The notes beneath the pieces are model-generated. The model worked only from the letters and a program-made list of their open reading frames with translations. It was not told where the DNA came from and searched no databases. Position numbers and translations under genes: made by a program. A stretch of 64,000 bases of DNA from an uncultured Christensenella sp. (lineage in GTDB: Bacteria > Bacillota > Clostridia > Christensenellales > CAG-917): NCBI GenBank assembly GCA_910584155.1, contig CAJTYG010000007.1, positions 65,848 through 129,847 on the forward strand. The letters run 5' to 3'. Shown here one piece after another: positions 1-64,000 of this stretch; positions within the stretch are counted from its first letter, which is position 1; the number at the start of each line of letters is the position of its first letter.

Positions 1-495
1 GTCTTAAGCGGTATGATAGACAGTCAGACGGCTTCAAATATCATTTCCCGCCTGCTCGAATTCAGCGCAGACGACGAAAGAAAGGAAATTCAGCTTTTCA
101 TAGGCTCGGAGGGCGGCGGCTACCTCGATATGATGGCAATTTACGATACGCTCAAAATGCTGCCAAATCCGCTTGTAGGCGTTTGCGTGGGTATGACAAG
201 CAACTATTCCACGCTTTTGCTTGCGGCATGTACAAAGGGAATGCGCAGTGCGCTAAAGCACAGTACGATTGAATTTGAGCAGCCATACGGCTCATTGGGC
301 ACAGGCGCAAATCAGCAAACCGAAATCGCAATAGCGTCAAAGGAAGCCCGTCTTGAAAGAGAGGTCTTTGAAAAGGCGCTTGCCGAGGTCACTGGACAGC
401 CGCTTGAGAGGATACACGAGGACTGCGAAAAGGGTGTGGAGCTTACGGCGGACGAGGCAAAGGCTTACGGAATCATCGATACCGTGCTCGATTAG
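1..495 (+). CDS. ClpP-family protein, predicted catalytically inactive paralogue (5' end lies outside the window)
   Basis: The frame is open to base 1 (VLSG precedes the first Met). It aligns to the ClpP core: IGSEGGG vs INSPGG, GMTSNYSTLLL vs GMAASMGAFLL, IEFEQP vs MIHQP, EKGVELTADEA vs DRDxxxSAxEA. The triad positions read Asn, Glu and Gly instead of Ser, His and Asp. Confidence 0.75.
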   Translation, partial: VLSGMIDSQTASNIISRLLEFSADDERKEIQLFIGSEGGGYLDMMAIYDTLKMLPNPLVGVCVGMTSNYSTLLLAACTKGMRSALKHSTIEFEQPYGSLGTGANQQTEIAIASKEARLEREVFEKALAEVTGQPLERIHEDCEKGVELTADEAKAYGIIDTVLD

Positions 496-516
496 GAGGA
501 TACTGAGGATAAAATT

Positions 517-1038
517 ATGGAAAAACAAAGGATTATCACTTTAAACGGAAGTGTGGACGAAGCAAGCGCAATGAGCGTCATTCTGCAGCTTTTGCACTAC
601 AACGACGATGACGAAAATAAGGAAATAAGCCTATATATCAATTCGCCCGGCGGCATAATCACATACGGGCTTGCCATTTACGACACTATACAGCACATCA
701 AGGCGCCCGTGTCAACGGTGTGCTGCGGTATGGCGGCGTCTATGGGTGCGTTTTTGCTGTCCTGCGGCGTCAAGGGCAGGCGTTTTGCGCTACCGCACAG
801 CAGGATACTCATTCATCAGCCGCTTATCTATGCGCAGCACGGAATGATAAAATCTCAGAGCGCAATGCAAAAGATGGCGGACAGTATTTTGCAGTCAAGA
901 GAGCAGCTTGAAGAAATACTTGCTAAAAACATAGGCAAGTCGATAGAGCAGATACACGCCGACTGCGAAAGAGACAACTGGATGAGCGCAGACGAGGCAG
1001 TGGCTTACGGCATAATAGACAAAATATCGGGCAGATAA
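517..1038 (+). CDS. ClpP-family serine protease with intact triad and a short N-terminus
   Basis: Motifs INSPGG, GMAASMGAFLL (Ser), LIHQP (His) and ERDNWMSADEA (Asp) are present. GAGGA lies about 6 nt upstream of the ATG. The ORF starts about 25 residues later than canonical ClpP, and an in-frame TAG lies 7 codons upstream. Confidence 0.8.
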   Translation: MEKQRIITLNGSVDEASAMSVILQLLHYNDDDENKEISLYINSPGGIITYGLAIYDTIQHIKAPVSTVCCGMAASMGAFLLSCGVKGRRFALPHSRILIHQPLIYAQHGMIKSQSAMQKMADSILQSREQLEEILAKNIGKSIEQIHADCERDNWMSADEAVAYGIIDKISGR

Positions 1039-1052
1039 ATCGGGATATAAAA

Positions 1053-3884
1053 ATGAAGCGGCAAAACCTAAAGCATAAATTTAAAGTAGTATTTCCAAAG
1101 CTTTGTCTTTGGAGCCTGTTAGCGCTGTTTTTTGCAGTAGCTATTGCGCTTTGCATTGCGTATTTCTGCACGAAGGATACGGGAAATAAGGGCTTGGGAC
1201 TTTCGCTCGGTGTGTTTGCGGGCGCAGCGGCTGTGATTTTGATGTCGATAGCTACGCTTGCGGCTTATTTTGGGGCGAGGAAAAAGGGCGCTCATAAAAA
1301 GTATTCCGTTGAAGTCTGGACGGTAGCAGGTATTTTTTTGGTCTGTGTATTGATAAAATTTGTCGCAGGACTTGTGCTTTATTTGCAGGGCAATCCCGAA
1401 TTTACAGATAAGGATAACTCCGTCCACGAGGGATTTATGATAATATTTTCCTCATTTTACGAGGGTGTGGGCAAGCTCGCATACGAGGGTATTACGCCGC
1501 TACAACACATCTGGGCAAGCATTGCGTACTATGGCGCTTCGCTGTATGCAGGTCTTATGTATCTTATCATCATATCCGCAAAGGCGAGCTACGAGGGCTA
1601 TTCGTATATGCGGATGTGCTTTAAAGGCTACACAAAAAACAATATCTACGTCTTTACGGCGCTTATCGATGAAACGCTCGAGCTTGCTAAGTCTGTAAAA
1701 AGCACGTACGGCAAAAAGGCGACTATAGTCTTTGCGGGCAGTGCGCTGCAGCCCTTTGACAGGCACGACGAGCTGTGCAGAGAGGCTATGGCAAACGGCT
1801 TTTTGTATTGGTCGTATTCGGATAAAAACAGATCGATTGCAGATATACTGCATTTGGACAACCGCAATCTGAACGACTATACAAAGAGCTACACAGTCTT
1901 CGCCTTCGAAGCAAACGAGCATATCCCCGAAGAGGAAAACAATATGGACGCCGTATTTTCGGATATAGAAAGGCGTATTGCTCAGGGCGACGATGGACTG
2001 CGCATAGAGTATTATATCCTCACAAAGCGCAATATAAATTATCAGGCATACGAAAGCAAAAAGAAAGAGCTTATAAAGTCTTTTAAAGCTTCGGACGACA
2101 GTTTAAAAGACTTGAGCGATAAGCAAATCAAAAAGGAATTCAGCAAGCGATTTGTGCTCGAGATATGGAACGAGGCAAAAACCGTTGCCGAGCGTGCCGT
2201 GTCCGACGTGCTTGAAGCAGGTCTCAGACAGCAGCTTGCAGAAAACGGCGCAAGGAAAGTGTCCGTATGGTCGCTTGGCTTCGGCGGCACGGCGGAAGCT
2301 ATTGCAAACACGCTGTTTGTGCAGACGGCAAATATCGACAAAAACGGATATAGCCGAGCCTACACCGTTGACGTCTTTGACAAGCTGATAAGCGGCGCAG
2401 ACAATGCGGCGCAGGCGAGCTTGGACGGAATATTCAGATTTTCTCATCCAGACTATATTTTTGCAAATAGTGACGACGAAATCAAAGCGGAATACGAAAG
2501 ACGTGCGGTTGAAAACGTCGATAAGATTTTGAACTGTAATTTTGATTTGCCTGCAATGTTGGAAGACTGCATTCAAAGCAAGGTTGATGCGTGTGATGAG
2601 GCAAAAGAGGAAGCTAAAAGAATAGAAAATCAGTTAAAAGCTGCCGAACGCTACCGTGATATGATAGAGGCATTTTTTGCGGATATTTATAAAAACCAGC
2701 TTGAAAGCATAGTTAAAGACGCCGTTTCGGATAGGTTAAACGGCAATTCCGTAAAAGTTGATGACAAGTGGATAGATGATGTTTTAAATAAATTGCAGCA
2801 GTTATCCAAAGATATGCTAAATAAAAAATCAGTCATCAATGATGAAAAATTTTTAAAGCTCGTTGCAGATGAGCTTGCAAAATTGCCTGCCGACAAAGCG
2901 TTTATCGAAGAGGTAATAAGCGAATATATTTTGAGTGTTGCGGAGCTGAATTTCCCGCACCCCATATTCCGATTTAACGCTTATGACTGTCTGTCGAGAG
3001 GCTTTTACGAAAGATTTGCGGAGGTGACGGACAAGCCGTCCAATAGGCTTGATAACGTCAAATTCGATACGCCAGACGTTATTGTGATTGCGACGGGCGA
3101 CGACTATCAAAACGTCCGCATTGCAAATACTCTGCTTCAATATGCCGTCAATCATAAAAAGGACGGCAGCCGTCAATATATCGTCATAAATATTTTCAAC
3201 AGGCAGAACAACGATTTGATAGGAACTTTCGGCGGGAAGTGGGAAGAGAATAAACTGTCTGTTATGATAGGCAGCGGCTCCGTTGACCTTATCATAGTCG
3301 GCAACTATGAGGACACATACAACTACGAGGGCTTGACGGACTTAAAAACTGCGGCAAGCTGGCAAAACTATATATACAATAAAAGCAACGACCATATAAC
3401 TCACGATCCCAATACCGTAAACAGATTTTTGTTTGCTTCGGGCAGGGGCTGCGATGGAAAGATGTTTATGGACGACATTATGGCATTCGCAGGCAACGCC
3501 AAAAGAATGACGTTAAAATCGCAGCCTAAAGACGCAGGGCAGGAGCTTGCGGACAGTCTTGCGGATTATTATGCGCTCGATTTGTGGAAGAAGGAATCTA
3601 ATAAGAGCGTTGTCGCCTTTAAGAAAATGTATATGGCGTTTTATGAGGTCGCTTTAAGAGACACGGTTGAGTATGCAAAACGGGTTTTTGCAGTCGAGCA
3701 CGACAGGTGGACAAGGCTGTATATTTCGGACGGCTGGGTTTATCGCAGCATAAAGAATGAGGACAACAAGCAGCATGCGTGCTTAAAGGACGTCAGACAT
3801 ATTGAACTTACGACGCTCATCTACGACTTTTTGAACGCAATATGGGCGGTGTCTGAAATAATCGATACGGATAAAAAACTATGA
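1053..3884 (+). CDS. Large membrane protein: N-terminal TM helices, two Rossmann/TrkA-N-like modules, a coiled-coil region, and a C-terminal RyR-like motif
   Basis: 943-aa ORF starting 14 nt after the preceding gene. Hydrophobic helices fall in the first ~190 aa. Rossmann-like stretches include VSVWSLGFGGTAEAIANTL and DVIVIATGDDYQNVRIANTLL. The middle is rich in K/E/A heptad-like sequence. The C-terminus AVEHDRWTRLYISDGWVY...K.H resembles the RyR-domain signature. Confidence 0.6.
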   Translation: MKRQNLKHKFKVVFPKLCLWSLLALFFAVAIALCIAYFCTKDTGNKGLGLSLGVFAGAAAVILMSIATLAAYFGARKKGAHKKYSVEVWTVAGIFLVCVLIKFVAGLVLYLQGNPEFTDKDNSVHEGFMIIFSSFYEGVGKLAYEGITPLQHIWASIAYYGASLYAGLMYLIIISAKASYEGYSYMRMCFKGYTKNNIYVFTALIDETLELAKSVKSTYGKKATIVFAGSALQPFDRHDELCREAMANGFLYWSYSDKNRSIADILHLDNRNLNDYTKSYTVFAFEANEHIPEEENNMDAVFSDIERRIAQGDDGLRIEYYILTKRNINYQAYESKKKELIKSFKASDDSLKDLSDKQIKKEFSKRFVLEIWNEAKTVAERAVSDVLEAGLRQQLAENGARKVSVWSLGFGGTAEAIANTLFVQTANIDKNGYSRAYTVDVFDKLISGADNAAQASLDGIFRFSHPDYIFANSDDEIKAEYERRAVENVDKILNCNFDLPAMLEDCIQSKVDACDEAKEEAKRIENQLKAAERYRDMIEAFFADIYKNQLESIVKDAVSDRLNGNSVKVDDKWIDDVLNKLQQLSKDMLNKKSVINDEKFLKLVADELAKLPADKAFIEEVISEYILSVAELNFPHPIFRFNAYDCLSRGFYERFAEVTDKPSNRLDNVKFDTPDVIVIATGDDYQNVRIANTLLQYAVNHKKDGSRQYIVINIFNRQNNDLIGTFGGKWEENKLSVMIGSGSVDLIIVGNYEDTYNYEGLTDLKTAASWQNYIYNKSNDHITHDPNTVNRFLFASGRGCDGKMFMDDIMAFAGNAKRMTLKSQPKDAGQELADSLADYYALDLWKKESNKSVVAFKKMYMAFYEVALRDTVEYAKRVFAVEHDRWTRLYISDGWVYRSIKNEDNKQHACLKDVRHIELTTLIYDFLNAIWAVSEIIDTDKKL

Positions 3885-4747
3885 GTGGAAATTTGCTGTT
3901 TAAGCTATATGAGCTTTTAAATGAAAACAAATACGTCACTTTTAAAGGCGTAATGAAAAGCGGTTTTGACGGCAAGACCGCATTTGAGCTTATGCAAATG
4001 CTCGTATCCTGCGGCGCATTGGTTGAAACGGCAGACAGGGGCGTGCTTGAGGTCAAATACGGCGAGCTCAACGCATTTATGCACTCAAAAAATCTTTGGA
4101 TAGAGGACAGCGAAGATTATCTTGAGCTTAAAAAGCGTGCCGACACGCTGTCGCTCACGCAGGTTTTTTGGCTGAAAGAGGCGATAAAAAACGACGGCGT
4201 TTTTCAACTTGACGGGGATATTTCCGACGATAAGCTACTTGTTCTTGAAAAATCTGTCGAGCAGGGCATATTCAGTAAAACGAGCGAGAAAACATTTTTG
4301 TGCAATATTCCTTTGTTTGCGGTGCGCAAATTGGTCTGTTTTGCCGACGAAAAGCTTTGCAGGTTTTTGACCTATATCTTTGCAAGCGTGAGGGAAGTGA
4401 TCAGGTTTAAGGAAGATAAGGACAAACGCAAGGCGTTTTTCAGAGAAAACTGTGAGTTTTACGGAATATTCCCCGACTTGGATTTAGATTATCTCGATTA
4501 CAAAGAGGAAGACGTAGCGCATTTGGACTGGGGCGACAGGCACCTGTTTGACGATCTTATAGAGGGCGTGACGTACTCTGTTTCGGCACGCAATTTTGCA
4601 AAGCTGGATCTTAATAAGGTTTATAGATATCCCGACGACGAAAACGGCGCAACGGAAATGACCGACGTTATGCTTGGCGAGGTATTGGAAAAAATGTTGC
4701 GTATAGCCGCCGCTATAAAAGCGGACGATATCGGAAACAAGGAGTAA
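3881..4747 (+). CDS. Hypothetical protein with tandem winged-helix-like N-terminal repeats (paralogue of the next gene)
   Basis: ATGA overlap with the upstream ORF. The N-terminus KLYELLNENKYVTFKGVMKSGFDGKTAFELMQMLVSCGALVE aligns with the N-terminus of the 4750-5958 product. Confidence 0.55.
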   Translation: MSGNLLFKLYELLNENKYVTFKGVMKSGFDGKTAFELMQMLVSCGALVETADRGVLEVKYGELNAFMHSKNLWIEDSEDYLELKKRADTLSLTQVFWLKEAIKNDGVFQLDGDISDDKLLVLEKSVEQGIFSKTSEKTFLCNIPLFAVRKLVCFADEKLCRFLTYIFASVREVIRFKEDKDKRKAFFRENCEFYGIFPDLDLDYLDYKEEDVAHLDWGDRHLFDDLIEGVTYSVSARNFAKLDLNKVYRYPDDENGATEMTDVMLGEVLEKMLRIAAAIKADDIGNKE

Positions 4748-4749
4748 AC

Positions 4750-5958
4750 GTGGAAAAACAACTGAAAGCATATGCCATACTATTGGACGAAAAAAGTGTG
4801 TCGTTGAAAAGCCTTGTAAAGGGCGGATACGATATGAAATTCGCTTTTGAGTTTATTAAAAAGCTGCTTGCGCTCGGATTTGTCAAGGACAGCGGCGACG
4901 GCAATTTTTTGCTTTGCGTACCCGAGCAGGAGGTCAGAAAAATAATGCGAGCGGAAAAATGCGAATACAAAGATTTTTCCGATGACGAGCTAAAAAGAAT
5001 CGCCGACGACATCGACCTTAGCGCAATTCTCGTTTTGGCGCATATCAGTCAAAGCGAAACGGGATATAGCCTGATTGAGCTTTGCGAGGCGTTTAAAGGT
5101 GACTTTACAAGGCATTTGGAAGTTTTGCGAGGCGAGGGCTTGATATCTTATGACGAGGGCAGTTATATAGGCAAAATAAGCCCCGAAAACCTTTTGAAGC
5201 TTATACTTATGGCGTTGGACATTTTGAGCTTCGAGCTTGCAATGATAAATAAAGACCGCTGCGACTTCGATACTCCTGCGCTCAAGAAAAAGCGCATAGA
5301 TGAAATAAACAATCTTACCGCACAGCTATTAAGAAAGGGAGAGCTTATCAGAAATGCTATCGCTATGGGCGAGCTTGTTGCTGATGGCGACTTAGAGTAT
5401 GATTTCGGCTACGAGGACGATGACGACACATATTTATACGACGATGATGACAGCGACGAGGAAGATGAAAAAGGCGGGGAAGATGATTGTTTTGGATATC
5501 ATAAAATAGCGGACGGTCTTTATGAGAAGGACGGAAAGCTTTACGATGAATTTTTCTTCCCTGTTGATGATTACAGCGAGGATAACGACGACAGCGAAAC
5601 TACCGACAGCGAAACTACCGACAGCGAAACTACCGACGGCGAAGCCGCCGACGGCAAAAACGCAGATGACGGCGAGAATGATAGCGGCGACGGCGAAAAC
5701 GAGGCTGAAAGTGAAGATAAAGTCAGAGCCGATATGATAAGCTTCCTTAAGCAGTTCAATGTCGATGACGCCGAAGCACTGTATGACCAGATGTTTGAAC
5801 AGTTTGACGGCTTGGATGATATTGATGATTTCGACGGCTTGGATGAAATCGATGATGAAGATATTGACGTCGATGACGATTTTTTCGATGATATCGATGA
5901 TACCGATGATATCGATGATATCGACGATATAGACAGCGACGGTGACGGGGACGAATAA
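4750..5958 (+). CDS. Hypothetical winged-helix-like protein with an extremely acidic, repeat-containing C-terminal half
   Basis: GTG start 6 nt after AAGGAG and 2 nt after the upstream stop. The N-terminus is paralogous to the 3881-4747 product. The last ~200 aa are dominated by D/E, including SETTD x3 and DDIDD-type repeats. Confidence 0.6.
   Translation: MEKQLKAYAILLDEKSVSLKSLVKGGYDMKFAFEFIKKLLALGFVKDSGDGNFLLCVPEQEVRKIMRAEKCEYKDFSDDELKRIADDIDLSAILVLAHISQSETGYSLIELCEAFKGDFTRHLEVLRGEGLISYDEGSYIGKISPENLLKLILMALDILSFELAMINKDRCDFDTPALKKKRIDEINNLTAQLLRKGELIRNAIAMGELVADGDLEYDFGYEDDDDTYLYDDDDSDEEDEKGGEDDCFGYHKIADGLYEKDGKLYDEFFFPVDDYSEDNDDSETTDSETTDSETTDGEAADGKNADDGENDSGDGENEAESEDKVRADMISFLKQFNVDDAEALYDQMFEQFDGLDDIDDFDGLDEIDDEDIDVDDDFFDDIDDTDDIDDIDDIDSDGDGDE
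5593..5637 (+). repeat. Three perfect tandem copies of a 15-bp unit (agcgaaactaccgac) encoding SETTD
   Basis: Read directly from the sequence: units at 5593-5607, 5608-5622 and 5623-5637. Confidence 0.95.
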
Positions 5959-5989
5959 ATCAGCCTCGGCGCTTTGCTTTGAGGCTGAT
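5959..5989 (+). terminator. Hairpin after the acidic-protein gene (ATCAGCCTC / GAGGCTGAT)
   Basis: 9-bp perfect inverted repeat with a 13-nt loop, directly after the stop codon. The U-tract is weak. Confidence 0.45.
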
Positions 5990-6131
5990 ATGCCTTGATT
6001 TAGGCTTGGATTTTAAAGTTTTTTTGCAAATTAGCGGATATTTTAAAATTTTTAAAAATTTTTTCCGTTTTATTTAGGAAATCGGGATATAAATTTAGTA
6101 TATATAAATAGTAACTTAATTGGGATAAGAA

Positions 6132-7919
6132 ATGAGCCAAGGTTTTACACCCGAATTTTTGGATGAATTGAAGTACAAATGCGATATCGTGGAAATCATA
6201 TCGCAGTATGTTCCATTGCAAAAAAACGGAAGCAGATATAAGGGCTGCTGTCCCTTTCATAAGGAAAAAACCGCCTCGTTTTGCGTTATGCCCAACGACG
6301 GATATTATCACTGCTTTGGCTGCGGAGTAAGCGGCGACGTGATAAAATTTGTTATGGAAATGGAATCGATGAGTTTCTTCGATACCGTGCGGTATCTCGC
6401 CGACAAGGTGGGAATGCAAATGCCAGAAATGAAGCTTGATCCGCAGTTTAAAGAGAAAAAGGAGCGCAGCGAGGTCTTAAAACAGCTTATGAGGGATGCG
6501 GCGGTGTACTATCGCAACAACCTTATCGACCCCGTTAAGGGCAAGGCTGCAAGAGAGTATCTCGAAAAGCGAGGCATAGGCGAGGAAACCTCAAAGAGAT
6601 ACGGACTTGGGCTTTCGCTTGACTACGACAGCCTTGTGGGCTATTTGAGGCGAAAGGAATATAAGCTGAAGGATCTTTTCGATTGCGGGCTTATCGCCAA
6701 CGTGGACAAGCCGTCCGACGCATTTGCAAACCGTATAATCGTGCCTATAATAAACTCCAAAAGCGAAGTGGTGGCATTTGGCGGGCGCATATATCACGGT
6801 GAGGAAAATATAGCAAAATACAAAAACTCCACAAACACGCAGTTGTTTGACAAGGGTAGGACGATATACGGCGTAAACTTTTTAAAGCGTGACAGACACG
6901 CAGGCGCAGTTATCCACGACATAATTTTGGTAGAGGGCTATATGGACGTCATATCTCTCGGGGCGGCGGGCGTGCGAAACGCCGTTGCGGGAATGGGCAC
7001 TGCGCTCACCGAGGGGCAGGCGCACGAGCTGAAGCGTCTTGCACCAAAGGTATATGTCTGCTACGACGGCGACGGCGCAGGCAAAAAGGCGACGCTACGC
7101 AATGTGGATATACTTTTAAACAGCGGGCTCGAGGTGCGTGTAGTATCTCTTGACGACGGAAAGGATCCCGACGAAACCGTGCGTATGGACGGAGTAGACG
7201 GGTTTGTAAAAAAGCTTGAGGAAGCCGTGCCCGTCACAGATTATAAGCTGAAGCTTTGCGAGGACGCTTGCGATATGTCCACATACGACGGGCGTACAAA
7301 ATACGTAAAATCAGCCTTGACGGTGCTTGCGGCGCTTAAGGATAGCTCCGAGCGTGAGGTGTATCTTGAGCTTATATCCTTAAAGAGCGGCGTGTCAATG
7401 GGCAAGCTGAGAGAGATGGCGGGTGCTGACGGAGCACAAAAGCAGGAACCCGTATCGCAGGAAAAAATAGCGAGGGGGCTTGCTGCGTCACGCTTTGTGT
7501 TAAGCTGCATAATGCAGAACAAAAAGTTTGTCAACATCGACGATATCGACGACGATTGGATATTGCACCCCGTGCATAAGGAAGTCGTCGCTTATGCGAG
7601 AGGCTTGCAGGGCGAGGCGTTCAACGTAGGCAAAATGTACAGCGCAGTTGCGGACGACGGCGAGATAAACGCTGTGATTGACCTGCAGGCGGAGTTTGAA
7701 AAGCAGATATTTGCAAAAAAAATCAAAGAGGAAGAATACTTTTACGACTGCTTGGTCACGCTTGCAAACGAAAGCATTTTAAACAGATTGGATACGCTAA
7801 AGACGCTGTACAACACGTCGGGCAACGCCGACGAAAAGCGCAAAGCCGTTGCAGAGATAAACGTGCTGCAAAAAAAATTGAAATCTAAATCCTTAGCGGA
7901 TAAACACTTAGCTACTTAG
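6132..7919 (+). CDS. dnaG: DNA primase
   Basis: CHC2 zinc finger ([14 protein letters not shown]...YHCFGCG). TOPRIM region ([22 protein letters not shown]). Position directly upstream of sigA. Confidence 0.95.
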
Positions 7920-7929
7920 GAGGAGCATT

Positions 7930-8976
7930 GTGGACAGAGAACAACTATTAAAGCTGGAAATTGACAAGATCATCGCCATCGGCAAGGAAAAGGGTAGAGT
8001 TGCCGAGGACGAGATAATGGCAAAGCTTGAGCATTTAAACGCCACCGCCGAAGATATGGAGACGGTGTTCAATGCGTTGCAGGCTGAAAATATCAAGGTG
8101 GAGGAAGCACCCGAGGAGGATACGACAGACATCGACAAGATGATAGACAGCTCCGTGGACGACTCGGTGAAAATCTATCTTAAAGAGATAGGCAAGGTGC
8201 CGCTTTTGAGCGCCGAGCAGGAAATCGAGCTTGCAAAGCGTATGGAAAACGGCGACGAGGAAGCAAAGCGTACTTTGAGCGAAGCAAACCTGCGCCTTGT
8301 CGTTTCCATTGCAAAGCGATATGTGGGAAGGGGAATGCAGTTTCTCGACCTCATACAGGAAGGTAACCTCGGACTTATGAAAGCGGTGGAGAAATTTGAT
8401 TATACAAAGGGCTTCAAGTTTTCCACATATGCGACGTGGTGGATAAGACAGGCTATCACAAGAGCTATCGCCGATCAGGCAAGGACTATCCGTATTCCTG
8501 TCCATATGGTGGAAACCATAAACAAGCAGGTGCGTGCGACAAGACAGCTTCTTCAAAGATTGGGCAGAGAGCCGTCGCCCGAGGAAATCGCAGAGTATCT
8601 CGGCTGCTCGGAAGAGCGTGTGCGTGAGATACAAAAGATTGCGCAGGACCCCGTTTCGCTTGAAACGCCTATCGGCGAGGAAGAGGACAGTCACCTCGGC
8701 GACTTTATCGAGGACGGCACTGCGCCGTCTCCGAGCGACGTTGCAGAGAGCAATATGCTCAAAGAACAGCTCATACAGGTGCTCAATACTCTCACGCCAC
8801 GTGAGGAAAAGGTGCTGCGCCTGCGTTACGGTCTTGACGACAGCCATCCCCGCACCCTCGAGGAAGTCGGCAAGGAATTTAACGTCACCCGTGAGCGTAT
8901 CCGTCAGATAGAGGCAAAGGCGCTGAGAAAGCTCCGTCACCCCAACAGGCTCAAAAAGCTTAAGGATTTTGACTGA
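7930..8976 (+). CDS. sigA: Primary RNA polymerase sigma factor (sigma-70 family)
   Basis: Region 2 ([41 protein letters not shown]), region 3 and region 4 ([30 protein letters not shown]) are all recognisable. GTG start. Confidence 0.95.
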
Positions 8977-9656
8977 TGCCCATACGACTTGACGAAAGAC
9001 TGACCGCTATCGCAAGCCTTATAGACTACGGCTGCGTGGCGGACGTGGGCTGCGACCACGGCAAGCTTGGCTTTTATCTGCTAAGCACCGACAGGGCAAG
9101 CAAGGTCATAGCGACCGATATCAGCGCAGAAAGCTTGAAAAAAGCGCAGCAGCTTGCCTTTGACAACGACGTAGATATGCAGACAAGGCTTGGCGACGGG
9201 CTTACGCCCGTTGCGGACGGCGAGGCGGATACGGTCGTAATAGCGGGGCTCGGCGGCGACGTCATTTCAAAAATACTTGCGGGCGCACGTGCGGATAAAA
9301 AGCGATTTAAGCACTTTGTACTGTCGCCTAATACGCATCCCGAAAAGGTGCGCAGAGAGCTGAATATAAGCGGACACAGAATAAACCTCGACGACATCGT
9401 CGAGTGCGCAGGCAAGCGATATACGCTCATCAAAACCGAGCAGGGCGAACAGACGCTCGACGAGCTTCAAATTATGTTCGGCACGTTTTACAAGTCAAGC
9501 GGAAGCTTCTTAAAATATGCCGCAGAAGAGCTTGCATACAAAAAAAGCATACTCGCATCAAACGCTTCCGACGAGCTTGCCGACCGTGTGGCGCTTTTGG
9601 AAAAAGCAATACAAAACGCAAAGGAGAGCCAAAATGAAGATAAAACAAATCGTTGA
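8976..9656 (+). CDS. trmK: tRNA (adenine22-N1)-methyltransferase TrmK family
   Basis: RLxxIASLI...VADVGCDHGKL and VIAGLGG motifs. Position after sigA matches yqfN in B. subtilis. TGATG overlap with sigA. Confidence 0.8.
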   Translation: MPIRLDERLTAIASLIDYGCVADVGCDHGKLGFYLLSTDRASKVIATDISAESLKKAQQLAFDNDVDMQTRLGDGLTPVADGEADTVVIAGLGGDVISKILAGARADKKRFKHFVLSPNTHPEKVRRELNISGHRINLDDIVECAGKRYTLIKTEQGEQTLDELQIMFGTFYKSSGSFLKYAAEELAYKKSILASNASDELADRVALLEKAIQNAKESQNEDKTNR

Positions 9657-10386
9657 CGTCATAGAAAATGCGGCGCCGCTCTCGCTTGCGGAGGAATGGG
9701 ACAACGTCGGACTTATGGTGGGCGACTTAAACGGCGAGTGTACGGGTGTTATGCTTGCGCTCGACCTCACGGCAGACGTTGTAAAGCAGGCGATAGAGCA
9801 AGGGTGCGAGCTGATAGTTACGCACCACCCGTTTATATTCCGTCCGCTGAAGCGTATCGATTTTGGCGAGGCGAAGGGCGCAACGATAAAGCTGCTGATA
9901 CAAAATGGGATAAGTGTGTATTCTGCGCATACAAACCTTGACAAGTCCGAGCGTGGGCTCAACGCTGCGCTATGCAGACTGTTTAAGGCAAAATCGTTTG
10001 CTATGGACGGCGTAGGGGCAATATTTACCGTGGATAAAACCACTCTTGCCGATTTTGCAAAGCGCACCGCAAGCTTGCTCGGCGACAAAAGTGTGCGTAT
10101 GATAGGCGACCCCGACAGGACGGTAGAGCGTGTGTACGTAGTGAGCGGCAGCGGCGGAAGCGAATATAGCGCTGCTATGAAGTGTGCGGACGTGCTGCTC
10201 ACTGGCGACCTGAAGCACCACAACTATATAGACGCAATAGAGGACGGCTTTGCGCTTGTTGAATATTCGCACTTCGCAAGCGAAATAATTGCGCAGGACG
10301 TGCTTGAGGGTATTTTAAAGGAAACAAATATAAAAATAATAAAGGCAAAACAGAGCAGTCCTTTCAGACTGTTGGAGGAAATATGA
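9634..10386 (+). CDS. Nif3-like dinuclear metal centre protein (YqfO/GTP cyclohydrolase 1 type 2 homologue)
   Basis: MKIKQIVDVIENAAPLSLAEEWDNVGLMVGD and VTHHP motifs. The ATG at 9634 has AAGGAGAG upstream. The track ORF that starts at 9517 overlaps trmK. Confidence 0.85.
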   Translation: MKIKQIVDVIENAAPLSLAEEWDNVGLMVGDLNGECTGVMLALDLTADVVKQAIEQGCELIVTHHPFIFRPLKRIDFGEAKGATIKLLIQNGISVYSAHTNLDKSERGLNAALCRLFKAKSFAMDGVGAIFTVDKTTLADFAKRTASLLGDKSVRMIGDPDRTVERVYVVSGSGGSEYSAAMKCADVLLTGDLKHHNYIDAIEDGFALVEYSHFASEIIAQDVLEGILKETNIKIIKAKQSSPFRLLEEI

Positions 10387-11096
10387 AATTTGACAAGATT
10401 TTGCAGTACCAAAAGATAGAACAAGAGGCTTTGTCACTCAAGGCGGAAATGGCAAAAAGCGAGGCGTGGCAGAGATTTCAGGACGCTCAGTCAAAGCTTG
10501 AGGCAGCTACGGCAAGCATAGGCAAGCTTACAAACGAGGCAAACGAGCTGCTCAAAAACTATGAGAAAATGAGAAGCAGGATAGACGCTATAAAGAGCGA
10601 GCTTGCCGATTTTGACGGCATTCTCGAGGGCGTACAGGATGTGACCGAGGCGGACTATTATCTGAAGCTGATAAGCGCAATATCCGAAAAGCTTACCGCT
10701 CTTGAAAAAGAGGCAAACGGCGTTGCGAGCAGGATAGACCAAATCAACAGCGCATACAGCAAGACGTGGGAGCAGGGCGTAAGGGCAACGCAGGCATGCA
10801 AAAACGCAAAGGCGGAATACGGCAAATATGCAGCCGCCTTCAAGGACAGATTTGACGAAATGCAAAAGCAGCTCATTGCGCTTGCAAAGGAAATTCCGGA
10901 CGATATAATGAGCGAATACAATAGGCTCAAAAGGTCGCAGAAGCTGCCGATTTACGTCAAATTCGACGCAGAACACAAGGTGTGCGGACGTTGCCGCACC
11001 GAGGTTTCAAACGACGTATGCGCAAAGCTCAAAGCCCCCGGCGATTATGCCGAGTGCCCGAATTGCCGCCGCATACTTTATGTAGCAGAAAACTAA
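10383..11096 (+). CDS. Coiled-coil protein with a C-terminal C4 zinc ribbon (COG1579-like)
   Basis: Long K/E/A-rich helical region followed by CGRC...CPNC. Families of this type commonly sit next to nif3. Confidence 0.7.
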   Translation: MKFDKILQYQKIEQEALSLKAEMAKSEAWQRFQDAQSKLEAATASIGKLTNEANELLKNYEKMRSRIDAIKSELADFDGILEGVQDVTEADYYLKLISAISEKLTALEKEANGVASRIDQINSAYSKTWEQGVRATQACKNAKAEYGKYAAAFKDRFDEMQKQLIALAKEIPDDIMSEYNRLKRSQKLPIYVKFDAEHKVCGRCRTEVSNDVCAKLKAPGDYAECPNCRRILYVAEN

Positions 11097-11160
11097 ACCG
11101 ACGCTTTATCCTGTCATTTTGACGGGATAAAACGGCATTATAAAAAATATCAAAGCATAA

Positions 11161-14193
<3,033 letters not shown>

Positions 14194-14225
14194 TTAAATT
14201 TGAATTTAAATTGTTTAGATGACTG

Positions 14226-14251
14226 AAAAGCGTGGCAATAGCCACGTTTTT
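14226..14251. terminator. Bidirectional intrinsic terminator between the convergent lacZ and pnuC genes
   Basis: AAAAGCGTGGC-aata-GCCACGTTTTT: a perfect stem flanked by an A-run and a T-run. Confidence 0.85.
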
Positions 14252-15072
14252 CATTCGTTTGGAATTTGGTTTTCGTCTTCCGATATATCATCATCGAAAG
14301 TGGGTTCTTCTGTATCGCAAGCGGTTTCTTCCGTATTGCCAGTGGGCTTTTCCGTATTGCAGGCGGGTTCTTCGGTGTTTTGCGACTGCGCTTTTTTCAT
14401 TTTGCACCAACTGATAAAGCCATAGATGTCGTTTACAAGAAACATCGCAAAGCAGGTGACCATTGGCAGATATGAGATATCCTCGAGGGTGGCAAGCACC
14501 CAAAGCACTATCAGTATTATGTCGTTTGCCGAATATGCTATCGCATACCACGGCGAACGCAAAAAGGTGAGATAACATGCAAGAAAGCTTGTTGTAACCG
14601 ACAGCGTGCTCACTGCAAGGTTTGGAGTGTTTAGCGCACGCAGAATAAAATAAAATGCGACGGTCACTGCGGCGGTGCAGGTAAGCATAACGGCGATTTT
14701 CTTTTTTGTGAGTGAGGCAACTTTCACTTGTCCGCTTTTTCCGTATGGATTTTTAAGCCATGAAAACACGGACATAAGCGCTATAGGTCCCGACATAAAG
14801 GCATAGGTGATAAACTCGCTGTAATATCTGAAAAGATAGGAAACTATGCTGTAAAACACTGCAAAAATCACCATTATGATTTCGCCGACCACCTGACCGT
14901 TTGCGTGCAGTATGAGCGAGGTCACGCCGACCACTGCGGATACGAAGGTGAGGGGATCCTTCCAACCCGTGAGTCCAAATGCGACAATATTGACGGCTAT
15001 GGACACCGCCCACAAAATGTAGTCTCTCGCCTTTAGCGATTTAAAAGGATTTGCTATCACAAGCTTTTTCAT
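14251..15072 (-). CDS. pnuC: PnuC-family nicotinamide riboside (or related vitamin) transporter with an acidic repeat tail
   Basis: Multi-TM protein with PnuC-like motifs (SWLKNPY, AYSANDIILIVLWV, LVNDIYGFISW). The C-terminal tail is NTEEPAC/NTEKPTG/NTEETAC/DTEEPTF. Confidence 0.8.
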   Translation of the reverse strand: MKKLVIANPFKSLKARDYILWAVSIAVNIVAFGLTGWKDPLTFVSAVVGVTSLILHANGQVVGEIIMVIFAVFYSIVSYLFRYYSEFITYAFMSGPIALMSVFSWLKNPYGKSGQVKVASLTKKKIAVMLTCTAAVTVAFYFILRALNTPNLAVSTLSVTTSFLACYLTFLRSPWYAIAYSANDIILIVLWVLATLEDISYLPMVTCFAMFLVNDIYGFISWCKMKKAQSQNTEEPACNTEKPTGNTEETACDTEEPTFDDDISEDENQIPNE

Positions 15073-15083
15073 TTGCTCCGTCC

Positions 15084-15143
15084 AAAAAAATAAGCATCCG
15101 ATATGATACGACTTCTAAGACCTAATGACGTATCGACGAATGC
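15084..15143 (-). terminator. Intrinsic terminator inside the pnuC 5' leader (attenuator or riboswitch expression platform)
   Basis: On the minus strand: GCATTCG..GATACG-18 nt-CGTATC..CGGATGC followed by TTATTTTTTT. It ends 12 nt before the pnuC start codon. Confidence 0.7.
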
Positions 15144-15188
15144 TGTGCATTACACTACCCGGTGGCAGTTAAGTTCGATTTCATCCAT

Positions 15189-15217
15189 AATATAGCACAG
15201 CGCACGCAGTCAGTCAA
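15189..15217 (-). promoter_or_regulatory. Sigma-A-type promoter for pnuC
   Basis: Minus strand TTGACT-17 nt-TATATT. Confidence 0.65.
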
Positions 15218-15239
15218 CTATTTGAATGTGCAATTTTGA

Positions 15240-15268
15240 TTGACTTTATTTATACACAAAACTATAAT
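15240..15268 (+). promoter_or_regulatory. Sigma-A-type promoter for thrS
   Basis: TTGACT-17 nt-TATAAT, about 70 nt upstream of the thrS ATG. Confidence 0.7.
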
Positions 15269-15339
15269 GATTAGTGCTCGTAAAGAGCAAATATTAAATT
15301 GCGTACAACCCTTTGTGAGGTTGATTGCGCGGAGGTTTT

Positions 15340-17277
15340 ATGGAAATCGAATTGAAAGACGGCAGCAAACTGTCACTTGACGGCGCTATGAGCGCTTACG
15401 AGGTGGCAAAACACATCAGCGAGGGTCTGGCAAGAGCGGCAATCGTATGCAAGATTGACGGACAGCTCGCATCAATGGATACGGTGGTCGACGGGGACTG
15501 CAAGTTTGAGGTTTTCACCTTTGACAGCGAAGAAGGCAAGCGTGTATATCGCCACACCTGCGCACACATTCTTGCACAGGCGGTCAAGACTGTATATCCT
15601 ACCGTACATTTTGCAATAGGACCGGCGGTTGACAACGGCTTCTATTATGATTTTGATTTTAAGACGCCCATCACACAGGCTGATTTTGACAAGATCGAAG
15701 CGGAAATGAAGAGCATTATCAAGGCAAATCTGCCCATAAAGCGAATGGTCGTTACACGTGCCGAGGCAGAAAAGATCATCGCCAAAATGAAGCAGCCGTA
15801 CAAGGTTGAGTTGCTTGCGGATATCCCCGAAGGCGAGGAAATAAGCTTTTATCAGCAGGGCGATTTCATAGATTTGTGCAGCGGACCGCATCTCACCTCA
15901 ACGGGCAAAATAAAGGCGTTTAAGCTGACTTCGCTTACGGGCGCATATTGGAGAGGCAACGAAAAGAACAAGATGCTCACCCGTATTTACGGCACTGCGT
16001 TTGAGAAGAAAGCGGATCTTGACGAGTATCTCACAAAGCTTGAGGAAGCCAAAATGCGTGACCATAACAAGGTAGGCAGAGAGCTTGGTTTCTTTATGAC
16101 GGATGAAAATATCGGTCAGGGCTTGCCGCTTATTATGCCTAAGGGCGCAAGAGTGATACAGCTTATGCAGCGTTTTGTCGAGGATGAGGAGCAAAAGAGA
16201 GGCTATCTGCTCACCAAAACGCCTATAATGACAAAAAACAATCTGTTTATCACTTCGGGACACTGGGATCACTACAAGGACAAGATGTTCTATATAGGCG
16301 AGGAAGACGTTGACGATGAAATTTTGTGTCTGCGTCCTATGACCTGTCCCTTGCAGTTTACAATTTACAAAAACGGTCTTAAGAGCTACCGTGATCTGCC
16401 TGTACGCTATGCGGAAACCGCAACGGAATTCCGCAAGGAAGCAAGCGGCGAAATGCACGGACTTACGAGAATACGTCAGTTTACGCTTGCGGACGGACAC
16501 ATTGTCTGCACTCCCGATCAGCTTGAAAAGGAATTTCAGGGTTGCGTAGACCTCATCAAGTATCTTGCGGGCGTGTTTGGCATTGCAGATGATATTTGGT
16601 ATCGCTTCTCACGTTGGGATCCCAAAAACAGCGATAAGTACGTCGGCACCGCAGAGGAATGGGAAAGAGTTGAAAACACTATGAAAAATATCCTCGACGA
16701 CCTCGGTATAAAATACGAAGAGGCGTGGGGCGAAGCCGCCTTCTACGGACCAAAGCTCGACGTGCAGGGCAGAAATGTTCACGGCAAAGAGGATACGCTG
16801 TTCACGGTGCAGATAGACTTCTCGCTTGCAAAGCGCTTCGATATGATTTATATAGACGAAAACGGCGAAAAGGCTGTGCCTTATATCATTCACAGAAGCT
16901 CTATCGGCTGCTATGAGCGCACGCTCGGAATGCTGATAGAAAAATACAACGGCGCATTCCCGATGTGGCTTGCTCCCGAGCAGGTGCGTGTGCTGTCCCT
17001 TACCGACCGCACGGTGGATATCGTAAACGAAATCACCGAGATGCTCCGTTCGGCAGGTCTGCGTGCAGAGGCGGACGTCCGCAGCGAAAAGCTCGGCAAA
17101 AAGATTCGTGAAGCTCAGCTTGAAAAAGTGCCTTATATCCTTGTCGTAGGCGATAAGGAAGCGGAACAGAACGTAGTTGCGGTACGTCACCGCAGCGAGG
17201 GCGATCTCGGCACGATGTCGGTGCCCGACTTTGTTTCTAAGTGTCTGCTTGAGATAGCGACAAAGCAAATCAAGTAA
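15340..17277 (+). CDS. thrS: Threonine--tRNA ligase
   Basis: TGS-like N-terminus, class II core and anticodon-binding domain (RHTCAHILAQA, RIRQFTLADGHI, GAFPMWLAPEQV). The ATG at 15340 follows GGAGG. The TTG at 15325 in the track is unlikely to be the start. Confidence 0.95.
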   Translation: MEIELKDGSKLSLDGAMSAYEVAKHISEGLARAAIVCKIDGQLASMDTVVDGDCKFEVFTFDSEEGKRVYRHTCAHILAQAVKTVYPTVHFAIGPAVDNGFYYDFDFKTPITQADFDKIEAEMKSIIKANLPIKRMVVTRAEAEKIIAKMKQPYKVELLADIPEGEEISFYQQGDFIDLCSGPHLTSTGKIKAFKLTSLTGAYWRGNEKNKMLTRIYGTAFEKKADLDEYLTKLEEAKMRDHNKVGRELGFFMTDENIGQGLPLIMPKGARVIQLMQRFVEDEEQKRGYLLTKTPIMTKNNLFITSGHWDHYKDKMFYIGEEDVDDEILCLRPMTCPLQFTIYKNGLKSYRDLPVRYAETATEFRKEASGEMHGLTRIRQFTLADGHIVCTPDQLEKEFQGCVDLIKYLAGVFGIADDIWYRFSRWDPKNSDKYVGTAEEWERVENTMKNILDDLGIKYEEAWGEAAFYGPKLDVQGRNVHGKEDTLFTVQIDFSLAKRFDMIYIDENGEKAVPYIIHRSSIGCYERTLGMLIEKYNGAFPMWLAPEQVRVLSLTDRTVDIVNEITEMLRSAGLRAEADVRSEKLGKKIREAQLEKVPYILVVGDKEAEQNVVAVRHRSEGDLGTMSVPDFVSKCLLEIATKQIK

Positions 17278-17302
17278 CAACAAATAAACAACCGTAGCAA
17301 TG

Positions 17303-17340
17303 ACAATGTTCGCAGATAAAGCGGACATTGTTTTTATTTA
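17303..17340 (+). terminator. thrS intrinsic terminator
   Basis: ACAATGTTCGC-agataaa-GCGGACATTGT followed by TTTTTATTTA. Confidence 0.85.
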
Positions 17341-17510
17341 TCCGCAGAATGTCATTAAAATACGGCAATGTGGCGGGAAGCATATTGGTGTCGCTGTGCT
17401 TATTAGTTAAATAGTGTAAAGTTTTATATTGATATCTACACAATAAATGTCGATGTATTTGGAAATACTAAAAAATATAAAAATTATATAAAAAATTTAG
17501 TCCTAATCTA

Positions 17511-17539
17511 TTGACTTTTGGCAAAAGAAACAATATACT
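17511..17539 (+). promoter_or_regulatory. Sigma-A-type promoter of the hrcA-dnaK operon
   Basis: TTGACT-17 nt-TATACT, immediately upstream of the CIRCE element. Confidence 0.75.
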
Positions 17540-17540
17540 G

Positions 17541-17567
17541 TTAGCAGTCGATATAAAAGAGTGCTAA
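17541..17567 (+). promoter_or_regulatory. CIRCE operator (HrcA binding site)
   Basis: TTAGCAGTC-N9-GAGTGCTAA, compared with the consensus TTAGCACTC-N9-GAGTGCTAA. Confidence 0.9.
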
Positions 17568-17583
17568 AAATAAAGGAGCGATT

Positions 17584-18636
17584 ATGTCAAAGGAATTGTC
17601 CGAAAGAAAAAAGAGAATTCTGCACGCATTGGTGGATCTGTACATCACGACAGGTCAGCCTGTGTCGAGCTCTGACATTCAAAGCAAGTATTTGCCCGAG
17701 GTCAGCTCCGCAACGGTTCGCTCTGAGCTTAGTGCACTCGAGGCTCTCGGATATATCGATCAGCCGCATACTTCGGCGGGCAGAGTTCCGCTCAAGCCTG
17801 CATACAGGTTTTATGTGGAAAGCATAGACGCCGATGCGGAAACTATGCTCACCGACCGTGAAACCGAGCTCATCAGACAGAGATTTATGCAAAAGCTCGG
17901 GCACGTTGAGGACCTGTCCAAAGAGGCGGCAAAGGTCATCAGCGATATGACGAATTATACCTCGTTTTTCATCGAAAAGTCCGTTGTCAATGTGGAAATA
18001 GACGAGATAAAGCTTGTGCCGCTAAAGGGAAATAAAGCGCTTGTGCTCATCATCACAAACAAGGGCGTGATAGCAAACAAGGCTATCGATATGAAGGACG
18101 GCGTAAAGGACGAGTATATCGACACCGCAAGCAATATCCTCAACAAGGTGTTTGCGGGCAGGCACGTCGAGGATATGGATAAATTTGACCTTAGCGAAAT
18201 AGACTTGGAAATTCAAGGCTTTCAGGATATTTTGGACGAGGTGCTTGGAATACTGCGCATATACATCAACGAGCACAGCGACAACAACGTATTCGTCGAG
18301 GGTGCGCTCAAAATGCTTGACTATCCCGAGTACAACAACGTCGAGGACGCCAAAAACTTTTTGTCGGTCATATCCGACAGGGACAGTATGTCGGAGCTGT
18401 TTATCGACGACGATACGAGCATAGAGTTTTCGGTGCGAATAGGCAAGGAAGACAGCGGCGTGGACAAATGCGCTATCATCACGGCATCCTACAAGGTTGG
18501 GGACGACGTGATGGGGCAGGCGGGGGTCATAGGTCCCGAACGAATGGACTACAAAAAGGTCATCGGAGTGCTGGACTATATGAAAAAGACTCTTACTGCC
18601 GTAATAGAAAACAACGACGATAACGACGAGGACTGA
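17584..18636 (+). CDS. hrcA: Heat-inducible transcription repressor HrcA
   Basis: N-terminus ERKKRILHALVDLYITTGQPVSSSDI. Position ahead of grpE-dnaK-dnaJ with CIRCE upstream. Confidence 0.95.
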   Translation: MSKELSERKKRILHALVDLYITTGQPVSSSDIQSKYLPEVSSATVRSELSALEALGYIDQPHTSAGRVPLKPAYRFYVESIDADAETMLTDRETELIRQRFMQKLGHVEDLSKEAAKVISDMTNYTSFFIEKSVVNVEIDEIKLVPLKGNKALVLIITNKGVIANKAIDMKDGVKDEYIDTASNILNKVFAGRHVEDMDKFDLSEIDLEIQGFQDILDEVLGILRIYINEHSDNNVFVEGALKMLDYPEYNNVEDAKNFLSVISDRDSMSELFIDDDTSIEFSVRIGKEDSGVDKCAIITASYKVGDDVMGQAGVIGPERMDYKKVIGVLDYMKKTLTAVIENNDDNDED

Positions 18637-18637
18637 G

Positions 18638-19219
18638 ATGAAAAAAAACGAAGAAGAAAAACTGAATAATGAGCAAGAGGTCGAAACCGCTGCGGAAGCA
18701 GAAGTTGAGGAAGCCGAAGAAGTTGACCTCGGCATTATGAGAGAGGGTATGTCCGATGAGGATTATATATCCGCTCTCGAGGAAAAGCTTGGAAAGACCA
18801 TCGCAGAGCTCAGCTCCTGCACGGCGCTTATGCAGCGTTTGCAGGCGGACTTTGACAACTATCGCAAGCGCAACGCATCGCTTGCGGAGGATATGAAACA
18901 GCTCGGTCAGACGATAGTGATAGAAAAGCTGCTGAGCGTGCTTGACAACTGCGATCTCGCAAGAAAGTTTTTGCAGGACGAAGCGTCGCTCACGGGCTTC
19001 AATATGATGGAAACGCAGATACTCAGCGCTCTCGAGGGCTTTGGACTCGAGGCGGTAAAGACCGAGGATGCCGACTTTGACGCAAAGCTTATGAGCGCAG
19101 TTGAGCGTGTAAAGTGCGAGGGCAAAAACGGCAAGGTCATGGAAACGCTTGCAAAGGGCTATATGCTGAACGGAAAGCTTTTGCGTCCCGCAAGCGTTAA
19201 GGTAGGATACAGCGAATAA
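18638..19219 (+). CDS. grpE: Nucleotide exchange factor GrpE
   Basis: RLQADFDNYRKR motif and operon position. Confidence 0.95.
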   Translation: MKKNEEEKLNNEQEVETAAEAEVEEAEEVDLGIMREGMSDEDYISALEEKLGKTIAELSSCTALMQRLQADFDNYRKRNASLAEDMKQLGQTIVIEKLLSVLDNCDLARKFLQDEASLTGFNMMETQILSALEGFGLEAVKTEDADFDAKLMSAVERVKCEGKNGKVMETLAKGYMLNGKLLRPASVKVGYSE

Positions 19220-19281
19220 TACGCTTCGGCGTAAAAAATAAATAAAATGTGCTTCCCGAAATCGGGAAAAGGAGAATAAAA

Positions 19282-21117
19282 ATGGGAAAAATCATCGGCA
19301 TTGACTTAGGTACAACCAACTCATGTGTGGCGGTTATGGAAGGCGGCGAGGCTGTCGTAATTCCAAACGCAGAGGGCAGCAGAACAACTCCGTCTGTAGT
19401 AGCGTTCACAAAAGACGGCGAAAGGCTTGTCGGCGAGATCGCAAAGCGTCAGGCAGTTGCAAACCCTGAACACACCGTAAGCTCTATCAAGAGAGAAATG
19501 GGCTCCGATTATAAGGTGAAGATCGACGACAAAAACTTCACTCCGCAGGAAATATCCGCAATGATACTTACAAAGCTGAAGAACGACGCTGAAAAGTATC
19601 TTGGCGAAAAGGTGACCGAGGCAGTCATCACAGTGCCTGCATATTTTACAGACGCACAGCGTCAGGCAACAAAGGACGCAGGTAAGATCGCAGGTCTTGA
19701 CGTAAAGCGTATCATCAACGAGCCTACGGCAGCGTCGCTTGCATACGGCATTGATAAGGACGAAAACAAATCTCAAAAGGTGCTCATATTCGACCTCGGC
19801 GGCGGCACGTTCGACGTATCCCTGCTTGAGCTTGGCGACGGAGTATTCGAGGTGCTTGCAACGGCAGGTAACAACCGTCTCGGCGGCGACGACTTCGACA
19901 AGCGCATAATGGATTGGGTGGTTTCCGAGTTTAAGGCGACCAACGGCGTCGACCTGTCAAAGGATAAGATGGCTATGCAGCGTATAAAGGAAGCTGCAGA
20001 AAAGGCAAAGATAGACCTTTCGGGCGTGACAAAAGCAAAGATTTCGCTGCCGTTCATCGCAATGAACAACGGCGTGCCTATGCACCTCGATATGGATCTT
20101 ACACGTGCAAAATTCGACTCGCTCACGCAAGACCTTGTTAACGCAACTATCAAGCCTATGCAACAGGCTTTGAGCGACGCAGGGCTTGACTACAGCGCAG
20201 TGTCAAAGGTCATAATGGTCGGCGGCTCCACACGTATCCCCGCAGTGTACGACACTGTGAAGAAGGTCACGGGCAAAGAGCCCTATAAGGGAATCAACCC
20301 CGACGAATGCGTTGCGCTCGGCGCTGCAATTCAGGGCGGCGTGCTCGCAGGCGAAGTAAAGGATATGCTGCTTTTGGACGTCACGCCTCTGTCGCTCGGT
20401 ATCGAGACGCTTGGCGGAATCTGCACAAAGCTTATAGAGAGAAACACGACTATTCCTACAAGCAAGTCGCAGGTGTTCAGCACCGCTGCGGACAATCAGA
20501 CCGCTGTCGATATCCACGTCTTGCAGGGCGAGAGACAGTTTGCAAGAGACAATAAAACTCTTGGCAGATTCGAGCTTGTCGGTATTGCTCCCGCACCGAG
20601 AGGAATACCGCAGATAGAAGTCACGTTCGACATCGACGCAAACGGTATCGTGTCCGTCAAGGCTATGGATAAGGCAACTAACAAGTCGCAGTCAATCACT
20701 ATCACTGCTTCGTCAAACCTCACCGAGGACGATATAAACAAAGCAGTCAAGGACGCAGAAATGTACGCAGAGGAAGATAAGAAGCGCAAGGCTATCGTGG
20801 ACGCCAAAAACAATGCGGAACAGCTCATCCTTGCTATGGACAAGTTTGTAAGCGAAAACGGCGATAAGATCGAGGAAGCGGATAAGACCGCTATCGAGGA
20901 AGCAGTAAAGACCGCACGTGTCGAGCTTGAAACGGCAGAGACGGAAGAGCAGGTCAAGGAGCTTATCGAAAAGATGACAAAGGTCAGCGATCCTATCATC
21001 ACCAAATTTTATCAGTCCAACCCCGAGGCAATGCAGGAGGCTATGAAAAACGCAGGCATAAACCCCGAGGATATGCCAAACGGCGACAAGGACGGAATGG
21101 ACGGCACAGTTGACTGA
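19282..21117 (+). CDS. dnaK: Molecular chaperone DnaK (Hsp70)
   Basis: [17 protein letters not shown] and VGGSTRIP motifs. The ATG at 19282 follows GGAGAA. Confidence 0.97.
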
Positions 21118-21169
21118 TAACGTACTTTATCGCATAAAAATGAACAATTAAAGTGCAAAATTGTAGTAT

Positions 21170-21197
21170 TTAGCGCAACGGACACCCGTTGCGCTAA
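21170..21197 (+). promoter_or_regulatory. 12-bp perfect hairpin between dnaK and dnaJ (possible partial terminator or processing site)
   Basis: TTAGCGCAACGG-acac-CCGTTGCGCTAA. No clear U-tract follows. Confidence 0.5.
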
Positions 21198-21216
21198 GGC
21201 GTAAATAAAATAGACT

Positions 21217-22353
21217 ATGGCAAGTAATTATTATGAAATTTTAGGCGTCGGCAAGACGGCGACGGCGGACGAAATAAAGTCCGCCTACCGCAAGCTGGCA
21301 AAAAAATATCATCCCGACCTGTACACAAGCGCAAGCGAGGCGGAAAAGAAAAACGCTGAGGAAAAGTTTAAGGAAGTAAACCACGCATACGAGGTGCTGT
21401 CCGACGATCAAAAGCGCAAGATGTATGACGCTTACGGCGACGAAAACGGTCCGCAGGCAGGCGCAGGCGGCTTTGGAGGCTTCAGCAGCGCAGGCGGTTT
21501 CGGCTTTGACGTGGACGATATCTTTTCAACTATCTTCAGCGGCTTTGGCGGAGGCTCCCGCTCCCGTAACGAGAATGCGCCGAGAAGAGGACAGGATATC
21601 CTTAAAAATATCACGCTTACGTTTGAGGAAGCTGTGTTCGGTGTGCAAAAGACGGTCACGGTAAAGCGTGTGGAAAACTGCTCGCATTGTAGCGGCACTG
21701 GCGCAAAGGACGGCAAGGCATTTAAGGTGTGTACGCAGTGCAACGGCCGTGGCCGTGTCACTATGTCGCAGCGCACGCCCTTTGGCGTGATAAACACCGA
21801 AAGCGTATGCCCCACCTGCAAAGGTACGGGCAAGATAATCACCGAAAAATGTCCGCATTGCGGCGGTCAGGGACGTCAGGAGCAGACTCGTGAAATAAAG
21901 GTGAATATCCCCGCAGGCATTGACGCAGGGCAGCGCATAACCTACAGAGGCGAGGGACACGGCGGCATAAACGGCGGCGAAAAGGGAAGCCTTGTAGTTG
22001 AGGTGAATATCGCACCGCACAAGCTTTACACACGCAAGGGCTTTGACATCTATATGGATTTACCTATCAACGTGGTGGACGCAACGCTCGGCTGTACGGT
22101 GACCATTCCTACGCTTTACGGCACGCACGACCTCAAGATACCCGAAACAACGCAGAGCGGCACAGTTCTCAAGGTGAAAAATGCCGGCATAAAGCATTTG
22201 AGAGGCGCCGACAAGGGCGATATGTTTGTCAAAATAGTGGTGGAAGTGCCAAAGTCCGTCACCCGTGAGCAAAAGGAATTGCTCAAAAAGCTTTCGGATA
22301 CGTTTGAGGATAAGCAGTTCCCCATACAAAAGGCATACAACGCTAAAAAATAA
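21217..22353 (+). CDS. dnaJ: Co-chaperone DnaJ
   Basis: J domain (YYEILGV...KKYHPD), G/F region, and four CxxCxGxG zinc motifs. Confidence 0.97.
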   Translation: MASNYYEILGVGKTATADEIKSAYRKLAKKYHPDLYTSASEAEKKNAEEKFKEVNHAYEVLSDDQKRKMYDAYGDENGPQAGAGGFGGFSSAGGFGFDVDDIFSTIFSGFGGGSRSRNENAPRRGQDILKNITLTFEEAVFGVQKTVTVKRVENCSHCSGTGAKDGKAFKVCTQCNGRGRVTMSQRTPFGVINTESVCPTCKGTGKIITEKCPHCGGQGRQEQTREIKVNIPAGIDAGQRITYRGEGHGGINGGEKGSLVVEVNIAPHKLYTRKGFDIYMDLPINVVDATLGCTVTIPTLYGTHDLKIPETTQSGTVLKVKNAGIKHLRGADKGDMFVKIVVEVPKSVTREQKELLKKLSDTFEDKQFPIQKAYNAKK

Positions 22354-22403
22354 CAGACGGCGGACGTCTATGCCTTGGCGTGAGCGGGCATAAAGGATAC
22401 ATA

Positions 22404-23315
22404 ATGAAATATAAAACTATCACGGTTTTTACAAGCCATCAGGACGCCGACCTCGTCTCGTCAGCTATGTTTGACGTAGGCGCAGGCGGCGTTTCCATTC
22501 TTGACAAGCAGGACTTTTTGGATCTTATCAAGTCGGACGTGATATGGGACTACGTTGACGAGGACGTTCTGCTTGCAGGCGACGACGTAAAGGTGTCCAC
22601 CGTGACGGATATTGACGACAACGAATTTGCGGCAAGGCTCATAGATCGATTGCAGCAGATGAAAGAGGACGGCGGAATATGTTACGGCGAGATAATAACA
22701 GACGAAATCGACGCCGCCGACTATGAAAACGAGTGGAAAAAATACTATAAGCCCATAGTTACAAAGCACGTGACTATTGTGCCCACTTGGATAAAATATG
22801 CGCCGAGCGAGGGCGAAAGGATAATGCGCCTCGATCCCGGAATGGCGTTTGGCACGGGCTCGCACGCAACTACACGTATGTGCCTCGATTTGCTTGACGT
22901 TGAGGGCAAGGACGTCATAGACGTGGGCTGCGGCAGCGGAATACTTGGCATAGCGGCGGCGCTTTGCGGCGCAAAAAGCGTATATATGTGCGATATTGAC
23001 GGGCAAGCCGTCGAGTTCGCAAGGCGCAATGCGGCACTTAACGAGGTGAACGCTACAATCGAGTGCGCAGACCTGCTTGTAGGCAAGCGCACCGCCGACG
23101 TGGTGATCGCAAATATCACGGCGGATATACTTATGCGGCTGTCAAACGACATCGGCAAGCATTTGAGAGAGGGCGGACGTATTGTGCTAAGCGGCATAAT
23201 TGACAGCAGGCTTGACGAAGTTATCGCTTGCTATGAAAAGGCGGGTTACATGGTGCTTGAAAAACGTGCGCAGGACGACTGGCGAGCGCTCGTTTTAAAA
23301 AGAATAAGCGATTAG
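22404..23315 (+). CDS. prmA: Ribosomal protein L11 methyltransferase
   Basis: DPGMAFGTGSHATT and DVGCGSGILGIAA motifs. Position after dnaJ. ATG at 22404 preferred over the GTG at 22380. Confidence 0.9.
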   Translation: MKYKTITVFTSHQDADLVSSAMFDVGAGGVSILDKQDFLDLIKSDVIWDYVDEDVLLAGDDVKVSTVTDIDDNEFAARLIDRLQQMKEDGGICYGEIITDEIDAADYENEWKKYYKPIVTKHVTIVPTWIKYAPSEGERIMRLDPGMAFGTGSHATTRMCLDLLDVEGKDVIDVGCGSGILGIAAALCGAKSVYMCDIDGQAVEFARRNAALNEVNATIECADLLVGKRTADVVIANITADILMRLSNDIGKHLREGGRIVLSGIIDSRLDEVIACYEKAGYMVLEKRAQDDWRALVLKRISD

Positions 23316-23318
23316 AAT

Positions 23319-24038
23319 ATGGAAATACGCAGATTTTTTGTAGCTAAACAGGATATTGCAGGCAGCGTCGTCACGCTTTGCGGCGACGAGTTTGTCCATA
23401 TGACAAAGGTGCTTAGATATAAAGTAGGTTACAAGGCTATCGTTTGCGCAAACGACGGGATAGAACATATCTGCACGGTCAGCGAAATAGGCAAAGATTT
23501 TGCCAAGCTGAATATCGACGAAAGCAAAGTAGTAGATAGAAAATCTGTGGAAATAACGCTCTTTGCAGGTCTGCTTAAAAACAATAAGCTTGATTTTGCC
23601 GTGCAAAAGGCGGTGGAGCTTGGCGTGGACAGAATTATTCCGTTTACGTCCGCAAACTGTGCGGAAAATAAATTTTCGCAGGATAGGGCAAATAAAATCG
23701 CTCTCGAGGCAGGCAAGCAATGCGGCTCGGCATATATCAGCGAGGTTGGCGAGCTTATAGATTTTGACAGCCTTATAAAAAGGCTTAAGGACTTTGACGA
23801 CGTTATCTTTGCCTATGAGTTTGAAAAGGAACATTCTGTCAATCAGTGCCTGCCAAAGGGAAAGAAAATAGCCTTGATAGTAGGCCCCGAGGGCGGCTTT
23901 CAGCCCGACGAGGCAAAACGTATAAAGGATGTTGGCGCAAAGACCGTGTCGCTCGGGCGACGCATACTCAGAGCGGAAACAGCATCTATTATTTTGAGTG
24001 CGCTCATTCTGTACGGACTCGGCGAGCTCAACTGCTGA
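23319..24038 (+). CDS. rsmE: 16S rRNA (uracil1498-N3)-methyltransferase RsmE
   Basis: MxRFFV N-terminus, KLDFAVQKAVELGV, and the IVGPEGGF...LGRRILRAETA SPOUT knot motif. Confidence 0.9.
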   Translation: MEIRRFFVAKQDIAGSVVTLCGDEFVHMTKVLRYKVGYKAIVCANDGIEHICTVSEIGKDFAKLNIDESKVVDRKSVEITLFAGLLKNNKLDFAVQKAVELGVDRIIPFTSANCAENKFSQDRANKIALEAGKQCGSAYISEVGELIDFDSLIKRLKDFDDVIFAYEFEKEHSVNQCLPKGKKIALIVGPEGGFQPDEAKRIKDVGAKTVSLGRRILRAETASIILSALILYGLGELNC

Positions 24039-24066
24039 AAAGCAGTTTATAAGATAAGGGGATATT

Positions 24067-25356
24067 ATGTCACAAAACAAGTTGCCCAAAATTGCGGTGG
24101 TCACGCTTGGGTGTAAGGTCAATCAATACGACGGCGACGCTATGCTTGCCATTTTCAACGAAGCGGGTTTCGAGGTCGCCGAAGGGTTTGAGGCAGCGGA
24201 TATATATGTGCTAAACACCTGCGCCGTAACCGCCGAGGCGGAAAAAAAGTCACGGCAGGCTGTGTCGAGACTGCTTAAGCTCAATCCGTCGGCGAGCGTA
24301 TACGTATGCGGTTGCGCATCGCAAAACAACTTTTTGCAGTTTGCCAAAAGCGGAGTGCAGTTTATATCGGGCACGGACGGCAAGACGAGGCTTGCAAGAG
24401 AGATAGTCGCAAAATATACAAGCGATAAAGACTTTATTGCCTGCGTCGCAGAGGAAAGCCGATTTAAAATATCAAACGAATTTGAGGATAACGACGGCGT
24501 ATACAACCTGCGCACACGCCATTTCATAAAGGTGCAGGACGGTTGCGACAACTATTGCAATTACTGCCTCATTCCGTATCTTAGAGGACACAGCAGGTCA
24601 CGCTCTATCGACAGTATTCTGCGTGAGCTTGACAGCGTAAAAAGCGTCGTGAAAGAAGTCGTTGTTACGGGCATAAATCTTTCCGCTTACGGGCTTGACT
24701 CAGGCAGCAGCCTGACAGAGCTAATTTTAAAGCTCAAAAGGTATCCGAGCCTGCGCATACGCTTGGGCTCGCTTGAGGTGGGCGTTATAACTGAAGAATT
24801 TTTGCAGGCTACAAAGCAGCTAAAGCATTTTTGTCCGCACTTTCATCTGTCCCTGCAGAGCGGCGACGACAGCGTTTTGCTTGCTATGAACAGACACTAT
24901 AACACCGCCGAGTATCTTGCGGCAGTGAATATGATACGCCGCTATTATCCGTCGGCGTCAATAACTACGGATATCATAGTGGGCTATCCCACAGAGACGG
25001 AAGAGATGTTTGAAAACAGCATGGCGTTTGCAAGAAAGGTGGGCTTTTCGGACATACACGTGTTTTCGTACTCGTCACGTCGTGGCACCGTCGCAGGCAG
25101 AATGCCCGTGCTTCCCGCAAGTACGGTCGCCGACAGACAGTGCAGGCTGAGCGCAGTCAAGCGTGAGCTTGTGGGCAATTATCTCAACACCTGTATAGGT
25201 ATGCCGCAGCAGGTTTTGTTTGAAACGGAAACGGACGGACTGTGGGTAGGGCATACGCCAAACTACGTCAAGGTGTATTCACGCTCGGGCAAGCACAACG
25301 TAGTGCGCACCATTACGCCAAAGCGCAGATATGAGGACGGACTCATAGACGAATAA
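24067..25356 (+). CDS. mtaB: Radical-SAM methylthiotransferase, MtaB-type (tRNA ms2t6A)
   Basis: N-terminal LGCKVNQYD...NTCAV cluster, radical-SAM CDNYCNYC motif and TRAM-like C-terminus. Synteny matches yqeV. Confidence 0.85.
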   Translation: MSQNKLPKIAVVTLGCKVNQYDGDAMLAIFNEAGFEVAEGFEAADIYVLNTCAVTAEAEKKSRQAVSRLLKLNPSASVYVCGCASQNNFLQFAKSGVQFISGTDGKTRLAREIVAKYTSDKDFIACVAEESRFKISNEFEDNDGVYNLRTRHFIKVQDGCDNYCNYCLIPYLRGHSRSRSIDSILRELDSVKSVVKEVVVTGINLSAYGLDSGSSLTELILKLKRYPSLRIRLGSLEVGVITEEFLQATKQLKHFCPHFHLSLQSGDDSVLLAMNRHYNTAEYLAAVNMIRRYYPSASITTDIIVGYPTETEEMFENSMAFARKVGFSDIHVFSYSSRRGTVAGRMPVLPASTVADRQCRLSAVKRELVGNYLNTCIGMPQQVLFETETDGLWVGHTPNYVKVYSRSGKHNVVRTITPKRRYEDGLIDE

Positions 25357-25395
25357 AATTTATTTCGCCGCAAATACGGCACAAAGGAGAATTAT

Positions 25396-25737
25396 ATGGA
25401 AAACTGCATCTTTTGCAAAATAATCAAGGGTGAGATACCTTCCGCCAAAATCTATGAGGATGAGGATATGCTCATCATAAAGGACGTAAATCCGCAAGCA
25501 AAGATACACTATCTGCTTTTGCCTAAGCAGCACTTTGCAAACATCGTCGAGATGACCGACGCTCAGGCGCAAACGCTTGCGAGGTGTATAAAGAAGTTGT
25601 CAAATATGGTTGACGAGCTCGGCTTGCAGGACGGCTTCCGCCTTGTGTCAAACAAGGGTGCGCACGCCTGTCAATCGGTTGAGCACCTGCATATACACAT
25701 TTTGGGCGGTCAGCAGCTTGACGACAGAATGTGCTGA
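25396..25737 (+). CDS. HIT-family nucleotide hydrolase
   Basis: CIFCKII...HLHIHILGG histidine-triad motif. Confidence 0.9.
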   Translation: MENCIFCKIIKGEIPSAKIYEDEDMLIIKDVNPQAKIHYLLLPKQHFANIVEMTDAQAQTLARCIKKLSNMVDELGLQDGFRLVSNKGAHACQSVEHLHIHILGGQQLDDRMC

Positions 25738-25765
25738 TAATTTGTTTAAGCATTAAAAATCATTT

Positions 25766-25795
25766 AAACTCTGTCTGAAACGGCAGAGTTTTTAT
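25766..25795 (+). terminator. Intrinsic terminator after the HIT gene
   Basis: AAACTCTGTC-tgaaac-GGCAGAGTTT followed by TTATTT. Confidence 0.8.
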
Positions 25796-25882
25796 TTAAA
25801 TATTTATATTTAAATAGCTCGGTTATGCGGCTAAAATATATAAAATCGGTGAATTTTTTTTGAAATCTTTTGCATATAATGT

Positions 25883-25911
25883 TTGACAGGACATCGATCC
25901 CGTGATATGAT
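25883..25911 (+). promoter_or_regulatory. Sigma-A-type promoter of the riboswitch-ABC transporter operon
   Basis: TTGACA-17 nt-TATGAT. Confidence 0.75.
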
Positions 25912-25923
25912 GTCCACATAATT

Positions 25924-26082
25924 GGATAGAGGTCGTGGTTTTCATGACAAGTTTACGTGGTCAGACAACACGTTTACGGTAAAGGGAAAATCACCGAAGT
26001 GCAATCGATCTGTCTGAGGAAAGATTGTGCTGGGACGGCATAAAATATGTGTCGGACTGTCACGCAAGTGGAGAGCTATCGA
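25924..26082 (+). promoter_or_regulatory. Lysine riboswitch (L-box) aptamer
   Basis: The hallmark L-box blocks appear in the correct order: GATAGAGGTCG..., GTAAAGGGAAAATCACCGAAG, TGCTGGG, GGACTGTCACGCAAGTGGAGAGCTATC. Confidence 0.85.
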
Positions 26083-26095
26083 TATTGTTGTTTTT

Positions 26096-26134
26096 TCCGC
26101 AATATTGCATCTCGCTTGTTGCGGATTTTTTATT
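26096..26134 (+). terminator. Riboswitch expression-platform terminator
   Basis: TCCGCAA...TTGCGGA stem followed by TTTTTTATTT, about 60 nt upstream of the transporter ATG. Confidence 0.75.
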
Positions 26135-26192
26135 TGCAGCAGGCAAAGCAAGCTTCTAACTCCGATTAAATAATTTTTTTGGAGCGATCAAA

Positions 26193-27056
26193 ATGAAAAC
26201 AACCTTTAAAAGAGCAATCTGTTTGGTGCTTATGCTTTGTTTGGCAACTGCGTTTTGCGTATCTCTTGCCGCATGCGACAGGACAAGAGACGACGGCAAG
26301 CTTTACGTGGGGCTTGAGTGCGCATATTCGCCATTCAACTATACGCAGCTTGACGACAGCAACGGGGCAGTGAAAATTTCAAATGCGGACGGCTATGCAA
26401 ACGGCTATGACATTATGATAGCAAAGCGCATTGCGCAGGCTCTTGGCAAAGAGCTTGTCATCTGCAAATACGAGTGGGACGCACTTGTGCCCGCTGTCGT
26501 ATCCGGTGCGCTCGATTTTGTCATCGCAGGTATGAGCCCGACCGCTAAGAGGCTTGAAGCGATAGATTTTTCGGACCCGTATTATCAAAGCAATCTCGTT
26601 ATAGTCGTGCGCAAGGACAATGCGGCACTCAGCAACGCTACATCTCTTGCCGACTTTGCGGGCACAACTATCGTGGCGCAAAGCGGAACCTTCCACGACG
26701 ACGCTTTGAGGGAGCAGGGAGCTACCTACGGTATCACAAGATATACGCCTATGGCAGACTTCCCCGCAATGATAAACGCTCTCAACGCACGTGCCGTTGA
26801 CGGATATATTGCAGAGGAACCGGGCGCTATTGAAAACTGTGCTTCAAATTCCGATTTCACATACGTACACCTTGTAAACAATCAGACAGGCTTTGCCGCA
26901 ACGGACGAAAATACGGCGATCGCAGTCGGTATGAAAAAGGGCAGCAGTATCAAGGACGCCGTAAACGAAGCTTTGGCTGCTATAATTCAAAGCGAACGTA
27001 ATCAGATGATGGAGCAGGCAATAGCGCTTGCGTCGGGCGGAAACATAGTGGAATAA
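26193..27056 (+). CDS. Amino-acid ABC transporter substrate-binding lipoprotein (family 3 SBP), probably for lysine
   Basis: Signal peptide with an LAAC lipobox. SBP_bac_3-like motifs (DFVIAGMSPTAKR, DGYIAEEP). Located downstream of the L-box. Confidence 0.85.
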   Translation: MKTTFKRAICLVLMLCLATAFCVSLAACDRTRDDGKLYVGLECAYSPFNYTQLDDSNGAVKISNADGYANGYDIMIAKRIAQALGKELVICKYEWDALVPAVVSGALDFVIAGMSPTAKRLEAIDFSDPYYQSNLVIVVRKDNAALSNATSLADFAGTTIVAQSGTFHDDALREQGATYGITRYTPMADFPAMINALNARAVDGYIAEEPGAIENCASNSDFTYVHLVNNQTGFAATDENTAIAVGMKKGSSIKDAVNEALAAIIQSERNQMMEQAIALASGGNIVE

Positions 27057-27117
27057 TAATTTCACGACAGGCACTTAAACCGTTTGTTTTGTGTCTATAA
27101 ACAAGGAATTCGGTCAA

Positions 27118-27879
27118 ATGATAATAGATATTTTAAAAGAGTATTATCCGCTTATATTCAAGGGCGTGGGATATACGATGTTGATAGCCATAGCAGGCAC
27201 TATTATAGGCTTGCTAATAGGCTTGCTCATCGGTGTGTATCGCACCATTCCTACGCCTCGCAATAAAGCGCTTAGGATTTTGAAAAAGATAGGCGATTTT
27301 ATTCTGTCCGCATATATAGAGGTTTTCAGAGGCACTCCTATGATGGTGCAGGCGCTCGTTATCTTTTGGGGCTTTGCGCTGTTAAACGGCGGTCAGACCT
27401 TAAACGTGACCTTCAGTGCGCTGCTTATCGTGTCCATAAATACGGGCGCATATATGGCGGAAATCGTGCGAGGTGGAATAATATCCATAGACAAGGGACA
27501 GTTCGAGGGTGCTCAGGCAATAGGCATGGGACACGGAAAAACTATGTTCTATATCGTAATTCCGCAGGCGCTGCGCAATATTTTGCCAAGCGTGAGCAAT
27601 GAGTTTATCATAAACATAAAGGATACGTCGGTGCTCAACGTCATCGGGTTTACAGAGCTGTTCTTTCAGGCGAAAACCATTGTCAGCATAAACTATCAGA
27701 CCTTTGCGACGTATCTGCTTGTGGCGATAGTGTATTTTGTGCTTACGTTTTCAATAAGCCTGCTGCTTCGCTTTATCGAGAGAAAGATGGACGGCAAAAA
27801 GCACTTTACTATACTCGGCTCGCAAAGCGACAGGGCAAGCGTAGTTGCACAAAACAGCGGAGGTGGCTCAAATGAATGA
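27118..27879 (+). CDS. Amino-acid ABC transporter permease (His/Glu/Gln/Arg family)
   Basis: [11 protein letters not shown] and EAA-loop-like [28 protein letters not shown]. The ATG at 27118 lies 10 nt after AAGGA. The GTG at 27091 in the track is an alternative start. Confidence 0.85.
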
Positions 27880-28711
27880 AAATTTAAACAAAGACCTTAT
27901 AGACAGCACGGGCGTGACCTCCGAATGCGATGTTGTAAACTCAGAGCAAGGCGGCGAAACTGTCACATTAGAAGGCGGCAATGACATAATAAGTATAGAG
28001 CACCTTGAAAAATGCTTCGGCGATCACGAGGTTTTAAAAAACATAGATTTCACCGTAAGGCAGGGCGACGTCACCTGCATAATCGGTCCGTCCGGCAGCG
28101 GCAAAAGTACGTTGCTCAGATGTATCAATCTGTTTGAGGAGCCTACGGGAGGACGTATTCTCTTTCACGGTGAAGACATCATGCTCACAAAAAAGGTGTC
28201 GCAGTATCGCCGTAAGGTGGGAATGGTGTTTCAGTCCTTCAATCTGTTCAACAACTATTCGGTACTCGGCAACTGTACGATAGGCTTGCGTAAGATACTG
28301 CATATGAAAAAAGCGGAAGCGGAAAAGGTAGCAATGGATTATCTTGCAAGCGTAGGTATGGCTGCATATATCAAGGCTCGACCAAAGCAGTTGAGCGGCG
28401 GTCAGAAGCAACGTGTCGCAATCGCAAGAGCGCTGTGTATGCAGCCCGAAGTCATATTGTTTGACGAACCTACGAGTGCGCTCGATCCCGAGATGACGGG
28501 CGAGGTGCTTGCAGTCATGCAAAAGCTCGCCAAAAGCGGACTTACGATGATAGTCGTCACGCACGAGATGTCGTTTGCCAAGGACGTCGCTCATAAGGTG
28601 GTGTTTATGGACGACGGATATATCGTCGAAGAAGGCTCGCCCGAGGATATTTTCGATCACCCTCAAAACGAGCGTACAAAGGAATTTTTAAATACGGATA
28701 AAAAACAGTGA
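27872..28711 (+). CDS. Amino-acid ABC transporter ATP-binding protein with an N-terminal extension of about 45 aa
   Basis: Walker [10 protein letters not shown], signature LSGGQKQRV, and Walker [12 protein letters not shown]. The ATG at 27872 follows GGAGGTGG. Confidence 0.9.
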
Positions 28712-29006
28712 GCAATCGCCGCCGTCTGTATATCAGTTGCAATTTGCTTTAACAAAATACACTCTGAGCAGTGCGGTATTTAAAGTGTAGCTACATACAT
28801 AGACGGCGGCTTGCGATAAACCATAACAGTATATTTTACTTTTACAATCTAAATTCGTGTTCACGCATATCAAGTATAACAGATATCTTAAACTCCGAGT
28901 TATATCATTTTTTGTATTTGTTCCTGTTTTATCATAAAAATGCACTTTCGTAAGTTTTGTCTAACTTTCGGGCGCATTTCAGTTAAACTTGTGGATTTTA
29001 CAATTT

Positions 29007-29261
29007 TTAGTCAACCGTCCATTTAAAATCATCTTTAAAATCCTCATAACACTGTTTACATATGAATCTGTATTTATCATCTGTGATATAACATATACCA
29101 TCACAATTCCCATCTATTTTTTCCATACAAAACTCACAGTGTTCATGCCATAATTCAGGTTGTTCTAATTGTTTAGAATAATTAGTAGGATTTATTTTGT
29201 TTAAATGAACACCTTTTAGATATTCATCTTGTCCCATTAACCGCCAATCACTTTCATTCAT
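29007..29261 (-). CDS. Small Cys-rich hypothetical protein (putative zinc binding)
   Basis: 84-aa ORF with AGGAGA 5 nt upstream. Contains a HEHCEFC...CDGIC...CKQC pattern. Sits in an AT-rich islet. Confidence 0.6.
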   Translation of the reverse strand: MNESDWRLMGQDEYLKGVHLNKINPTNYSKQLEQPELWHEHCEFCMEKIDGNCDGICYITDDKYRFICKQCYEDFKDDFKWTVD

Positions 29262-29331
29262 AATGATCTCCTACTTCTTAAATATTTTATCTAATTTCTT
29301 AAGTATTTCCCACCAAATTTTTCAAGTATCT

Positions 29332-30108
29332 CTATAATTCCAATTCTTGATTCTTTGCAAATTTGCAGGCAGGGTAGTTGGAACAGCCAAAAAACTCGCC
29401 GTATTCGCCTGTGCGTAATACAAGTCTTGCTCCGCACCTCGGGCATATCCCTTTTTCTATCGCTTTTTGCATTTTATGTATATTCTTGATATGTTCTTTT
29501 TTGCTTATATGTGATTTAGCTTTTAAATCTAAGAGTGCGTTATAATAGGTCTGCATTTGCTCGTCGGACAGCTTCACACCGGTGTAGGCGGTCTTTATCG
29601 CTTCAAGTTCACTCACTGAAATGACATAAGGGGAGTTTATTTTTGAAATATCCGCATTCTGCAAAAACACAACGACGTTTTGAAATATGCTCTTGTCCTT
29701 TATTTTCAACTGCTCTGCCAAGCGATAAATATGCGTGACGTTTTGTTTTATGGGATTGTAAAATTTGTTGATAATTTTGCCGTCCGCAAGACACTGCGTC
29801 CACTCACGGGCGTTTTCAACGCCGAAAATCGTTCCGGAATAATTTTTGGTTTCTATCACCCAAATGCCAAATCTGTTTATAAATACGTGATCTATCTGAC
29901 AGGAATGTCTGTCGTCGGAGCCGAATATCAAATCATTTATCACATATTGTACGCCGTCTATCGTGTCGCCCAAAATTTTTGCAACTATATGTTCTCCCTC
30001 GTCGCCTTTTGATTTTTTAAGTACGACGCATAAAACAGTTATGCCGACGGCAAGGGCGGCAGACAATATCAACGCCAATATGATGATCAGCAGTGTAAAA
30101 TTCATCAT
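29332..30108 (-). CDS. NERD-domain protein with an N-terminal TM helix and a C-terminal topoisomerase-type zinc finger
   Basis: GDEGEHIVAKIL...QIDHVFINRFGIWVIETKNYSG is NERD-like. C-terminal CPRCGARLVLRTGEYGEFFGCSNYPACKF. ATG at 30108 or 30105 preferred over the TTG at 30117. Confidence 0.75.
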   Translation of the reverse strand: MMNFTLLIIILALILSAALAVGITVLCVVLKKSKGDEGEHIVAKILGDTIDGVQYVINDLIFGSDDRHSCQIDHVFINRFGIWVIETKNYSGTIFGVENAREWTQCLADGKIINKFYNPIKQNVTHIYRLAEQLKIKDKSIFQNVVVFLQNADISKINSPYVISVSELEAIKTAYTGVKLSDEQMQTYYNALLDLKAKSHISKKEHIKNIHKMQKAIEKGICPRCGARLVLRTGEYGEFFGCSNYPACKFAKNQELEL

Positions 30109-30281
30109 TATCTCCAAAACGATAATTTAGCTATCAAATATTATAATTTAAGCGGTTGATTTTTGCAAGCGCAAGTATATATCGGCGGCGCAATTTTGCA
30201 AAAACAATAAATTCAAACGCATTTATATGCAGAATATAGAAATATCATATAAATAAAATCTTCATTTTGACTGCAAATTTA

Positions 30282-30309
30282 TTGACATTAGTGGAAAATA
30301 ATGTATAAT
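30282..30309 (+). promoter_or_regulatory. Sigma-A-type promoter for rpsU
   Basis: TTGACA-16 nt-TATAAT. Confidence 0.75.
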
Positions 30310-30336
30310 GAATAATACTGAATTTGCTTCAAGGAG

Positions 30337-30525
30337 GTGATAAAGATGTCTACAGTTAAAGTCGGTGAAAACGAAAGCCTTGACAATGCTATCCGCCGTT
30401 TCAAGAGAAAATGCGCACGTGACGGCATCATAGGCGACCTCCGTAAAAAGGAAGCATACGAAAAACCCAGCGTAAAGCGTAAGAAAAAAGCCGAGGCTGC
30501 TCGTAAGAGAATGTACAAATCATAA
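30337..30525 (+). CDS. rpsU: 30S ribosomal protein S21
   Basis: [27 protein letters not shown]...; 62 aa and basic. Confidence 0.95.
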
Positions 30526-30554
30526 ACAGCTAAATTGCCACATCTGTGGCATAC

Positions 30555-30631
30555 GGAGGCATGGCTCAGTTGGTTAGAGCACACGGTTCACATCCGTGAG
30601 GTCACAGGTTCGAGTCCTGTTGCCTCCACCA
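30555..30631 (+). tRNA. tRNA-Val (anticodon CAC), CCA encoded
   Basis: A full cloverleaf can be drawn by hand: acceptor GGAGGCA/TGCCTCC, anticodon arm CACGG-TTCACAT-CCGTG, T arm ACAGG-TTCGAGT-CCTGT. Confidence 0.9.
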
Positions 30632-30664
30632 TACTGTTCCTATCCGAACACTGGTGGGATAAAT

Positions 30665-30692
30665 AAAAATCCGAATTGTCATTCGGATTTTT
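30665..30692. terminator. Bidirectional terminator between the two convergent tRNA genes
   Basis: AAAAATCCGAAT-tgtc-ATTCGGATTTTT. Confidence 0.8.
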
Positions 30693-30747
30693 ATTTTAGT
30701 TTTAAACTGAAAACCCAACCTTATTCGAATATCGATTAGGTTGGGTT

Positions 30748-30835
30748 TGGTGCCGGTGGTCGGACTCGAACCGACACGGATGATTAGTCCACAGGATTTT
30801 GAGTCCAGCGCGTCTGCCAGTTTCACCACACCGGC
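30748..30835 (-). tRNA. tRNA-Leu (anticodon CAA), type II with a long variable arm, CCA encoded
   Basis: The reverse complement gives GCCGGTG...CTGGA-CTCAAAA-TCCTG...GTCGG-TTCGAGT-CCGAC-CACCGGC-A-CCA. There is one U-U mismatch in the anticodon stem. Confidence 0.88.
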
Positions 30836-31041
30836 GCAAAATCTACTATATCATATTTGAGAGTTGTGCGCAACTGATTTTTGCCATAAATGTGATTTCT
30901 TTATATTAAGTGTATTGCGAAAAGAATTAAAGGTTTAAATATATTTAGAGGTGATAATTTGGCATATTGGGCGGCAGATGGGTTGACTTTTGGCGGTTTG
31001 CGGCGTATAATATTTGAATAATTATGCAATAGAGGTGTGAT

Positions 31042-32355
31042 ATGAAAGATCAAAACGGCTATGTAGAGAGTTTCAGAAAGCTCATACAGTGTCCGACGGT
31101 TACGGATAGCGGACATGAATATTTTGAGGCATTCCACAGGGTGCTTGACGAGGAATTTCCTCACGTTGCTGCGACCTGTGAGAAGATAAAGCTCGGTCGT
31201 GACGTACTGCTTTACAAGTGGACGGGCAAGGATAGTGCACGTCCCGTAGTGCTTATGGCGCATCAGGACGTTGTGCCTGCGGTCGGCGGCGACTGGAAAT
31301 ATGAGCCGTTTAGCGCAACCGTTGAGGACGGCAAAATTTACGGCAGAGGCACAATGGACTGCAAAAATACGCTGTTTGGCACCATACAGGCTGTGGACGA
31401 GCTTATTGCAGAGGGCTTTGTGCCCGAGCAGGACATATATCTTTCATACAGCGATTGCGAGGAAACGTCCGGTCCCGGTGCGGAAATGGCAAGAGATTGG
31501 TTCAAATCGCAGGGCATCACTCCGTGCGTTGTCGTAGACGAGGGCGGCGCTATAATGCGCAAGTTTATGAAAAAGATGACAAAGGACGCCTGCATGGTCG
31601 GTATACTTGAAAAAGGATATGCCGATGTAAAATTTGTTGCAAAGGGCAAGGGCGGACACAGCTCTCAACCGCCTAAGAATACACCTATTGCAAGACTTGG
31701 CGCACTCATCAACTATTGCGAAAAGCACACAATATTTAAGCCTAAGATGTCCAAAGCGGCAAAGGCAATGGTGAAGGGTTTGGGTGATGTAGTTGCCCCA
31801 CCTCTCAAAGGTATTGCAAAAGCATTTGGCGGCAGCTGTCTTCTGCCTAAAATAGCACCGAAGGTTGTTCCGTCCTATGGCAGACCTATGTATGCGACCA
31901 CAATGGTGTTTACTATGTGCGACGGTGCAACTGCGCCAAACGTCATTCCTCAAGAGGCTTGGGTGAATGCAAACCTGCGTTTTTCGCCGACGGATAAGAG
32001 TGAAGATTGCTTCAAAAAGCTCCGCAAAATCGCAAAGAAATTCGATTGCGAAATGGTTGTGACAAAGTGCAGGGAAGCATCTCCAATGGTAGACCTCTCA
32101 AGCGACGGATATAAGATTTTTGCAAACGCAGTGAAAAAGACCTATCCCGACATTGCCGTCGTGCCTTATCTGATGTTTGGCGGCACGGACTGCCGCATTA
32201 TGCAGGAAATTGCAACTACTGCAATACGTTGCACGCCCTGCAAGCTCAGCATGGCACAGCTTGGCGGAATGCACGCCTCAAACGAAAATGTGGATATATC
32301 TTCGATAGGCGAAACAGTGCAATTCTTCAAAAATTTTATAACGATGTATAAATAA
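31042..32355 (+). CDS. M20-family metallopeptidase/deacylase
   Basis: MAHQDVVPA, GRGTMDCKN and SDCEETSG motifs, typical of M20 (ArgE/DapE/CPS-like) enzymes. Confidence 0.8.
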   Translation: MKDQNGYVESFRKLIQCPTVTDSGHEYFEAFHRVLDEEFPHVAATCEKIKLGRDVLLYKWTGKDSARPVVLMAHQDVVPAVGGDWKYEPFSATVEDGKIYGRGTMDCKNTLFGTIQAVDELIAEGFVPEQDIYLSYSDCEETSGPGAEMARDWFKSQGITPCVVVDEGGAIMRKFMKKMTKDACMVGILEKGYADVKFVAKGKGGHSSQPPKNTPIARLGALINYCEKHTIFKPKMSKAAKAMVKGLGDVVAPPLKGIAKAFGGSCLLPKIAPKVVPSYGRPMYATTMVFTMCDGATAPNVIPQEAWVNANLRFSPTDKSEDCFKKLRKIAKKFDCEMVVTKCREASPMVDLSSDGYKIFANAVKKTYPDIAVVPYLMFGGTDCRIMQEIATTAIRCTPCKLSMAQLGGMHASNENVDISSIGETVQFFKNFITMYK

Positions 32356-32400
32356 AAATTTTTACAAAAGTTAAAATCAAAAAGCACGAAAGATAAATCA

Positions 32401-32426
32401 AAAACGGCACTTTAGGTGCCGTTTTT
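32401..32426. terminator. Bidirectional terminator between the M20 peptidase and LRR genes
   Basis: AAAACGGCAC-tttag-GTGCCGTTTT. Confidence 0.85.
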
Positions 32427-32453
32427 GCGTAGATAATGCATATTTTATTAAAA

Positions 32454-34367
32454 TTAGTATTCCGTTGACAAATCTTTATAATTAATTAGTTCTTCCGGTA
32501 TTTGTGGGGGATTTGTATTAATTTCAATTATTGTTTCATATTTAACATCAAAAAATTCGTCAGTTATTATTGTTTTATATTTATTTTCTGACAGCTTGAT
32601 AAAATTACTAATAATACTATTTCCTATTTTACTAATTAATAGATTTAGATTTTCATCAAAGTAGGAAGTACTCAACTTTTGAATTGATAATTGATTAAAA
32701 TTATCATAATATGATATATAATAACAACAGTCATTATCAATAATTAGAAACGCTTGACTGTTACCTATATCATTAATGTCTTGAGCATATATTAATTCAT
32801 GAGATATAAAATAGCTCATATTATCAGCAATAGTTATTGAAAATGCATTGATTTTATTGGTGTATAAAGCTACAAAAATATCATTTAAATTTGAAAAATC
32901 ATTTGGATTGCTGTTATAATTTGAGTAAATGACTAAAAGAAATGTCAAATCATCAACCAGTTGCTCTTTCTTAATACTATTCCATTGTTCCTCTATTCCA
33001 TCATAAGCTATTTTTATTGTGCTATTCAAATAAGCGAATGCATAAAAGCCAATGCTAGTAACGCTGCTTGGAATAGAAATGCTTGTAAGCTCAGTACATC
33101 CGGAAAATGCACCTTCGCCAATGGTTGTTACACTGTCGGGTATGATTATGCTCGTAAAACTGCTACAATTTTTGAACGCATAATTACTAATAATTGTAAC
33201 GCCGTTTGGTATGGTTATATTTGTAAGCTCAGTACATCCGGAAAATGCACCTTCGCCAATGGTTGTTACACTGTCGGGTATGATTATGCTCGTAAAACTG
33301 CTACAATTTTTGAACGCATAATTACTAATAATTGTAACGCCGTTTGGTATGGTTATATTTGTAAGCTCAGTACATCCGGAAAATGCACCTTCGCCAATGG
33401 TTGTTACACTGTCGGGTATGACTATGCTTGTAAGACTGCTACAATTTTTGAACGCATCATTGTATATTTGAGTTGTGCCTTCTTTTAGTTCAAGTGAAGT
33501 GTTATCAGCCATATTACCTTTATATGTATAAGCAATTTTACCCGCATAAATAACACCATTAGGCTGATTGCTATACCAAGAATCGCCATTAAATGCATTG
33601 TATCCGACGCTTATTACGCTGTCGGGAATAGTTACACTTGTTATATCACAATTATAAAAAGTGTAGCTATGTATTGTTTTAATACCGTCGGCAATAATAA
33701 TGTCACCACTTATTTTAGAATTATTCAAATATAAGGTAGAATTTGTTCTCAAAGGGTTTGAATGCATATCAATAGAAAGCCAAGCATTTAAATCCGATAT
33801 ATATACATTTGTTATATTTGAGCATTGAGTAAATGCGTCTTCATTGATTTCTGTAATTCCTAATCCAAGAGTTAAATTGTTGAGATTTTTACATCCATAA
33901 AAAGCGTTTTTATCTATTGTTGTGACAGTATCGGGAATTTTAACGCTTTGAATACTAGTACATGCTCTTAATGCACCGTCTCCTATTTTTGTTATTCCGT
34001 CGGGAATTACAAGATTAGCAGGTAATTTATCTTTATTGCCATCTATGCCTTTTAATGTTCCATCGCTTGATATATCCCATTCAATATCCCAATCGGCATA
34101 ATAAGTAATATTTTCCCAAACACGATATTTTGTGTTGAAGCTACTGCCTTCTCCGTCTTTTTCTGTATACCAACCACAGAAATTACTACCGAATTTTGTT
34201 GGGTTAGAAACAGTAGGCATTATATAACCAATTTTTACTTTTTTTACAGTAGGTTTATCTCCATTGCACGGGTCAAAGGTGATTTTTACTTTGGTAGCAA
34301 CTGCTGAGTAATTGACAAGATTTACACGCTTGTAGGTGGCTTGCATTCCAAGCTCATCCTCAAGCAC
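32454..34367 (-). CDS. BspA-type leucine-rich-repeat protein with a Listeria/Bacteroides-repeat-like N-terminus and no signal peptide
   Basis: Repeated IPDSVTTIGEGAFSGCTELTNITIPNGVTIISNYAFKNCSS units. The N-terminus has a GWYTEKDG...F motif. The start could be the GTG at 34367 or the ATG at 34346 (GAGGA 10 nt upstream). The ORF is in frame with the upstream ORF across a single TAG. Confidence 0.8.
   Translation of the reverse strand: MLEDELGMQATYKRVNLVNYSAVATKVKITFDPCNGDKPTVKKVKIGYIMPTVSNPTKFGSNFCGWYTEKDGEGSSFNTKYRVWENITYYADWDIEWDISSDGTLKGIDGNKDKLPANLVIPDGITKIGDGALRACTSIQSVKIPDTVTTIDKNAFYGCKNLNNLTLGLGITEINEDAFTQCSNITNVYISDLNAWLSIDMHSNPLRTNSTLYLNNSKISGDIIIADGIKTIHSYTFYNCDITSVTIPDSVISVGYNAFNGDSWYSNQPNGVIYAGKIAYTYKGNMADNTSLELKEGTTQIYNDAFKNCSSLTSIVIPDSVTTIGEGAFSGCTELTNITIPNGVTIISNYAFKNCSSFTSIIIPDSVTTIGEGAFSGCTELTNITIPNGVTIISNYAFKNCSSFTSIIIPDSVTTIGEGAFSGCTELTSISIPSSVTSIGFYAFAYLNSTIKIAYDGIEEQWNSIKKEQLVDDLTFLLVIYSNYNSNPNDFSNLNDIFVALYTNKINAFSITIADNMSYFISHELIYAQDINDIGNSQAFLIIDNDCCYYISYYDNFNQLSIQKLSTSYFDENLNLLISKIGNSIISNFIKLSENKYKTIITDEFFDVKYETIIEINTNPPQIPEELINYKDLSTEY
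33083..33462 (-). repeat. 138-bp tandem repeat, about 2.75 copies, inside the LRR gene
   Basis: Units at 33083-33220 and 33221-33358 are identical by eye. The third copy, starting at 33359, diverges after about 100 nt. Confidence 0.9.
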
Positions 34368-34382
34368 AAGCGTTTTGTTGCC

Positions 34383-35018
34383 CTAGTTTTTTAATATTTT
34401 GACATCTTCGGTTATTTTGCCGAAGTCCTCATCTTTATACGTCAGCGACAGCTTACTGCCGGACTTTTTCCAACTTCCTTTGTCAACGCCTTCCTGTCCT
34501 GTATACATCGAGGTATAGTGATATTCATATTTAGTTGCGGTGAAGCTGTAAAACTCGTTGGGGTTGTTTACGTTGACGTAAATTCCTCGTATACCAACGA
34601 GGGTTGACATAAGTGTGATAAAAATTATCACAACAAGCACGATGGGACAGACAATAAACCAATGCTTTTTAAACCAAGCCCAAGCAGGCGAGGCTGATAC
34701 TTTGGATATTGCCGCCGACATCTTTTCTTTTGCAGGCGATTTCGCTTTTGGGGCAGGGTTTTGTTGTGCCTGCTGTTTTTCCGCTTCCAAAGCGGCAAGA
34801 CGTGCTTTTAAAGCTTCAAGCTCGCTGTTTACGTCCTGCGTTGCTTCGGCTTGGTTCGCCGTTGTGGGCTGCAATGTTGCGTCTTCTGTCTGTTGTTGCT
34901 CTGCGGGCTGAGCAGTTTCTTGCTTTTTTGTCGCATAGTATTTATTGCAATTCGGGCAATAAAATTTTTTGTCATCGCAGCGTTCAAGCTCGGTGCCGCA
35001 GTTAGGGCATTTTGCCAT
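34383..35018 (-). CDS. Membrane-anchored protein: N-terminal zinc ribbon, Q/A/E-rich linker, one TM helix, small C-terminal domain
   Basis: CPNCGTE...CPNCNK followed by WFIVCPIVLVVIIFITLMSTLVGI. AGGAGGA RBS. Ends at a TAG that is in frame with the LRR ORF. Confidence 0.75.
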   Translation of the reverse strand: MAKCPNCGTELERCDDKKFYCPNCNKYYATKKQETAQPAEQQQTEDATLQPTTANQAEATQDVNSELEALKARLAALEAEKQQAQQNPAPKAKSPAKEKMSAAISKVSASPAWAWFKKHWFIVCPIVLVVIIFITLMSTLVGIRGIYVNVNNPNEFYSFTATKYEYHYTSMYTGQEGVDKGSWKKSGSKLSLTYKDEDFGKITEDVKILKN

Positions 35019-35059
35019 ATGATATCCTCCTTATAGTCGTTATATCGTTTTTGACTATA

Positions 35060-35240
35060 CAAAAAAGTGGCGACCTGTCGGATCGCCACTGTCTCTTTTG
35101 TATAACAAGTGCGCTCCGCCAGATTCACCACAAATCCCGAAATGCGTCACTTTACCAGCACCCATTTGTTATGCGAAAAACGCACTTGTTACCTATTTAG
35201 GAAACAAATGGATACTGCTTATATTCGGAATTTGTGGTGC
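35060..35240 (-). ncRNA. Candidate structured RNA of about 180 nt (sRNA or cis-regulatory leader), class unknown
   Basis: It has its own promoter and its own intrinsic terminator (AGTGGCGA-9 nt-TCGCCACT + U6). Long-range pairings are 35126-35141/35224-35239 (16 bp), 35162-35170/35203-35211 (9 bp) and 35104-35113/35181-35190 (10 bp). Confidence 0.55.
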
Positions 35241-35244
35241 AAAT

Positions 35245-35273
35245 ATTTTAACATATTAGCGGGGCAGTGTCAA
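35245..35273 (-). promoter_or_regulatory. Sigma-A-type promoter driving the structured RNA
   Basis: Minus strand TTGACA-17 nt-TAAAAT. The predicted start site falls at the 5' strand of the 16-bp closing helix. Confidence 0.65.
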
Positions 35274-35414
35274 ATTTTTGATATCTAATATCTATCCATC
35301 CGCAAAATAATAAAAGTTTTGACAAACTTATTGTTATCGTTATTGACAAATTGATGATTACATATTTATAATATATCTATATAATAAGTATCCCTAAAGG
35401 GAGAGGAGATTTTT

Positions 35415-35948
35415 ATGGGTTGCATTTGGCATGACGTTGACCCTGCTCGCATCACTACGACTGATTTTTTGGCGTGTATCGAGATTTCAAAGGGCAGTAA
35501 AAACAAATATGAGCTTGACAAGGAAACGGGCACTCTCATCTTAGACAGAGTTTTGTACACATCTACGCACTATCCTGCAAACTACGGTTTTATTCCGCTT
35601 ACTTACTCTGAGGACAACGACCCGCTTGACGTGTTGGTGCTTTGCTCGGAGCCTATCGTACCTCTTACGCTTGTCAGGTGCTATCCAATCGGCGTGATGA
35701 TGATGCAGGACAGCAATGAGATGGACTATAAAATCATTGCAATTCCGTTTAAAGATCCTACGTGGAATGTTTATAAGGAAATCGAAGAACTGCCAAGCCA
35801 TATCATGGAAGAGATGTCGCACTTTTTCAGAGTATACAAGCAGCTTGAGGGCAAGCAGACGACGGTGTTCCAAGTCAAGGGACGTGAGCATGCCGAGCTT
35901 ATCATCAAGGAAAACATACAGGAATACAACAAAAAGTTTAAAAAATAA
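35415..35948 (+). CDS. ppa: Inorganic pyrophosphatase, family I
   Basis: IEISKGSKNKYELDKETG, YPANYGFIP and DGDPLDVLVL-like (DNDPLDVLVL) motifs. Confidence 0.92.
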   Translation: MGCIWHDVDPARITTTDFLACIEISKGSKNKYELDKETGTLILDRVLYTSTHYPANYGFIPLTYSEDNDPLDVLVLCSEPIVPLTLVRCYPIGVMMMQDSNEMDYKIIAIPFKDPTWNVYKEIEELPSHIMEEMSHFFRVYKQLEGKQTTVFQVKGREHAELIIKENIQEYNKKFKK

Positions 35949-35956
35949 AATAGATG

Positions 35957-35987
35957 ACCCTGCCAAGCGGCAGGGTTTGGTATTTTA
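35957..35987 (+). terminator. ppa terminator
   Basis: ACCCTGCC-aagc-GGCAGGGT followed by TTGGTATTTT. Confidence 0.7.
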
Positions 35988-36001
35988 TCCACAAAATCAA
36001 G

Positions 36002-36029
36002 TCTTTCCGTCTTAGGCGGAAAGATTTTT
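36002..36029 (+). terminator. Second hairpin plus U-run, immediately upstream of the FAD-oxidoreductase operon (possible attenuator)
   Basis: TCTTTCCG-tcttagg-CGGAAAGA + TTTTT, ending 12 nt before the ATG at 36042. Confidence 0.55.
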
Positions 36030-36041
36030 ACGGAGTGATAT

Positions 36042-37469
36042 ATGAAATATGATTGCATTGTTATCGGTGGCGGCGTGATAGGCACTGCCGTGCTTGACAG
36101 GCTGTCTAAATACTCTGTCAATGCGCTGCTCGTCGAAAAGGAAGACGACGTTGCTTCCTTTACCACACGTGCAAACAGCGGAATAGTACACGCAGGCTAT
36201 GACTGCGAACCGAATACGCTCAAGGCACGTTTCAACGTGAGGGGCAACGAGCTTATGTGGCAGGACGTATGCGAGCTTGACGTGCCGCATCTCAAATGTG
36301 CCTCTATCGTTGTCGCAAGAGACGATCAGCTTGACCGTCTCGAGGCGCTAAAGGAAAAGGCGGATAAAAACGGCGTGCCCGTGCGCATTTTAAATGCGGG
36401 GCAGACGAGAGTGATAGAGCCTAACGTAGCGGACGAGATAGTATATTCGCTGTATGCGCCTACGGCAGGTATCGTGTCGCCCTATCAGCTTGCCATTGCC
36501 TATGCGGACAGGGCAATACTCAACGGCGGCAAAATACAGCTCAATGCCGAAGTGACCGCTATTAAACGCACGGACGGCGGCTTTGTCGTGACTACGTCGG
36601 CAGGTGATTTCGAGTGCAAGTGTCTTATAAACTGCGCAGGTGCAAACGGTGCGGAAATAAACGACCTTGCGGGTGCGGAGCATTTTGAAACGACCTATCG
36701 CCGAGGCGATTATTTTGTACTTGACAACACCGAACGTAAAAACGTGCATACTGTCATATTCCCTCTGCCGACAGAGGCAGGCAAGGGCATTTTGGTCGCT
36801 CCGACTGCAGACGGCAACGTCATTTACGGTCCGACTGCCGTTGATACTACTGATAAAACAGACACGGCCACGTCGCTTGCAAGCCTTGACGAGGTGCGTA
36901 AAAACGTGCCTTTGTCATACAAAACCCCCGCATTCAACAAGTGCATAAGAGTATACGGCGGCTTGAGGACGCTCATCGGTCACGATTTTGTCATAAAGCA
37001 GTCCGAAGCGGTGCCCGACTTTATTATGGCGATAGGCATTTGCTCACCCGGACTTTCGTCTGCGCCCGCCATTGCGGAATATATCGAGCAAATCGTTGTT
37101 GATAAGCTTTCGCTTGTCAAAAAGGACAATATCGTAAAGCAAATGCCTCGCTGCGGCAGACTTGCGGAGCTTAGCTCCGAGCAGCTTGACGAGCTCATCG
37201 CAAAGGACTCCGCTTGGGGCAGAATAGTATGCCGTTGCGAAAAGGTCACCGAGGCGGAAATCGTAAGAGCTATCCATTCGCCGCTACCTGCCACCACTGT
37301 GGACGCAGTAAAGCGCCGCACACGTGCAGGTATGGGCAGATGTCAGGGCGGCTTTTGCGGACCTAAGGTGATGGAAATTATATCCCGTGAGCTGAATATA
37401 CCTCTAAATGAGGTGAAGAAAGGCGGCGGAGCGTCCATAGCACGCTTTAAGGTCAAGGAGGTGGAATGA
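36042..37469 (+). CDS. FAD-dependent oxidoreductase, glycerol-3-phosphate dehydrogenase-like, with a BFD-type [2Fe-2S] domain
   Basis: DCIVIGGGVIGTAV dinucleotide fold. C-terminal CRCEKVTEAEIVRAI...RAGMGRCQGGFC. Confidence 0.8.
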   Translation: MKYDCIVIGGGVIGTAVLDRLSKYSVNALLVEKEDDVASFTTRANSGIVHAGYDCEPNTLKARFNVRGNELMWQDVCELDVPHLKCASIVVARDDQLDRLEALKEKADKNGVPVRILNAGQTRVIEPNVADEIVYSLYAPTAGIVSPYQLAIAYADRAILNGGKIQLNAEVTAIKRTDGGFVVTTSAGDFECKCLINCAGANGAEINDLAGAEHFETTYRRGDYFVLDNTERKNVHTVIFPLPTEAGKGILVAPTADGNVIYGPTAVDTTDKTDTATSLASLDEVRKNVPLSYKTPAFNKCIRVYGGLRTLIGHDFVIKQSEAVPDFIMAIGICSPGLSSAPAIAEYIEQIVVDKLSLVKKDNIVKQMPRCGRLAELSSEQLDELIAKDSAWGRIVCRCEKVTEAEIVRAIHSPLPATTVDAVKRRTRAGMGRCQGGFCGPKVMEIISRELNIPLNEVKKGGGASIARFKVKEVE

Positions 37470-38710
37470 TGAGAGATCTCTATTTTGACGTAGCTATAAT
37501 CGGCGGCGGTCCTGCGGGAATGGCGGCGGCTTTGTCCGCACGTAAGACGGGTGCGAGCGTCGTCATTCTCGAGCGAGACGTGCGTTTGGGCGGTATACTG
37601 AATCAGTGCATACATCAGGGCTTCGGCTTGCACTACTTCGGCGAGGAAATGACGGGACCGGAATATGCGGACAGATTCCGCAAAGCGGTCGAGAGTGAGG
37701 ATATCACCGTAATGCTCGAGTGTATGGTGCTTGCGCTCACAAAGGATAAGACGGTCACAGCGCTTTCGCCAACGCAGGGACTTTGCAAAATACACGCCAA
37801 AGCGGTCGTGCTTGCAATGGGCTGCAGAGAGCGTACCGCAGGAGCCATTGCGCTTGCAGGTACACGCCCCGCAGGCATTTATACTGCGGGAATGGCGCAA
37901 AAGATATGCAATATAGACGGATATCTCGTCGGCAAAGAGGTCGTCATTTTGGGCAGCGGCGATATCGGACTTATCATGGCTCGCCGCATGACTACAGAGG
38001 GCGCAAAGGTTAAGCTTGTGCTTGAGCTTATGCCTTATTCGAGCGGACTTAAAAGAAATATCGTGCAGTGTCTTGACGACTACGGCATACCTATAAAATA
38101 TTCGCACACCATTACGAGAGTTGTGGGCAGTCCACGCCTTACGGGGCTGTATTATGCGCCCGTAGGAAAGGACAGAAAGCCCGTGCTCGAGCAGGAGCAA
38201 TACATATCCTGCGACACGCTTTTGCTGTCCGTCGGGCTTATTCCTGAAAACGACTTGCTAAACGGACTTGACGTTGAGATGAGTCCCGTCACGCAGGGCG
38301 CCGTCGTTGACGAAAACAGAATGACGTCCGTTGAGGGGATTTTCTCTTGCGGAAACGTATTGCACGTGCACGACCTTGTGGACAACGTGTCCGAGGAAGC
38401 CGAGATAGCAGGCAGATCCGCCGCAACGTATACGCTCGGCGCTGCGCTAATCGGTGACGGCTTTGTGAGCGTGACCGCAAAGGACGGCGTGAGATACTCT
38501 TTGCCTCAGCGCATAAGCAAGGGCGAGGGCAAGGTGCGCATATTCTTCCGTGTGGGCGACGTTTACAAAAACTGCAAGCTCATTGCGGAAACCGCTTCAG
38601 AGCAGCTTGTATCCAAAAAGTTTATGGTGCTTGCGCCCGGTGAAATGGGCAGCTTTGAGATAGACAGATCCCGCATAGACGGCGATGTGACAGTGAGGTT
38701 GGAAGTATGA
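37466..38710 (+). CDS. FAD/NAD(P)-dependent pyridine nucleotide-disulfide oxidoreductase family protein
   Basis: DVAIIGGGPAGMAAA and a second GSGDIGL fold. Overlaps both neighbouring genes. Confidence 0.8.
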   Translation: MMRDLYFDVAIIGGGPAGMAAALSARKTGASVVILERDVRLGGILNQCIHQGFGLHYFGEEMTGPEYADRFRKAVESEDITVMLECMVLALTKDKTVTALSPTQGLCKIHAKAVVLAMGCRERTAGAIALAGTRPAGIYTAGMAQKICNIDGYLVGKEVVILGSGDIGLIMARRMTTEGAKVKLVLELMPYSSGLKRNIVQCLDDYGIPIKYSHTITRVVGSPRLTGLYYAPVGKDRKPVLEQEQYISCDTLLLSVGLIPENDLLNGLDVEMSPVTQGAVVDENRMTSVEGIFSCGNVLHVHDLVDNVSEEAEIAGRSAATYTLGAALIGDGFVSVTAKDGVRYSLPQRISKGEGKVRIFFRVGDVYKNCKLIAETASEQLVSKKFMVLAPGEMGSFEIDRSRIDGDVTVRLEV

Positions 38711-39045
38711 ATACCATTTGCATAATGTGTCCTATGGGGTGCCCGCTGACTATAGAAAAGCAGGGCGACGAAATAATCGTTTCGGGCAATACCTGCAAGC
38801 GTGGCGAAAAATACGGTAAGGATGAATTTCAGCACCCAAAGCGTGCAATAACCACGCTCGTAAAGCTTCAAAACGGCGGTGTAGCGTCAGTCAAGACCTC
38901 CGACGCCGTGCCGAAGGAGCGCATATTTGACGTTGTAAAGTTTATAGGCACTCTTGTCGCCGACGACGGTGTGCAGATAGGCGACATCATCGCAACGGAT
39001 ATACTGTCGCTCGGCGTAGACGTGGTTGTGACGGGACGAAAATAA
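38707..39045 (+). CDS. DUF1667-like small Cys-rich protein
   Basis: CIMCPMGCPL...GNTCKRGEKYGKDEF..PKR pattern. Third gene of the trio seen in Clostridia and Thermotoga glycerol-3-P dehydrogenase-like clusters. Confidence 0.7.
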   Translation: MNTICIMCPMGCPLTIEKQGDEIIVSGNTCKRGEKYGKDEFQHPKRAITTLVKLQNGGVASVKTSDAVPKERIFDVVKFIGTLVADDGVQIGDIIATDILSLGVDVVVTGRK

Positions 39046-39088
39046 ATTATACTGTTTAAGTAGCTAAATTTACAAAAGATAAAGTTTA

Positions 39089-39128
39089 TTTGCCAAAAAC
39101 GTGCAGTATAAGTGCCGTTTTTGGCAAA
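39089..39128. terminator. 13-bp perfect hairpin between the DUF1667 gene and comEC
   Basis: TTTGCCAAAAACG-14 nt-CGTTTTTGGCAAA. Confidence 0.6.
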
Positions 39129-39139
39129 TTGGGTACTAA

Positions 39140-40672
39140 ATGACTGTAAAGGGCAAGCGCATCTTCAATTACCGTCCGCTGGTTGTTTTTGTATTATCGC
39201 TTTTGCTTGGAATAATTTTGGGCGAGGCTGTTTACGCACGCCCGATAGGTATAATTATTTTTATGTGTATAGCGGCGTTTATTGCCGTGATCCCGTTTTT
39301 ATGTATCAAAAAAGTGAGGCGTTTTACCTATATTCCGATAGCGCTGCTTGTCGGAATGGTAGCGATAACCTCTGCAAACGCAGTGTACGACAGCCGTATG
39401 ATCAACGACTATAAGGGCACGTTTACTGCGACCGTTTCAAGCGAGATAATCGTTGACGAGGGTAGGACGGTTTTCACCGTCACGGACATATGGATAGACG
39501 GCAAAAAGCTCAAGTCCGACGCTAACGTCTATATCCCGTTTGAGTTCGTTCCCGATTTCGGCGCAGGCGATGTCGTAAAGCTCAGCGGCACCGTAATGAG
39601 CAACAGACACATCAGGTTTAATTCATATGACAGCAAGCAAGGATATTTTGCGTCGGTAAATGCTATAAACAAAGTCAGCGATGGCACGTTGAAATTCCCC
39701 GCAAATCTGCAGATGAAAATAAAGCGTATGCTGTATGAAAACACCGACGAGTATACTGCATCCGTCTGTCAGGCGTTGCTGCTTGGCAGCAAGCGTGGCT
39801 TCAACAGCGGGGCATACGACGACATCGCAGTGAGCGGACTTGCGCATGTGCTTGCGGTGAGCGGCTTGCATATCACAACGCTTGCGGGCGCACTCTATTT
39901 TGTACTTAAAAAGCTTAAGGTCAATCCAAAAATATCGTTTGTCATCGTCACCGTACTCACGTTTTTATACTCTATGCTGTGCGGCTTTACAGCGTCGTCG
40001 CTGCGTGCGGTCATAATGAGCGCAGTATTATCCTTTTCGTCTGCGTTCGGACTGAAGCAGGACGGTATGTCCTCGCTTGCGTTTGCGGCAATTCTGATAT
40101 TGCTTTTCAGACCTACCGCCTTCATGGACGTGGGCTTTTTGCTGTCATTCGCATCGGTGTTCGGCATATTCGCATTCTATAAGCCGTTTGAAAAGACGGC
40201 GCTGAAGATAGTGAATAAAATAAGTCCGAAACGCAAGATAGGCACACGCTTCGCAAAGGTGTGCGCACTGTCGTTTGCCACAAATCTGGCTACGCTTGGA
40301 CTTGTGGCATATTATTTCGGCAGAGTGCCCACCTTGTTTGTGCTTTCAAACTTCATCGTTTTGCCGTATATGATAGCGTTTTTCGTGCTTGCTATCATTT
40401 TGTGTATTCTGTCGCTTATCACGGGCTTCGGCGGCTTTATATGGATAATGAAATATCTGCTTTATCCGTTTAAGGCATACGTTGCGGCGGTAGGCTCGCT
40501 GCCTTTCACGTCAATTCCCGTAGCGGCAAACGTAGCAATGGTAGTCTGTTTTGCGATTTTGATGCTCTGGCTGTCAAAATTTAACTTTGTAAAAAAGCGT
40601 ACAAAAGCTGTCGGTGCGCTCGTCGGCGGCTCCGCATCTGTGGCTGTGTGCCTGCTTTTTGCGCTCATATAG
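39140..40672 (+). CDS. comEC: ComEC/Rec2-family membrane protein lacking the C-terminal metallo-beta-lactamase domain
   Basis: ALLLGSKRGF...GLAHVLAVSGLHI competence-domain motif and many TM helices. The ORF ends at 510 aa. Confidence 0.8.
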   Translation: MTVKGKRIFNYRPLVVFVLSLLLGIILGEAVYARPIGIIIFMCIAAFIAVIPFLCIKKVRRFTYIPIALLVGMVAITSANAVYDSRMINDYKGTFTATVSSEIIVDEGRTVFTVTDIWIDGKKLKSDANVYIPFEFVPDFGAGDVVKLSGTVMSNRHIRFNSYDSKQGYFASVNAINKVSDGTLKFPANLQMKIKRMLYENTDEYTASVCQALLLGSKRGFNSGAYDDIAVSGLAHVLAVSGLHITTLAGALYFVLKKLKVNPKISFVIVTVLTFLYSMLCGFTASSLRAVIMSAVLSFSSAFGLKQDGMSSLAFAAILILLFRPTAFMDVGFLLSFASVFGIFAFYKPFEKTALKIVNKISPKRKIGTRFAKVCALSFATNLATLGLVAYYFGRVPTLFVLSNFIVLPYMIAFFVLAIILCILSLITGFGGFIWIMKYLLYPFKAYVAAVGSLPFTSIPVAANVAMVVCFAILMLWLSKFNFVKKRTKAVGALVGGSASVAVCLLFALI

Positions 40673-40802
40673 CCTTTAAAGATGGGCACAATAAGTATTT
40701 TTGGAAATATACTGATATATAATATATAAAAATAGTATTGCGCTATTTGCCTTATTGTGCTAATATTATAATAACCTTATGCGGTTTTATGGGGTGAAAC
40801 TA

Positions 40803-41930
40803 ATGGGAAACTTAGACAATTTTAAAATAGGCGCCATCGAAGGCGTGTCGGCTTTGCTGATCCTTATCGCTATAATCGTTGCGGCGATCGCCGTATTGAC
40901 AGTGATAATAATTTGCAGCATCAAAGCTGTAAAGGAGCGCAAGGACGCAGAGGAAGACAGGGCAGAAGACGAGTTTTTTGCCGAATACGGCGTCACCGGT
41001 GAGGAATTGCGCCTCAATCAGCAGCTTTCGGATATGCGCTCGCAGCTCATTTCGCAAAAGCGTATCAAAAAACAAATGCTGGACGAACAGCATATCGTTG
41101 TCGTGCGTGAATCTGTAGAAAAACCTGTCGAGGTCGTAAAAGAGGTCGTCAAAGAGGTGCCTGTCGAGGTCATAAAGGAAGTCCCCGTTGAGGTCATCAA
41201 GGAAGTTGAGGTCATAAAAGAGGTTCCTGTGGAAGTCGTCAAGGAAGTTCCTGTCGAAGCACCCGCCGAGCAGCCTGCGCCTCAGCCTGTCGAGCAAGGT
41301 CCCGCACCTGTTAAGCCGGAGGAACTTGTCCCCGTCAAAAAGGAAGAGAATTGGAAAAACTATGACGGCGAATACGAGGGCGTGTATTATGATCCCGAGG
41401 ACGGCTGCTACTATGAGGGCACTCCGTCTCCCGAGCTTGCAAAGCGCCTTGAGGAATATCAAGCCGAGCTTGCCGCAAAGTCAAAGCGGAAAAAGAAAGA
41501 GGTCATCGTCAAAAAGGTCACGCCTCCGTTCCTTGCCCTCAAAACACCCAAGAACGAGCGCAAGGCTCCAAAGAAAGAGGAAGGCTTTGATTTGTCCGTC
41601 ATTTACGGCAAATATGTCATCGAACACGTCGCCAAAGAGGACGGTAAGGAAGAGTATTTCTACACTCTGTACGGTCCAAAGGATAACGTACTTTACGAAA
41701 GCAGCAACTATTCTGCATTACCATATTGCAAGCGTGCTATCACACGTTTCCAAACGCACGTGCTTGTGGGCGAGTATTCTATCGACGTGCAGGACGGCAA
41801 ATACTTCTTTGTGCTGAGACGTAAAACGTATGTTCACAAGGGCTTGGAATGCGCTACGTTTGACGAGGCAAATGCACTGATAAATCAAGTGAAGAGCTAC
41901 GCTCAGACAGATATCATAAGAGAGCAATGA
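40803..41930 (+). CDS. Membrane-anchored protein with (V/I)KEVPVEV repeats and two C-terminal YegP/DUF1508-like modules
   Basis: N-terminal TM helix and the repeat block KEVVKEVPVEVIKEVPVEVIKEVEVIKEVPVEVVKEVPVE. The C-terminal modules YFYTLYGPKDNVLYESSNYSALPYCKRAI and GKYFFVLRRKTYVHKGLECATFDEANALI fit the DUF1508 pattern. ATG at 40803 follows GGGGTGA. Confidence 0.6.
   Translation: MGNLDNFKIGAIEGVSALLILIAIIVAAIAVLTVIIICSIKAVKERKDAEEDRAEDEFFAEYGVTGEELRLNQQLSDMRSQLISQKRIKKQMLDEQHIVVVRESVEKPVEVVKEVVKEVPVEVIKEVPVEVIKEVEVIKEVPVEVVKEVPVEAPAEQPAPQPVEQGPAPVKPEELVPVKKEENWKNYDGEYEGVYYDPEDGCYYEGTPSPELAKRLEEYQAELAAKSKRKKKEVIVKKVTPPFLALKTPKNERKAPKKEEGFDLSVIYGKYVIEHVAKEDGKEEYFYTLYGPKDNVLYESSNYSALPYCKRAITRFQTHVLVGEYSIDVQDGKYFFVLRRKTYVHKGLECATFDEANALINQVKSYAQTDIIREQ
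41121..41258 (+). repeat. Imperfect 24-bp tandem repeats encoding KEVPVEV(I/V)
   Basis: Read directly from the DNA and its translation. Confidence 0.8.
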
Positions 41931-41934
41931 TTTT

Positions 41935-41963
41935 AAAGCCACCGATCATTTCGGTGGCTTTTT
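41935..41963 (+). terminator. Intrinsic terminator
   Basis: AAAGCCACCGA-tcatt-TCGGTGGCTTT + TT. Confidence 0.85.
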
Positions 41964-41976
41964 AAAAAGATAAGAT

Positions 41977-42294
41977 ATGAAAAACTATACAAATATTGAT
42001 GGCTTAGTTCTGTGTGTCGTAAAGGGCAAACCTAATGTTTACAGTTGGATATCTGAGATAGATGCGCTCGATCATTTGCTTTTGACCTATGATGAGCTCA
42101 GAAGCTCTATAAACAATCTTTTAAACGGCAATATGCTTTACTATAAAAATGGCAGGTTTGTTCGATCCTTAAAAGCAAAGTTTATTTTAATAGGCCGATT
42201 ATTATTTGGCGATGTGGATTGGCAAATAAAAGTGCAGCATCGCATAGAAAAATACACTTATGATGAAAGTAAAAATGCAGAGTTAAAAATATAA
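41977..42294 (+). CDS. Hypothetical protein (AT-rich islet)
   Basis: 105-aa ORF with no recognisable motifs and a weak RBS. Confidence 0.45.
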   Translation: MKNYTNIDGLVLCVVKGKPNVYSWISEIDALDHLLLTYDELRSSINNLLNGNMLYYKNGRFVRSLKAKFILIGRLLFGDVDWQIKVQHRIEKYTYDESKNAELKI

Positions 42295-42441
42295 TTTATA
42301 AGCCTATACAAAACAGAAGTATAATATTATTTAAGAAAAGTGCTTACTCATAATATATACATTAGAAAGTAAAATCCTAATCATAAATTTTACATTGTAC
42401 AAAAAATCTACTTTGTTTACATATTCGTTTTTTTTAATATT

Positions 42442-42753
42442 CTAATTGAATATAGCCCAAAATATCATAACAATGCCTGCTATTACAAAAAGGGGTAATA
42501 CGGCACCGCCAATATATTTAAATTTTTGGATCCAACAATATTTGTTAAAGTATGAATCTTGATTTTCAAGAAATAGTTTAAAACATTCCAAAATTTCATT
42601 TTCAGTTAAATTAGGCGCAACTCTTTGAATTTCGTCTATCACTATTTCATTTGAAATATCCCAACTTATTGTCATCCGTCCTCCACCGTTTGAAGAATGT
42701 ATATAACGGGATAAATTTTTTGCAACTTGCTTGACTATTTCCAAATTTGTCAT
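42442..42753 (-). CDS. Hypothetical protein with a C-terminal TM helix
   Basis: 103-aa ORF with GGAG 7 nt upstream. C-terminus GGAVLPLFVIAGIVMIFWAIF. Divergent from the XRE regulator gene. Confidence 0.6.
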   Translation of the reverse strand: MTNLEIVKQVAKNLSRYIHSSNGGGRMTISWDISNEIVIDEIQRVAPNLTENEILECFKLFLENQDSYFNKYCWIQKFKYIGGAVLPLFVIAGIVMIFWAIFN

Positions 42754-42798
42754 TTTACATCTCCATATAACTTTTTTCTTTTGTTAATATGTTTTTTT

Positions 42799-42824
42799 AT
42801 TTTGCACTTATATAAGTGCAAAAT
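42799..42824. promoter_or_regulatory. 26-bp perfect palindrome, candidate operator in the divergent promoter region
   Basis: ATTTTGCACTTAT|ATAAGTGCAAAAT, between the genes at 42442-42753 (-) and 42889-43119 (+). Confidence 0.6.
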
Positions 42825-42888
42825 TATTGTATCAACAAAATATAATTGTGTCAAGAATTTGTTCCAAAACAGGTGCAATATTATTAAA

Positions 42889-43119
42889 ATGAATACGGAT
42901 ATAGAAAGACGCATAGGTAAAAATATCAAAGATTTGAGAGAAAAGGCCGGCTTTACGCAGGATTATGTTGCTATTAAATTGCAAATAGCCGGTTGTGATA
43001 TTACACGCAGTGCTATAGCAAAAATCGAAGTCGGTCAAAGGCATATATATCCTGATGAGATAATTTTGTTAAAACAAATTCTAAATGTAAATTTTGAAGA
43101 TATATTGAAAATTGATTAA
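42889..43119 (+). CDS. XRE-family helix-turn-helix transcriptional regulator
   Basis: IGKNIKDLREKAGFTQDYVAIKL...SAIAKIEVGQR. The internal ATG at 42889 gives a typical 76-aa protein. The upstream part of the track ORF is low-complexity, AT-rich sequence. Confidence 0.75.
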   Translation: MNTDIERRIGKNIKDLREKAGFTQDYVAIKLQIAGCDITRSAIAKIEVGQRHIYPDEIILLKQILNVNFEDILKID

Positions 43120-43145
43120 ACCGCTCTGTTTTCTGAGCGGTTTAA
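43116..43145. terminator. Bidirectional terminator
   Basis: TTAAACCGCTC-8 nt-GAGCGGTTTAA, between convergent genes. Confidence 0.75.
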
Positions 43146-43150
43146 AATTG

Positions 43151-44494
43151 CTAATAAATATCTCTTGCAAAGGCATCATATTCGGCTTTCCATTTTGCGA
43201 TAGCCGCTTCATTGTATATGCGGGGCATACGGTGGGCGAGTATTCTCGCACGCAAGCACAGCTTTATTATGTCCTCTATTTGGTGCATAAACTCGGGACG
43301 TGTCCTTGCCAACTGTACGCTTGTGGCGATGGATTCTATTTTGAAATCCGATACGCTTTTTAAATCACGACGTACAAGCGCAAGCAGGTTTTCGTTTAAA
43401 ACGTCGGATGTAAACAGCCATACGATGTCGTTTTTGTCAAGGCGTTGAAAGCGTGAGCGTGCAATATATGCCATATAGCAATTCGCACCAAAGCTTGCGT
43501 TTGAACGTACGGCATATTTCCACAGCGTTTGTACGCTGAAGTCGGATGCATGTTTGATGACGTCTGCAAGTATAACTGCCGCTCTCAGCGTGTTTTCTAT
43601 GCCCGAACCTGACGTTGGCTTTGTCATAAACGCCGAGTTGCCTATGAGCGCATATCCGTTTGCGACTATTGTTGCAAGAGGGTAGCGCACGGGGATAGCG
43701 TCGGTGACGCTTGTCATACATTCATTTGATATATACGGATTGCGGGTGCGTATATATGCTATCGCATCATCTATTTGCTTTTGTGTGAGCGACTCAAAGT
43801 TGCTTATAAGTATATCGCTGAAATGCGCATCGGGCGCATCCTTGCACCATAGGACTGAAAAGCCCTCGGGCATAAGATATACGTTTGACGGGTTTATGGC
43901 AAACTCTTTCTTTTTGTAAAAGCCTCTGTATGCCATAAGATAATCTTCGTGAAGCAGGGTGTCGTCCATAAAAAATTTTTTTGGCAGTTGAAAGCGATAT
44001 TTGGAAAATACACCCGACGAATCTATGACGAGATCACAGTTTTGTCTTTTGCCGTTGACATACACGCCCTTGACAATGCCATCTTCAACGATGAGGCCTT
44101 CTACATTTGTGCCGTAATGTATCTCGGCACATTCCTCCGTCAAGGTTATAAGGTGCTCGATGAGCTTTTTTCTGTCAATATCGAAGTTTTTGCTTGCCCG
44201 TGTGCCTTGACGGATATATCCGTCGCCCGACGGACTGTAGAAGTTGAGTATTTGCTTTTGCAAAAAGAAGTGTTGAGGAATGTCTATTTCTGATTTTTTA
44301 AATGTATCCTTGTCGATCGAGTCGTGCCACGGATAGCCCAACTCGCTGCGCTGCCTTTTTTCATAAATGATGATGGAATAACCAATGTCGCCAAGTGACT
44401 TAGCCACATACAGACCGCCCAATCCGGCGCCGAGAATTATTATCTTTTTCCTTTTGTCGGCAGTGTTTTTCATTTTGACAGCAGGGCAAAACAT
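43151..44494 (-). CDS. NAD(P)/FAD-dependent oxidoreductase, function unknown
   Basis: KIIILGAGLGGLYVAKSL dinucleotide-binding fold. The start is ambiguous between 44494 and 44473, and neither has a clear SD sequence. Confidence 0.7.
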   Translation of the reverse strand: MFCPAVKMKNTADKRKKIIILGAGLGGLYVAKSLGDIGYSIIIYEKRQRSELGYPWHDSIDKDTFKKSEIDIPQHFFLQKQILNFYSPSGDGYIRQGTRASKNFDIDRKKLIEHLITLTEECAEIHYGTNVEGLIVEDGIVKGVYVNGKRQNCDLVIDSSGVFSKYRFQLPKKFFMDDTLLHEDYLMAYRGFYKKKEFAINPSNVYLMPEGFSVLWCKDAPDAHFSDILISNFESLTQKQIDDAIAYIRTRNPYISNECMTSVTDAIPVRYPLATIVANGYALIGNSAFMTKPTSGSGIENTLRAAVILADVIKHASDFSVQTLWKYAVRSNASFGANCYMAYIARSRFQRLDKNDIVWLFTSDVLNENLLALVRRDLKSVSDFKIESIATSVQLARTRPEFMHQIEDIIKLCLRARILAHRMPRIYNEAAIAKWKAEYDAFARDIY

Positions 44495-44557
44495 ATTGCA
44501 GTTTGCCTATAAAGTAAGATATATGCAATAGCATATCACCAAATTTGTTTTTGTGCA

Positions 44558-44584
44558 ACAAAAAAGCACCTCTGACGAGATGCT
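44558..44584 (-). terminator. Terminator of the NifU-like/GGGtGRT operon
   Basis: Minus strand AGCATCTC-gtca-GAGGTGCT followed by TTTTTT. Confidence 0.75.
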
Positions 44585-44608
44585 TTTAGGCTTAGAAATT
44601 TATGGTAT

Positions 44609-45613
44609 TTATTTTGTCAAAGCTTCTTGAACGGCAACTGCGCAAGCCACACTTGCACCAACCATAGGATTATTGCCCATACCGATAAGTCCCATCATTT
44701 CAACGTGTGCAGGGACTGACGAGCTGCCTGCAAACTGTGCGTCGGAGTGCATTCTGCCCATCGTATCCGTCATACCGTAGGACGCAGGACCTGCTGCCAT
44801 ATTGTCGGGGTGGAGGGTACGTCCCGTGCCGCCGCCCGATGCGACAGAGAAGTATTTTTTGCCGTTGTCCCAGCACCATTTTTTGTATGTGCCTGCAACG
44901 GGGTGCTGGAAGCGGGTGGGGTTGGTGGAGTTGCCTGTGATAGAAACGTCCACGTCCTCGAGGCGCATAATTGCCACACCCTCGGTTACGTCGTCTGCGC
45001 CGTACACTCTGACAGCCGAGCGCTCGCCTGTGCTGTAGGGCGTTTCCTTGATGACCTTTACTTCGCCTGTGAAGTAATCCATTTTGGTTTGCACGTAGGT
45101 GAAGCCGTTTATACGTGAGATGATAAACGCTGCGTCCTTGCCGAGACCGTTGAGGATAACCTTAAGGGGAGTTTTTCTGACCTTGTTTGCCGTTCTTGCG
45201 ATGCCGATTGCGCCCTCTGCCGCTGCAAATGATTCGTGACCTGCGAGGAAAGCGAAGCACTTTGTGCTTTCTCTAAGCAGCATTGCGGCGAGATTGCCGT
45301 GGCCTATGCCGACTTGACGCTGTTCTGCAACAGAGCCGGGGATACAGAATGACTGCAAGCCTTCGCCGATAGCCTCGGCTGCATCAGCCGCATTTGCGCA
45401 GCCCTTTTTGATTGCGATAGCGCAGCCTACGGTGTATGCCCAAACTGCGTTTTCAAAAGCGATGGGCTGCACGCCCTTTACGATAGCTTCGCAGTCGATG
45501 CCGTTGTCGAGGCAGATTTGTTTTGCCTCTTCGAGGTTCTTGATGCCGTTGGCTTTCAAGGCTTTGTTAATCTTATCTATTCTTCTTTCATAACCTTCAA
45601 ATGATACGCTCAT
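44609..45613 (-). CDS. GGGtGRT-motif protein (uncharacterised family)
   Basis: Contains SVASGGGTGRTLHPDNMAAGPASYGMTD. The ATG at 45613 is preceded by GGAGGTG. Confidence 0.8.
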   Translation of the reverse strand: MSVSFEGYERRIDKINKALKANGIKNLEEAKQICLDNGIDCEAIVKGVQPIAFENAVWAYTVGCAIAIKKGCANAADAAEAIGEGLQSFCIPGSVAEQRQVGIGHGNLAAMLLRESTKCFAFLAGHESFAAAEGAIGIARTANKVRKTPLKVILNGLGKDAAFIISRINGFTYVQTKMDYFTGEVKVIKETPYSTGERSAVRVYGADDVTEGVAIMRLEDVDVSITGNSTNPTRFQHPVAGTYKKWCWDNGKKYFSVASGGGTGRTLHPDNMAAGPASYGMTDTMGRMHSDAQFAGSSSVPAHVEMMGLIGMGNNPMVGASVACAVAVQEALTK

Positions 45614-45627
45614 CTTAGCACCTCCAA

Positions 45628-46335
45628 TCAGTTTTTGCGGGGGTCGATCCATTTGACCGCACCGTCCTCGGCTTTAAATCTGCCGTAGGTCTTTGTATTT
45701 TCCTTAAGAGCTTCGTTTGCGTCCACGCCCTTTTTGATAGCGTCCATAAACTGACCGAGGCGGCAGAACTCGTAGCCGATGATCTCGTTGTTTTTGTCAA
45801 GAGCGAGGCGAGTGACATAGCCCTCTGCCATTTCGAGATAACGGGGTCCTTTTTCAAGGGTGGAGTACATTGTGCCGACTTGGCTTCTGTGACCTTTGCC
45901 GAGGTCCTCGAGACCTGCGCCGATGACAAGACCGTCCTCGGAGAATGCGGATTGCGTCCTTCCGTAGACGATTTGCAGGAAAAGCTCTCTCATAGCGGTG
46001 TTGATAGCGTCGCAAACGAGGTCGGTATTGAGGGCTTCGAGAATGGTTTTGCCCGTGAGTATCTCTGCCGCCATAGCTGCGGAGTGAGTCATACCCGAGC
46101 AGCCGATAGTCTCAACCAAAGCCTCTTGAATGATGCCGTTTTTGACGTTGAGGCTGAGCTTGCACGCACCCTGTTGAGGAGCGCACCAGCCGATGCCGTG
46201 TGAAAAACCGCTGATGTCCTTTATCTCTTTTGCCTGAACCCATTTACCTTCTTCGGGTATGGGGGCAGGACCGTGGTTAGGACCTTTTGCAACGCAACAC
46301 ATTTCGTCGATTTCTCTTGAATATTGCATAGTCAT
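45628..46335 (-). CDS. NifU/IscU-like iron-sulfur scaffold-domain protein
   Basis: GWCAPQQGACKLSLNVKNGIIQEALVETIGCSGMTHSAAMAAEILTGKT resembles the IscU/NifU N-terminal domain. It is co-transcribed with the GGGtGRT gene. Confidence 0.65.
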   Translation of the reverse strand: MTMQYSREIDEMCCVAKGPNHGPAPIPEEGKWVQAKEIKDISGFSHGIGWCAPQQGACKLSLNVKNGIIQEALVETIGCSGMTHSAAMAAEILTGKTILEALNTDLVCDAINTAMRELFLQIVYGRTQSAFSEDGLVIGAGLEDLGKGHRSQVGTMYSTLEKGPRYLEMAEGYVTRLALDKNNEIIGYEFCRLGQFMDAIKKGVDANEALKENTKTYGRFKAEDGAVKWIDPRKN

Positions 46336-46573
46336 TATTTCCTCAATGCAGACGTTTTGAATGCAAATCGGAAAACCTCCTTAAAAAATATCTTAAAGTA
46401 TAATATCATATATAAAATATTTTATCAATAAAAAAAGGGCAAATTTGCCGCCGAAAACCGCAACTTTTTGCACCGCATATTTTGAGCTTTGCAAAGATAC
46501 GTTTCAATTTTGGTCTGCGCCCGACTAAAAGCGGAAGATAGTAACTTTATAGTGCAATTTGCACAAATAAAAG

Positions 46574-46602
46574 TTGATATATGCGGTGTTTGGTGCTATA
46601 AT
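46574..46602 (+). promoter_or_regulatory. Sigma-A-type promoter for tyrS
   Basis: TTGATA-17 nt-TATAAT, about 28 nt upstream of the ATG. Confidence 0.7.
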
Positions 46603-46630
46603 TGTTAAAATTACTTTTCGGAGTTGAGAT

Positions 46631-47845
46631 ATGGCACAGCAAAACGTAATCGACAAACTTAAAGAAAGAGGGCTTATCAAGCAGGTCGTTTTTGAAGAGG
46701 ATCTGAAAAAACTGCTTGAAAGCGGTCCGCAATCCTTTTATATAGGCTTTGATCCGACGGCGGACAGCCTGCACGTAGGGCATTTTATGCAAATGATAGT
46801 GGCAAAACGCCTGCAGGACGCAGGACACCGTCCCATCATACTGATAGGCGGTGGCACGGCGATGGTGGGCGACCCGAGCGGACGCACGGATATGCGCTCT
46901 ATGATGACAAAGGAAACCATACGCCATAACGTCGAGTGCTTCAAAAAGCAGATGCAACGCTTTGTGCGCTTTGAGGGCGAAAACGCAGCGATACTTGTCG
47001 ACAATGCAGACTGGCTGCTTGACCTCAATTATATCGAGTTTTTGCGAGAGGTCGGCTCAAGCTTTTCCGTCAACCGTATGCTTACAGCCGAGTGCTACAA
47101 GCAGCGCCTTGAAAAGGGCTTGACCTTCCTTGAATTCAACTATATGCTGATGCAGGCATACGACTTTTTGGTGCTGCACGAAAAATACGGTTGCGTATTG
47201 CAGTGCGGCGGTGACGATCAGTGGTCAAATATGCTTGCGGGCGCAGACCTCATTCGCCGCAAGGAGCAGAAGGACGCATATGCAATGACATTTGCGTTGC
47301 TCACTACTGCCGAGGGCATAAAGATGGGCAAGACGGCGAAGGGCGCAGTATGGCTCGACGCAGAAAAGACAGCCCCTTACGATTTCTTCCAATACTGGCG
47401 CAATATCGCCGACGAGGACGTGGAAAAGGTGTTCAGATACCTCACGTTTTTGCCTCTTGAAGAGATAGAGGAACTCACCAAGTATAAGGACGAGCGTATG
47501 AACAAGGCAAAGGAAAGGCTTGCATACGAGCTCACTCTTATGGTGCACGGCGAGGCGGCGGCAAACGATGCGCTCACAAAGGCGAGAGGCGCATTTTCGG
47601 GCGACAGCGCAAATATGCCCACTGCGACCATTCCTGCGGGAATGACGCAGATAGCCGACATACTCGTAGCTGTTGCAAAGGTGCCCTCTAAGGGCGAGGC
47701 AAAGCGGCTTATCGCAGGCGGAGGCATATCCGTTGACGGGCAGAAGGTGACGGACATGCTCGCCTGTGTGACGGACAGCCAGTTAGCAAACGGATTTGTT
47801 TTGCAAAAGGGCAAAAAGAATTTTTATAAGGTGAGCGTAGAGTGA
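46631..47845 (+). CDS. tyrS: Tyrosine--tRNA ligase
   Basis: GFDPTADSLHVGH (HIGH), KMGKT (KMSKS) and a C-terminal S4-like domain. Confidence 0.95.
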   Translation: MAQQNVIDKLKERGLIKQVVFEEDLKKLLESGPQSFYIGFDPTADSLHVGHFMQMIVAKRLQDAGHRPIILIGGGTAMVGDPSGRTDMRSMMTKETIRHNVECFKKQMQRFVRFEGENAAILVDNADWLLDLNYIEFLREVGSSFSVNRMLTAECYKQRLEKGLTFLEFNYMLMQAYDFLVLHEKYGCVLQCGGDDQWSNMLAGADLIRRKEQKDAYAMTFALLTTAEGIKMGKTAKGAVWLDAEKTAPYDFFQYWRNIADEDVEKVFRYLTFLPLEEIEELTKYKDERMNKAKERLAYELTLMVHGEAAANDALTKARGAFSGDSANMPTATIPAGMTQIADILVAVAKVPSKGEAKRLIAGGGISVDGQKVTDMLACVTDSQLANGFVLQKGKKNFYKVSVE

Positions 47846-48465
47846 AATCCTATCGCTTTATAGATGGCGAATATGAATATAGGTGCGAGATAAAACGCTC
47901 GCTCTTTATTGCGACCGTCAAGGGCGAGGTGGACGCAGATACTGCCGACGAATTTGTAAAAAGCGTGCGCAAGCGATATCCCGACGCAACGCACAACTGC
48001 TATGCGTACGTATCCGACGAGCTTGGCAATGCGACACGCTTCAGCGACGACGGCGAGCCCGGCGGGACTGCCGGTCAACCCATTTTGGACGTGCTCAAGA
48101 AGCAGGGGATAGTAAGATCCGCAATAGTCGTGACACGCTATTTCGGCGGAATAAAGCTCGGGGCTGGCGGACTTGTCGGCGCATATTCCGGCACGGCTTC
48201 CGAGGCTGTGAAAGTTGCAAAGATATCCCAAAAGGTAGAGTGCGCTCTTGTAGAGGTCACGGCAAGCTATTCCGATTACGCCGTGCTTGAAAAATATATT
48301 CGCAAAAGCGTTTGCAGCTTGAGCGAGGTTGAATACGGTGATAATGTGACGGCACGCATATTTGTGCCGCTTGACAGCGCACCCGACTTTGAGCTGAGCA
48401 TAAAGGAGCTTAGCGGTGCGAGGGCGGCGACTGTCATAAAGGAAGGGCGATTTGAGCGCCTTTAA
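47842..48465 (+). CDS. YigZ/IMPACT-family protein
   Basis: KRSLFIATV...ATHNCYAY...DDGEPGGTAG.PIL...VVTRYFGGIKLGAGGL. Confidence 0.85.
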   Translation: MKSYRFIDGEYEYRCEIKRSLFIATVKGEVDADTADEFVKSVRKRYPDATHNCYAYVSDELGNATRFSDDGEPGGTAGQPILDVLKKQGIVRSAIVVTRYFGGIKLGAGGLVGAYSGTASEAVKVAKISQKVECALVEVTASYSDYAVLEKYIRKSVCSLSEVEYGDNVTARIFVPLDSAPDFELSIKELSGARAATVIKEGRFERL

Positions 48466-48475
48466 GGAGAAATAT

Positions 48476-49537
48476 ATGAAAATCAAACTTGTAGCCCAAA
48501 GAAAGCAAAAGCCCGATTTTTCCAAACTCGGTTTCGGAAAGTATTTTACAGACCATATGCTCGTATGGGAATATGACGCCGACAAGGGCGGTTGGCAGGA
48601 GCAGTGCATTATGCCTTACGAGGACTTTGCACTTGATCCCGCCTGCTGCTCGCTGCATTACGGACAGGGTATTTTCGAGGGCTTAAAGGCGTATAAGACG
48701 GCGGACGGAAAGGTGACTACATTCCGCCCGAGAGACAATTTTGAGCGTATGAACAAGAGCGCTACACGTCTTTGTATGGCAAATTTTGACGTGGACGAGG
48801 CTTTAAGCGGACTTGACGAGCTCATCAAAATAGAGCAGGAGTGGATACCTACTGCAGAGGGTACTTCGCTTTATATCCGTCCGTTTATGTTTGGCACCGA
48901 GCCGTTTTTGGGCGTGCACCCGAGCAAGAGATTTTTGTTTACGATAATTCTTTCACCCGTCGGAAGCTATTATGCGCACGGGCTCGAGCCTACAAAGCTC
49001 ATAGTAGAGGACAAATATACACGTGCGTCTATAGGCGGCACGGGCGAGGCGAAGTGTATGGGCAATTATGCCGCTTCGCTGCTTGCAGGCGAGGAAGCAA
49101 AGAAAAAGGGCTACGATCAGGTGCTTTGGCTTGACGGCGAGGAAAAGAAATACGTCACGGAGGTCGGTTCGATGAATATGGCGTTTGTCATCGACGGCAA
49201 GGTGGTCACGCCTATGCTTGACGGCTCCATACTTCACGGCATCACGAGAGACAGCGCAATAAAGGTGCTGCGTGCACACGGCATAGAGGTGGAAGAGCGC
49301 AAAATAAGCATAGAAGAGCTTGTAGAAGCCTCCGCCGCAGGCAGACTGCAGGAGGCTTTCGGCACAGGTACGGCGGCTGTCATTTCGCCTGTCGGCACAA
49401 TCACATACAAAGGCAAGGATATTGTGATAAACGACGGAAAGATGGGCAAGATCACCGAGTGGCTGTATGACAGGATAACCGGCATACAGAGAGGCAAATA
49501 TGCCGACGACTTCGGCTGGGTGCACGGCATAAACTGA
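48476..49537 (+). CDS. ilvE: Branched-chain-amino-acid aminotransferase
   Basis: Class IV aminotransferase motifs (LHYGQGIFEGLKAY, GTGEAKCMGNYAAS, GITR). The ATG at 48476 follows AAGGAGA. Confidence 0.9.
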   Translation: MKIKLVAQRKQKPDFSKLGFGKYFTDHMLVWEYDADKGGWQEQCIMPYEDFALDPACCSLHYGQGIFEGLKAYKTADGKVTTFRPRDNFERMNKSATRLCMANFDVDEALSGLDELIKIEQEWIPTAEGTSLYIRPFMFGTEPFLGVHPSKRFLFTIILSPVGSYYAHGLEPTKLIVEDKYTRASIGGTGEAKCMGNYAASLLAGEEAKKKGYDQVLWLDGEEKKYVTEVGSMNMAFVIDGKVVTPMLDGSILHGITRDSAIKVLRAHGIEVEERKISIEELVEASAAGRLQEAFGTGTAAVISPVGTITYKGKDIVINDGKMGKITEWLYDRITGIQRGKYADDFGWVHGIN

Positions 49538-49545
49538 GGTGTCAG

Positions 49546-50040
49546 GTGGAATATACTCTTGACCAAAAGCGTGCGGGCGAGGCATACGAGGCGCTTGTAA
49601 AATATCTTGCGGTATGTCAGCGCTCCGAAAAGGAATGCAGAGAAAAGCTATATTCAAAGGGCTTCCACAAAGACGAGGTAGAGTTTGCGATAGACAAGGC
49701 AAAGGGCTACAGATATATAGACGACGAAGAATATGTCCGCAATTTTTTGCTTTTCAACAAGACGAAATACGGCGCAAAAAAGCTGTCCTATAAGCTTATA
49801 ACCGAAAAGGGCGTTGACAAAGAGCTCGTAGAAAATATGATAGCCGACACCCTCGACGACGGCTTTGAAGTGGAAGTCTGCACGCAATTTGCGGTAAAAT
49901 ACGTAAAACAAAAAAAGCTGACCGACAAAAAGGATATACGAAAGCTCACGGCGTTTTTATATCAGAAGGGCTTTGACTGGCACATAATAAACACCGTTGT
50001 GGAAGCTATTTTCGATGATTGCGATATTGAAGATTGTTGA
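49546..50040 (+). CDS. recX: RecA regulator RecX
   Basis: Repeated three-helix modules (RSEKECREKLYSKGF..EVEFAIDKAKGYRYIDDEEY). GTG start after GAGGTG. Confidence 0.8.
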   Translation: MEYTLDQKRAGEAYEALVKYLAVCQRSEKECREKLYSKGFHKDEVEFAIDKAKGYRYIDDEEYVRNFLLFNKTKYGAKKLSYKLITEKGVDKELVENMIADTLDDGFEVEVCTQFAVKYVKQKKLTDKKDIRKLTAFLYQKGFDWHIINTVVEAIFDDCDIEDC

Positions 50041-50079
50041 CAAAATGCGTAGTTTATCCTGCAAAATAATCGGATAAAG

Positions 50080-50427
50080 TCAAGTTTCAAAAAATCCGAG
50101 GGATACGAGCAGGGCTTCGTTCACCCTTGACATCATATTGATAGGCAGCTCGCCTATCTTTTCTTTTAGCCTGCGTTTGTCAAGCGTGCGTATCTGCTCG
50201 AGCAAAACCACCGAGTCCTTTGGCAGTCCGCTTTGGCTTGCGGGCAGTGCGATATGGGTGGGCAGCTTTGCCTTGTCCATTTGCGAGGTTATTGCGGCGG
50301 CGATTATTGTGGGGCTGTATTTGTTGCCGACGTTGTTTTGCACTATCAGCACAGGGCGCACGCCGCCTTGCTCGCTTCCCACGACCGGACTTAAGTCCGC
50401 ATAATACAAATCGCCTCTCTTTACCAT
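50080..50427 (-). CDS. mazF: MazF/EndoA-type endoribonuclease toxin
   Basis: [54 protein letters not shown] is near-collinear with B. subtilis EndoA (NdoA). Confidence 0.9.
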
Positions 50428-50581
50428 ATCCATACCGCAAATTATTGTCAACTTTGTTTGATTTTATCCCTCTGCATACTATGAGTTTAAAAATATAAAT
50501 AGTGCAGAGTGCGCGTATTATAAAATTTTTAAACTTCAAAAAAATCCGCACGTTTTTAAAGCTGTCGCAATAATATTTACT

Positions 50582-51544
50582 ATGACAAAAATTGCTATAA
50601 TCGGTTATGGAAATCTCGGCAAGGCTTTGGAACGCATTGCATATGCAAGCGACGATTTAAATGTTGCGGGCATATTCACAAGACGTGACCCGAAGCAAAT
50701 GACTTCGCCATTCGGCACCGCTTTTTTTAAGCAGGACGATATTTTTGATATGGCGCAGGACATAGACGTTGCGTGCATATGCACAGGCTCCGCAAACGAC
50801 GTTACGGCTTTGGGGGTGCGGCTTGCGGCGGTAGTAAACACCGTTGACAGCTTCGATACGCACGCAAAGATGTCCGACTATTTTGCGGCAATGGACAAGG
50901 CTGCGACAAATGCAAACAAGCTATCCATAATAGGCGCAGGTTGGGACCCCGGTCTGTTTTCGCTTATGCGTGCTCTGTTTGAGGGCGTTTTGCCAAACGG
51001 CGGCAGCCATACGTTTTGGGGCAGAGGCGTATCGCAAGGGCACAGCGAGGCTATACGCCGCATAGAGGGAGTGCTTGACGCAAGGCAGTATACCGTGCCT
51101 AAGGCCGAGGCGTTGCGCATTGCAAGAGAGGGCGTAGCAACGCTTAGCGACAGGGATAAGCATTTCAGAGAGTGCTACGTTGTGGCAGCGGACGGCGCAG
51201 ACAGAGATAGGATAAGAAAGAGTATAGTGGAAATGCCAAACTATTTTGCGCCGTACGATACGTCCGTGACATTCATTGACGCCGAGCAGATGAGGGTAGA
51301 GCACAGCGCAATGCCGCACGCAGGCTTTGTGCTGTGCACGGGCAGTGTAAACGGCAATACGAGCAGGCTTGAATTTTCGCTGAAGCTTGACAGCAACCCC
51401 GACTTTACTGCGGCGGTGATGGCTGCATACACAAGGGCGAACGCAAGGCTCGCAAGCAAAGGCGAGTGCGGAGTAAGGACGGTTTTGGATATTCCCGTAA
51501 GCGCACTTTTTGACGGCAGGGCGGAAATAATAAGATTTATTTGA
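50582..51544 (+). CDS. ddh: meso-diaminopimelate D-dehydrogenase
   Basis: KIAIIGYGNLGK, GWDPGLFSL and TFWGRGVSQGHSEAIRRIEGV motifs. Confidence 0.88.
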   Translation: MTKIAIIGYGNLGKALERIAYASDDLNVAGIFTRRDPKQMTSPFGTAFFKQDDIFDMAQDIDVACICTGSANDVTALGVRLAAVVNTVDSFDTHAKMSDYFAAMDKAATNANKLSIIGAGWDPGLFSLMRALFEGVLPNGGSHTFWGRGVSQGHSEAIRRIEGVLDARQYTVPKAEALRIAREGVATLSDRDKHFRECYVVAADGADRDRIRKSIVEMPNYFAPYDTSVTFIDAEQMRVEHSAMPHAGFVLCTGSVNGNTSRLEFSLKLDSNPDFTAAVMAAYTRANARLASKGECGVRTVLDIPVSALFDGRAEIIRFI

Positions 51545-51593
51545 CGAAAATTTGCTTGCCATAGGCATTTGTATACGCTAAAATAAACGGGAT

Positions 51594-52250
51594 ATGAAAA
51601 CTTACGATTATATTTTGTTTGATTTAGACGGAACTGTGACCGACAGCAAGCGAGGCATTATCACCTGCATCAAATATGCGCTCAGATGCAAGGGGATAGA
51701 CTTCCCCGAAGAGAGCGTTTTCGACAAGATGGTGGGACCGCCCTTTCGCTATTCGATGAAGGAATTTTTAGGGCTCGATATGCCTATGATAGAGCAGCTT
51801 ATCGCCCTTTATCGTGGCAAATACGAGGTGGACGGCTGGTGCGACTGCAACATATATGACGGAATGGTGGACGTCTTAAAAACCCTTAAGGCGGCAGGCA
51901 AAAAGCTTGCCATCGCTACATCTAAACCGTGGAAATTCACCGACATAATGATAAAAGGCTTGGACCTTATGCAGTATTTCGATTTTGTCGGCGGCGCATC
52001 CTGCGACGCAAGCAAGGAAACTAAGGCGGATGTGATAAACCTTGTGCTTGACAATCTCGGCGTAAGCGACAAAAGCAGGGTGCTTATGGTCGGTGACAGG
52101 CTGTTTGACATCGAGGGGGCGCATAAGGTCGGCTTGGACTGCGCCGCAGTTTTGTGGGGATACGGCAGCGAGCAGGAATTTAAAGAGTATAAAGCGGAAT
52201 ATATCCTGCAAGCTCCGCAGGATATCGTAAAGCTCGTATTAGGTAAATAA
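51594..52250 (+). CDS. HAD-superfamily phosphatase (phosphoglycolate phosphatase-like)
   Basis: DLDGTVTDS, TSK and GDRLFDIEGA motifs. Confidence 0.85.
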   Translation: MKTYDYILFDLDGTVTDSKRGIITCIKYALRCKGIDFPEESVFDKMVGPPFRYSMKEFLGLDMPMIEQLIALYRGKYEVDGWCDCNIYDGMVDVLKTLKAAGKKLAIATSKPWKFTDIMIKGLDLMQYFDFVGGASCDASKETKADVINLVLDNLGVSDKSRVLMVGDRLFDIEGAHKVGLDCAAVLWGYGSEQEFKEYKAEYILQAPQDIVKLVLGK

Positions 52251-52304
52251 AATCAAAAACCCTGTTTATCATTGCGTTTTGTGCTGATAAAGCAGGGCTT
52301 TTGT

Positions 52305-53195
52305 TTAAAACTTTTCAATTACGTTGAAGTTGCAGACAGACCTTGTAAACGCAATTTTGTGCTGTCCTTTATCGACAGTGTGCTTTTCGCCGTCTCGGCA
52401 GTAAACGGTAGGCTCGGCGTGCGTGACGCTTGCTCTGTACACTTTTTTGAAGATGATTTTGCCTTCTCTCTCACGCTTAAGTCCGATAAAAAAGGTGCGG
52501 AAAAACGGGAAAAACATCTCTATTTTGCCAAGCAGTCCGTCGTGTTTTGGCGAGCGTATTGCGACAAGATGCCCGCTTAAGCTTTCGCTGTCAAACGCCT
52601 TGTTGAAGCTGAAGCCGAAGCAGCGTGGCGATTTTACAAACATTATCAGCGCAAATTCGCCGCCATAGCGGGTGCCGTCGCAGTCTATTTCCGCCATTAT
52701 GCGGTGCACCTTGTATTCCTCAAGCACTCTGCCGATATACGCCAAAACGCCTATCTTTTTTTTGACGGCTACGCTTGCGGTGTAGCCTATGGGCGTAAAT
52801 GCGCCTGCGGCAAACACGTATGCGAATATGCGGTCGTTTTTGCCGTCGCACCGACCGAGCACAACCTGCTTGTTTTTGATTTCGCCGCCGCAGGACGGGC
52901 AGACGGTTTTTGTGCCCTCGTATCTTTCCGCCTTGGCTTTGTCGTTTAGCGTGCCTACGGGGAAATACCATACGTCCACGGGCTTGTCGTAAACCTTGCT
53001 CAGTATCGAGCCGAGCGTGCCGTCTCCGCCGCATACGGCTACTGCGTCATAGCCGTTTAAGTCGGGCTCGGGTCCGTCGGGAATGGAACGGCGTGTATAT
53101 TCGTATACGTCGCCTAAGCATTGCTCCACCTTTTCAAAGGATATCCTTTTGCTTCCGCCTGCCGCTTTGTTGATGATAATAAGACATTTTTTCAT
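52305..53195 (-). CDS. Diacylglycerol/lipid kinase family protein (YegS/DagK-like)
   Basis: IINKAAGG and VAVCGGDGTLG motifs. Confidence 0.8.
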   Translation of the reverse strand: MKKCLIIINKAAGGSKRISFEKVEQCLGDVYEYTRRSIPDGPEPDLNGYDAVAVCGGDGTLGSILSKVYDKPVDVWYFPVGTLNDKAKAERYEGTKTVCPSCGGEIKNKQVVLGRCDGKNDRIFAYVFAAGAFTPIGYTASVAVKKKIGVLAYIGRVLEEYKVHRIMAEIDCDGTRYGGEFALIMFVKSPRCFGFSFNKAFDSESLSGHLVAIRSPKHDGLLGKIEMFFPFFRTFFIGLKREREGKIIFKKVYRASVTHAEPTVYCRDGEKHTVDKGQHKIAFTRSVCNFNVIEKF

Positions 53196-53354
53196 TTTGT
53201 CGTTTACCTGTCAGTTTAATATACTTTGCTTTGGCTTATTATGTGCAAAAATCAAATTTATACGGGCAAATGCGTTTACATAAGTGTTTTTATCTGTTAT
53301 AATAGCTATAATTACTGTATTCACGTATGCGTGCGTGAGAGTAAAGGAGCAAAT

Positions 53355-54164
53355 ATGGCAATCAAATTCGGTCAGATAGACTCTAAAGAGCTGTTTACTA
53401 TCCCCAACATCATTACGTATTTCCGTATTTTGTGCGTTCCCGCATTTGTCGCTTTGATGGCGGTGGGCGGAATGCGTTCTGATTTCGTCCTGTTTTATGT
53501 GGCTTTGGGCGTTTTCCTCATTGCCGCAGGCAGCGACCTCATCGACGGCTGGATCGCAAGACGCTTCAATATGCAAAGCGGAATAGGTATGGTTTTCGAT
53601 CCCATTGCGGACAAGCTCATGCACATTGCGGTGCTTGCCTGTCTGTCATTCTGCACGGGGCTCACGCCTCTCGGCAAAAATCTTGTCGCAGACGGCACGC
53701 TGTCAAATCCGTGGTTCGTGCATTACGCATTTGTGATACTCATTCTCGCAAAAGAGATCATACAGGGGCTTATCGGCTTTGTGTTTGTCAAAAAGGGCGT
53801 CACGGTCAAAGCAAACTGGCTTGGCAAGGTTTCGTCGTTTACGATTTCGGTGGGCGTTATACTGGGCTTCTTCCACAACTTTGTGCAATATGCCGACTGG
53901 GGCATACTTGCTTGGGGCATTGCGCTGTCCTATGCTGCGGCAGGCGCATATCTTGTGGATTCCATAAAGCAGGTCAAGCGCATCGAGAGAGGCGAGCAAA
54001 AGGCGATATCCTCAGAGACCGCTAAGGAAAACGATATCAAGGCGGCGGAAAAGAGAAAGAGCGGCGCAACGGGCGGCATATTCTCAGAGGACGGCGATAT
54101 CCTCGCCCAGAACGTGGCGGATCAGGCTGTTGAAAAGGATTTAAATGACGGCGCAGAGGAATAA
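53355..54164 (+). CDS. CDP-alcohol phosphatidyltransferase family protein (PgsA-like) with an extended C-terminus
   Basis: DLIDGWIARRFNMQSGIGMVFDPIADKL is the CDP-alcohol transferase motif. The ATG at 53355 follows AAGGAG. Confidence 0.85.
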   Translation: MAIKFGQIDSKELFTIPNIITYFRILCVPAFVALMAVGGMRSDFVLFYVALGVFLIAAGSDLIDGWIARRFNMQSGIGMVFDPIADKLMHIAVLACLSFCTGLTPLGKNLVADGTLSNPWFVHYAFVILILAKEIIQGLIGFVFVKKGVTVKANWLGKVSSFTISVGVILGFFHNFVQYADWGILAWGIALSYAAAGAYLVDSIKQVKRIERGEQKAISSETAKENDIKAAEKRKSGATGGIFSEDGDILAQNVADQAVEKDLNDGAEE

Positions 54165-54186
54165 CAGTCTGCGTCAGGAGAGATTT

Positions 54187-56805
54187 ATGGAACAAATGGA
54201 AAAAACCTACGATCCCGCTTTTGAAAAGAGTATCTATCAAAAGTGGATAAAAAACAAATGCTTTGAGGCTCACGTCGATCCCGACAAGGAGCCTTTTACA
54301 ATAATGATGCCTCCGCCCAACATTACGGGACAGTTGCATATGGGGCATGCGCTTGACGACACCACGCAGGATATCATCATTCGCTTTAAGCGTATGAGCG
54401 GATACGAAACGCTATGGCTTCCCGGCACCGATCACGCCGCACTTGCGACCGAGGTCAAGATAGTGGAAAAGCTGCGTGAGGAAGGAATAAGCAAAAACGA
54501 GCTTGGCAGAGAAGGCTTCCTTAAGCGTGCGTGGGAGTGGAACGAGCAGTACGGCGGCAGGATAATAGAGCAGTTAAAAGGGCTCGGCGTTTCCTGCGAT
54601 TGGTCAAGGCTTGCTTTCACTATGGACGAAAACTGCTCCAACGCAGTGCTCGAGGCGTTTGTAAGATACTACAAAAAGGGGCTTATATACAGAGGCGACC
54701 GCCTCATAAACTGGTGTCCGCATTGCCATACTGCGCTTAGCGACGCCGAGGTGGAATACGAGGAGCAGCAGTCAAATCTGTGGTATTATAAGTATCCTAT
54801 CGTCGGCGAGGACGACGCTATCGTCATAGCGACCACACGTCCCGAAACTATGCTCGGCGATACCGCAGTCGCAGTAAACCCAAACGACGAGAAGATGTCC
54901 AAATACATAGGCAAGCAGGTTCAGCTTCCGCTTACCGACAGGGTTATCCCCGTTGTCGGCGACGACTACTGCGAGATAGGCTTCGGCACTGGCGCAGTGA
55001 AGATAACGCCTGCGCACGATCCCAACGATTTCGAGCTCGGTTTGCGCCACAATCTGCCCGTGATATCCTGCATAGGCGAGGACGGATTGATGAACGAAAA
55101 CGCAGGCAAGTATAAGGGTATGGACAGGCTCACCGCAAGAAAGGCTATCGTAGAGGACCTGACAAAGCTCGGGCTTATGGTCAAAATTCAGCCCTATGCG
55201 CACAACGTAGGCACCTGCTACAGATGCGGCGAGACGGTGGAATCGCTCATTTCAAAGCAGTGGTTTGTCAAAATGAAGCCGCTTGCCGAGCCCGCTATAA
55301 AGGCAGTGAAGGACAATAAGACGGAGTTTATCCCCAAGCGCTTTGAAAAGACCTATTTCAACTGGATGGAAAACATCAAGGATTGGTGTATATCCCGTCA
55401 GCTTTGGTGGGGGCACAGGATACCCGCATATTACTGCGATGATTGCGGCGAAACGGTAGTATCCAAAACTCCCGTCGACGTCTGCCCGAAGTGCGGCGGC
55501 AAAATGCGTCAGGACGAGGACGTGCTCGATACGTGGTTCAGCTCTGCGCTGTGGCCGTTCAGCACGCTCGGATATCCGAGAAAGACAAAGGCGCTGAGCT
55601 ATTTTTATCCGGGCAGCGTGCTTGTGACCGCATACGACATCATATTCTTCTGGGTGGCGAGAATGATATTCAGCGGCATCGAGTTTATGGGCGACGTGCC
55701 CTTCAGCGAGGTGCTTATACACGGCATAGTGCGTGACGAGCAGGGCAGAAAGATGTCAAAAAGCCTCGGCAACGGCATAGATCCGCTTAAGGTCATCGAA
55801 AAATACGGTGCGGACGCACTGCGCTTTTCGCTTGCGTCGGGCATAGCTCCCGGCTCGGATATGAGATTTTCCGAGGGCAAGATAGAAAGCTGCCGCAACT
55901 TCGTAAACAAGCTGTGGAATGCGTCACGCTTTGTCATTATGAACATAAAAGAGGGCGACAGCCTCACTATGCCGAGCCGCTTGAACGGGCTTGACAAGTG
56001 GATACTTACACGCCTTAACGACGTCGTAAAGGAAGTGACTATAAACCTCAATAAGTATGAAATAGGACAGGCTGCCTCGAGGCTTTACGACTTTGTGTGG
56101 AGCGAGTTCTGTGATTGGTTTATAGAGATGAGCAAGGCGCCCCTGTACGGCGGCGACGAAAAGGAACGTGCGCATGCAATAGCTATGCTCACTTATGTGT
56201 TGGGCGAAATATTGAAGCTTCTTCACCCGTTTATCCCCTTTGTCACAGAAGAGATATACGGCAAGTTTGCGCCAAAGGGCGAGATACTTATGATGCAGCA
56301 GTGGCCGTCCTTTAACAAGCACAGGGTGTACAGGGCGGAGGAAAGCAGCTTCGAGGGGCTGAGAGACGTGATAGTTGCGGTGCGCAATATCCGCAATGAA
56401 ATGAGCGTGCCGCCGTCCAAAAAGATACACGCATTTATCATCGCCAAAAATGAAAAATTCTACAGTCAAGCAAAGGGATTTATTCAGCGTCTTGCAGGCG
56501 TAAGCGATATCACCTTTGTGTCGGACAAGAGCGAGGTCGAGGGCAGAGTGAGCGTTGCGGTCGCACGTGACGCCGAGGTGCTCATTCCTTTGGGCGACCT
56601 TGTGGATACGCAAAAGGAAAAGGAACGCATAAATGCGGAAATCGTGCAGACGCAGGCTATCATAGACAAGACCAACGCCTTGCTCGCAAACGAAAGCTTT
56701 GTTTCACGTGCTCCGCAAAAGCTCGTTGACGGCGAAAGGGCAAAGCTGCAAAACGCTGTCGAAAAGCTTGAAAAACTAAAAGACAAGCTCGTTATGTTTG
56801 ACTGA
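54187..56805 (+). CDS. valS: Valine--tRNA ligase
   Basis: PPPNITGQLHMGH (HIGH), KMSKSLGN and a C-terminal coiled coil. The ATG at 54187 follows AGGAG. Confidence 0.95.
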   Translation: MEQMEKTYDPAFEKSIYQKWIKNKCFEAHVDPDKEPFTIMMPPPNITGQLHMGHALDDTTQDIIIRFKRMSGYETLWLPGTDHAALATEVKIVEKLREEGISKNELGREGFLKRAWEWNEQYGGRIIEQLKGLGVSCDWSRLAFTMDENCSNAVLEAFVRYYKKGLIYRGDRLINWCPHCHTALSDAEVEYEEQQSNLWYYKYPIVGEDDAIVIATTRPETMLGDTAVAVNPNDEKMSKYIGKQVQLPLTDRVIPVVGDDYCEIGFGTGAVKITPAHDPNDFELGLRHNLPVISCIGEDGLMNENAGKYKGMDRLTARKAIVEDLTKLGLMVKIQPYAHNVGTCYRCGETVESLISKQWFVKMKPLAEPAIKAVKDNKTEFIPKRFEKTYFNWMENIKDWCISRQLWWGHRIPAYYCDDCGETVVSKTPVDVCPKCGGKMRQDEDVLDTWFSSALWPFSTLGYPRKTKALSYFYPGSVLVTAYDIIFFWVARMIFSGIEFMGDVPFSEVLIHGIVRDEQGRKMSKSLGNGIDPLKVIEKYGADALRFSLASGIAPGSDMRFSEGKIESCRNFVNKLWNASRFVIMNIKEGDSLTMPSRLNGLDKWILTRLNDVVKEVTINLNKYEIGQAASRLYDFVWSEFCDWFIEMSKAPLYGGDEKERAHAIAMLTYVLGEILKLLHPFIPFVTEEIYGKFAPKGEILMMQQWPSFNKHRVYRAEESSFEGLRDVIVAVRNIRNEMSVPPSKKIHAFIIAKNEKFYSQAKGFIQRLAGVSDITFVSDKSEVEGRVSVAVARDAEVLIPLGDLVDTQKEKERINAEIVQTQAIIDKTNALLANESFVSRAPQKLVDGERAKLQNAVEKLEKLKDKLVMFD

Positions 56806-56824
56806 CGGTCGCAAAGAGGCAAAA

Positions 56825-57688
56825 ATGAGAGTTGTAGACAGTACAAAAAATCTGAATTGCTTTAAGGCTACGTGGCGTTATTTCGGCGACAAGGGCATTT
56901 ATCTTGTGCTCATCAATCTGTTGCCTACGTTGCTTCTGCCGTTTGTGCTGTCGCCGTCGGTGACGATGTACTATCTGTTTGATATGAAAACGATAGATAC
57001 CTCAAGCATCTCGGCGCTGTTTTCGTATATGTGGTCAATGCCGTACTCGTTTTGGTATATAGGCATAATAGGTGCGGTGCTTCTGGTGTTTAGCGCAGCA
57101 ATCACCTTTGGCGTGATAGACAGACATATGCGTGTGGGCGAGTTTACGATAAGCCCTAACAGAGTTAAATCAAGGCTCAATTACAACATACTTACGGCTA
57201 TAAAATTTGTCATAGTTGCCATTGCAAGCTTGGAGTTTTTCAATATAGTGGCAACGCTGCTGTATTACCTGTGGGCAAACGTTTTTGCGGACTATGCCGC
57301 CAAAATGGTGTTTTCGTGCTGCACTCTTGTCATAATGGAATTGTGTATGATATTCACGATGTCGTGGTTTATACTGTGGCCTCCGTTTATGCTGCATACG
57401 GGTATGAAAACGTCGGCGGCGTTCAAAACTGCGTGGAGCAGTATGTCGGGCAGGCTGTTCAGAACTGTGTTTGCAATCCTCGTCATCGTCGTGCCGCTGC
57501 AGATAGTGATGATAATTACCGCTGCGTGCAATCTCGGCGACATATGCCGCACCGTGCTTGACGCAATATCGTATGCAATAATCGTGCCTTACTATATCAC
57601 GCTGATGTACAACACCTTTTATGACATTACGGGCACCGAGCGTATGGACATCGAGGCAAAAAAGAAAAATATTTGGGCTAAGAAGTAA
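56825..57688 (+). CDS. Hypothetical multi-pass membrane protein
   Basis: About 6 hydrophobic helices. ATG at 56825 follows AAGAGG. Starts 19 nt after valS. Confidence 0.65.
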   Translation: MRVVDSTKNLNCFKATWRYFGDKGIYLVLINLLPTLLLPFVLSPSVTMYYLFDMKTIDTSSISALFSYMWSMPYSFWYIGIIGAVLLVFSAAITFGVIDRHMRVGEFTISPNRVKSRLNYNILTAIKFVIVAIASLEFFNIVATLLYYLWANVFADYAAKMVFSCCTLVIMELCMIFTMSWFILWPPFMLHTGMKTSAAFKTAWSSMSGRLFRTVFAILVIVVPLQIVMIITAACNLGDICRTVLDAISYAIIVPYYITLMYNTFYDITGTERMDIEAKKKNIWAKK

Positions 57689-57711
57689 TTTGTAGTATAT
57701 CGGAGAGTAAA

Positions 57712-58773
57712 ATGGAATTTAGAAACTCACTTACTATCCTCTTTTCACACATCGGCTACGTGCTTAAGATAATGGTGTGGATCATCATATCGCTTATCAT
57801 CACGGCGGCGGTGGGCGCTGCGATACTCATTCCTCTTTGGAAGGTGCTTGCGACGTCTACGGACGCAGTTATGTGGGCGGGCGAGCTGAAAGACATATTG
57901 ACCTCCGTGTGGAACGGCACCGTCAATATGCGGGTTGCGGTGTTCGATCTTGTGCCGACTGCCGTCAGCTTTGTAAAGACGCTTACGACAAATGCGGGCG
58001 CATTTACGGGGCTCGTGTTTGCGCTGATTTTTCTATATTCGCTGTACAGCTTCGTTATGGGGCTTTCCTATTACACCATAGCGGACATCATCAACAAGCT
58101 TATGGCGTCAAATCTGCGCTTCGGCTTTGCAAGCAATATGGCGATGAACTTCAAAAAGTGCTGCAAGTATTCCTTCTGCCGCCTGCTTATCACACTTCCG
58201 ATAGATCTCGGTTGCTTTGTAATAGGTATATTTATCGCATACGGACTGTTCAGTGTGGCGGGATTGTTTACATTCCCGATAATGCTGATTCTCGTGATAC
58301 TTTTCTGCTCGCTAAGGGCGTTGCTCTTCAGCGGCTGGCTTCCGAGGACGCTTTATCATCCGGAGGAGCGTATGTATACGAGCTTCAGCCGTGCCTTTAC
58401 CTTTGTGAGGACAAATCTCGGCGGACTTTTCAAGGCGTATTTTGTCACGTTCAGTTGTGTGTATCTGCTTGCGTCGGTGCTCACAGTGCCTACGGGCGGA
58501 CTTATACTTTTGGTGATGCCGTCGATATACTATTTCCTGCTCAGAGCGGTGGAGCTTGTGGGCTATTACAAGACAAAGGGCTACAGCTTTTATCTTGACG
58601 GCTCCACGGTCGTAAATACAGTGGAATACGGCTACCGTGCGCCTAATCAAGAGGAATGTAATACCTGCGAAAAACCCAACTGCGACGGCTGTCCAGTCGA
58701 TGCCGGTACAAAGGACGAAGACGTAAAAGAAACGGAAAATACGGAAGCGGACAATACGGAAATAGCGGAGTGA
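57712..58773 (+). CDS. Hypothetical multi-pass membrane protein with a Cys-rich acidic tail
   Basis: About 6 TM helices. The tail reads ECNTCEKPNCDGCP...DEDVKETENTEADNTE. Confidence 0.65.
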   Translation: MEFRNSLTILFSHIGYVLKIMVWIIISLIITAAVGAAILIPLWKVLATSTDAVMWAGELKDILTSVWNGTVNMRVAVFDLVPTAVSFVKTLTTNAGAFTGLVFALIFLYSLYSFVMGLSYYTIADIINKLMASNLRFGFASNMAMNFKKCCKYSFCRLLITLPIDLGCFVIGIFIAYGLFSVAGLFTFPIMLILVILFCSLRALLFSGWLPRTLYHPEERMYTSFSRAFTFVRTNLGGLFKAYFVTFSCVYLLASVLTVPTGGLILLVMPSIYYFLLRAVELVGYYKTKGYSFYLDGSTVVNTVEYGYRAPNQEECNTCEKPNCDGCPVDAGTKDEDVKETENTEADNTEIAE

Positions 58774-58776
58774 GTT

Positions 58777-59328
58777 ATGAGCGATTTAGACAAAAATGAC
58801 AAGCCTTTAGAGGAAGAGCAAACCAAACCCGTCAAGTCGGGCGGAAAAATCAGAATGAATTTCGGCGTTGTGAAGACCGTCATTCTGGCAGTCATACTTG
58901 CAGGCGTGCTTGCGGTGTTCGGCTTGGATATAGCCATACTTGCGGGCGCCGACGGTATGACAAATAATTCGCCTGCGATTCCCGCCGTGTCTATGGTCGC
59001 AGGGCTGATAGTCGGCATAGGCTGCGTGCTGCTTTTGACAAACAGCTATTATTCCTTTAAGGAAAATGCGTTTGTGATGATGCTTGGCATATTCGGCGAC
59101 AAGATCAGATATGAGGATATTTTGCTTGTGAAGCAGGATATTGTCACAAGCGAGCTGTACCTCATTGTCAACGACGTGACCAAGGGCGTGCAGGACTCGC
59201 AGATAGCTCTCAAAATCAATATATCCGCAAATAAAACGGCGGCGTTTCTTAAGGAGCTGAGAGCGCATATTCCGTCTGTGACGGTGGAGCTTTTTACAAA
59301 GCCAAAAAAGAAAAAGAAGCAGGACTAA
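58777..59328 (+). CDS. Hypothetical two-TM protein with a possible bacterial-PH-like C-terminal domain
   Basis: Starts 3 nt after the previous stop. Two TM helices are followed by a soluble domain of about 90 aa and a K-rich tail. The domain call is tentative. Confidence 0.55.
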   Translation: MSDLDKNDKPLEEEQTKPVKSGGKIRMNFGVVKTVILAVILAGVLAVFGLDIAILAGADGMTNNSPAIPAVSMVAGLIVGIGCVLLLTNSYYSFKENAFVMMLGIFGDKIRYEDILLVKQDIVTSELYLIVNDVTKGVQDSQIALKINISANKTAAFLKELRAHIPSVTVELFTKPKKKKKQD

Positions 59329-59417
59329 ACGTAGACGTTGTTTGATAGCAAAAACGGAGTTGAGGCGTTTAGAATAAACAAATCGGCTCCTTTTTAAAAA
59401 TAGTAATAAGAGGTCGT

Positions 59418-61604
59418 ATGGTAAAAATCGTTGATAAAGAAATGTATTATTATGACGGCAGGCTGATAGATTCTAACGAGCTTGCCTCGCTTAATGTCGC
59501 CGCAAACGACGGCACTGTTGCAGGCGAAATATTGCTTGCGCACAATACGTTGGGAAATCCCCAAAAGCTCAAAATCAGATTTGACGCTATGGCGTCGCAC
59601 GACATCACGTATGTTGGAATAATACAGTCGGCAAGGGCAAGCGGGCTTGAGGAATTTCCTTTGCCATACGTGCTTACAAATTGCCACAATTCGCTGTGCG
59701 CAGTGGGCGGCACGATAAACGAGGACGACCACGTATTCGGCTTGTCCGCCGCAAAAAAGTACGGCGGAATATACGTGCCTGCAAACGTGGCCGTCATACA
59801 CAGCTATATGAGAGAGAGGTTTGCGGGCTGCAAAAAAATGCTGCTTGGCAGCGACAGCCATACGAGATACGGCGCACTCGGCACTCTTGCGATAGGCGAG
59901 GGCGGACCGGAGCTTGTAAAACAACTGCTCAAACGCACTTATGACATCGATTATCCACGTATCATCGCCGTACATCTTTCGGGCAGCGTGCGCAAGGGCG
60001 TAGGTCCGCAGGACGTTGCGCTTGCGCTGATAGGCGCAGTGTTCAAAAGCGGCTTTGTAAAAAACGCCGTGCTTGAATTTGTAGGCGACGGCATAGACGG
60101 GCTTTCTGTGGAATATCGCAACGGCATAGACGTTATGACTACCGAAAGCGCTTGTTTAAGCTCCGTATGGTGCACGGACGGCAAGGTAAAAGAGTATCTT
60201 GCAAGCTACGGAAGAGAGGACGATTATATGCCGCTGTCACCGCAAAACGGCGCAAAATACGACGGCGCAATATTTATTGATTTAAACAAGGTCGAGCCTA
60301 TGATAGCGCTGCCGTTTCACCCGTCAAACGTTTATAAGCTTGCAGATGTCATCGCAAATCCATACGAGATACTGTCTGAGGCGGAAAAAGCGGGCAACGA
60401 GCTGCTTGGCACGGATAATTTTAAGCTTACGGATAAGATAAAGGACGGAAAAATATGCGTGTCACAGGGCATTATCGCAGGCTGCGCAGGCGGAATTTAC
60501 GACAATATTATGTGTGCGGCAAATATTCTCAAGGGTAAATCTGTGGGCAACGGTGCGTTTAGCCTCAGCATATATCCTGCATCTCAAGCTACCAATATCG
60601 CCCTTGCAAAAAACGGTGCGCTTGCAAGTCTGCTCGCAAGCGGAGCCGTGATAAAGCCATGTTTTTGCGGTCCTTGCTTCGGAGCAGGCGACGTGCCATG
60701 TAACAACGGGTTGAGTATACGCCATACTACCCGCAATTTTGAAAGACGTGAGGGCTCAAAGCCGTCCGATGGACAGATAGCGTCTGTTGCGCTTATGGAC
60801 GCACGCTCTATCGCCGCAACTGCCGCAAACGGCGGGGTGCTAACAAGTGCGCTCGGCTATGATTATGACGACGGCTTCGATGCGTTTGAATTTGTGCCGT
60901 CCGTGTACGACGCACGCATTTATGACGGATACGGAAAAGCCGACAAGAGTGCGGAACTCGTCTATGGACCTAATATCACTGATATTCCTGCGCTGTCGCC
61001 TCTTAAAGATAATCTTGCAATAAAGGTGTGCAGTGTGATAAACGACAGCGTTACCACTACGGACGAGCTCATTCCGTCGGGCGAAACGTCGTCATACAGA
61101 AGCAATCCTTTGCGCCTTGCCGAGTTTGCGCTATCCCGCAAGGATCCCTTGTACGTCGCACGCAGCAAAGCCGTGCGTGACGGCAAGGATAATCTTGACG
61201 AAGCGTTGAATTCAGTGGGTTTGAATGTCGAAAACACATCTGTAGGCACCTGCATATTTGCAGTTAAACCGGGGGACGGCTCCGCAAGAGAGCAGGCGGC
61301 AAGCTGCCAGAGGTTTTTGGGCGGCTCGGCAAATATCGCAAGAGAATACGCAACAAAGCGCTATCGCTCAAACCTGATAAATTGGGGAATGCTGCCTCTT
61401 GTTGACGATAGCACCGAATACGAGCTCGGCGACGTTGTCGTCATCAAAAACGTACGAGAGGCAATATACAAGGACAAAATCGAAGCTATACTGATAAGAG
61501 AAAATAAGCATCAGATTTTGCACTTATCGATAGGCTCGCTTACGGACAGCGAAAGACAAATTTTGCTTGACGGCTGCCTGATAAACTATTATAAACGCAG
61601 TTAA
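59418..61604 (+). CDS. Aconitase-family Fe-S hydratase (putative aconitate hydratase)
   Basis: LGSDSHT, CFCGPCFG and NFERREG motifs, plus a swivel-domain GDGSAREQAA motif. Confidence 0.8.
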   Translation: MVKIVDKEMYYYDGRLIDSNELASLNVAANDGTVAGEILLAHNTLGNPQKLKIRFDAMASHDITYVGIIQSARASGLEEFPLPYVLTNCHNSLCAVGGTINEDDHVFGLSAAKKYGGIYVPANVAVIHSYMRERFAGCKKMLLGSDSHTRYGALGTLAIGEGGPELVKQLLKRTYDIDYPRIIAVHLSGSVRKGVGPQDVALALIGAVFKSGFVKNAVLEFVGDGIDGLSVEYRNGIDVMTTESACLSSVWCTDGKVKEYLASYGREDDYMPLSPQNGAKYDGAIFIDLNKVEPMIALPFHPSNVYKLADVIANPYEILSEAEKAGNELLGTDNFKLTDKIKDGKICVSQGIIAGCAGGIYDNIMCAANILKGKSVGNGAFSLSIYPASQATNIALAKNGALASLLASGAVIKPCFCGPCFGAGDVPCNNGLSIRHTTRNFERREGSKPSDGQIASVALMDARSIAATAANGGVLTSALGYDYDDGFDAFEFVPSVYDARIYDGYGKADKSAELVYGPNITDIPALSPLKDNLAIKVCSVINDSVTTTDELIPSGETSSYRSNPLRLAEFALSRKDPLYVARSKAVRDGKDNLDEALNSVGLNVENTSVGTCIFAVKPGDGSAREQAASCQRFLGGSANIAREYATKRYRSNLINWGMLPLVDDSTEYELGDVVVIKNVREAIYKDKIEAILIRENKHQILHLSIGSLTDSERQILLDGCLINYYKRS

Positions 61605-61667
61605 ATTGCACTTTAAGTCACCCGTCGGCATATTCTGTGCCGAGCGAGGTGGGTTATTAAGCTTAAA

Positions 61668-62705
61668 GTGTATGTCAACTTAGAAAAGATACGCTGCAAT
61701 TTGCTTCGTATAAAGCGCAGCGTGGGCGTCAAGACGTTTTTTATGGTCAAGGCGGACGCCTACGGGCACGGACTGTGCGAGGTAGCTCAGGCTGTGGAGG
61801 ACATTGTGGACGGCTACGGCGTGGCTGTGCTCGAGGAAGGTTTATCTCTTAGAGCCTGCGGCATAAAAAAGCCCGTTTTGCTTCTGATATGTCCGCCCGA
61901 CGAGCTTATAGAGGCAATAAATCACGACCTCAGCGTTTGCATAGGGAACGAAACGCAGCTTGCTGCGCTTGAAAACGCCGTGTTGGACGGAATAATATCC
62001 GCAGACCAAGCAAAAATACATATTGCCGTGGATACGGGGATGCACCGCCTCGGCTTTGACGTCGACGCAATGGATGTTGTGCTTAAACGACTTTGCAAAA
62101 TCGGCATAAGCGCAGAGGGCGTGTATTCGCATTTGCGGGTGCGATCCCAAAAGCAGATAAAAGCCTTTGACAGGGCCTGCGACATCGTAAGAGCATACTG
62201 TCCAAATGCTTTGCGGCACATAGCGTCAAGTCATTCGGCAGGCTGTAAAACGCTCAGATACGATGCCGTCCGAGTGGGGCTGTATGCTTATGAGGGCGCA
62301 ATGCGCATAGAAAGCAAGGTCATTGCCGTAAGACGTGTTGCGGCAGGCGAATATGTGAGCTACGGCAGCTTTAAGCTTAGCCGTGATACGAACACTGCGG
62401 TCGTTTTCGGCGGCTATGCGGACGGCGTTCAAAGAGAGAATCCGTCGGCGGTGTATATACGTGGGCGTGAATGTAGGGTGCTCGGCAAAGTCTGTATGGA
62501 TATGTGCGTTGTGGATTGCGGCGATTTTTTGCCCGATATAGGCGAAAAAGTTGTGCTTTCGGACGCAGAAAAGATAAAGAGAGTTTCAAAAATGCGCCGA
62601 AGTGTGGAATACACTGCGATGACCTGTTGGCATGGGCGCATAGAAAGGATATATGAGTATGACAAAGGAAGAAGCGAGGTTAGCCTCAAAAAAGGCGATA
62701 GCTAA
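61668..62705 (+). CDS. alr: Alanine racemase
   Basis: VKADAYGHG PLP-lysine motif and a C-terminal VCMDMCVVD motif. GTG start. The N-terminus is slightly short. Confidence 0.88.
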   Translation: MYVNLEKIRCNLLRIKRSVGVKTFFMVKADAYGHGLCEVAQAVEDIVDGYGVAVLEEGLSLRACGIKKPVLLLICPPDELIEAINHDLSVCIGNETQLAALENAVLDGIISADQAKIHIAVDTGMHRLGFDVDAMDVVLKRLCKIGISAEGVYSHLRVRSQKQIKAFDRACDIVRAYCPNALRHIASSHSAGCKTLRYDAVRVGLYAYEGAMRIESKVIAVRRVAAGEYVSYGSFKLSRDTNTAVVFGGYADGVQRENPSAVYIRGRECRVLGKVCMDMCVVDCGDFLPDIGEKVVLSDAEKIKRVSKMRRSVEYTAMTCWHGRIERIYEYDKGRSEVSLKKGDS

Positions 62706-63234
62706 GCTGTCAAGCGAGGATAAGGAGTGGGCAAGCGGCGCAATTTGCGACGCTTTGAGCGGCTTGAGCGAGTTTTGCAGGGCGCACAGCATATTTGTGT
62801 TTTTGGGCACAGATAGCGAGCCTGACACCGAAGAAACCGTAGGGCTTGCGCTTATGCTCGAGCGCACCGTCAGCGTGCCGAGGGTGCACGGCAGGGATAT
62901 GGATGCGATAGTCATTTCGCCTTATACAAATTTCAAGCGCAACAGGTGGAATATCTTAGAGCCTGTCGGGGGACATAAAACGGACGATATCGACGTTGCG
63001 ATAATACCTCTCGTCGCCTTTGACGGACTGAAAAGAGTTGGGCACGGCGGCGGCTATTACGACAGATTTTTGTCCGCTCACGACTGTATCAAGATAGGCG
63101 TTGCGTTTGACTGCCAAAGCGTAGAGGGGCTTTGTGCAGATGATTTTGACATACCTATGGATATCCTCATCACCGAAAAGCGGATAATTACACGCAGCGG
63201 TGAAGTATCCAACGTTTTCGGAGAAAAGCTATGA
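62653..63234 (+). CDS. 5-formyltetrahydrofolate cyclo-ligase
   Basis: VAFDGLKRVGHGGGYYDRFL motif. Overlaps the alr 3' end by about 50 nt. Confidence 0.85.
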   Translation: MSMTKEEARLASKKAIAKLSSEDKEWASGAICDALSGLSEFCRAHSIFVFLGTDSEPDTEETVGLALMLERTVSVPRVHGRDMDAIVISPYTNFKRNRWNILEPVGGHKTDDIDVAIIPLVAFDGLKRVGHGGGYYDRFLSAHDCIKIGVAFDCQSVEGLCADDFDIPMDILITEKRIITRSGEVSNVFGEKL

Positions 63235-64000
63235 GAATTGTAGCGGGAAGATACAAGGGCAAAAACCTCATTTCGCCAAAGGGCGAGGACGTGCGCCCTA
63301 CAACTACACGTATAAAGGAAACGCTGTTTAACATCCTTCAGTGCGACGTGCCGTCCGCAAGGGTGCTCGACCTGTTTGCAGGCAGCGGCTCGCTTGGCAT
63401 AGAGTGCATATCGAGAGGGGCGGAGCACGTCACCTTTGTCGACAAAAGCAGAGACAGCATTGCGCTCATACGTGAAAATTTAAAGGGCATTGACGGCTAT
63501 TATTCCGTGATAAACAGCGATTTCATGGCTGCGCTTAACGGGGCGGCATACAACGGCATAAAATACGACCTCATCTTTTTGGATCCGCCGTATGCGAGTG
63601 GACTCGCCGAGCTTGCCATTGACAAAATCTTTGAGTTTGATTTGCTTTCGCAATACGGCATAATCGTGTTTGAACACGGCAGCGAAAAGACTTATACGCT
63701 CACCGCAGACGGATATAAGCAGCGCACCAAAAGGATGGGCACCGTCACCGCCGAGTTTATTACACGCAAGCATATTGCGCTTATGACGGGCAGCTTCGAT
63801 CCGTTTACGAGAGGGCACGAAGCCGTGCTTGACGAGGCGCTTTGCCGCTTTGACGAGGTGGTGGTCGCATGCCTTATAAACGAGGATAAAAAATATACGT
63901 TTACAAACGCTCAACGGCTTGCGCTTGTCGAGGCTGTGTGCAGAACAAAAAAGGGCGCAAGAGCTGTATTTTCGGACAAGTTTGCCGTGGAAGTTGCAAA
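63231..64000 (+). CDS. Single open frame encoding RsmD (16S rRNA m2G966 methyltransferase) fused to the N-terminus of CoaD (phosphopantetheine adenylyltransferase); 3' end lies outside the window
   Basis: My own translation from the ATG at 63231 gives MRIVAGRYKGK...VLDLFAGSGSLGIE...DLIFLDPPY (RsmD). It continues without a stop into ...HIALMTGSFDPFTRGHEAVLDEA...VVACLINEDKK (CoaD). The frame is still open at base 64000. It is absent from the ORF track because no stop is reached. Confidence 0.8.
   Translation, partial: MRIVAGRYKGKNLISPKGEDVRPTTTRIKETLFNILQCDVPSARVLDLFAGSGSLGIECISRGAEHVTFVDKSRDSIALIRENLKGIDGYYSVINSDFMAALNGAAYNGIKYDLIFLDPPYASGLAELAIDKIFEFDLLSQYGIIVFEHGSEKTYTLTADGYKQRTKRMGTVTAEFITRKHIALMTGSFDPFTRGHEAVLDEALCRFDEVVVACLINEDKKYTFTNAQRLALVEAVCRTKKGARAVFSDKFAVEVA

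What the first reader, a model, noticed from the sequence alone, without database searches (positions are those of the whole stretch)
1..5958. Tightly coupled five-gene operon: dead ClpP, live ClpP, a 943-aa TM/Rossmann/RyR-like protein, and two paralogous winged-helix-like proteins
Seen in the sequence: five same-strand ORFs with intergenic distances of 21, 14, -4 and 2 nt. They are closed by a hairpin at 5959-5989, ahead of the separately promoted dnaG.

The combination is unusual. It comprises a ClpP paralogue with all three catalytic residues substituted, a ClpP with an intact triad but no N-terminal axial-loop segment, a large membrane protein with nucleotide-binding-like modules and a RyR-like C-terminus, and two paralogous proteins of unknown function. 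One of those has a poly-acidic tail. No AAA+ unfoldase (ClpX/ClpC/ClpA-type) is encoded in or next to the operon within this window.

Inference: this could be a membrane-associated, ligand-gated proteolytic or signalling module rather than the housekeeping Clp system. I do not recognise this gene set as a described system.
Basis: partly seen in the sequence, partly recalled or inferred. Interest (0 to 1): 0.8.

Follow-up and report, generated by a model that had tools for sequence, protein, structure and literature searches.

The report
Gate-less ClpP pair in undescribed modular operon
The five genes are real but are only the tail of an eight-gene operon that also encodes a soluble conjugation-type (VirD4/TraG-like) ATPase; the whole set looks like a previously undescribed, rare gut-Clostridia system, probably for defence, that combines a dead/live pair of gate-less ClpP proteases with channel-like membrane proteins carrying a nucleotide-sensing RyR domain.

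Summary

The window cuts the operon. The full contig shows eight genes behind one near-consensus promoter: a Sel1-repeat protein with a C-terminal [LIV]GF tail (S302), a soluble VirD4/TraG-like P-loop ATPase, a soluble Rossmann/RyR-like paralogue (A549), then the five window genes.

Across about 45 related loci:
- S302 and the ATPase are always adjacent, and the genes downstream of them vary.
- The dead/live ClpP pair occurs in 7 distinct loci. Six carry S302 and the ATPase, and all seven have a RyR-domain protein nearby.
- The order B–W288–W402 recurs in three lineages.
- Neighbours often include defence genes.

No component matches a known defence system, and I found no literature on this gene set.

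Best reading: an undescribed modular conflict system with a nucleotide-gated pore and a non-canonical protease. The composition is solid; the mechanism is inferred.

The parts
1..495 (+). Catalytically dead ClpP paralogue (ClpR-like), C-terminal 164 of 180 codons. The gene starts 48 nt upstream of the window.
   Evidence: Pfam PF00574 E 3.8e-37. The full gene is in L001 8901-9443. Triad is Asn/Glu/Gly, and the protein starts at E. coli position 14. It belongs to a clade of ~34 clusters, none with Ser-His-Asp.
517..1038 (+). ClpP paralogue (173 aa) with an intact Ser-His-Asp triad and no N-terminal axial loop.
   Evidence: PF00574 E 1.1e-61. It scores below the TIGR00493 cut-off (205 vs 308.6 bits). 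It aligns to H. pylori ClpP from residue 27. All 7 partner copies in other loci keep Ser-His-Asp and start at E. coli position 21-23.
1053..3884 (+). B943: membrane protein with N-terminal TM helices, two Rossmann (RCK-like) domains split by a helical insert, and a C-terminal RyR domain.
   Evidence: AF2 model has pLDDT 73.6 and pTM 0.72. Foldseek best hit is hSlo1, E 4.2e-4, prob 1.0. The family has only 34 clusters. It is found in 19 loci among GTDB species genomes, all Clostridia/Christensenellales MAGs.
1101..1586 (+). B943 transmembrane region (aa 17-178): TM1, TM2, TM3, a short helix plus a conserved Gly-rich loop, then TM4, which leads straight into the first Rossmann domain.
   Evidence: Hydropathy and model helices. 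Conserved loop consensus is IGGLTFEGL with invariant G140. The resemblance to an M1-P-M2-RCK channel layout is an inference.
1641..3317 (+). B943 cytoplasmic Rossmann-like domains (aa 197-445 and 638-755), with a low-confidence helical insert (aa 457-632) between them.
   Evidence: Model pLDDT is above 90 over aa 197-445. Foldseek hits are Slo/BK, the CASTOR gating ring and paired Rossmann enzymes. The second domain is homologous to A549 (hhalign 97.4%, E 9.5e-12).
3648..3872 (+). B943 RyR domain (aa 866-940) with residues H883, W886, H908 and D925.
   Evidence: The family profile matches solved RyR domains: 6uhi E 5.5e-19 and 3nrt E 4.6e-9. H883, W886 and H908 are invariant and D925 is in >=90%. 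The spacing (+3, +25, +42) equals the ligand/catalytic residues H75/W78/H100/D117 of phage RyDEP (PMC13232231).
3881..4747 (+). W288: orphan protein with two predicted tandem winged-helix domains in its N-terminal half.
   Evidence: No Pfam, NCBIfam, PADLOC or PHROG hit. Only 3 representatives exist in 1.84 billion proteins. In the AF2 model, aa 1-141 have block-mean pLDDT mostly 71-91, dropping to 58 at aa 71-80, with an H-b-H-H-b-b pattern twice. Foldseek top hits are all wH proteins but weak, E >= 0.019.
4750..5958 (+). W402: paralogue of W288 in its first ~105 aa, with a 190-aa poly-acidic C-terminal tail (nt 5380-5955).
   Evidence: W288/W402 share 28.6% identity, E 6e-7. The tail is 45% D/E and the net charge is -85. 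The order B -> W288-like -> W402-like is conserved on two unrelated short contigs, L037 and L038.
5959..5989 (+). Stem-loop closing the operon, ahead of dnaG (6132..7919).
   Evidence: -23.8 kcal/mol for the 61-nt context, z = -3.8 against shuffles. No T-tract, and not called by the terminator scan.

Best explanation
The window holds the distal five genes of an eight-gene operon. Gene order:
1. S302, a Sel1-repeat protein with a C-terminal [LIV]GF tail.
2. TraG611, a soluble VirD4/TraG-like P-loop ATPase.
3. A549, a soluble Rossmann/RyR-like paralogue of B.
4. Dead ClpP.
5. Live ClpP.
6. B943.
7. W288.
8. W402.

Shown: S302 + ATPase is the invariant core of a locus restricted to Christensenellales and related Clostridia. 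The genes downstream of the core are hypervariable. The RCK/RyR proteins (A, B), the dead/live gate-less ClpP pair and the wH proteins are recurrent cargo modules.

Inferred: this is a conflict (anti-phage or anti-mobile-element) system. The ATPase with S302 is the sensing or motor component.
- B943, possibly co-assembled with A549 as a cytoplasmic RCK-like ring, would be a membrane pore. It would be gated through its RyR/Rossmann domains by an adenine-nucleotide or ADP-ribose-type ligand.
- The ClpPd/ClpP heteromer lacks the axial gate. It therefore cannot be controlled in the ClpX/ClpA manner. It would be a dedicated protease, either fed by the VirD4-like hexamer or acting on unstructured substrates.
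- The strongly acidic, disordered W402 tail is a candidate regulator or substrate.
For: Operon structure.
- Eight co-oriented genes have gaps of 20, 73, 10, 21, 14, -4 and 2 nt.
- The best promoter match of the region, TTGACA-17-TATATT (11 of 12), lies 30 nt before S302.
- A hairpin follows W402.

Core and cargo.
- In every locus where the contig continues past S302, the ATPase follows it directly.
- S302 has 260 clusters, against 34 each for B and for the dead ClpP.
- L044 and L045 have 96-100% identical flanks but different cargo.

ClpP pair linkage. The pair occurs in 7 distinct loci. Six carry S302 + ATPase, and two of those have 2-nt and -1-nt junctions. Five are directly followed by B. 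The other two have small RyR proteins within 5-8 kb.

ClpP biochemistry. Across the dead clade no member retains Ser-His-Asp and the His is always lost, while every live partner is intact. Both partners lack the N-terminal loops. Those loops gate the pore (PMC9035409).

B943. The RyR domain is confirmed by the family profile. It keeps all four RyDEP ligand/catalytic residues at identical spacing. The fold resembles Slo/BK TM + tandem RCK. A and B are paralogues.

Defence context. Genes within 5-10 kb of the system, from the PADLOC/Pfam scans of 145 ORFs within 5 kb and from the contig annotations, include:
- Thoeris TIR/Macro, AbiH, RloB + AAA_21, HipA, RES, HicB;
- DRT reverse transcriptase (E 1.7e-120), DolB, AriA, TIR_2 x2;
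- SIR2 + WYL, and TerD/kinase/PP2C/vWA clusters.

Other cargo is nucleotide-centric: NUDIX, Metallophos, HD and ATP-grasp.
Against: - There is no experimental or expression evidence, and all loci come from MAGs or metagenomes.
- Many neighbours are housekeeping or metabolic genes. In this window the operon sits beside dnaG-rpoD, so the 'defence island' argument is qualitative. I did not run a background control.
- PADLOC gives no hit to any of the eight proteins except a weak mad8 match to the ATPase (E 1.4e-7).
- No signal-producing enzyme (TIR, cyclase) is encoded in the operon.
- The channel reading of B rests on a model with pLDDT 52-81 in the TM region (aa 11-190) and on low TM-scores (0.15). 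There is no K+-filter motif and no Pfam ion-channel or TrkA_N hit.
- The S302 [LIV]GF tail is equally conserved in loci without the ClpP pair, so it is not specific to these ClpPs.
- ClpP H-site residues are only partly conserved.
Confidence: 0.45

Rival explanations
1. A new kind of ATP-dependent protease. The soluble VirD4/TraG-like (FtsK/HerA-superfamily) hexamer, with S302 as adaptor, docks on the ClpPd/ClpP chamber. Docking would use the C-terminal [LIV]GF tail in the ClpP hydrophobic sites, replacing the AAA+ IGF-loop partner. The hexamer would translocate substrates into the chamber. B and A would be regulators or membrane anchors.
For: The ATPase and the ClpP pair are adjacent in 6 of 7 loci and translationally coupled in L026 and L028. 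The ATPase has intact Walker A (GSGKT) and Walker B (LLDEF) motifs and no TM segment. The [LIVMA]GF motif is present in 109 of 120 S302 homologues and is usually the last 3-4 residues. IGF loops are how ClpX and ClpA dock on ClpP (PMC9035409). Loss of the axial loops argues against a canonical AAA+ partner.
Against: About 87% of S302 + ATPase loci have no ClpP cargo yet keep the tail motif. T4CPs are not known to unfold proteins. H-site residues are only partly conserved.
Confidence: 0.25
2. A housekeeping, ligand-regulated ion channel or membrane signalling module with its own regulatory protease. This is essentially the first reader's view, with no role in conflict.
For: The TM + tandem RCK-like + RyR architecture resembles regulated cation channels. 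A soluble paralogue next to a membrane one recalls MthK/Ktr-type gating rings (my own knowledge). The position is next to dnaG-rpoD. Many neighbours are metabolic.
Against: Distribution is patchy and rare: 34 clusters, and 19 loci among the 185,579 species genomes scanned. Genomic positions differ between lineages. Cargo is swapped between near-identical flanks. Defence genes are frequent neighbours. There is no K+ selectivity motif.
Confidence: 0.15
3. A decayed fragment of a conjugative or integrative element, in which a coupling protein (T4CP) and accessory genes remain without further function.
For: The best NCBIfam and plasmid matches of the ATPase are 'VirD4-like conjugal transfer protein, CD1115 family', at 23-30% identity.
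Against: The score is below the family cut-off (209.7 vs 250 bits). There is no N-terminal TM anchor. No relaxase, VirB4 or other T4SS gene lies within +/-10 kb in any locus. The S302 + ATPase pair is conserved intact across 260 clusters. All ORFs are intact and tightly spaced.
Confidence: 0.05
4. The ClpP-like genes are prophage head-maturation (prohead) proteases.
For: PHROG head-maturation protease families match the live copy (phrog_94, E 4.4e-37).
Against: Cellular ClpP models match much better (NF001368 E 1.9e-65; PDB ClpPs E ~1e-51). No capsid, portal or terminase genes are nearby. The B and S302 families have no relatives in 2.9 million viral contigs.
Confidence: 0.02

Closest known systems
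ClpP/ClpR heteromeric proteolytic cores (cyanobacterial ClpP3/R, plastid ClpP/R rings; also ClpP1P2 of Listeria and Mycobacterium)
   Same: A catalytically inactive ClpP paralogue is encoded next to an active one, implying mixed rings (PMC6508832, listed by title and abstract only; PMC9035409). The ClpP core sequence is conserved.
   Different: Both subunits here lack the N-terminal axial loops that gate the pore and contact the AAA+ partner. No ClpX/ClpC/ClpA gene is linked. The genetic partner is a VirD4/TraG-like ATPase plus a Sel1 protein. The clade is tiny and restricted to gut Clostridia MAGs.
Type IV secretion coupling proteins (VirD4/TraG/TrwB; Firmicutes CD1115 family)
   Same: P-loop NTPase domain with T4SS-DNA_transf, TrwB_AAD_bind and TraG-D_C matches. 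Walker A and B motifs are intact.
   Different: No transmembrane anchor and no T4SS or relaxase genes. The score is below the family cut-off. It is always paired with a ~300-aa Sel1-repeat protein and followed by variable cargo.
RCK-gated cation channels (MthK, Slo1/BK, GsuK) and KtrAB/TrkAH
   Same: TM region followed directly by tandem Rossmann-type domains. A soluble paralogue is encoded alongside. The best structural matches are Slo/BK gating rings.
   Different: No TVGYG-type filter and no Pfam TrkA_N or Ion_trans hit. There is an extra 175-aa helical insert and a C-terminal RyR domain. The genomic context is not ion homeostasis.
RyR (R12-type) domain proteins, including phage RyDEP, a 2'/3'cADPR glycosidase or sponge that inactivates Thoeris (PMC13232231)
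   Same: Same domain. The four ligand/catalytic residues His, Trp, His and Asp are conserved at identical spacing in B943.
   Different: It is host-encoded and fused to a membrane/Rossmann protein. There is no pairwise similarity to any phage record. The ligand is unknown. It could be a sensor rather than an enzyme.
Defence systems built from a conserved NTPase plus interchangeable effectors (e.g. Lamassu, CBASS, Avs; ietAS = ATPase + protease)
   Same: An invariant ATPase-containing core, swappable downstream modules, patchy distribution and co-location with other defence genes.
   Different: None of the proteins matches PADLOC models of those systems. The ATPase class (T4CP-like) and the effector classes (gate-less ClpP pair, RCK/RyR membrane protein) have not been reported in such systems, as far as my searches reach.

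Membership tests
ClpP (Pfam PF00574 / MEROPS S14; NCBIfam TIGR00493 equivalog) | Profile match to the ClpP fold | tested here: met
   PF00574 E 3.8e-37 (dead copy) and 1.1e-61 (live copy). PDB ClpPs match at E 1e-34 and 9e-52.
ClpP (Pfam PF00574 / MEROPS S14; NCBIfam TIGR00493 equivalog) | Ser-His-Asp catalytic triad | tested here: met
   Met for the 173-aa protein (window 517-1038), which keeps Ser-His-Asp. Not met for the 180-aa protein, which has Asn/Glu/Gly.
ClpP (Pfam PF00574 / MEROPS S14; NCBIfam TIGR00493 equivalog) | N-terminal axial loop that gates the pore and contacts the AAA+ partner | tested here: not met
   The proteins start at E. coli mature positions 14 and 23. The same truncation is seen in all 7 pairs.
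ClpP (Pfam PF00574 / MEROPS S14; NCBIfam TIGR00493 equivalog) | Score above the curated equivalog cut-off | tested here: not met
   TIGR00493 scores 205.3 and 123.1 bits against a cut-off of 308.6. NF001368 scores 220.6 and 136.2 against 249.
ClpR-type inactive subunit in a mixed ClpP ring | ClpP fold without the triad, encoded with an active ClpP | tested here: met
   No member of the dead clade has Ser-His-Asp. In all 7 loci an intact copy follows directly.
ClpR-type inactive subunit in a mixed ClpP ring | Physical co-assembly into hetero-heptamers or tetradecamers | not testable with these tools
   No multimer prediction or biochemistry was available.
VirD4/TraG type IV coupling protein | T4CP P-loop NTPase domain with Walker A/B | tested here: met
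   PF02534 E 4.3e-30, PF12696 E 4.1e-23, PF10412 E 5.4e-16. GSGKT is at aa 101 and LLDEF at aa 432.
VirD4/TraG type IV coupling protein | N-terminal transmembrane anchor | tested here: not met
   The maximum 19-residue Kyte-Doolittle hydropathy is 1.26, so there is no TM segment.
VirD4/TraG type IV coupling protein | Encoded with T4SS or relaxase genes; score above the family cut-off | tested here: not met
   No such genes lie within +/-10 kb in any locus. NF045973 scores 209.7 bits against a cut-off of 250.
RyR domain (Pfam PF02026, R12-type) | Profile-level match to RyR domains | tested here: met
   The single sequence is below Pfam GA (19.4 vs 27.4 bits). The 27-sequence family profile hits 6uhi at 5.5e-19 and 3nrt at 4.6e-9. 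Foldseek gives 6uhi prob 0.99.
RyR domain (Pfam PF02026, R12-type) | Ligand-contact residues His, Trp, His and Asp (RyDEP H75, W78, H100, D117) | tested here: met
   H883, W886, H908 and D925 have identical spacing. Three are invariant and D925 is in >=90% of the family.
RyR domain (Pfam PF02026, R12-type) | Binding or cleavage of ADPR-type nucleotides | not testable with these tools
   Needs biochemistry.
RCK/TrkA_N-gated pore-loop cation channel | RCK (TrkA_N) domains after the inner helix | tested here: inconclusive
   No PF02254 hit. The AF2 model has two Rossmann-like domains whose best Foldseek hits are Slo1/BK (E 4.2e-4, prob 1.0), but TM-scores are only ~0.15.
RCK/TrkA_N-gated pore-loop cation channel | Pore helix plus selectivity-filter signature (T-V-G-Y-G or a variant) | tested here: not met
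   The conserved loop is IGGLTFEGL (YEGVGKLAYEGI in this protein). There is no TxGYG motif.
Winged-helix (wHTH) proteins | H-b-H-H-b-b fold | tested here: inconclusive
   The AF2 model of W288 shows the pattern twice, with block-mean pLDDT mostly 71-91 over aa 1-141 and 58 at aa 71-80. The model came from a 3-sequence alignment. Foldseek hits (MarR, IclR, GntR, Stn1, RPC62) have E >= 0.019. There is no sequence-profile hit.
Any catalogued anti-phage defence system (PADLOC-DB v2) | Match of component proteins to system models | tested here: not met
   There are no hits for seven of the eight proteins. The ATPase has only a weak mad8 hit, E 1.4e-7.
Phage prohead (head-maturation) protease | Encoded with capsid, portal or terminase genes, in viral genomes | tested here: not met
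   No such neighbours. The B and S302 families have no relatives in viral contigs.

The most novel reading that the evidence does not exclude
The dead/live, gate-less ClpP pair is the proteolytic chamber of a new class of ATP-dependent protease. Its motor would be a soluble type-IV-coupling-protein-like (FtsK/HerA-superfamily) ATPase, docked through the C-terminal [LIV]GF tail of a Sel1-repeat adaptor. The machine would be wired to a host-encoded membrane pore that senses ADP-ribose or cADPR through a RyR domain. That would be a bacterial immune effector built on the same domain that phages use (RyDEP) to destroy Thoeris signals.
Probability: 0.15. Interest if true: 0.9.

Novelty: new variant of a known kind. 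Interest (0 to 1): 0.72.

Why it matters
If the genetic coupling reflects a physical complex, this would be the first ClpP chamber driven or controlled by a non-AAA+ ATPase. It would also be a natural example of ClpP subunits that have discarded their axial gate, the state that ADEP antibiotics induce artificially.

Separately, B943 places a RyR domain with a complete RyDEP-type ligand site on a host membrane protein with a Slo-like Rossmann ring. This makes the question 'what do bacterial RyR domains sense?' directly testable. It also hints at a host-side counterpart of the phage cADPR-degrading proteins.

The S302 + ATPase core with swappable cargo defines a candidate defence family in Christensenellales, an abundant but poorly studied gut lineage. 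Five of the eight protein families currently have no Pfam, NCBIfam or PADLOC model.

Tried and rejected
- **Family scans.** PADLOC, PHROG, Pfam and NCBIfam scans of all eight proteins gave no system-level match.
- **Prophage protease.** Rejected, because there are no structural phage genes and no viral-contig relatives.
- **Conjugative-element remnant.** Rejected, because there is no TM anchor, no T4SS or relaxase, and the pair is conserved intact.
- **Canonical unfoldase in the window.** Searched with a ClpC/ClpB-like query and found none. This query might miss a very divergent ClpX.
- **Search attempts that failed or returned little.**
  - The search for related loci with the full B and S302 alignments failed for lack of conserved stretches. 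Trimmed alignments worked.
  - The metagenome scan added only 5 loci.
  - phmmer of the ATPase against the PDB found nothing.
  - The A549 profile against the PDB found nothing useful.
  - tblastn of the B RyR domain against phage genomes found nothing.
- **More system components among neighbours.** Family HMMs found no further divergent TraG/S302 copies in the 'B-solo' loci.
- **Literature.** Searches for ClpP + VirD4/TraG, RCK + anti-phage and coupling protein + defence returned nothing relevant. The mad8 hit could not be interpreted from the MADS preprint.
- **ClpP H-site conservation.** The check was inconclusive.

Full report
**1.

One search lists five + strand ORFs at 13(1)..495, 517..1038, 1053..3884, 3881..4747 and 4750..5958. 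The gaps are 21, 14, -4 and 2 nt. They are followed by dnaG (6132..7919) and rpoD (7930..8976).

- Both small proteins are ClpP homologues: PF00574 E 3.8e-37 and 1.1e-61.
- Residue-level alignments to solved ClpPs show the first has Asn/Glu/Gly in place of Ser/His/Asp. The second keeps the triad.
- A 49-sequence alignment anchored on E. coli S97/H122/D171 confirms this. It places the N-termini at E. coli mature positions 14 and 23, so both lack the axial-loop segment.
- The hairpin at 5959-5989 is strong: -23.8 kcal/mol for the 61-nt context, z = -3.8. It has no T-tract, and the consensus terminator scan does not call it.
- W288 and W402 share 28.6% identity over their first ~105 residues, E 6e-7.
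- The last 192 residues of W402 are 45% Asp/Glu, and the protein has a net charge of -85.

**2. The window truncates the unit**

The frame of the first ORF is open at base 1. An exact-protein look-up placed the 943-aa protein on a 220-kb MAG contig (GCA_949935765.1, locus L001). Upstream on the same strand lie three further genes:

- S302, a 302-aa protein with no Pfam hit.
- TraG611, a 611-aa protein with T4SS-DNA_transf, TraG-D_C and TrwB_AAD_bind domains (E 4e-30 to 5e-16).
- A549, a 549-aa protein with no Pfam hit.

The complete 180-aa dead ClpP follows. The gaps along the operon are 20, 73, 10, 21, 14, -4 and 2 nt. An RtcB gene on the opposite strand bounds the unit upstream. The best promoter-like site in the 5.9 kb scanned is TTGACA-17-TATATT (11 of 12). 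It sits 30 nt before the S302 start, which has a GAGGAGG ribosome-binding site. The unit is therefore an eight-gene operon of about 10.5 kb, and it does contain an ATPase, though not an AAA+ one.

**3. What the parts are**

*TraG611.* It has Walker A (GSGKT) and Walker B (LLDEF) motifs and no hydrophobic segment. Its nearest named relatives are Firmicutes 'VirD4-like conjugal transfer protein, CD1115 family' proteins, at 23-30% identity. It scores 209.7 bits against the family cut-off of 250.

*S302.* It has a Sel1-repeat core (family profile vs PDB 8sxq, E 1.5e-5). It also has a conserved C-terminal tail, P-x-K-x-x-G-F. Among 120 homologues, 109 carry [LIVMA]GF, and in 89 of these it lies 0-1 residues from the C-terminus.

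*B943.*
- The family is small: 34 clusters in 5.8 billion proteins.
- Its profile matches solved RyR domains at E 5.5e-19 and 4.6e-9.
- E882, H883, R885, W886, G894, W895 and H908 are invariant, and D925 is nearly so.
- A 2026 preprint shows that phage RyR-domain proteins (RyDEP) bind or hydrolyse 2'/3'cADPR using H75, W78, H100 and D117 (PMC13232231). B943's H883, W886, H908 and D925 have exactly the same spacing. Most family members keep the motif.
- The AF2 model (pLDDT 73.6, pTM 0.72) shows N-terminal TM helices and a Rossmann-like domain at aa 197-445 (pLDDT >90). A low-confidence helical insert follows, then a second Rossmann-like domain at aa 638-755 and the helical RyR end.
- Foldseek's best hits are hSlo1/BK (E 4.2e-4, prob 1.0, 451 columns), other Slo channels and the CASTOR gating ring. 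The Bt-RyR chimera also appears (prob 0.99). TM-scores are low (~0.15) because the matches are partial.
- The arrangement TM3, short helix, conserved Gly-rich loop (IGGLTFEGL) and TM4 leading into a Rossmann domain resembles an M1-P-M2-RCK channel. There is no K+-filter motif, so this is an inference.

*A549.* It is a paralogue of B's second Rossmann domain (hhalign 97.4%, E 9.5e-12). It ends in an EHxRW-containing segment that matches B's RyR region (BLAST E 6.6e-4 between relatives). Longer A-family members have hydrophobic N-termini, but A549 has none.

*W288.* It has only two relatives among 1.84 billion representative proteins. Its model predicts two tandem winged-helix units in the N-terminal half, with block-mean pLDDT mostly 71-91. 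Foldseek top hits are uniformly wH proteins but statistically weak, E >= 0.019.

**4. Comparative genomics**

I collected about 45 loci from B homologues, dead-ClpP homologues, S302 homologues and pattern scans. I annotated them with my own ORF calls plus phmmer/hmmsearch.

a) *Core.* The ATPase follows S302 directly in every locus where the contig continues past S302. S302 has 260 clusters, far more than B or the dead ClpP at 34 each.

b) *Cargo after the core varies:*

| Locus | Cargo after S302 + ATPase |
|---|---|
| L004, L007, L014, L015 | A-B |
| L001 (this operon) | A-ClpPd-ClpP-B-W-W |
| L025, L030, L035 (divergent orientation) | ClpPd-ClpP-B |
| L026, L028 | ClpPd-ClpP alone, with junctions of 2 and -1 nt |
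| L032, L042 | Metallophosphatase |
| L044 | NUDIX + a 1678-aa protein |
| L045 | 702-aa protein + SNF2 helicase + 561-aa protein |
| L039-41 | 160-aa protein + A + ATP-grasp + HD, again immediately upstream of dnaG-rpoD |

L044 and L045 have 96-100% identical flanks but different cargo.

c) *The ClpP pair.* It occurs in 7 distinct loci. Six carry S302 + ATPase, and the exception is L021. Five are directly followed by B. The other two have 96-aa or 302-aa RyR proteins nearby.

d) *The W proteins.* Two unrelated short contigs preserve the order B C-terminus, W288-like, W402-like. L025 has a W-like protein after B.

e) *Distribution.* All genome hits are Clostridia/Christensenellales MAGs from gut or rumen. 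There are none in viral contigs.

**5. Context**

The following genes lie within 5-10 kb of the system in different loci:

- HipA_C and RES (L003); TerD, SIR2 and WYL (L006).
- AbiH, RloB, AAA_15/21 and HATPase_c_3 (L026).
- Thoeris ThsB_TIR/ThsA_Macro and HicB (L028).
- vWA-PP2C-kinase-TerD clusters (L016, L032, L042).

I also scanned 145 neighbouring ORFs within 5 kb. PADLOC gave matches to a DRT reverse transcriptase (E 1.7e-120), DolB (1e-35), AriA (5e-25), MADS components, MkoA, IetA and PtuA. Pfam gave TIR_2 (two proteins) and AAA_21.

Many neighbours are ordinary metabolic or housekeeping genes, and I had no matched background. The enrichment is therefore suggestive, not demonstrated.

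**6. Interpretation**

*Shown:* the gene content, the domain assignments, the dead/live gate-less ClpP pairing, the genetic linkage of that pair to S302 + ATPase and to RyR proteins, and the core-plus-variable-cargo organisation.

*Inferred:*

- The system acts in biological conflict. This rests on its patchy distribution, the cargo swapping, the defence-gene neighbours and the nucleotide-centric cargo enzymes.
- B943 is a ligand-gated membrane pore. Its RyR/Rossmann domains would sense an adenine-nucleotide or ADPR-type molecule, possibly as a ring with A549.
- The ClpP pair is a dedicated protease that cannot be regulated like canonical ClpP. The N-terminal loops gate the pore and engage the AAA+ partner (PMC9035409).
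- Two sub-models remain open. Either the VirD4-like hexamer with S302 feeds or docks on the ClpP chamber, or the pair acts as an open-gate peptidase on disordered targets such as the W402 acidic tail.
- The conserved [LIV]GF tail of S302 is an attractive docking candidate, by analogy with IGF loops. It is just as conserved where no ClpP cargo exists. Its partner may therefore be the ATPase, the housekeeping ClpP or something else.

**7. Known relatives and novelty**

The closest known kinds are:

- ClpP/ClpR mixed cores (PMC6508832, listed);
- type IV coupling proteins;
- RCK-gated channels;
- RyR/RyDEP nucleotide-binding domains;
- NTPase-plus-variable-effector defence systems.

None of their defining sets is fully met (see the membership table). 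PADLOC has no model for the system. Seven literature searches found no description. The source databases give these proteins no names.

I rate it a new variant of known kinds (a modular ATPase-plus-effector locus and a ClpP/ClpR pair). There is a real but unproven chance of something categorically new, namely a ClpP chamber partnered with a non-AAA+ motor.

**8. Limits**

- All sequences come from MAGs or metagenomes.
- No multimer prediction, expression data or biochemistry was available.
- The TM part of the B model and the whole C-terminal half of W288 are low-confidence.
- Loci were found through a few anchors, so the co-occurrence counts are small (7 ClpP-pair loci) and may be biased by how they were retrieved.

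Noticed in passing
L001 1-4265 (immediately upstream of the operon; outside the window): The 3' end of a 6282-aa Flg_new-repeat giant protein is followed by three small proteins (331, 331 and 210 aa). I read their N-terminal hydrophobic anchors as SipW/TasA-like signals, but did not test this. A divergent RtcB RNA ligase gene follows.
   Followed up: no
L039-L041 vs window/L001: The S302 + VirD4-like ATPase core with different cargo (160 aa, A-family 730 aa, ATP-grasp, HD) also lies directly upstream of dnaG-rpoD in another lineage. This suggests a conserved insertion hotspot before the dnaG-rpoD operon.
   Followed up: partly
L044 10001-18630 vs L045 10001-19384: Flanking genes are 96-100% identical. 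The genes after S310-TraG609 differ completely: NUDIX + a 1678-aa protein in one, and 702 aa + SNF2 helicase + 561 aa in the other. This is cargo replacement within closely related genomes.
   Followed up: partly
L016 3712-9474; L006 1160-8202; L032 2698-8665; L042 3339-8394: A TerY-P-like cluster (vWA, PP2C phosphatase, Ser/Thr kinase, TerD, LRR protein) recurs. It lies next to B-family genes in L006 and L016, and next to S302 + ATPase in L032 and L042.
   Followed up: partly
S302 C-terminus, L001 5270-5311 and homologues P0158-P0277: A conserved C-terminal [LIVMA]GF motif is found in 109 of 120 homologues, usually as the last 3-4 residues. It is preceded by WKE[VI]TNS..P.K. It resembles the ClpX/ClpA IGF docking tripeptide, but it is equally conserved in loci that lack the ClpP pair.
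   Followed up: partly
L028 1-6174: Thoeris genes (ThsB_TIR, ThsA_Macro) lie ~5 kb from a 302-aa RyR-domain protein and ~7 kb from the start of the S-TraG-ClpPd-ClpP operon. This is notable because phage RyR proteins degrade Thoeris signals (PMC13232231).
   Followed up: no
window 5520-5740 (W402 aa ~258-330): A short tandem peptide repeat, SETTD x3, lies inside the acidic tail. The opposite-frame ORFs listed there (5522..5737 +, 5571..5759 -) are repeat artefacts.
   Followed up: no
window 6132-11100: Downstream is a typical housekeeping cluster: dnaG, rpoD, a TrmK-like methyltransferase, NIF3/DUF34 and a Zn-ribbon protein, then a GH2 beta-galactosidase.
   Followed up: no
P0248 (S302 homologue): NCBI names one S302-family protein 'cell division protein SepF'. 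Nothing in the sequence analysis supports this, so it is probably an annotation error.
   Followed up: no
L026 5475-7119 and L028 6238-7110: A DUF1292 protein and ~190-210-aa acidic proteins of unknown function occupy the same positions in both loci, between the small RyR gene and the S-TraG-ClpPd-ClpP operon. They may be further components of that variant.
   Followed up: no

What the first reader, a model, noticed from the sequence alone, without database searches (positions are those of the whole stretch)
1..495. ClpP paralogue with all three catalytic-triad residues replaced (ClpR-like pseudo-protease)
Seen: hand alignment to the adjacent ClpP and to E. coli/B. subtilis ClpP places Asn at the nucleophile Ser (GMTSNYS vs GMAASMG). 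It places Glu at the His (IEFEQP vs LIHQP) and Gly at the Asp (CEKGVELTADEA vs CERDNWMSADEA). The rest of the fold signature is retained.

Established: inactive ClpR subunits that co-assemble with ClpP are known from cyanobacteria and plastids.

Inference: a ClpP/ClpR-type hetero-oligomer in a Bacillota-like genome would be unusual.
Basis: partly seen in the sequence, partly recalled or inferred. Interest (0 to 1): 0.6.

Follow-up and report, generated by a model that had tools for sequence, protein, structure and literature searches.

The report
Dead ClpP partnered with live ClpP
This gene encodes a well-conserved, catalytically dead copy of the ClpP protease that always sits directly before a live, gate-less ClpP. 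In most cases the pair lies in an undescribed operon with a soluble conjugation-type ATPase. It is therefore a new, independently evolved ClpR-like protease subunit in gut Clostridia.

Summary
The ORF is cut by the window edge. The full gene has 180 codons and starts 48 nt upstream of window base 1. It is a full-length ClpP-fold protein in which Ser, His and Asp are replaced by Asn84, Glu109 and Gly160.

It is not a decaying gene. dN/dS is 0.05-0.16 in four independent species pairs. None of 54 distinct relatives keeps the triad, and none keeps the His. All form one clade.

In 28 of 28 loci the dead gene is followed within a few bases by a short ClpP with an intact triad. The two proteins co-diverge (r = 0.88). 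Both lack the N-terminal gating loop.

In 15 of 19 well-flanked loci the pair adjoins a membrane-free VirD4/TraG-like ATPase and a Sel1-repeat protein. That protein has a disordered C-terminal tail ending in a conserved [I/L/M/F]GF, like the ClpX docking loop.

"ClpR-like" is right as an analogy. Descent from cyanobacterial ClpR was not tested and looks unlikely. Triad-less ClpPs are also published for actinomycetes.

Hetero-oligomer assembly and the link to the ATPase are inferred, not shown.

This scan has already noted the same ATPase-ClpP module on other genomes. I found no paper describing it.

The parts
1..495 (+). Dead ClpP paralogue (ClpR-like). The 3' 495 nt of a 543-nt gene; the true start is 48 nt upstream of the window at G000:C7:65800. 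Triad positions are Asn84, Glu109, Gly160.
   Evidence: alignment; Pfam 128 bits; fold; dN/dS 0.05-0.16; 0 of 54 relatives with a triad.
517..1038 (+). Live short ClpP, 173 aa, with Ser-His-Asp intact. It starts 4 residues before the first core strand, so it has no axial loop and no helix A.
   Evidence: 208 bits; 24 of 24 partners SHD.
1053..3884 (+). 943-aa membrane protein with N-terminal TM helices, Rossmann-like modules and a weak RyR-like C-terminus. Homologues follow the live ClpP in 13 of 28 loci.
   Evidence: RyR E = 0.0013, below cut-off; Kyte-Doolittle 19-residue window maximum 2.75.
3881..4747 (+). 288-aa protein of unknown function; its start overlaps the previous stop by 4 nt. 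Paralogous to the next gene.
   Evidence: E = 1e-8 over about 105 aa; no family hit.
4750..5958 (+). 402-aa paralogue of the 288-aa protein, with an acidic C-terminal half.
5959..5989 (+). Strong hairpin just after the last stop codon; probable end of the operon, ahead of dnaG.
   Evidence: -24.2 kcal/mol, z = -3.0. No clear U-tract.

Best explanation
The gene encodes a non-catalytic ClpP-fold subunit, a functional analogue of ClpR. It works together with the catalytically intact short ClpP encoded 21 nt downstream, most likely by co-assembling into one ClpP-type barrel.

The dead subunit keeps helix A, the canonical handle strand (fixed in the clade as GxNQQTEIAI) and most of the apical hydrophobic pocket. 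I therefore propose that it supplies the structural or docking ring and the live subunit supplies the active sites. Neither subunit has the N-terminal gating hairpin.

The pair is an optional cassette of an accessory operon. The constant core of that operon is a membrane-free VirD4/TraG-like ATPase plus a Sel1-repeat protein. The Sel1 protein's flexible C-terminal [I/L/M/F]GF tail resembles the ClpX IGF/LGF docking loop. The likely logic is that this adaptor tethers the ATPase to a ClpP barrel, here a dedicated dead/live one.

Shown: loss of the triad, retained fold, purifying selection, monophyly, strict adjacency and co-divergence with the live partner, frequent linkage to the ATPase and adaptor, and the conserved IGF-like tail.

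Inferred: physical co-assembly, ring arrangement, which ring docks the tail, and substrate delivery by the ATPase.
For: Triad replaced in an unambiguous register. ClpP fold retained (pLDDT 93.6, TM about 0.9).

Selection: dN/dS of the dead gene is 0.158 against a sister species with the same intact 8-gene operon. It is 0.047-0.067 in three other close pairs, similar to the live gene.

Family: 54 distinct members, none with the full triad and none with His, and 14 invariant non-catalytic positions. The dead clade has SH-aLRT 100 and the live-partner clade 98. Dead and live share derived residues that are rare or absent in housekeeping ClpPs (Glu149, His164, Cys167 in housekeeping numbering).

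Linkage: the order dead then live, with gaps of about -8 to 63 nt, holds in 28 of 28 loci. Pairwise divergences of the two correlate at r = 0.88.

Interface hints: the ring-ring sensor Arg is kept in 24 of 24 live subunits and lost in the dead ones, while the facing acidic residue is kept in 49 of 54 dead subunits.

Module: the ATPase and Sel1 protein are adjacent in 15 of 19 well-flanked loci. The Sel1 protein ends in [KR]x[ILMF]GF in 15 of 15 orthologues, on a tail with pLDDT below 50. It carries a Sel1 unit (E = 2e-8). The genome's own ClpX loop reads SKLGFG. The ATPase has conserved Walker A and B motifs and no TM segment. A promoter-like TTGACA-17-TATATT site lies ahead of the Sel1 gene, and intergenic gaps through the operon are short.
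Against: Four well-flanked loci carry the dead/live pair with no cognate ATPase or adaptor nearby. Of five genomes searched whole, two had no VirD4-like match at all and three had only paralogues of about 30% identity. So the pair does not strictly need that motor.

Conversely, about 20 of 34 ATPase-adaptor loci have no ClpP pair within 7 kb yet mostly keep the IGF-like tail. The tail may therefore target the housekeeping ClpP rather than the dead subunit.

Both paralogues have lost the aromatic residues at the E. coli Phe49 and Phe82 pocket positions, so docking of an IGF motif is not assured.

The three clades meet in an unrooted tree, so 'dead and live are sisters' rests only on the shared derived residues.
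Confidence: 0.72

Rival explanations
1. The dead protein does not assemble with the adjacent live ClpP. It acts on its own or on the housekeeping ClpXP/ClpCP machine, for example as a heptameric cap, decoy or inhibitor that competes for ClpX or the adaptor, or poisons housekeeping ClpP.
For: It keeps helix A, a Tyr62-equivalent aromatic in 53 of 54 members and most pocket hydrophobics, so it could bind IGF/LGF loops. It has lost the sensor Arg used for ring-ring contacts. The genome has a normal tig-clpP-clpX locus.
Against: Strict adjacency to, and co-divergence with, a dedicated live partner (28 of 28 loci, r = 0.88). The handle strand, which is the ring-ring interface, is hyper-conserved. 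No locus has the dead gene without the live one.
Confidence: 0.13
2. It is a decaying pseudogene left by a tandem duplication of clpP.
For: All three catalytic residues are gone. The dead clade evolves about 1.5 times faster than the live one (mean p-distance 0.51 against 0.35).
Against: dN/dS is 0.05-0.16 in four independent pairs. ORFs of about 180 aa are intact in all 54 distinct members, with 14 invariant positions. It has a strong ribosome-binding site and a high-confidence fold.
Confidence: 0.02
3. It is still a hydrolase, using a non-canonical active site.
For: A few members have Ser at the nucleophile position (4 of 54 are SSG) or keep the Asp (11 of 54). An invariant His155 and a near-invariant Cys158 (own numbering) lie near the former Asp.
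Against: No residue is conserved at the nucleophile position (G, N, D, S, A, R) or at the His position (S, E, G, N, D, Q, R, A). The His/Cys motif is shared with the live partner, which has its own triad, so it looks structural.
Confidence: 0.04
4. It is a remnant of a phage ClpP-like head-maturation protease or scaffold.
For: Weak hits to phage head-maturation families (NF045542 E = 2e-6; phrog_94 E = 5e-8). It lacks the axial loop, as those proteases do.
Against: Cellular ClpP profiles score far higher (E = 4e-43 against 2e-6). There are no capsid, portal or terminase genes around it. GC content equals the genome average (0.458 against 0.460).
Confidence: 0.02

Closest known systems
ClpR of cyanobacteria, plastids and apicoplasts (for example the Synechococcus ClpP3/ClpR core and Plasmodium ClpR)
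   Same: A ClpP-fold subunit without the Ser-His-Asp triad, kept by selection and encoded alongside an active ClpP with which it is expected to form the core (PMC7966870).
   Different: It belongs to a small separate clade in gut and rumen Clostridia and Bacilli. It is short (about 180 aa) and lacks the N-terminal gating hairpin. Its partner ClpP lacks the whole N-terminal region. It sits in an accessory operon with a VirD4-like ATPase rather than working with ClpC.
Actinoplanes missouriensis ClpP3 and the triad-less Streptomyces ClpPs (SCO7280 and relatives)
   Same: Triad-less ClpP paralogues in non-photosynthetic Gram-positive bacteria, interpreted as ClpR-type subunits. They are lineage-restricted and accessory (PMC13689560).
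   Different: Different phylum. ClpP3 is reported to lack all three pocket aromatics and to have a disordered N-terminus, and it is not reported with a VirD4-like ATPase. Here a Tyr62-equivalent aromatic is kept in 53 of 54 members.
Hetero-tetradecameric ClpP1P2 cores (Listeria, Mycobacterium, Streptomyces, Chlamydia)
   Same: Two adjacent clpP paralogues that form stacked homo-heptameric rings with a division of labour; only one ring docks the ATPase.
   Different: In those systems both subunits keep a catalytic site (Listeria ClpP1 has Asn for Asp) and both keep the N-terminal loops.
Type IV coupling proteins (VirD4/TraG/TrwB; NCBIfam NF045973, 'CD1115 family')
   Same: The neighbouring 611-aa ATPase matches T4SS-DNA_transf, TraG-D_C and TrwB_AAD_bind, with Walker A and B conserved.
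   Different: It has no TM anchor and scores below the NF045973 cut-off (209.7 against 250). No relaxase or T4SS genes are nearby. It is always paired with an IGF-tailed Sel1 protein (34 of 34 loci).

Membership tests
ClpP family (Pfam PF00574 / MEROPS S14 fold) | Full-length match to the CLP_protease profile, and the ClpP alpha/beta fold with a handle helix | tested here: met
   128.4 bits against a cut-off of 20.2, profile positions 21-179 of 182. AF2 pLDDT 93.6; Foldseek TM 0.88-0.91 to ClpP structures.
Active ClpP peptidase | Ser-His-Asp catalytic triad | tested here: not met
   Asn84, Glu109 and Gly160 at the aligned positions. None of 54 clade members has the triad.
Active ClpP peptidase | Score above the NCBIfam ClpP cut-offs (TIGR00493 equivalog, NF001368 subfamily) | tested here: not met
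   TIGR00493: 133.1 against 308.6 bits. NF001368: 147.8 against 249 bits.
Canonical ClpP | N-terminal axial hairpin (PxVxExxxxGER) that gates the pore and contacts the unfoldase | tested here: not met
   Median of 15 residues before the first core strand in the dead clade, against 27 in housekeeping ClpP and 4 in the live partner. The hairpin columns are empty.
ClpR-type non-catalytic subunit (functional class) | ClpP fold without a triad, maintained by selection | tested here: met
ClpR-type non-catalytic subunit (functional class) | Co-assembles with an active ClpP into the proteolytic core | not testable with these tools
   Indirect evidence only: 28 of 28 adjacency, r = 0.88 co-divergence, complementary loss and retention of the sensor Arg and acidic pair.
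Cyanobacterial/plastid ClpR orthologous group | Common descent with cyanobacterial ClpR | tested here: inconclusive
   No ClpR sequence could be placed in the tree. All top 60 PDB hits are named as ordinary proteolytic subunits (ClpP, ClpP1 or ClpP2). NF009204, which passes its cut-off in only 1 of 14 control genomes, scores 95.8 bits against a cut-off of 263, lower than generic ClpP models. I could not confirm that this model is the ClpR model.
Phage ClpP-related head-maturation protease (NF045542) | Score above the family cut-off, and a capsid-gene context | tested here: not met
   27.9 bits against a cut-off of 120. No phage structural genes nearby.
Conjugative type IV coupling protein (neighbouring ATPase) | N-terminal TM anchor and a T4SS/relaxase context | tested here: not met
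   Maximum 19-residue hydropathy 1.26. NF045973 scores 209.7 against a cut-off of 250. No T4SS genes were found in the flanks.

The most novel reading that the evidence does not exclude
The dead/live gate-less ClpP pair is the dedicated proteolytic chamber of a new kind of energy-dependent protease. Its motor would not be an AAA+ unfoldase but a soluble FtsK/VirD4-family hexamer. A Sel1 adaptor would tether the motor to the dead ring, with six C-terminal IGF tails mimicking the ClpX IGF loops. The system could serve as an accessory conflict or defence-type module that destroys proteins attached to incoming DNA, or other specific targets.
Probability: 0.3. Interest if true: 0.85.

Novelty: new variant of a known kind. 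Interest (0 to 1): 0.62.

Why it matters
Non-catalytic ClpP subunits have been studied almost only in cyanobacteria and plastids, where their role is still debated. This is an independent bacterial case with a simple two-gene core that could be expressed and assembled in vitro.

It also has two unusual traits. The first is complete loss of the axial gate in both subunits. The second is genetic linkage to a conjugation-type ATPase through an adaptor with an IGF-like tail. If that linkage reflects physical coupling, ClpP would be shown to work with a non-AAA+ motor. That would widen the known architectures of energy-dependent proteolysis and point to an undescribed accessory system in gut Clostridia.

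Tried and rejected
- **Register shift:** rejected. HMMER and MAFFT agree and are gap-free at all three sites.
- **Pseudogene:** rejected by dN/dS and family conservation.
- **Known defence systems:** PADLOC gave nothing for either ClpP or the unknown proteins. The only hit was a weak mad8 match (E = 1.4e-7) for the ATPase.
- **Phage origin:** only weak head-protease hits.
- **'Inactive Lon-like adaptor':** this reading from earlier scan notes on other genomes is not supported for this genome's 302-aa protein. Profile and fold searches show only Sel1-like repeats.
- **IGF-like loop inside the ATPase:** none is conserved.
- **Order-wide census with the dead-clade profile:** the threshold let housekeeping ClpPs through. 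Read by score, only the own genome exceeds 200 bits among 151 genomes, and the same-genus genome lacks the pair.
- **Empty-site comparison with a same-genus genome:** synteny upstream of dnaG is rearranged, so no clean insertion boundary could be drawn.
- **Literature:** searches for a VirD4/TraG-ClpP system found nothing relevant.

Full report
**1. What is there**

The window is G000:C7:65848-129847. The reported ORF runs off the 5' end of the window. In the genome it is a 180-codon gene at C7:65800-66342. Its ATG lies 7 nt behind a GAGGAGG ribosome-binding site and 10 nt after the stop of the preceding gene.

Pfam places the protein in CLP_protease at 128.4 bits, against a cut-off of 20.2. 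HMMER against solved structures aligns residues 5-179 with residues 18-189 of B. subtilis ClpP at E = 1.4e-34, without gaps at the catalytic sites. MAFFT with the neighbouring ClpP and the genome's housekeeping ClpP gives the same register. The housekeeping gene lies in a tig-clpP-clpX locus on contig C11.

In both alignments Ser becomes Asn84, His becomes Glu109 and Asp becomes Gly160.

An AlphaFold2 model built on 34 relatives has pLDDT 93.6. It superposes on ClpP structures with TM about 0.9, and the long handle helix is present. The genome has exactly three ClpP-family genes: housekeeping (287.7 bits), live short (208.6 bits) and dead (140.8 bits).

**2. It is a maintained gene, not a wreck**

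A sister species carries the same eight-gene operon with every gene intact. Between the two, the dead gene has dN/dS 0.158. The live ClpP has 0.102, the ATPase 0.052 and dnaG 0.068. Three further close species pairs give 0.047-0.067 for the dead gene, the same range as the live gene.

A search of 5.8 billion proteins found a tight group of proteins of about 180 aa. With the loci fetched later there are 54 distinct sequences. None has the triad and none has the His. The Ser position holds G, N, D, S, A or R. The His position holds S, E, G, N, D, Q, R or A. The Asp position is mostly G, with D in 11 of 54.

In contrast, 14 other positions are invariant in the 34-sequence alignment. The handle strand is almost fixed as GxNQQTEIAI. 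An exhaustive profile search of 1.84 billion representatives shows that the clade is small. About 20 clusters at 50% identity score above the continuum of ordinary ClpPs.

**3. It always comes with a live partner**

In all 28 loci examined, the dead gene is followed on the same strand by a ClpP of about 173 aa with Ser-His-Asp intact. The gap is usually 0-20 nt.

In a maximum-likelihood tree of 125 sequences the dead proteins form one clade (SH-aLRT 100). Their partners form another (98). Housekeeping ClpPs fall on the remaining side (78). A single loss of catalysis therefore suffices.

Pairwise divergences of dead and live proteins across 24 loci correlate at r = 0.88. The dead protein evolves about 1.5 times faster.

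Dead and live share residues that are rare or absent in housekeeping ClpPs: Glu149, His164 and Cys167 in housekeeping numbering. This suggests they arose by duplication of one accessory ClpP. The tree is unrooted, so this is an inference.

**4. Anatomy that bears on mechanism**

- **N-terminus.** Housekeeping ClpPs have a median of 27 residues before the first core strand. The dead clade has 15: helix A is present and the gating hairpin is absent. The live clade has 4, so neither is present.
- **Ring-ring contact.** The inter-ring "oligomerisation sensor" is Asp170/Arg171 in S. aureus ClpP numbering (my own knowledge of the family). It is Glu-Arg-Asp in 24 of 24 live proteins. In the dead proteins the Arg is lost but the preceding Glu is kept in 49 of 54. 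This pattern fits a live ring facing a dead ring better than a dead homo-tetradecamer.
- **Docking pocket.** PMC13689560 uses three E. coli residues as markers of unfoldase docking: Tyr60, Tyr62 and Phe82. In the dead clade these positions hold Gln (47 of 54), Phe or Tyr (53 of 54), and Thr, Ser or Ala. In the live clade they hold Ser or Tyr, Tyr (24 of 24), and His, Leu or Tyr. Across the wider pocket the dead protein keeps more of the hydrophobic positions than the live one, including Leu23 on helix A, which the live protein lacks altogether.

From this I infer that the dead subunit is the structural or docking half and the live subunit the catalytic half. This inference is untested.

**5. 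The neighbourhood**

The pair sits in an eight-gene, same-strand operon. Coordinates below are on L003, which equals C7 minus 49999.

- A promoter-like TTGACA-17-TATATT site at 11246-11274.
- A 302-aa protein, with its true ATG at 11303.
- A 611-aa VirD4/TraG-like ATPase at 12232-14067.
- A 549-aa protein.
- The dead ClpP and then the live ClpP.
- The 943-aa membrane protein.
- Two paralogous proteins of 288 and 402 aa.
- A strong hairpin, followed by dnaG and rpoD.

The ATPase matches T4SS-DNA_transf, TraG-D_C and TrwB_AAD_bind. It also matches NCBIfam NF045973, but below the cut-off. Walker A and B are conserved and there is no TM segment.

The 302-aa protein is all-helical (pLDDT 88) and carries a Sel1 repeat unit (E = 2e-8). 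Its last ten residues are predicted disordered. They carry a motif conserved in 15 of 15 orthologues: [KR]x[I/L/M/F]GF, here SKRIGFN. This resembles the ClpP-docking loop of the genome's own ClpX, SSKLGFGS.

**6. How the pieces co-occur**

Among 19 distinct loci with at least 3 kb on both sides of the ClpP pair, 15 have the ATPase and adaptor next door, either upstream on the same strand or divergent. Four do not. I searched five genomes with pair-only loci as whole genomes. Three held only VirD4 paralogues of about 30% identity and two held none.

Starting instead from the adaptor, 34 of 34 loci pair it with the ATPase. Nearly all keep the xGF tail. Only 14 have the dead/live pair within 7 kb. 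One close relative has the operon with the 549-aa and 943-aa homologues but no ClpP pair.

The ATPase plus adaptor is therefore the constant core, and the dead/live ClpP pair is an optional cassette. This cuts both ways. It supports a functional link between this module and ClpP. It also allows that the tail normally addresses the housekeeping ClpP.

**7. Distribution**

The clade occurs in uncultured gut and rumen Clostridia (Christensenellaceae-like MAGs) and in a few Bacilli and Erysipelotrichaceae.

In a sample of 151 genomes of the same order, only the own genome has a match above 200 bits. The same-genus representative lacks the pair, and its dnaG neighbourhood is syntenic with another contig of the own genome.

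GC content of the operon equals the genome mean. Some relatives lie next to Thoeris-like, RloB/AAA_21, AbiH and HicB genes. This hints at a conflict-system role but does not show one. PADLOC does not recognise the system.

**8. Comparison with known systems**

The closest functional parallel is ClpR of cyanobacteria, plastids and apicoplasts: a triad-less ClpP homologue that joins an active ClpP in the core (PMC7966870).

Triad-less ClpPs are also published for Actinoplanes (ClpP3, interpreted as ClpR-type) and for some Streptomyces (PMC13689560). A ClpR-type subunit outside photosynthetic lineages is therefore no longer unprecedented.

Three things are different here. The clade is separate. 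Both subunits have lost the axial gate. The pair is linked to a VirD4-like ATPase through an IGF-tailed Sel1 protein.

I found no paper on such a module. Earlier notes of this scan describe the same ATPase-ClpP module on other genomes, one of them with a dead/live pair. These are AI notes and I used them as leads only. My own data agree on the module. They do not support the "inactive Lon-like" description for this genome's adaptor.

**9. Limits**

There is no expression or biochemical evidence. No multimer modelling was possible. ClpR, TepA and the actinobacterial dead ClpPs are not in the tree. E. coli and S. aureus residue roles are taken from established ClpP literature and my own knowledge, mapped through the B. 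subtilis numbering printed.

Noticed in passing
window 463-477 and 958-972 (motif IHxDCE in both paralogues): Dead and live ClpPs both carry a conserved His and Cys just before the Asp position: IHEDCEKG in the dead protein and IHADCERD in the live one. His is present in 54 of 54 dead and 23 of 24 live proteins. Cys is present in 38 of 54 dead and 24 of 24 live proteins. Housekeeping ClpPs mostly have Glu, Ala or Val and Thr there. This could be a shared interface or metal site of the accessory pair.
   Followed up: partly
L138:1977-9326: A Christensenellaceae relative, 62-65% identical in the adaptor and ATPase, has the same operon (adaptor, ATPase, 549-aa-like and 943-aa-like genes) without the dead/live ClpP pair. 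The pair therefore behaves as an insertable cassette.
   Followed up: partly
L139:115-3736: An Acholeplasmatales MAG has the adaptor and ATPase followed by a single live short ClpP with no dead partner detected. This may be a single-ClpP variant of the module.
   Followed up: no
protein P0134 (363 aa): A high-GC metagenomic protein fuses two ClpP-like domains. Both lack the nucleophile Ser; the first keeps His. It is unrelated to this clade, but it is another apparently inactive ClpP architecture.
   Followed up: no
G000:C7:50235-61164 (upstream of the window; L003:236-11165): The operon is preceded by a 2343-aa protein with no family hit, two proteins of about 331 aa with no family hit, a 218-aa protein with a weak BspA-type LRR match, and a second RtcB RNA ligase copy (49% identical to the one on contig C4) on the opposite strand. 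The sister species has the same arrangement. A same-genus genome has none of it upstream of dnaG.
   Followed up: partly
L003:11246-11302 (C7:61245-61301): The longest ORF for the adaptor starts at a TTG that is itself the -35 hexamer of the best promoter match. Orthologues and the sister species show that the real start is the ATG 57 nt downstream (302 aa, not 321).
   Followed up: yes
L008:1-482 and L006:14384-16628: In two distant relatives the module lies near Thoeris-like ThsA/ThsB fragments, an RloB plus AAA_21 pair, AbiH and HicB-like genes. That is a defence-island-like neighbourhood.
   Followed up: no

Follow-up and report, generated by a model that had tools for sequence, protein, structure and literature searches.

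A structured leader RNA upstream of zinc-ribbon and leucine-rich-repeat reading frames

We analyzed a leader RNA on the minus strand of a 64,000-nt stretch of DNA from an uncultured Christensenella sp. (hereafter the window). An earlier note on this DNA had described a TTGACA-17-TAAAAT promoter, a 16-bp helix with one G-U pair enclosing a three-way junction made of a 9-bp helix and two small hairpins, a perfect 10-bp complementarity crossing the outer helix, and a strong terminator followed by U6; all of these features were found where it had placed them. The sigma-70 promoter (TTGACA at 35273-35268, a 17-nt spacer and TAAAAT at 35250-35245) matches the consensus at 11 of 12 positions and carries a TG extension, and a gap of 5 nt separates the end of its -10 box from the first base of helix P1, the predicted start of the transcript. 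P1 is formed by a 5' strand (CACCACAAAUUCCGAA, 35239-35224) and a 3' strand (UUCGGGAUUUGUGGUG, 35141-35126) that pair over 16 bp, one of them G-U. The helix above it, P2, has a core of 9 bp (35211-35203 with 35170-35162) and grows to about 15 bp in the window copy's minimum-energy fold (5' strand 35217-35203, 3' strand 35170-35156). The internal loop between P1 and P2 holds an AAUA motif (35225-35222) whose columns are 86-95% conserved among 95 distinct sequences and which is possibly a hinge or a contact site.

At its tip, P2 opens into the three-way junction, which in the predicted fold contains hairpins P2a (CCUAAAUAGG, 35201-35192) and P2b (GUGCG-UUUUU-CGCAU, 35185-35171). P2a was predicted in 53 of the 88 minimum-energy folds of family copies. 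The junction also harbors the 5' strand of a long-range pairing (GUAACAAGUGCGUUUU, 35192-35177) that we refer to as the pseudoknot. This strand overlaps the 3' side of P2a, the junction sequence AACAA and the 5' side of P2b, and the pseudoknot and the two hairpins are therefore mutually exclusive. Its partner lies in what we call the switching strand (35125-35102), composed of a linker (AAUCUGGCGGAG, 35125-35114) and the pseudoknot 3' strand (CGCACUUGUUAU). The perfect complementarity of 10 bp (35190-35181 with 35113-35104) reaches 16 bp when G-U pairs are allowed (35192-35177 with 35117-35102). The intrinsic terminator follows at 35090-35060, with a 10-bp stem and a 5-nt loop (35090-35066) and then U6; its 5' arm and loop (CAGUGGCGAUCCGACAGGUC, 35091-35072) are the partner of a predicted antiterminator described below. 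Folding of the 191-nt RNA gave a minimum free energy of -74 kcal/mol, compared to -44 +/- 3.9 kcal/mol for 200 dinucleotide shuffles (z = -7.8), and 0 of the 200 shuffles folded equally well.

The first gene downstream, with its Shine-Dalgarno sequence AAGGAGG at 35032-35026, occupies 35032-34383 on the minus strand; its start codon at 35018 was confirmed as the next one after the terminator, and its product, 211 aa long, combines a zinc ribbon with a transmembrane segment. The assertion that no convincing promoter intervenes between terminator and start codon was nearly right: a weak promoter-like site (CCGACA-16-TATAGT, 9 of 12 matches, 35081-35054, minus strand) is present there and overlaps the terminator. 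The second reading frame (34367-32454, minus strand) encodes a BspA-type LRR_5/Flg_new surface protein (LRR_5 E = 2.5e-98). The two frames, 34383-35018 and 32454-34367, are in-frame with each other and are parted by a single TAG at 34383-34385 (...DVKILKN*GNKTLVLEDELGMQ...). A paralogue on contig C4 of the same genome is one fused protein of 621 aa that combines zinc ribbon, transmembrane segment, Flg_new and LRR_5, which suggests that in the window a nonsense codon interrupts the gene or marks a site of read-through.

Next to the leader promoter, and facing away from it, is a perfect consensus promoter (TTGACA-18-TATAAT, 12 of 12 matches, 35343-35372, plus strand), which serves a divergent inorganic pyrophosphatase gene at 35415-35948. 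Elsewhere in the window, a lysine riboswitch was recognized at 25919-26086 on the plus strand (72.2 bits against Rfam RF00168).

The leader belongs to an uncatalogued RNA family

When the window site was scanned against all families of Rfam 15 at gathering thresholds, zero matches were returned, and the same was true of 10 diverse family members. At E-values up to 10, the window produced sub-threshold matches alone, mostly over the terminator and far below gathering scores. The earlier statement that the RNA matches no known riboswitch class thus holds. Searches of the full-text literature (BspA or LRR together with riboswitch, structured RNAs of Christensenellales, and the letters of the motif) gave no description of this leader.

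Using BLAST and a covariance model, we located five copies in the 1.9-Mb genome, on contigs C7 (the window copy), C1 and C4 (three copies). A pattern scan of contigs from one genome per species revealed more copies in metagenome-assembled genomes labelled Christensenella sp., Clostridia and Bacillota. Of 108 genomes from the same GTDB family, 41 carry the RNA, with about 95 copies detected by a covariance model (R1) and about 100 in total; within the genus, the RNA was present in 34 of 51 genomes, with a maximum of eight copies per genome. With a second model built from the R1 hits, the RNA was also detected outside this family, in 4/5 and 2/5 of the genomes sampled from two further families of the order. 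A metagenome scan with a relaxed pattern, which was too loose, yielded 120 chance matches and no true member as judged by nhmmer. These results demonstrate that the leader in the window is one copy of an uncatalogued leader RNA family in small-genome gut Clostridia.

The promoter is a conserved part of the unit. Among the 93 copies with enough upstream sequence, 86 have a sigma-70-like promoter and 72 have a -35 box that reads exactly TTGACA; the spacing of exactly 5 nt between the -10 box and P1 is seen in 76 copies. This conserved spacing indicates that the leader RNA is a primary transcript that starts at the foot of P1. In two related genomes, complete promoter-leader units occur in tandem about 80 nt apart (loci L185, 201-336 and 418-554, and L204, 201-328 and 412-545), each pair before one lipoprotein gene, an arrangement that recalls tandem riboswitches. 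At another locus (L004, contig C4, about 96600-96660), a second consensus promoter (TTGACA-17-TAAAAT) lies between the terminator of the leader copy C4b and the start of an LRR lipoprotein gene, and could bypass the attenuator. In the tandem units and in the copy with a second promoter, the first unit could act on its own.

Leader copies precede lipoprotein and LRR genes

We found that 75 of 88 first downstream reading frames (about 85%) encode either lipoproteins, recognized by a lipobox signal (62), or proteins with an N-terminal zinc ribbon followed by a membrane anchor (13). Forty of the 88 resemble the LRR_5 part of the window protein, a count taken on reading frames many of which were cut off by the fetched length. 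In the window genome, 4 of 5 leaders precede Pfam LRR_5 proteins. The fifth copy (locus L005, C4:184188-184052, minus strand) precedes a PF06580 histidine kinase, a response regulator and a 579-aa lipoprotein, a position that suggests that the two-component system itself is under the leader. This copy has a weak terminator-like hairpin only, and no LRR gene lies downstream of it.

Pairing of the rod and the pseudoknot is conserved

P1 and P2 together form a rod in 88 of 88 folded copies, with a mean of 28.8 bp and a small junction at the tip. In an alignment of 101 sequences, compensatory changes were seen at 9/9 pairs of outer P1, which was 98.2% paired. The pseudoknot (14 pairs) was 97.4% paired in the same 101 sequences and showed changes on both sides at 5 pairs, its covariation coming from few positions and a handful of distant members. 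Sliding the partners by one to three columns reduced its pairing to 27-51%. Within the main family the pseudoknot is nearly invariant, and the changes that do occur keep a wobble pair (A-U to G-U in 41 copies, C-G to U-G in 31); one position is A-U in 77 sequences and G-C in 15. In distant members we observed true compensatory changes, namely C-G to A-U, C-G to U-A and U-A to C-G. This pattern supports pairing in RNA and argues against binding sites for a protein on DNA. The earlier note had left it open whether the crossing match was a pseudoknot or an alternative fold: the match is kept as a pseudoknot by compensatory changes, and the strand adjoining it serves as a predicted antiterminator.

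The same pattern bears on a DNA-level reading, in which the inverted repeat TAACAAGTGCG ... CGCACTTGTTA would consist of recombinase sites and the segment of 61-73 bp between them would flip, giving phase variation of surface proteins as in the invertible switches of gut bacteria. A perfect inverted repeat does adjoin variable surface-protein genes here. However, 0 of 101 copies were flipped, all being in the orientation that keeps P1 paired; the changes in the repeat are one-sided and of the RNA-wobble type (A to G, C to U), which is unexpected for DNA sites; and the promoter lies outside the segment. Known invertible segments are, moreover, much longer. We give this reading almost no credence.

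With a linker as short as 12-17 nt, closing the pseudoknot over the rod of about 29 bp may require the rod to bend at the AAUA loop or to melt in part. Two further observations concern the availability of its 5' strand. In many copies (for example loci L170 and L148), the inner part of the P2 5' strand has a sequence like that of the pseudoknot 3' strand (for instance ACUUGUUAU or GCACUU), which gives the pseudoknot 5' strand a further local alternative, an extended hairpin that could lock it. When nascent transcripts were folded, a computation made without a shuffle control, at least 6 of the 11 core bases of this strand paired upstream in 83 of 88 copies.

The switching strand matches the output platform of each copy

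The linker between P1 and the pseudoknot 3' strand, 12-17 nt long, is the most variable part of the leader. Copy by copy, the linker and the first bases of the pseudoknot 3' strand are complementary to the loop and 5' arm of the terminator in the same copy: AUCUGGCGGAGCGC with GCGAUCCGACAGGU in the window, and GACAAGAGUGCAC with GUGCGCCCUUGUC and CUGAAAGAGUGC with GCGCUCUUUCGG in two other family copies. Switching strands paired with their own platforms had a mean energy of -16.4 kcal/mol, compared to -12.4 kcal/mol with the platforms of others and -10.1 kcal/mol for shuffled strands; sequences within the genus are akin, and the shuffle statistics of these duplexes therefore overstate independence. 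In an aligned subgroup of 22 sequences, the antiterminator (14 pairs) was 90.7% paired with three compensatory pairs, compared to 23-64% when slid, and the terminator was 99.3% paired.

In the window, the predicted antiterminator (35125-35108 with 35091-35072; -17.9 kcal/mol) is part of the minimum-energy fold of a transcript cut at 35072. The pseudoknot duplex was calculated at -22.5 kcal/mol, against -6.5 kcal/mol for the P2a and P2b hairpins that it displaces, and the terminator with its extended stem at -22.2 kcal/mol. In this energy model the helices appear balanced, as would be expected of a switch. The strand 35117-35108 is common to pseudoknot and antiterminator. The window copy accordingly holds the three elements of a three-state attenuator: a terminator, an antiterminator that uses the terminator's 5' arm, and an anti-antiterminator within the sensor.

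A crude classifier assigned 52 of 83 platforms to a terminator type and 18 to a sequester type, in which the Shine-Dalgarno sequence is hidden, and placed 13 in neither. The antiterminator partner overlaps the 5' arm of the terminator in 49 of the 52 terminator-type copies, and the corresponding partner overlaps the anti-Shine-Dalgarno strand in 14 of the 18 sequester-type copies. In at least 18 members without a terminator, the linker (for example GCGGGGAU) mimics the Shine-Dalgarno sequence and is complementary to an upstream strand (AUCCCUGC), which alternatively pairs with the genuine Shine-Dalgarno sequence, located 5-10 nt ahead of the start codon. The distance from the pseudoknot strand to the start codon has a median of 80 nt in the terminator type and 49 nt in the sequester type. 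The combination of one sensor with either a transcriptional or a translational platform is typical of cis-acting, riboswitch-like regulators, and fits poorly with an sRNA that acts purely in trans or with modification of the polymerase.

The earlier note had proposed either a riboswitch-like leader controlling termination or an independent sRNA, and the comparative data, leaving aside the nature of any signal, favor the leader. An independent RNA of about 185 nt, acting in trans through a conserved 11-nt motif that pairs with other transcripts, with its adjacency to genes incidental or part of a dual function, would agree with the strong promoter and strong terminator of its own, with a motif identical in all five copies of this genome, with the tandem units in two genomes and with the second promoter that follows the terminator of one copy. 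We nevertheless consider it unlikely. The RNA is conserved in multiple copies, always on the same strand as the gene and just upstream of it, typically tens of nucleotides before the start codon, and, in place of termination, at least 18 members mask the next gene's Shine-Dalgarno sequence, an exchange of hairpins that would be useless to an sRNA. Furthermore, the linker co-varies with its own platform, which makes sense only in cis, and the genome holds no extra copy of the motif resembling a target or partner: the few additional occurrences of the conserved 11-mer fall within coding or unrelated sequence and are probably chance matches. A trans-acting role is possible, but secondary at most.

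Two other readings do without switching between alternative helices. The leader might be a static structured 5' end, a protective stem or RNase III site that stabilizes or processes the mRNA, followed by a leaky terminator. Its rod of about 29 bp from the first transcribed base and the lack of a known effector would suit such a role; we judge it quite unlikely, since it leaves unexplained a conserved pseudoknot that competes with the junction hairpins, an antiterminator that tracks the terminator of each copy, and the use of both terminator and Shine-Dalgarno-hiding platforms. Alternatively, the leader could modify RNA polymerase or recruit a NusG paralogue, in the style of put RNA, EAR RNA, LoaP or UpxY, and bring about read-through without a competing helix. 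The general setting, a structured leader and then a terminator before surface-structure genes, is indeed that of the UpxY and LoaP systems. We regard this reading as very improbable, because the genome, which is 98.3% complete, gave a single NusG-family match, an ordinary alternative pairing with covariation already explains read-through, and members with Shine-Dalgarno-hiding platforms cannot work through the polymerase.

A proposed three-state switch and its possible signal

We consider it likely that the window RNA is a cis-acting leader of a new family and operates as a three-state switch. In the mechanism that we propose, the rod of P1 and P2 would begin at the first base of the transcript and end in the small three-way junction, which would hold the conserved pseudoknot 5' strand of 11-16 nt, and the switching strand would emerge directly after P1. 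If the switching strand paired back into the junction, the long pseudoknot would form, the terminator or the Shine-Dalgarno-hiding hairpin would be left free, and the gene would be off. If the junction strand were instead locked in the two local hairpins, the switching strand could pair with the terminator's 5' arm and loop or, in the other type of platform, with the anti-Shine-Dalgarno strand, and the gene would be on. The pseudoknot would thus act as an anti-antiterminator, in the order pseudoknot, antiterminator, terminator. We infer that termination is the default outcome, because the partner of the pseudoknot is transcribed before the terminator arm and the unpaired AACAA offers a site at which pairing can start.

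The level of read-through would be set by a factor (a small ligand, a protein or an RNA) acting on the junction or the pseudoknot. Given termination as the default, the genes would be turned on by a factor that keeps the junction closed or binds the switching strand; a factor that stabilizes the pseudoknot would have the opposite polarity. In either case, setting the read-through level would co-regulate the surface lipoprotein and BspA-type leucine-rich-repeat genes. More tentatively, with less than even confidence, we propose that the RNA represents a new class of riboswitch proper or of other factor-sensing RNA, and that in small-genome, Christensenellales-like gut bacteria a single cellular signal acts through it to co-regulate the complete set of surface lipoprotein genes and BspA-type adhesin-like genes.

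Other candidates for the mode of control were considered and set aside. Cyclic di-GMP is an unlikely signal: GGDEF genes were found in 7 of 51 genomes of the genus, compared to 34 of 51 for the RNA, and a genome that is 99% complete lacks GGDEF genes altogether despite carrying eight copies of the RNA. The c-di-GMP-I model of Rfam matched nowhere in the window genome, but the control genomes of that search likewise gave no match, so that this result carries little weight by itself. A T-box leader was rejected on the basis of the empty all-Rfam scan, the full Rfam set including a T-box model, and of downstream genes that encode surface proteins and are not amino-acid-related. Finally, an AUG-initiated frame of 36 codons in the window leader was dismissed as a leader peptide; it lacks a Shine-Dalgarno sequence, its AUG lies in the variable P2 strand, and the frame was judged by eye not to be conserved among the aligned copies.

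BspA-type LRR proteins and lipoproteins are the main candidates for contact with host or neighbors in these poorly studied, mostly uncultured gut Clostridia, and to our knowledge nothing is known of how these surface proteins are regulated. One shared leader before up to eight such genes per genome provides a concrete handle on their regulation, with built-in stop/go logic and interchangeable transcriptional and translational outputs. If the leader does represent a new riboswitch class, it would define an RNA-based cell-surface regulon with both transcriptional and translational read-outs. It is a well-defined orphan riboswitch candidate whose signal would not come from ordinary metabolism, and the identity of this signal would reveal what these bacteria sense before changing their surface. 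In addition, the opposition of a stable pseudoknot to two junction hairpins could serve as a design for engineered regulators.

Comparison with known regulatory RNAs

In gene setting, the leader is similar to the c-di-GMP riboswitches of Clostridia, which also place a terminator-bearing leader before surface or adhesin genes; it differs from them in having no Rfam match, either at its site in the whole-window scan or at 10 loci, and in belonging to a genus in which GGDEF genes are scarce.

In layout, it resembles the riboswitch and T-box platforms of Bacillota, with three exclusive helices, an anti-antiterminator in the sensor and a terminator just before the gene. Unlike those platforms, it shows no sequence or covariance-model similarity to any Rfam 15 family, and its genes encode surface proteins rather than metabolic enzymes. 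Its anti-antiterminator is a pseudoknot of 11-16 bp into a three-way junction and not the closing helix of an aptamer.

The preQ1, SAM-II, fluoride, ZTP and c-di-GMP-II riboswitches likewise have a 3' tail whose pairing with a sensor loop or junction determines what the downstream platform does. The pseudoknots of those RNAs are short (3-8 bp) and need the ligand for stability, whereas that of the leader is predicted to be stable alone and to compete with two local hairpins, and is built on a 29-bp rod with a small junction. As in riboswitch families, the same sensor is joined to a terminator in some members and to a Shine-Dalgarno-hiding hairpin in others.
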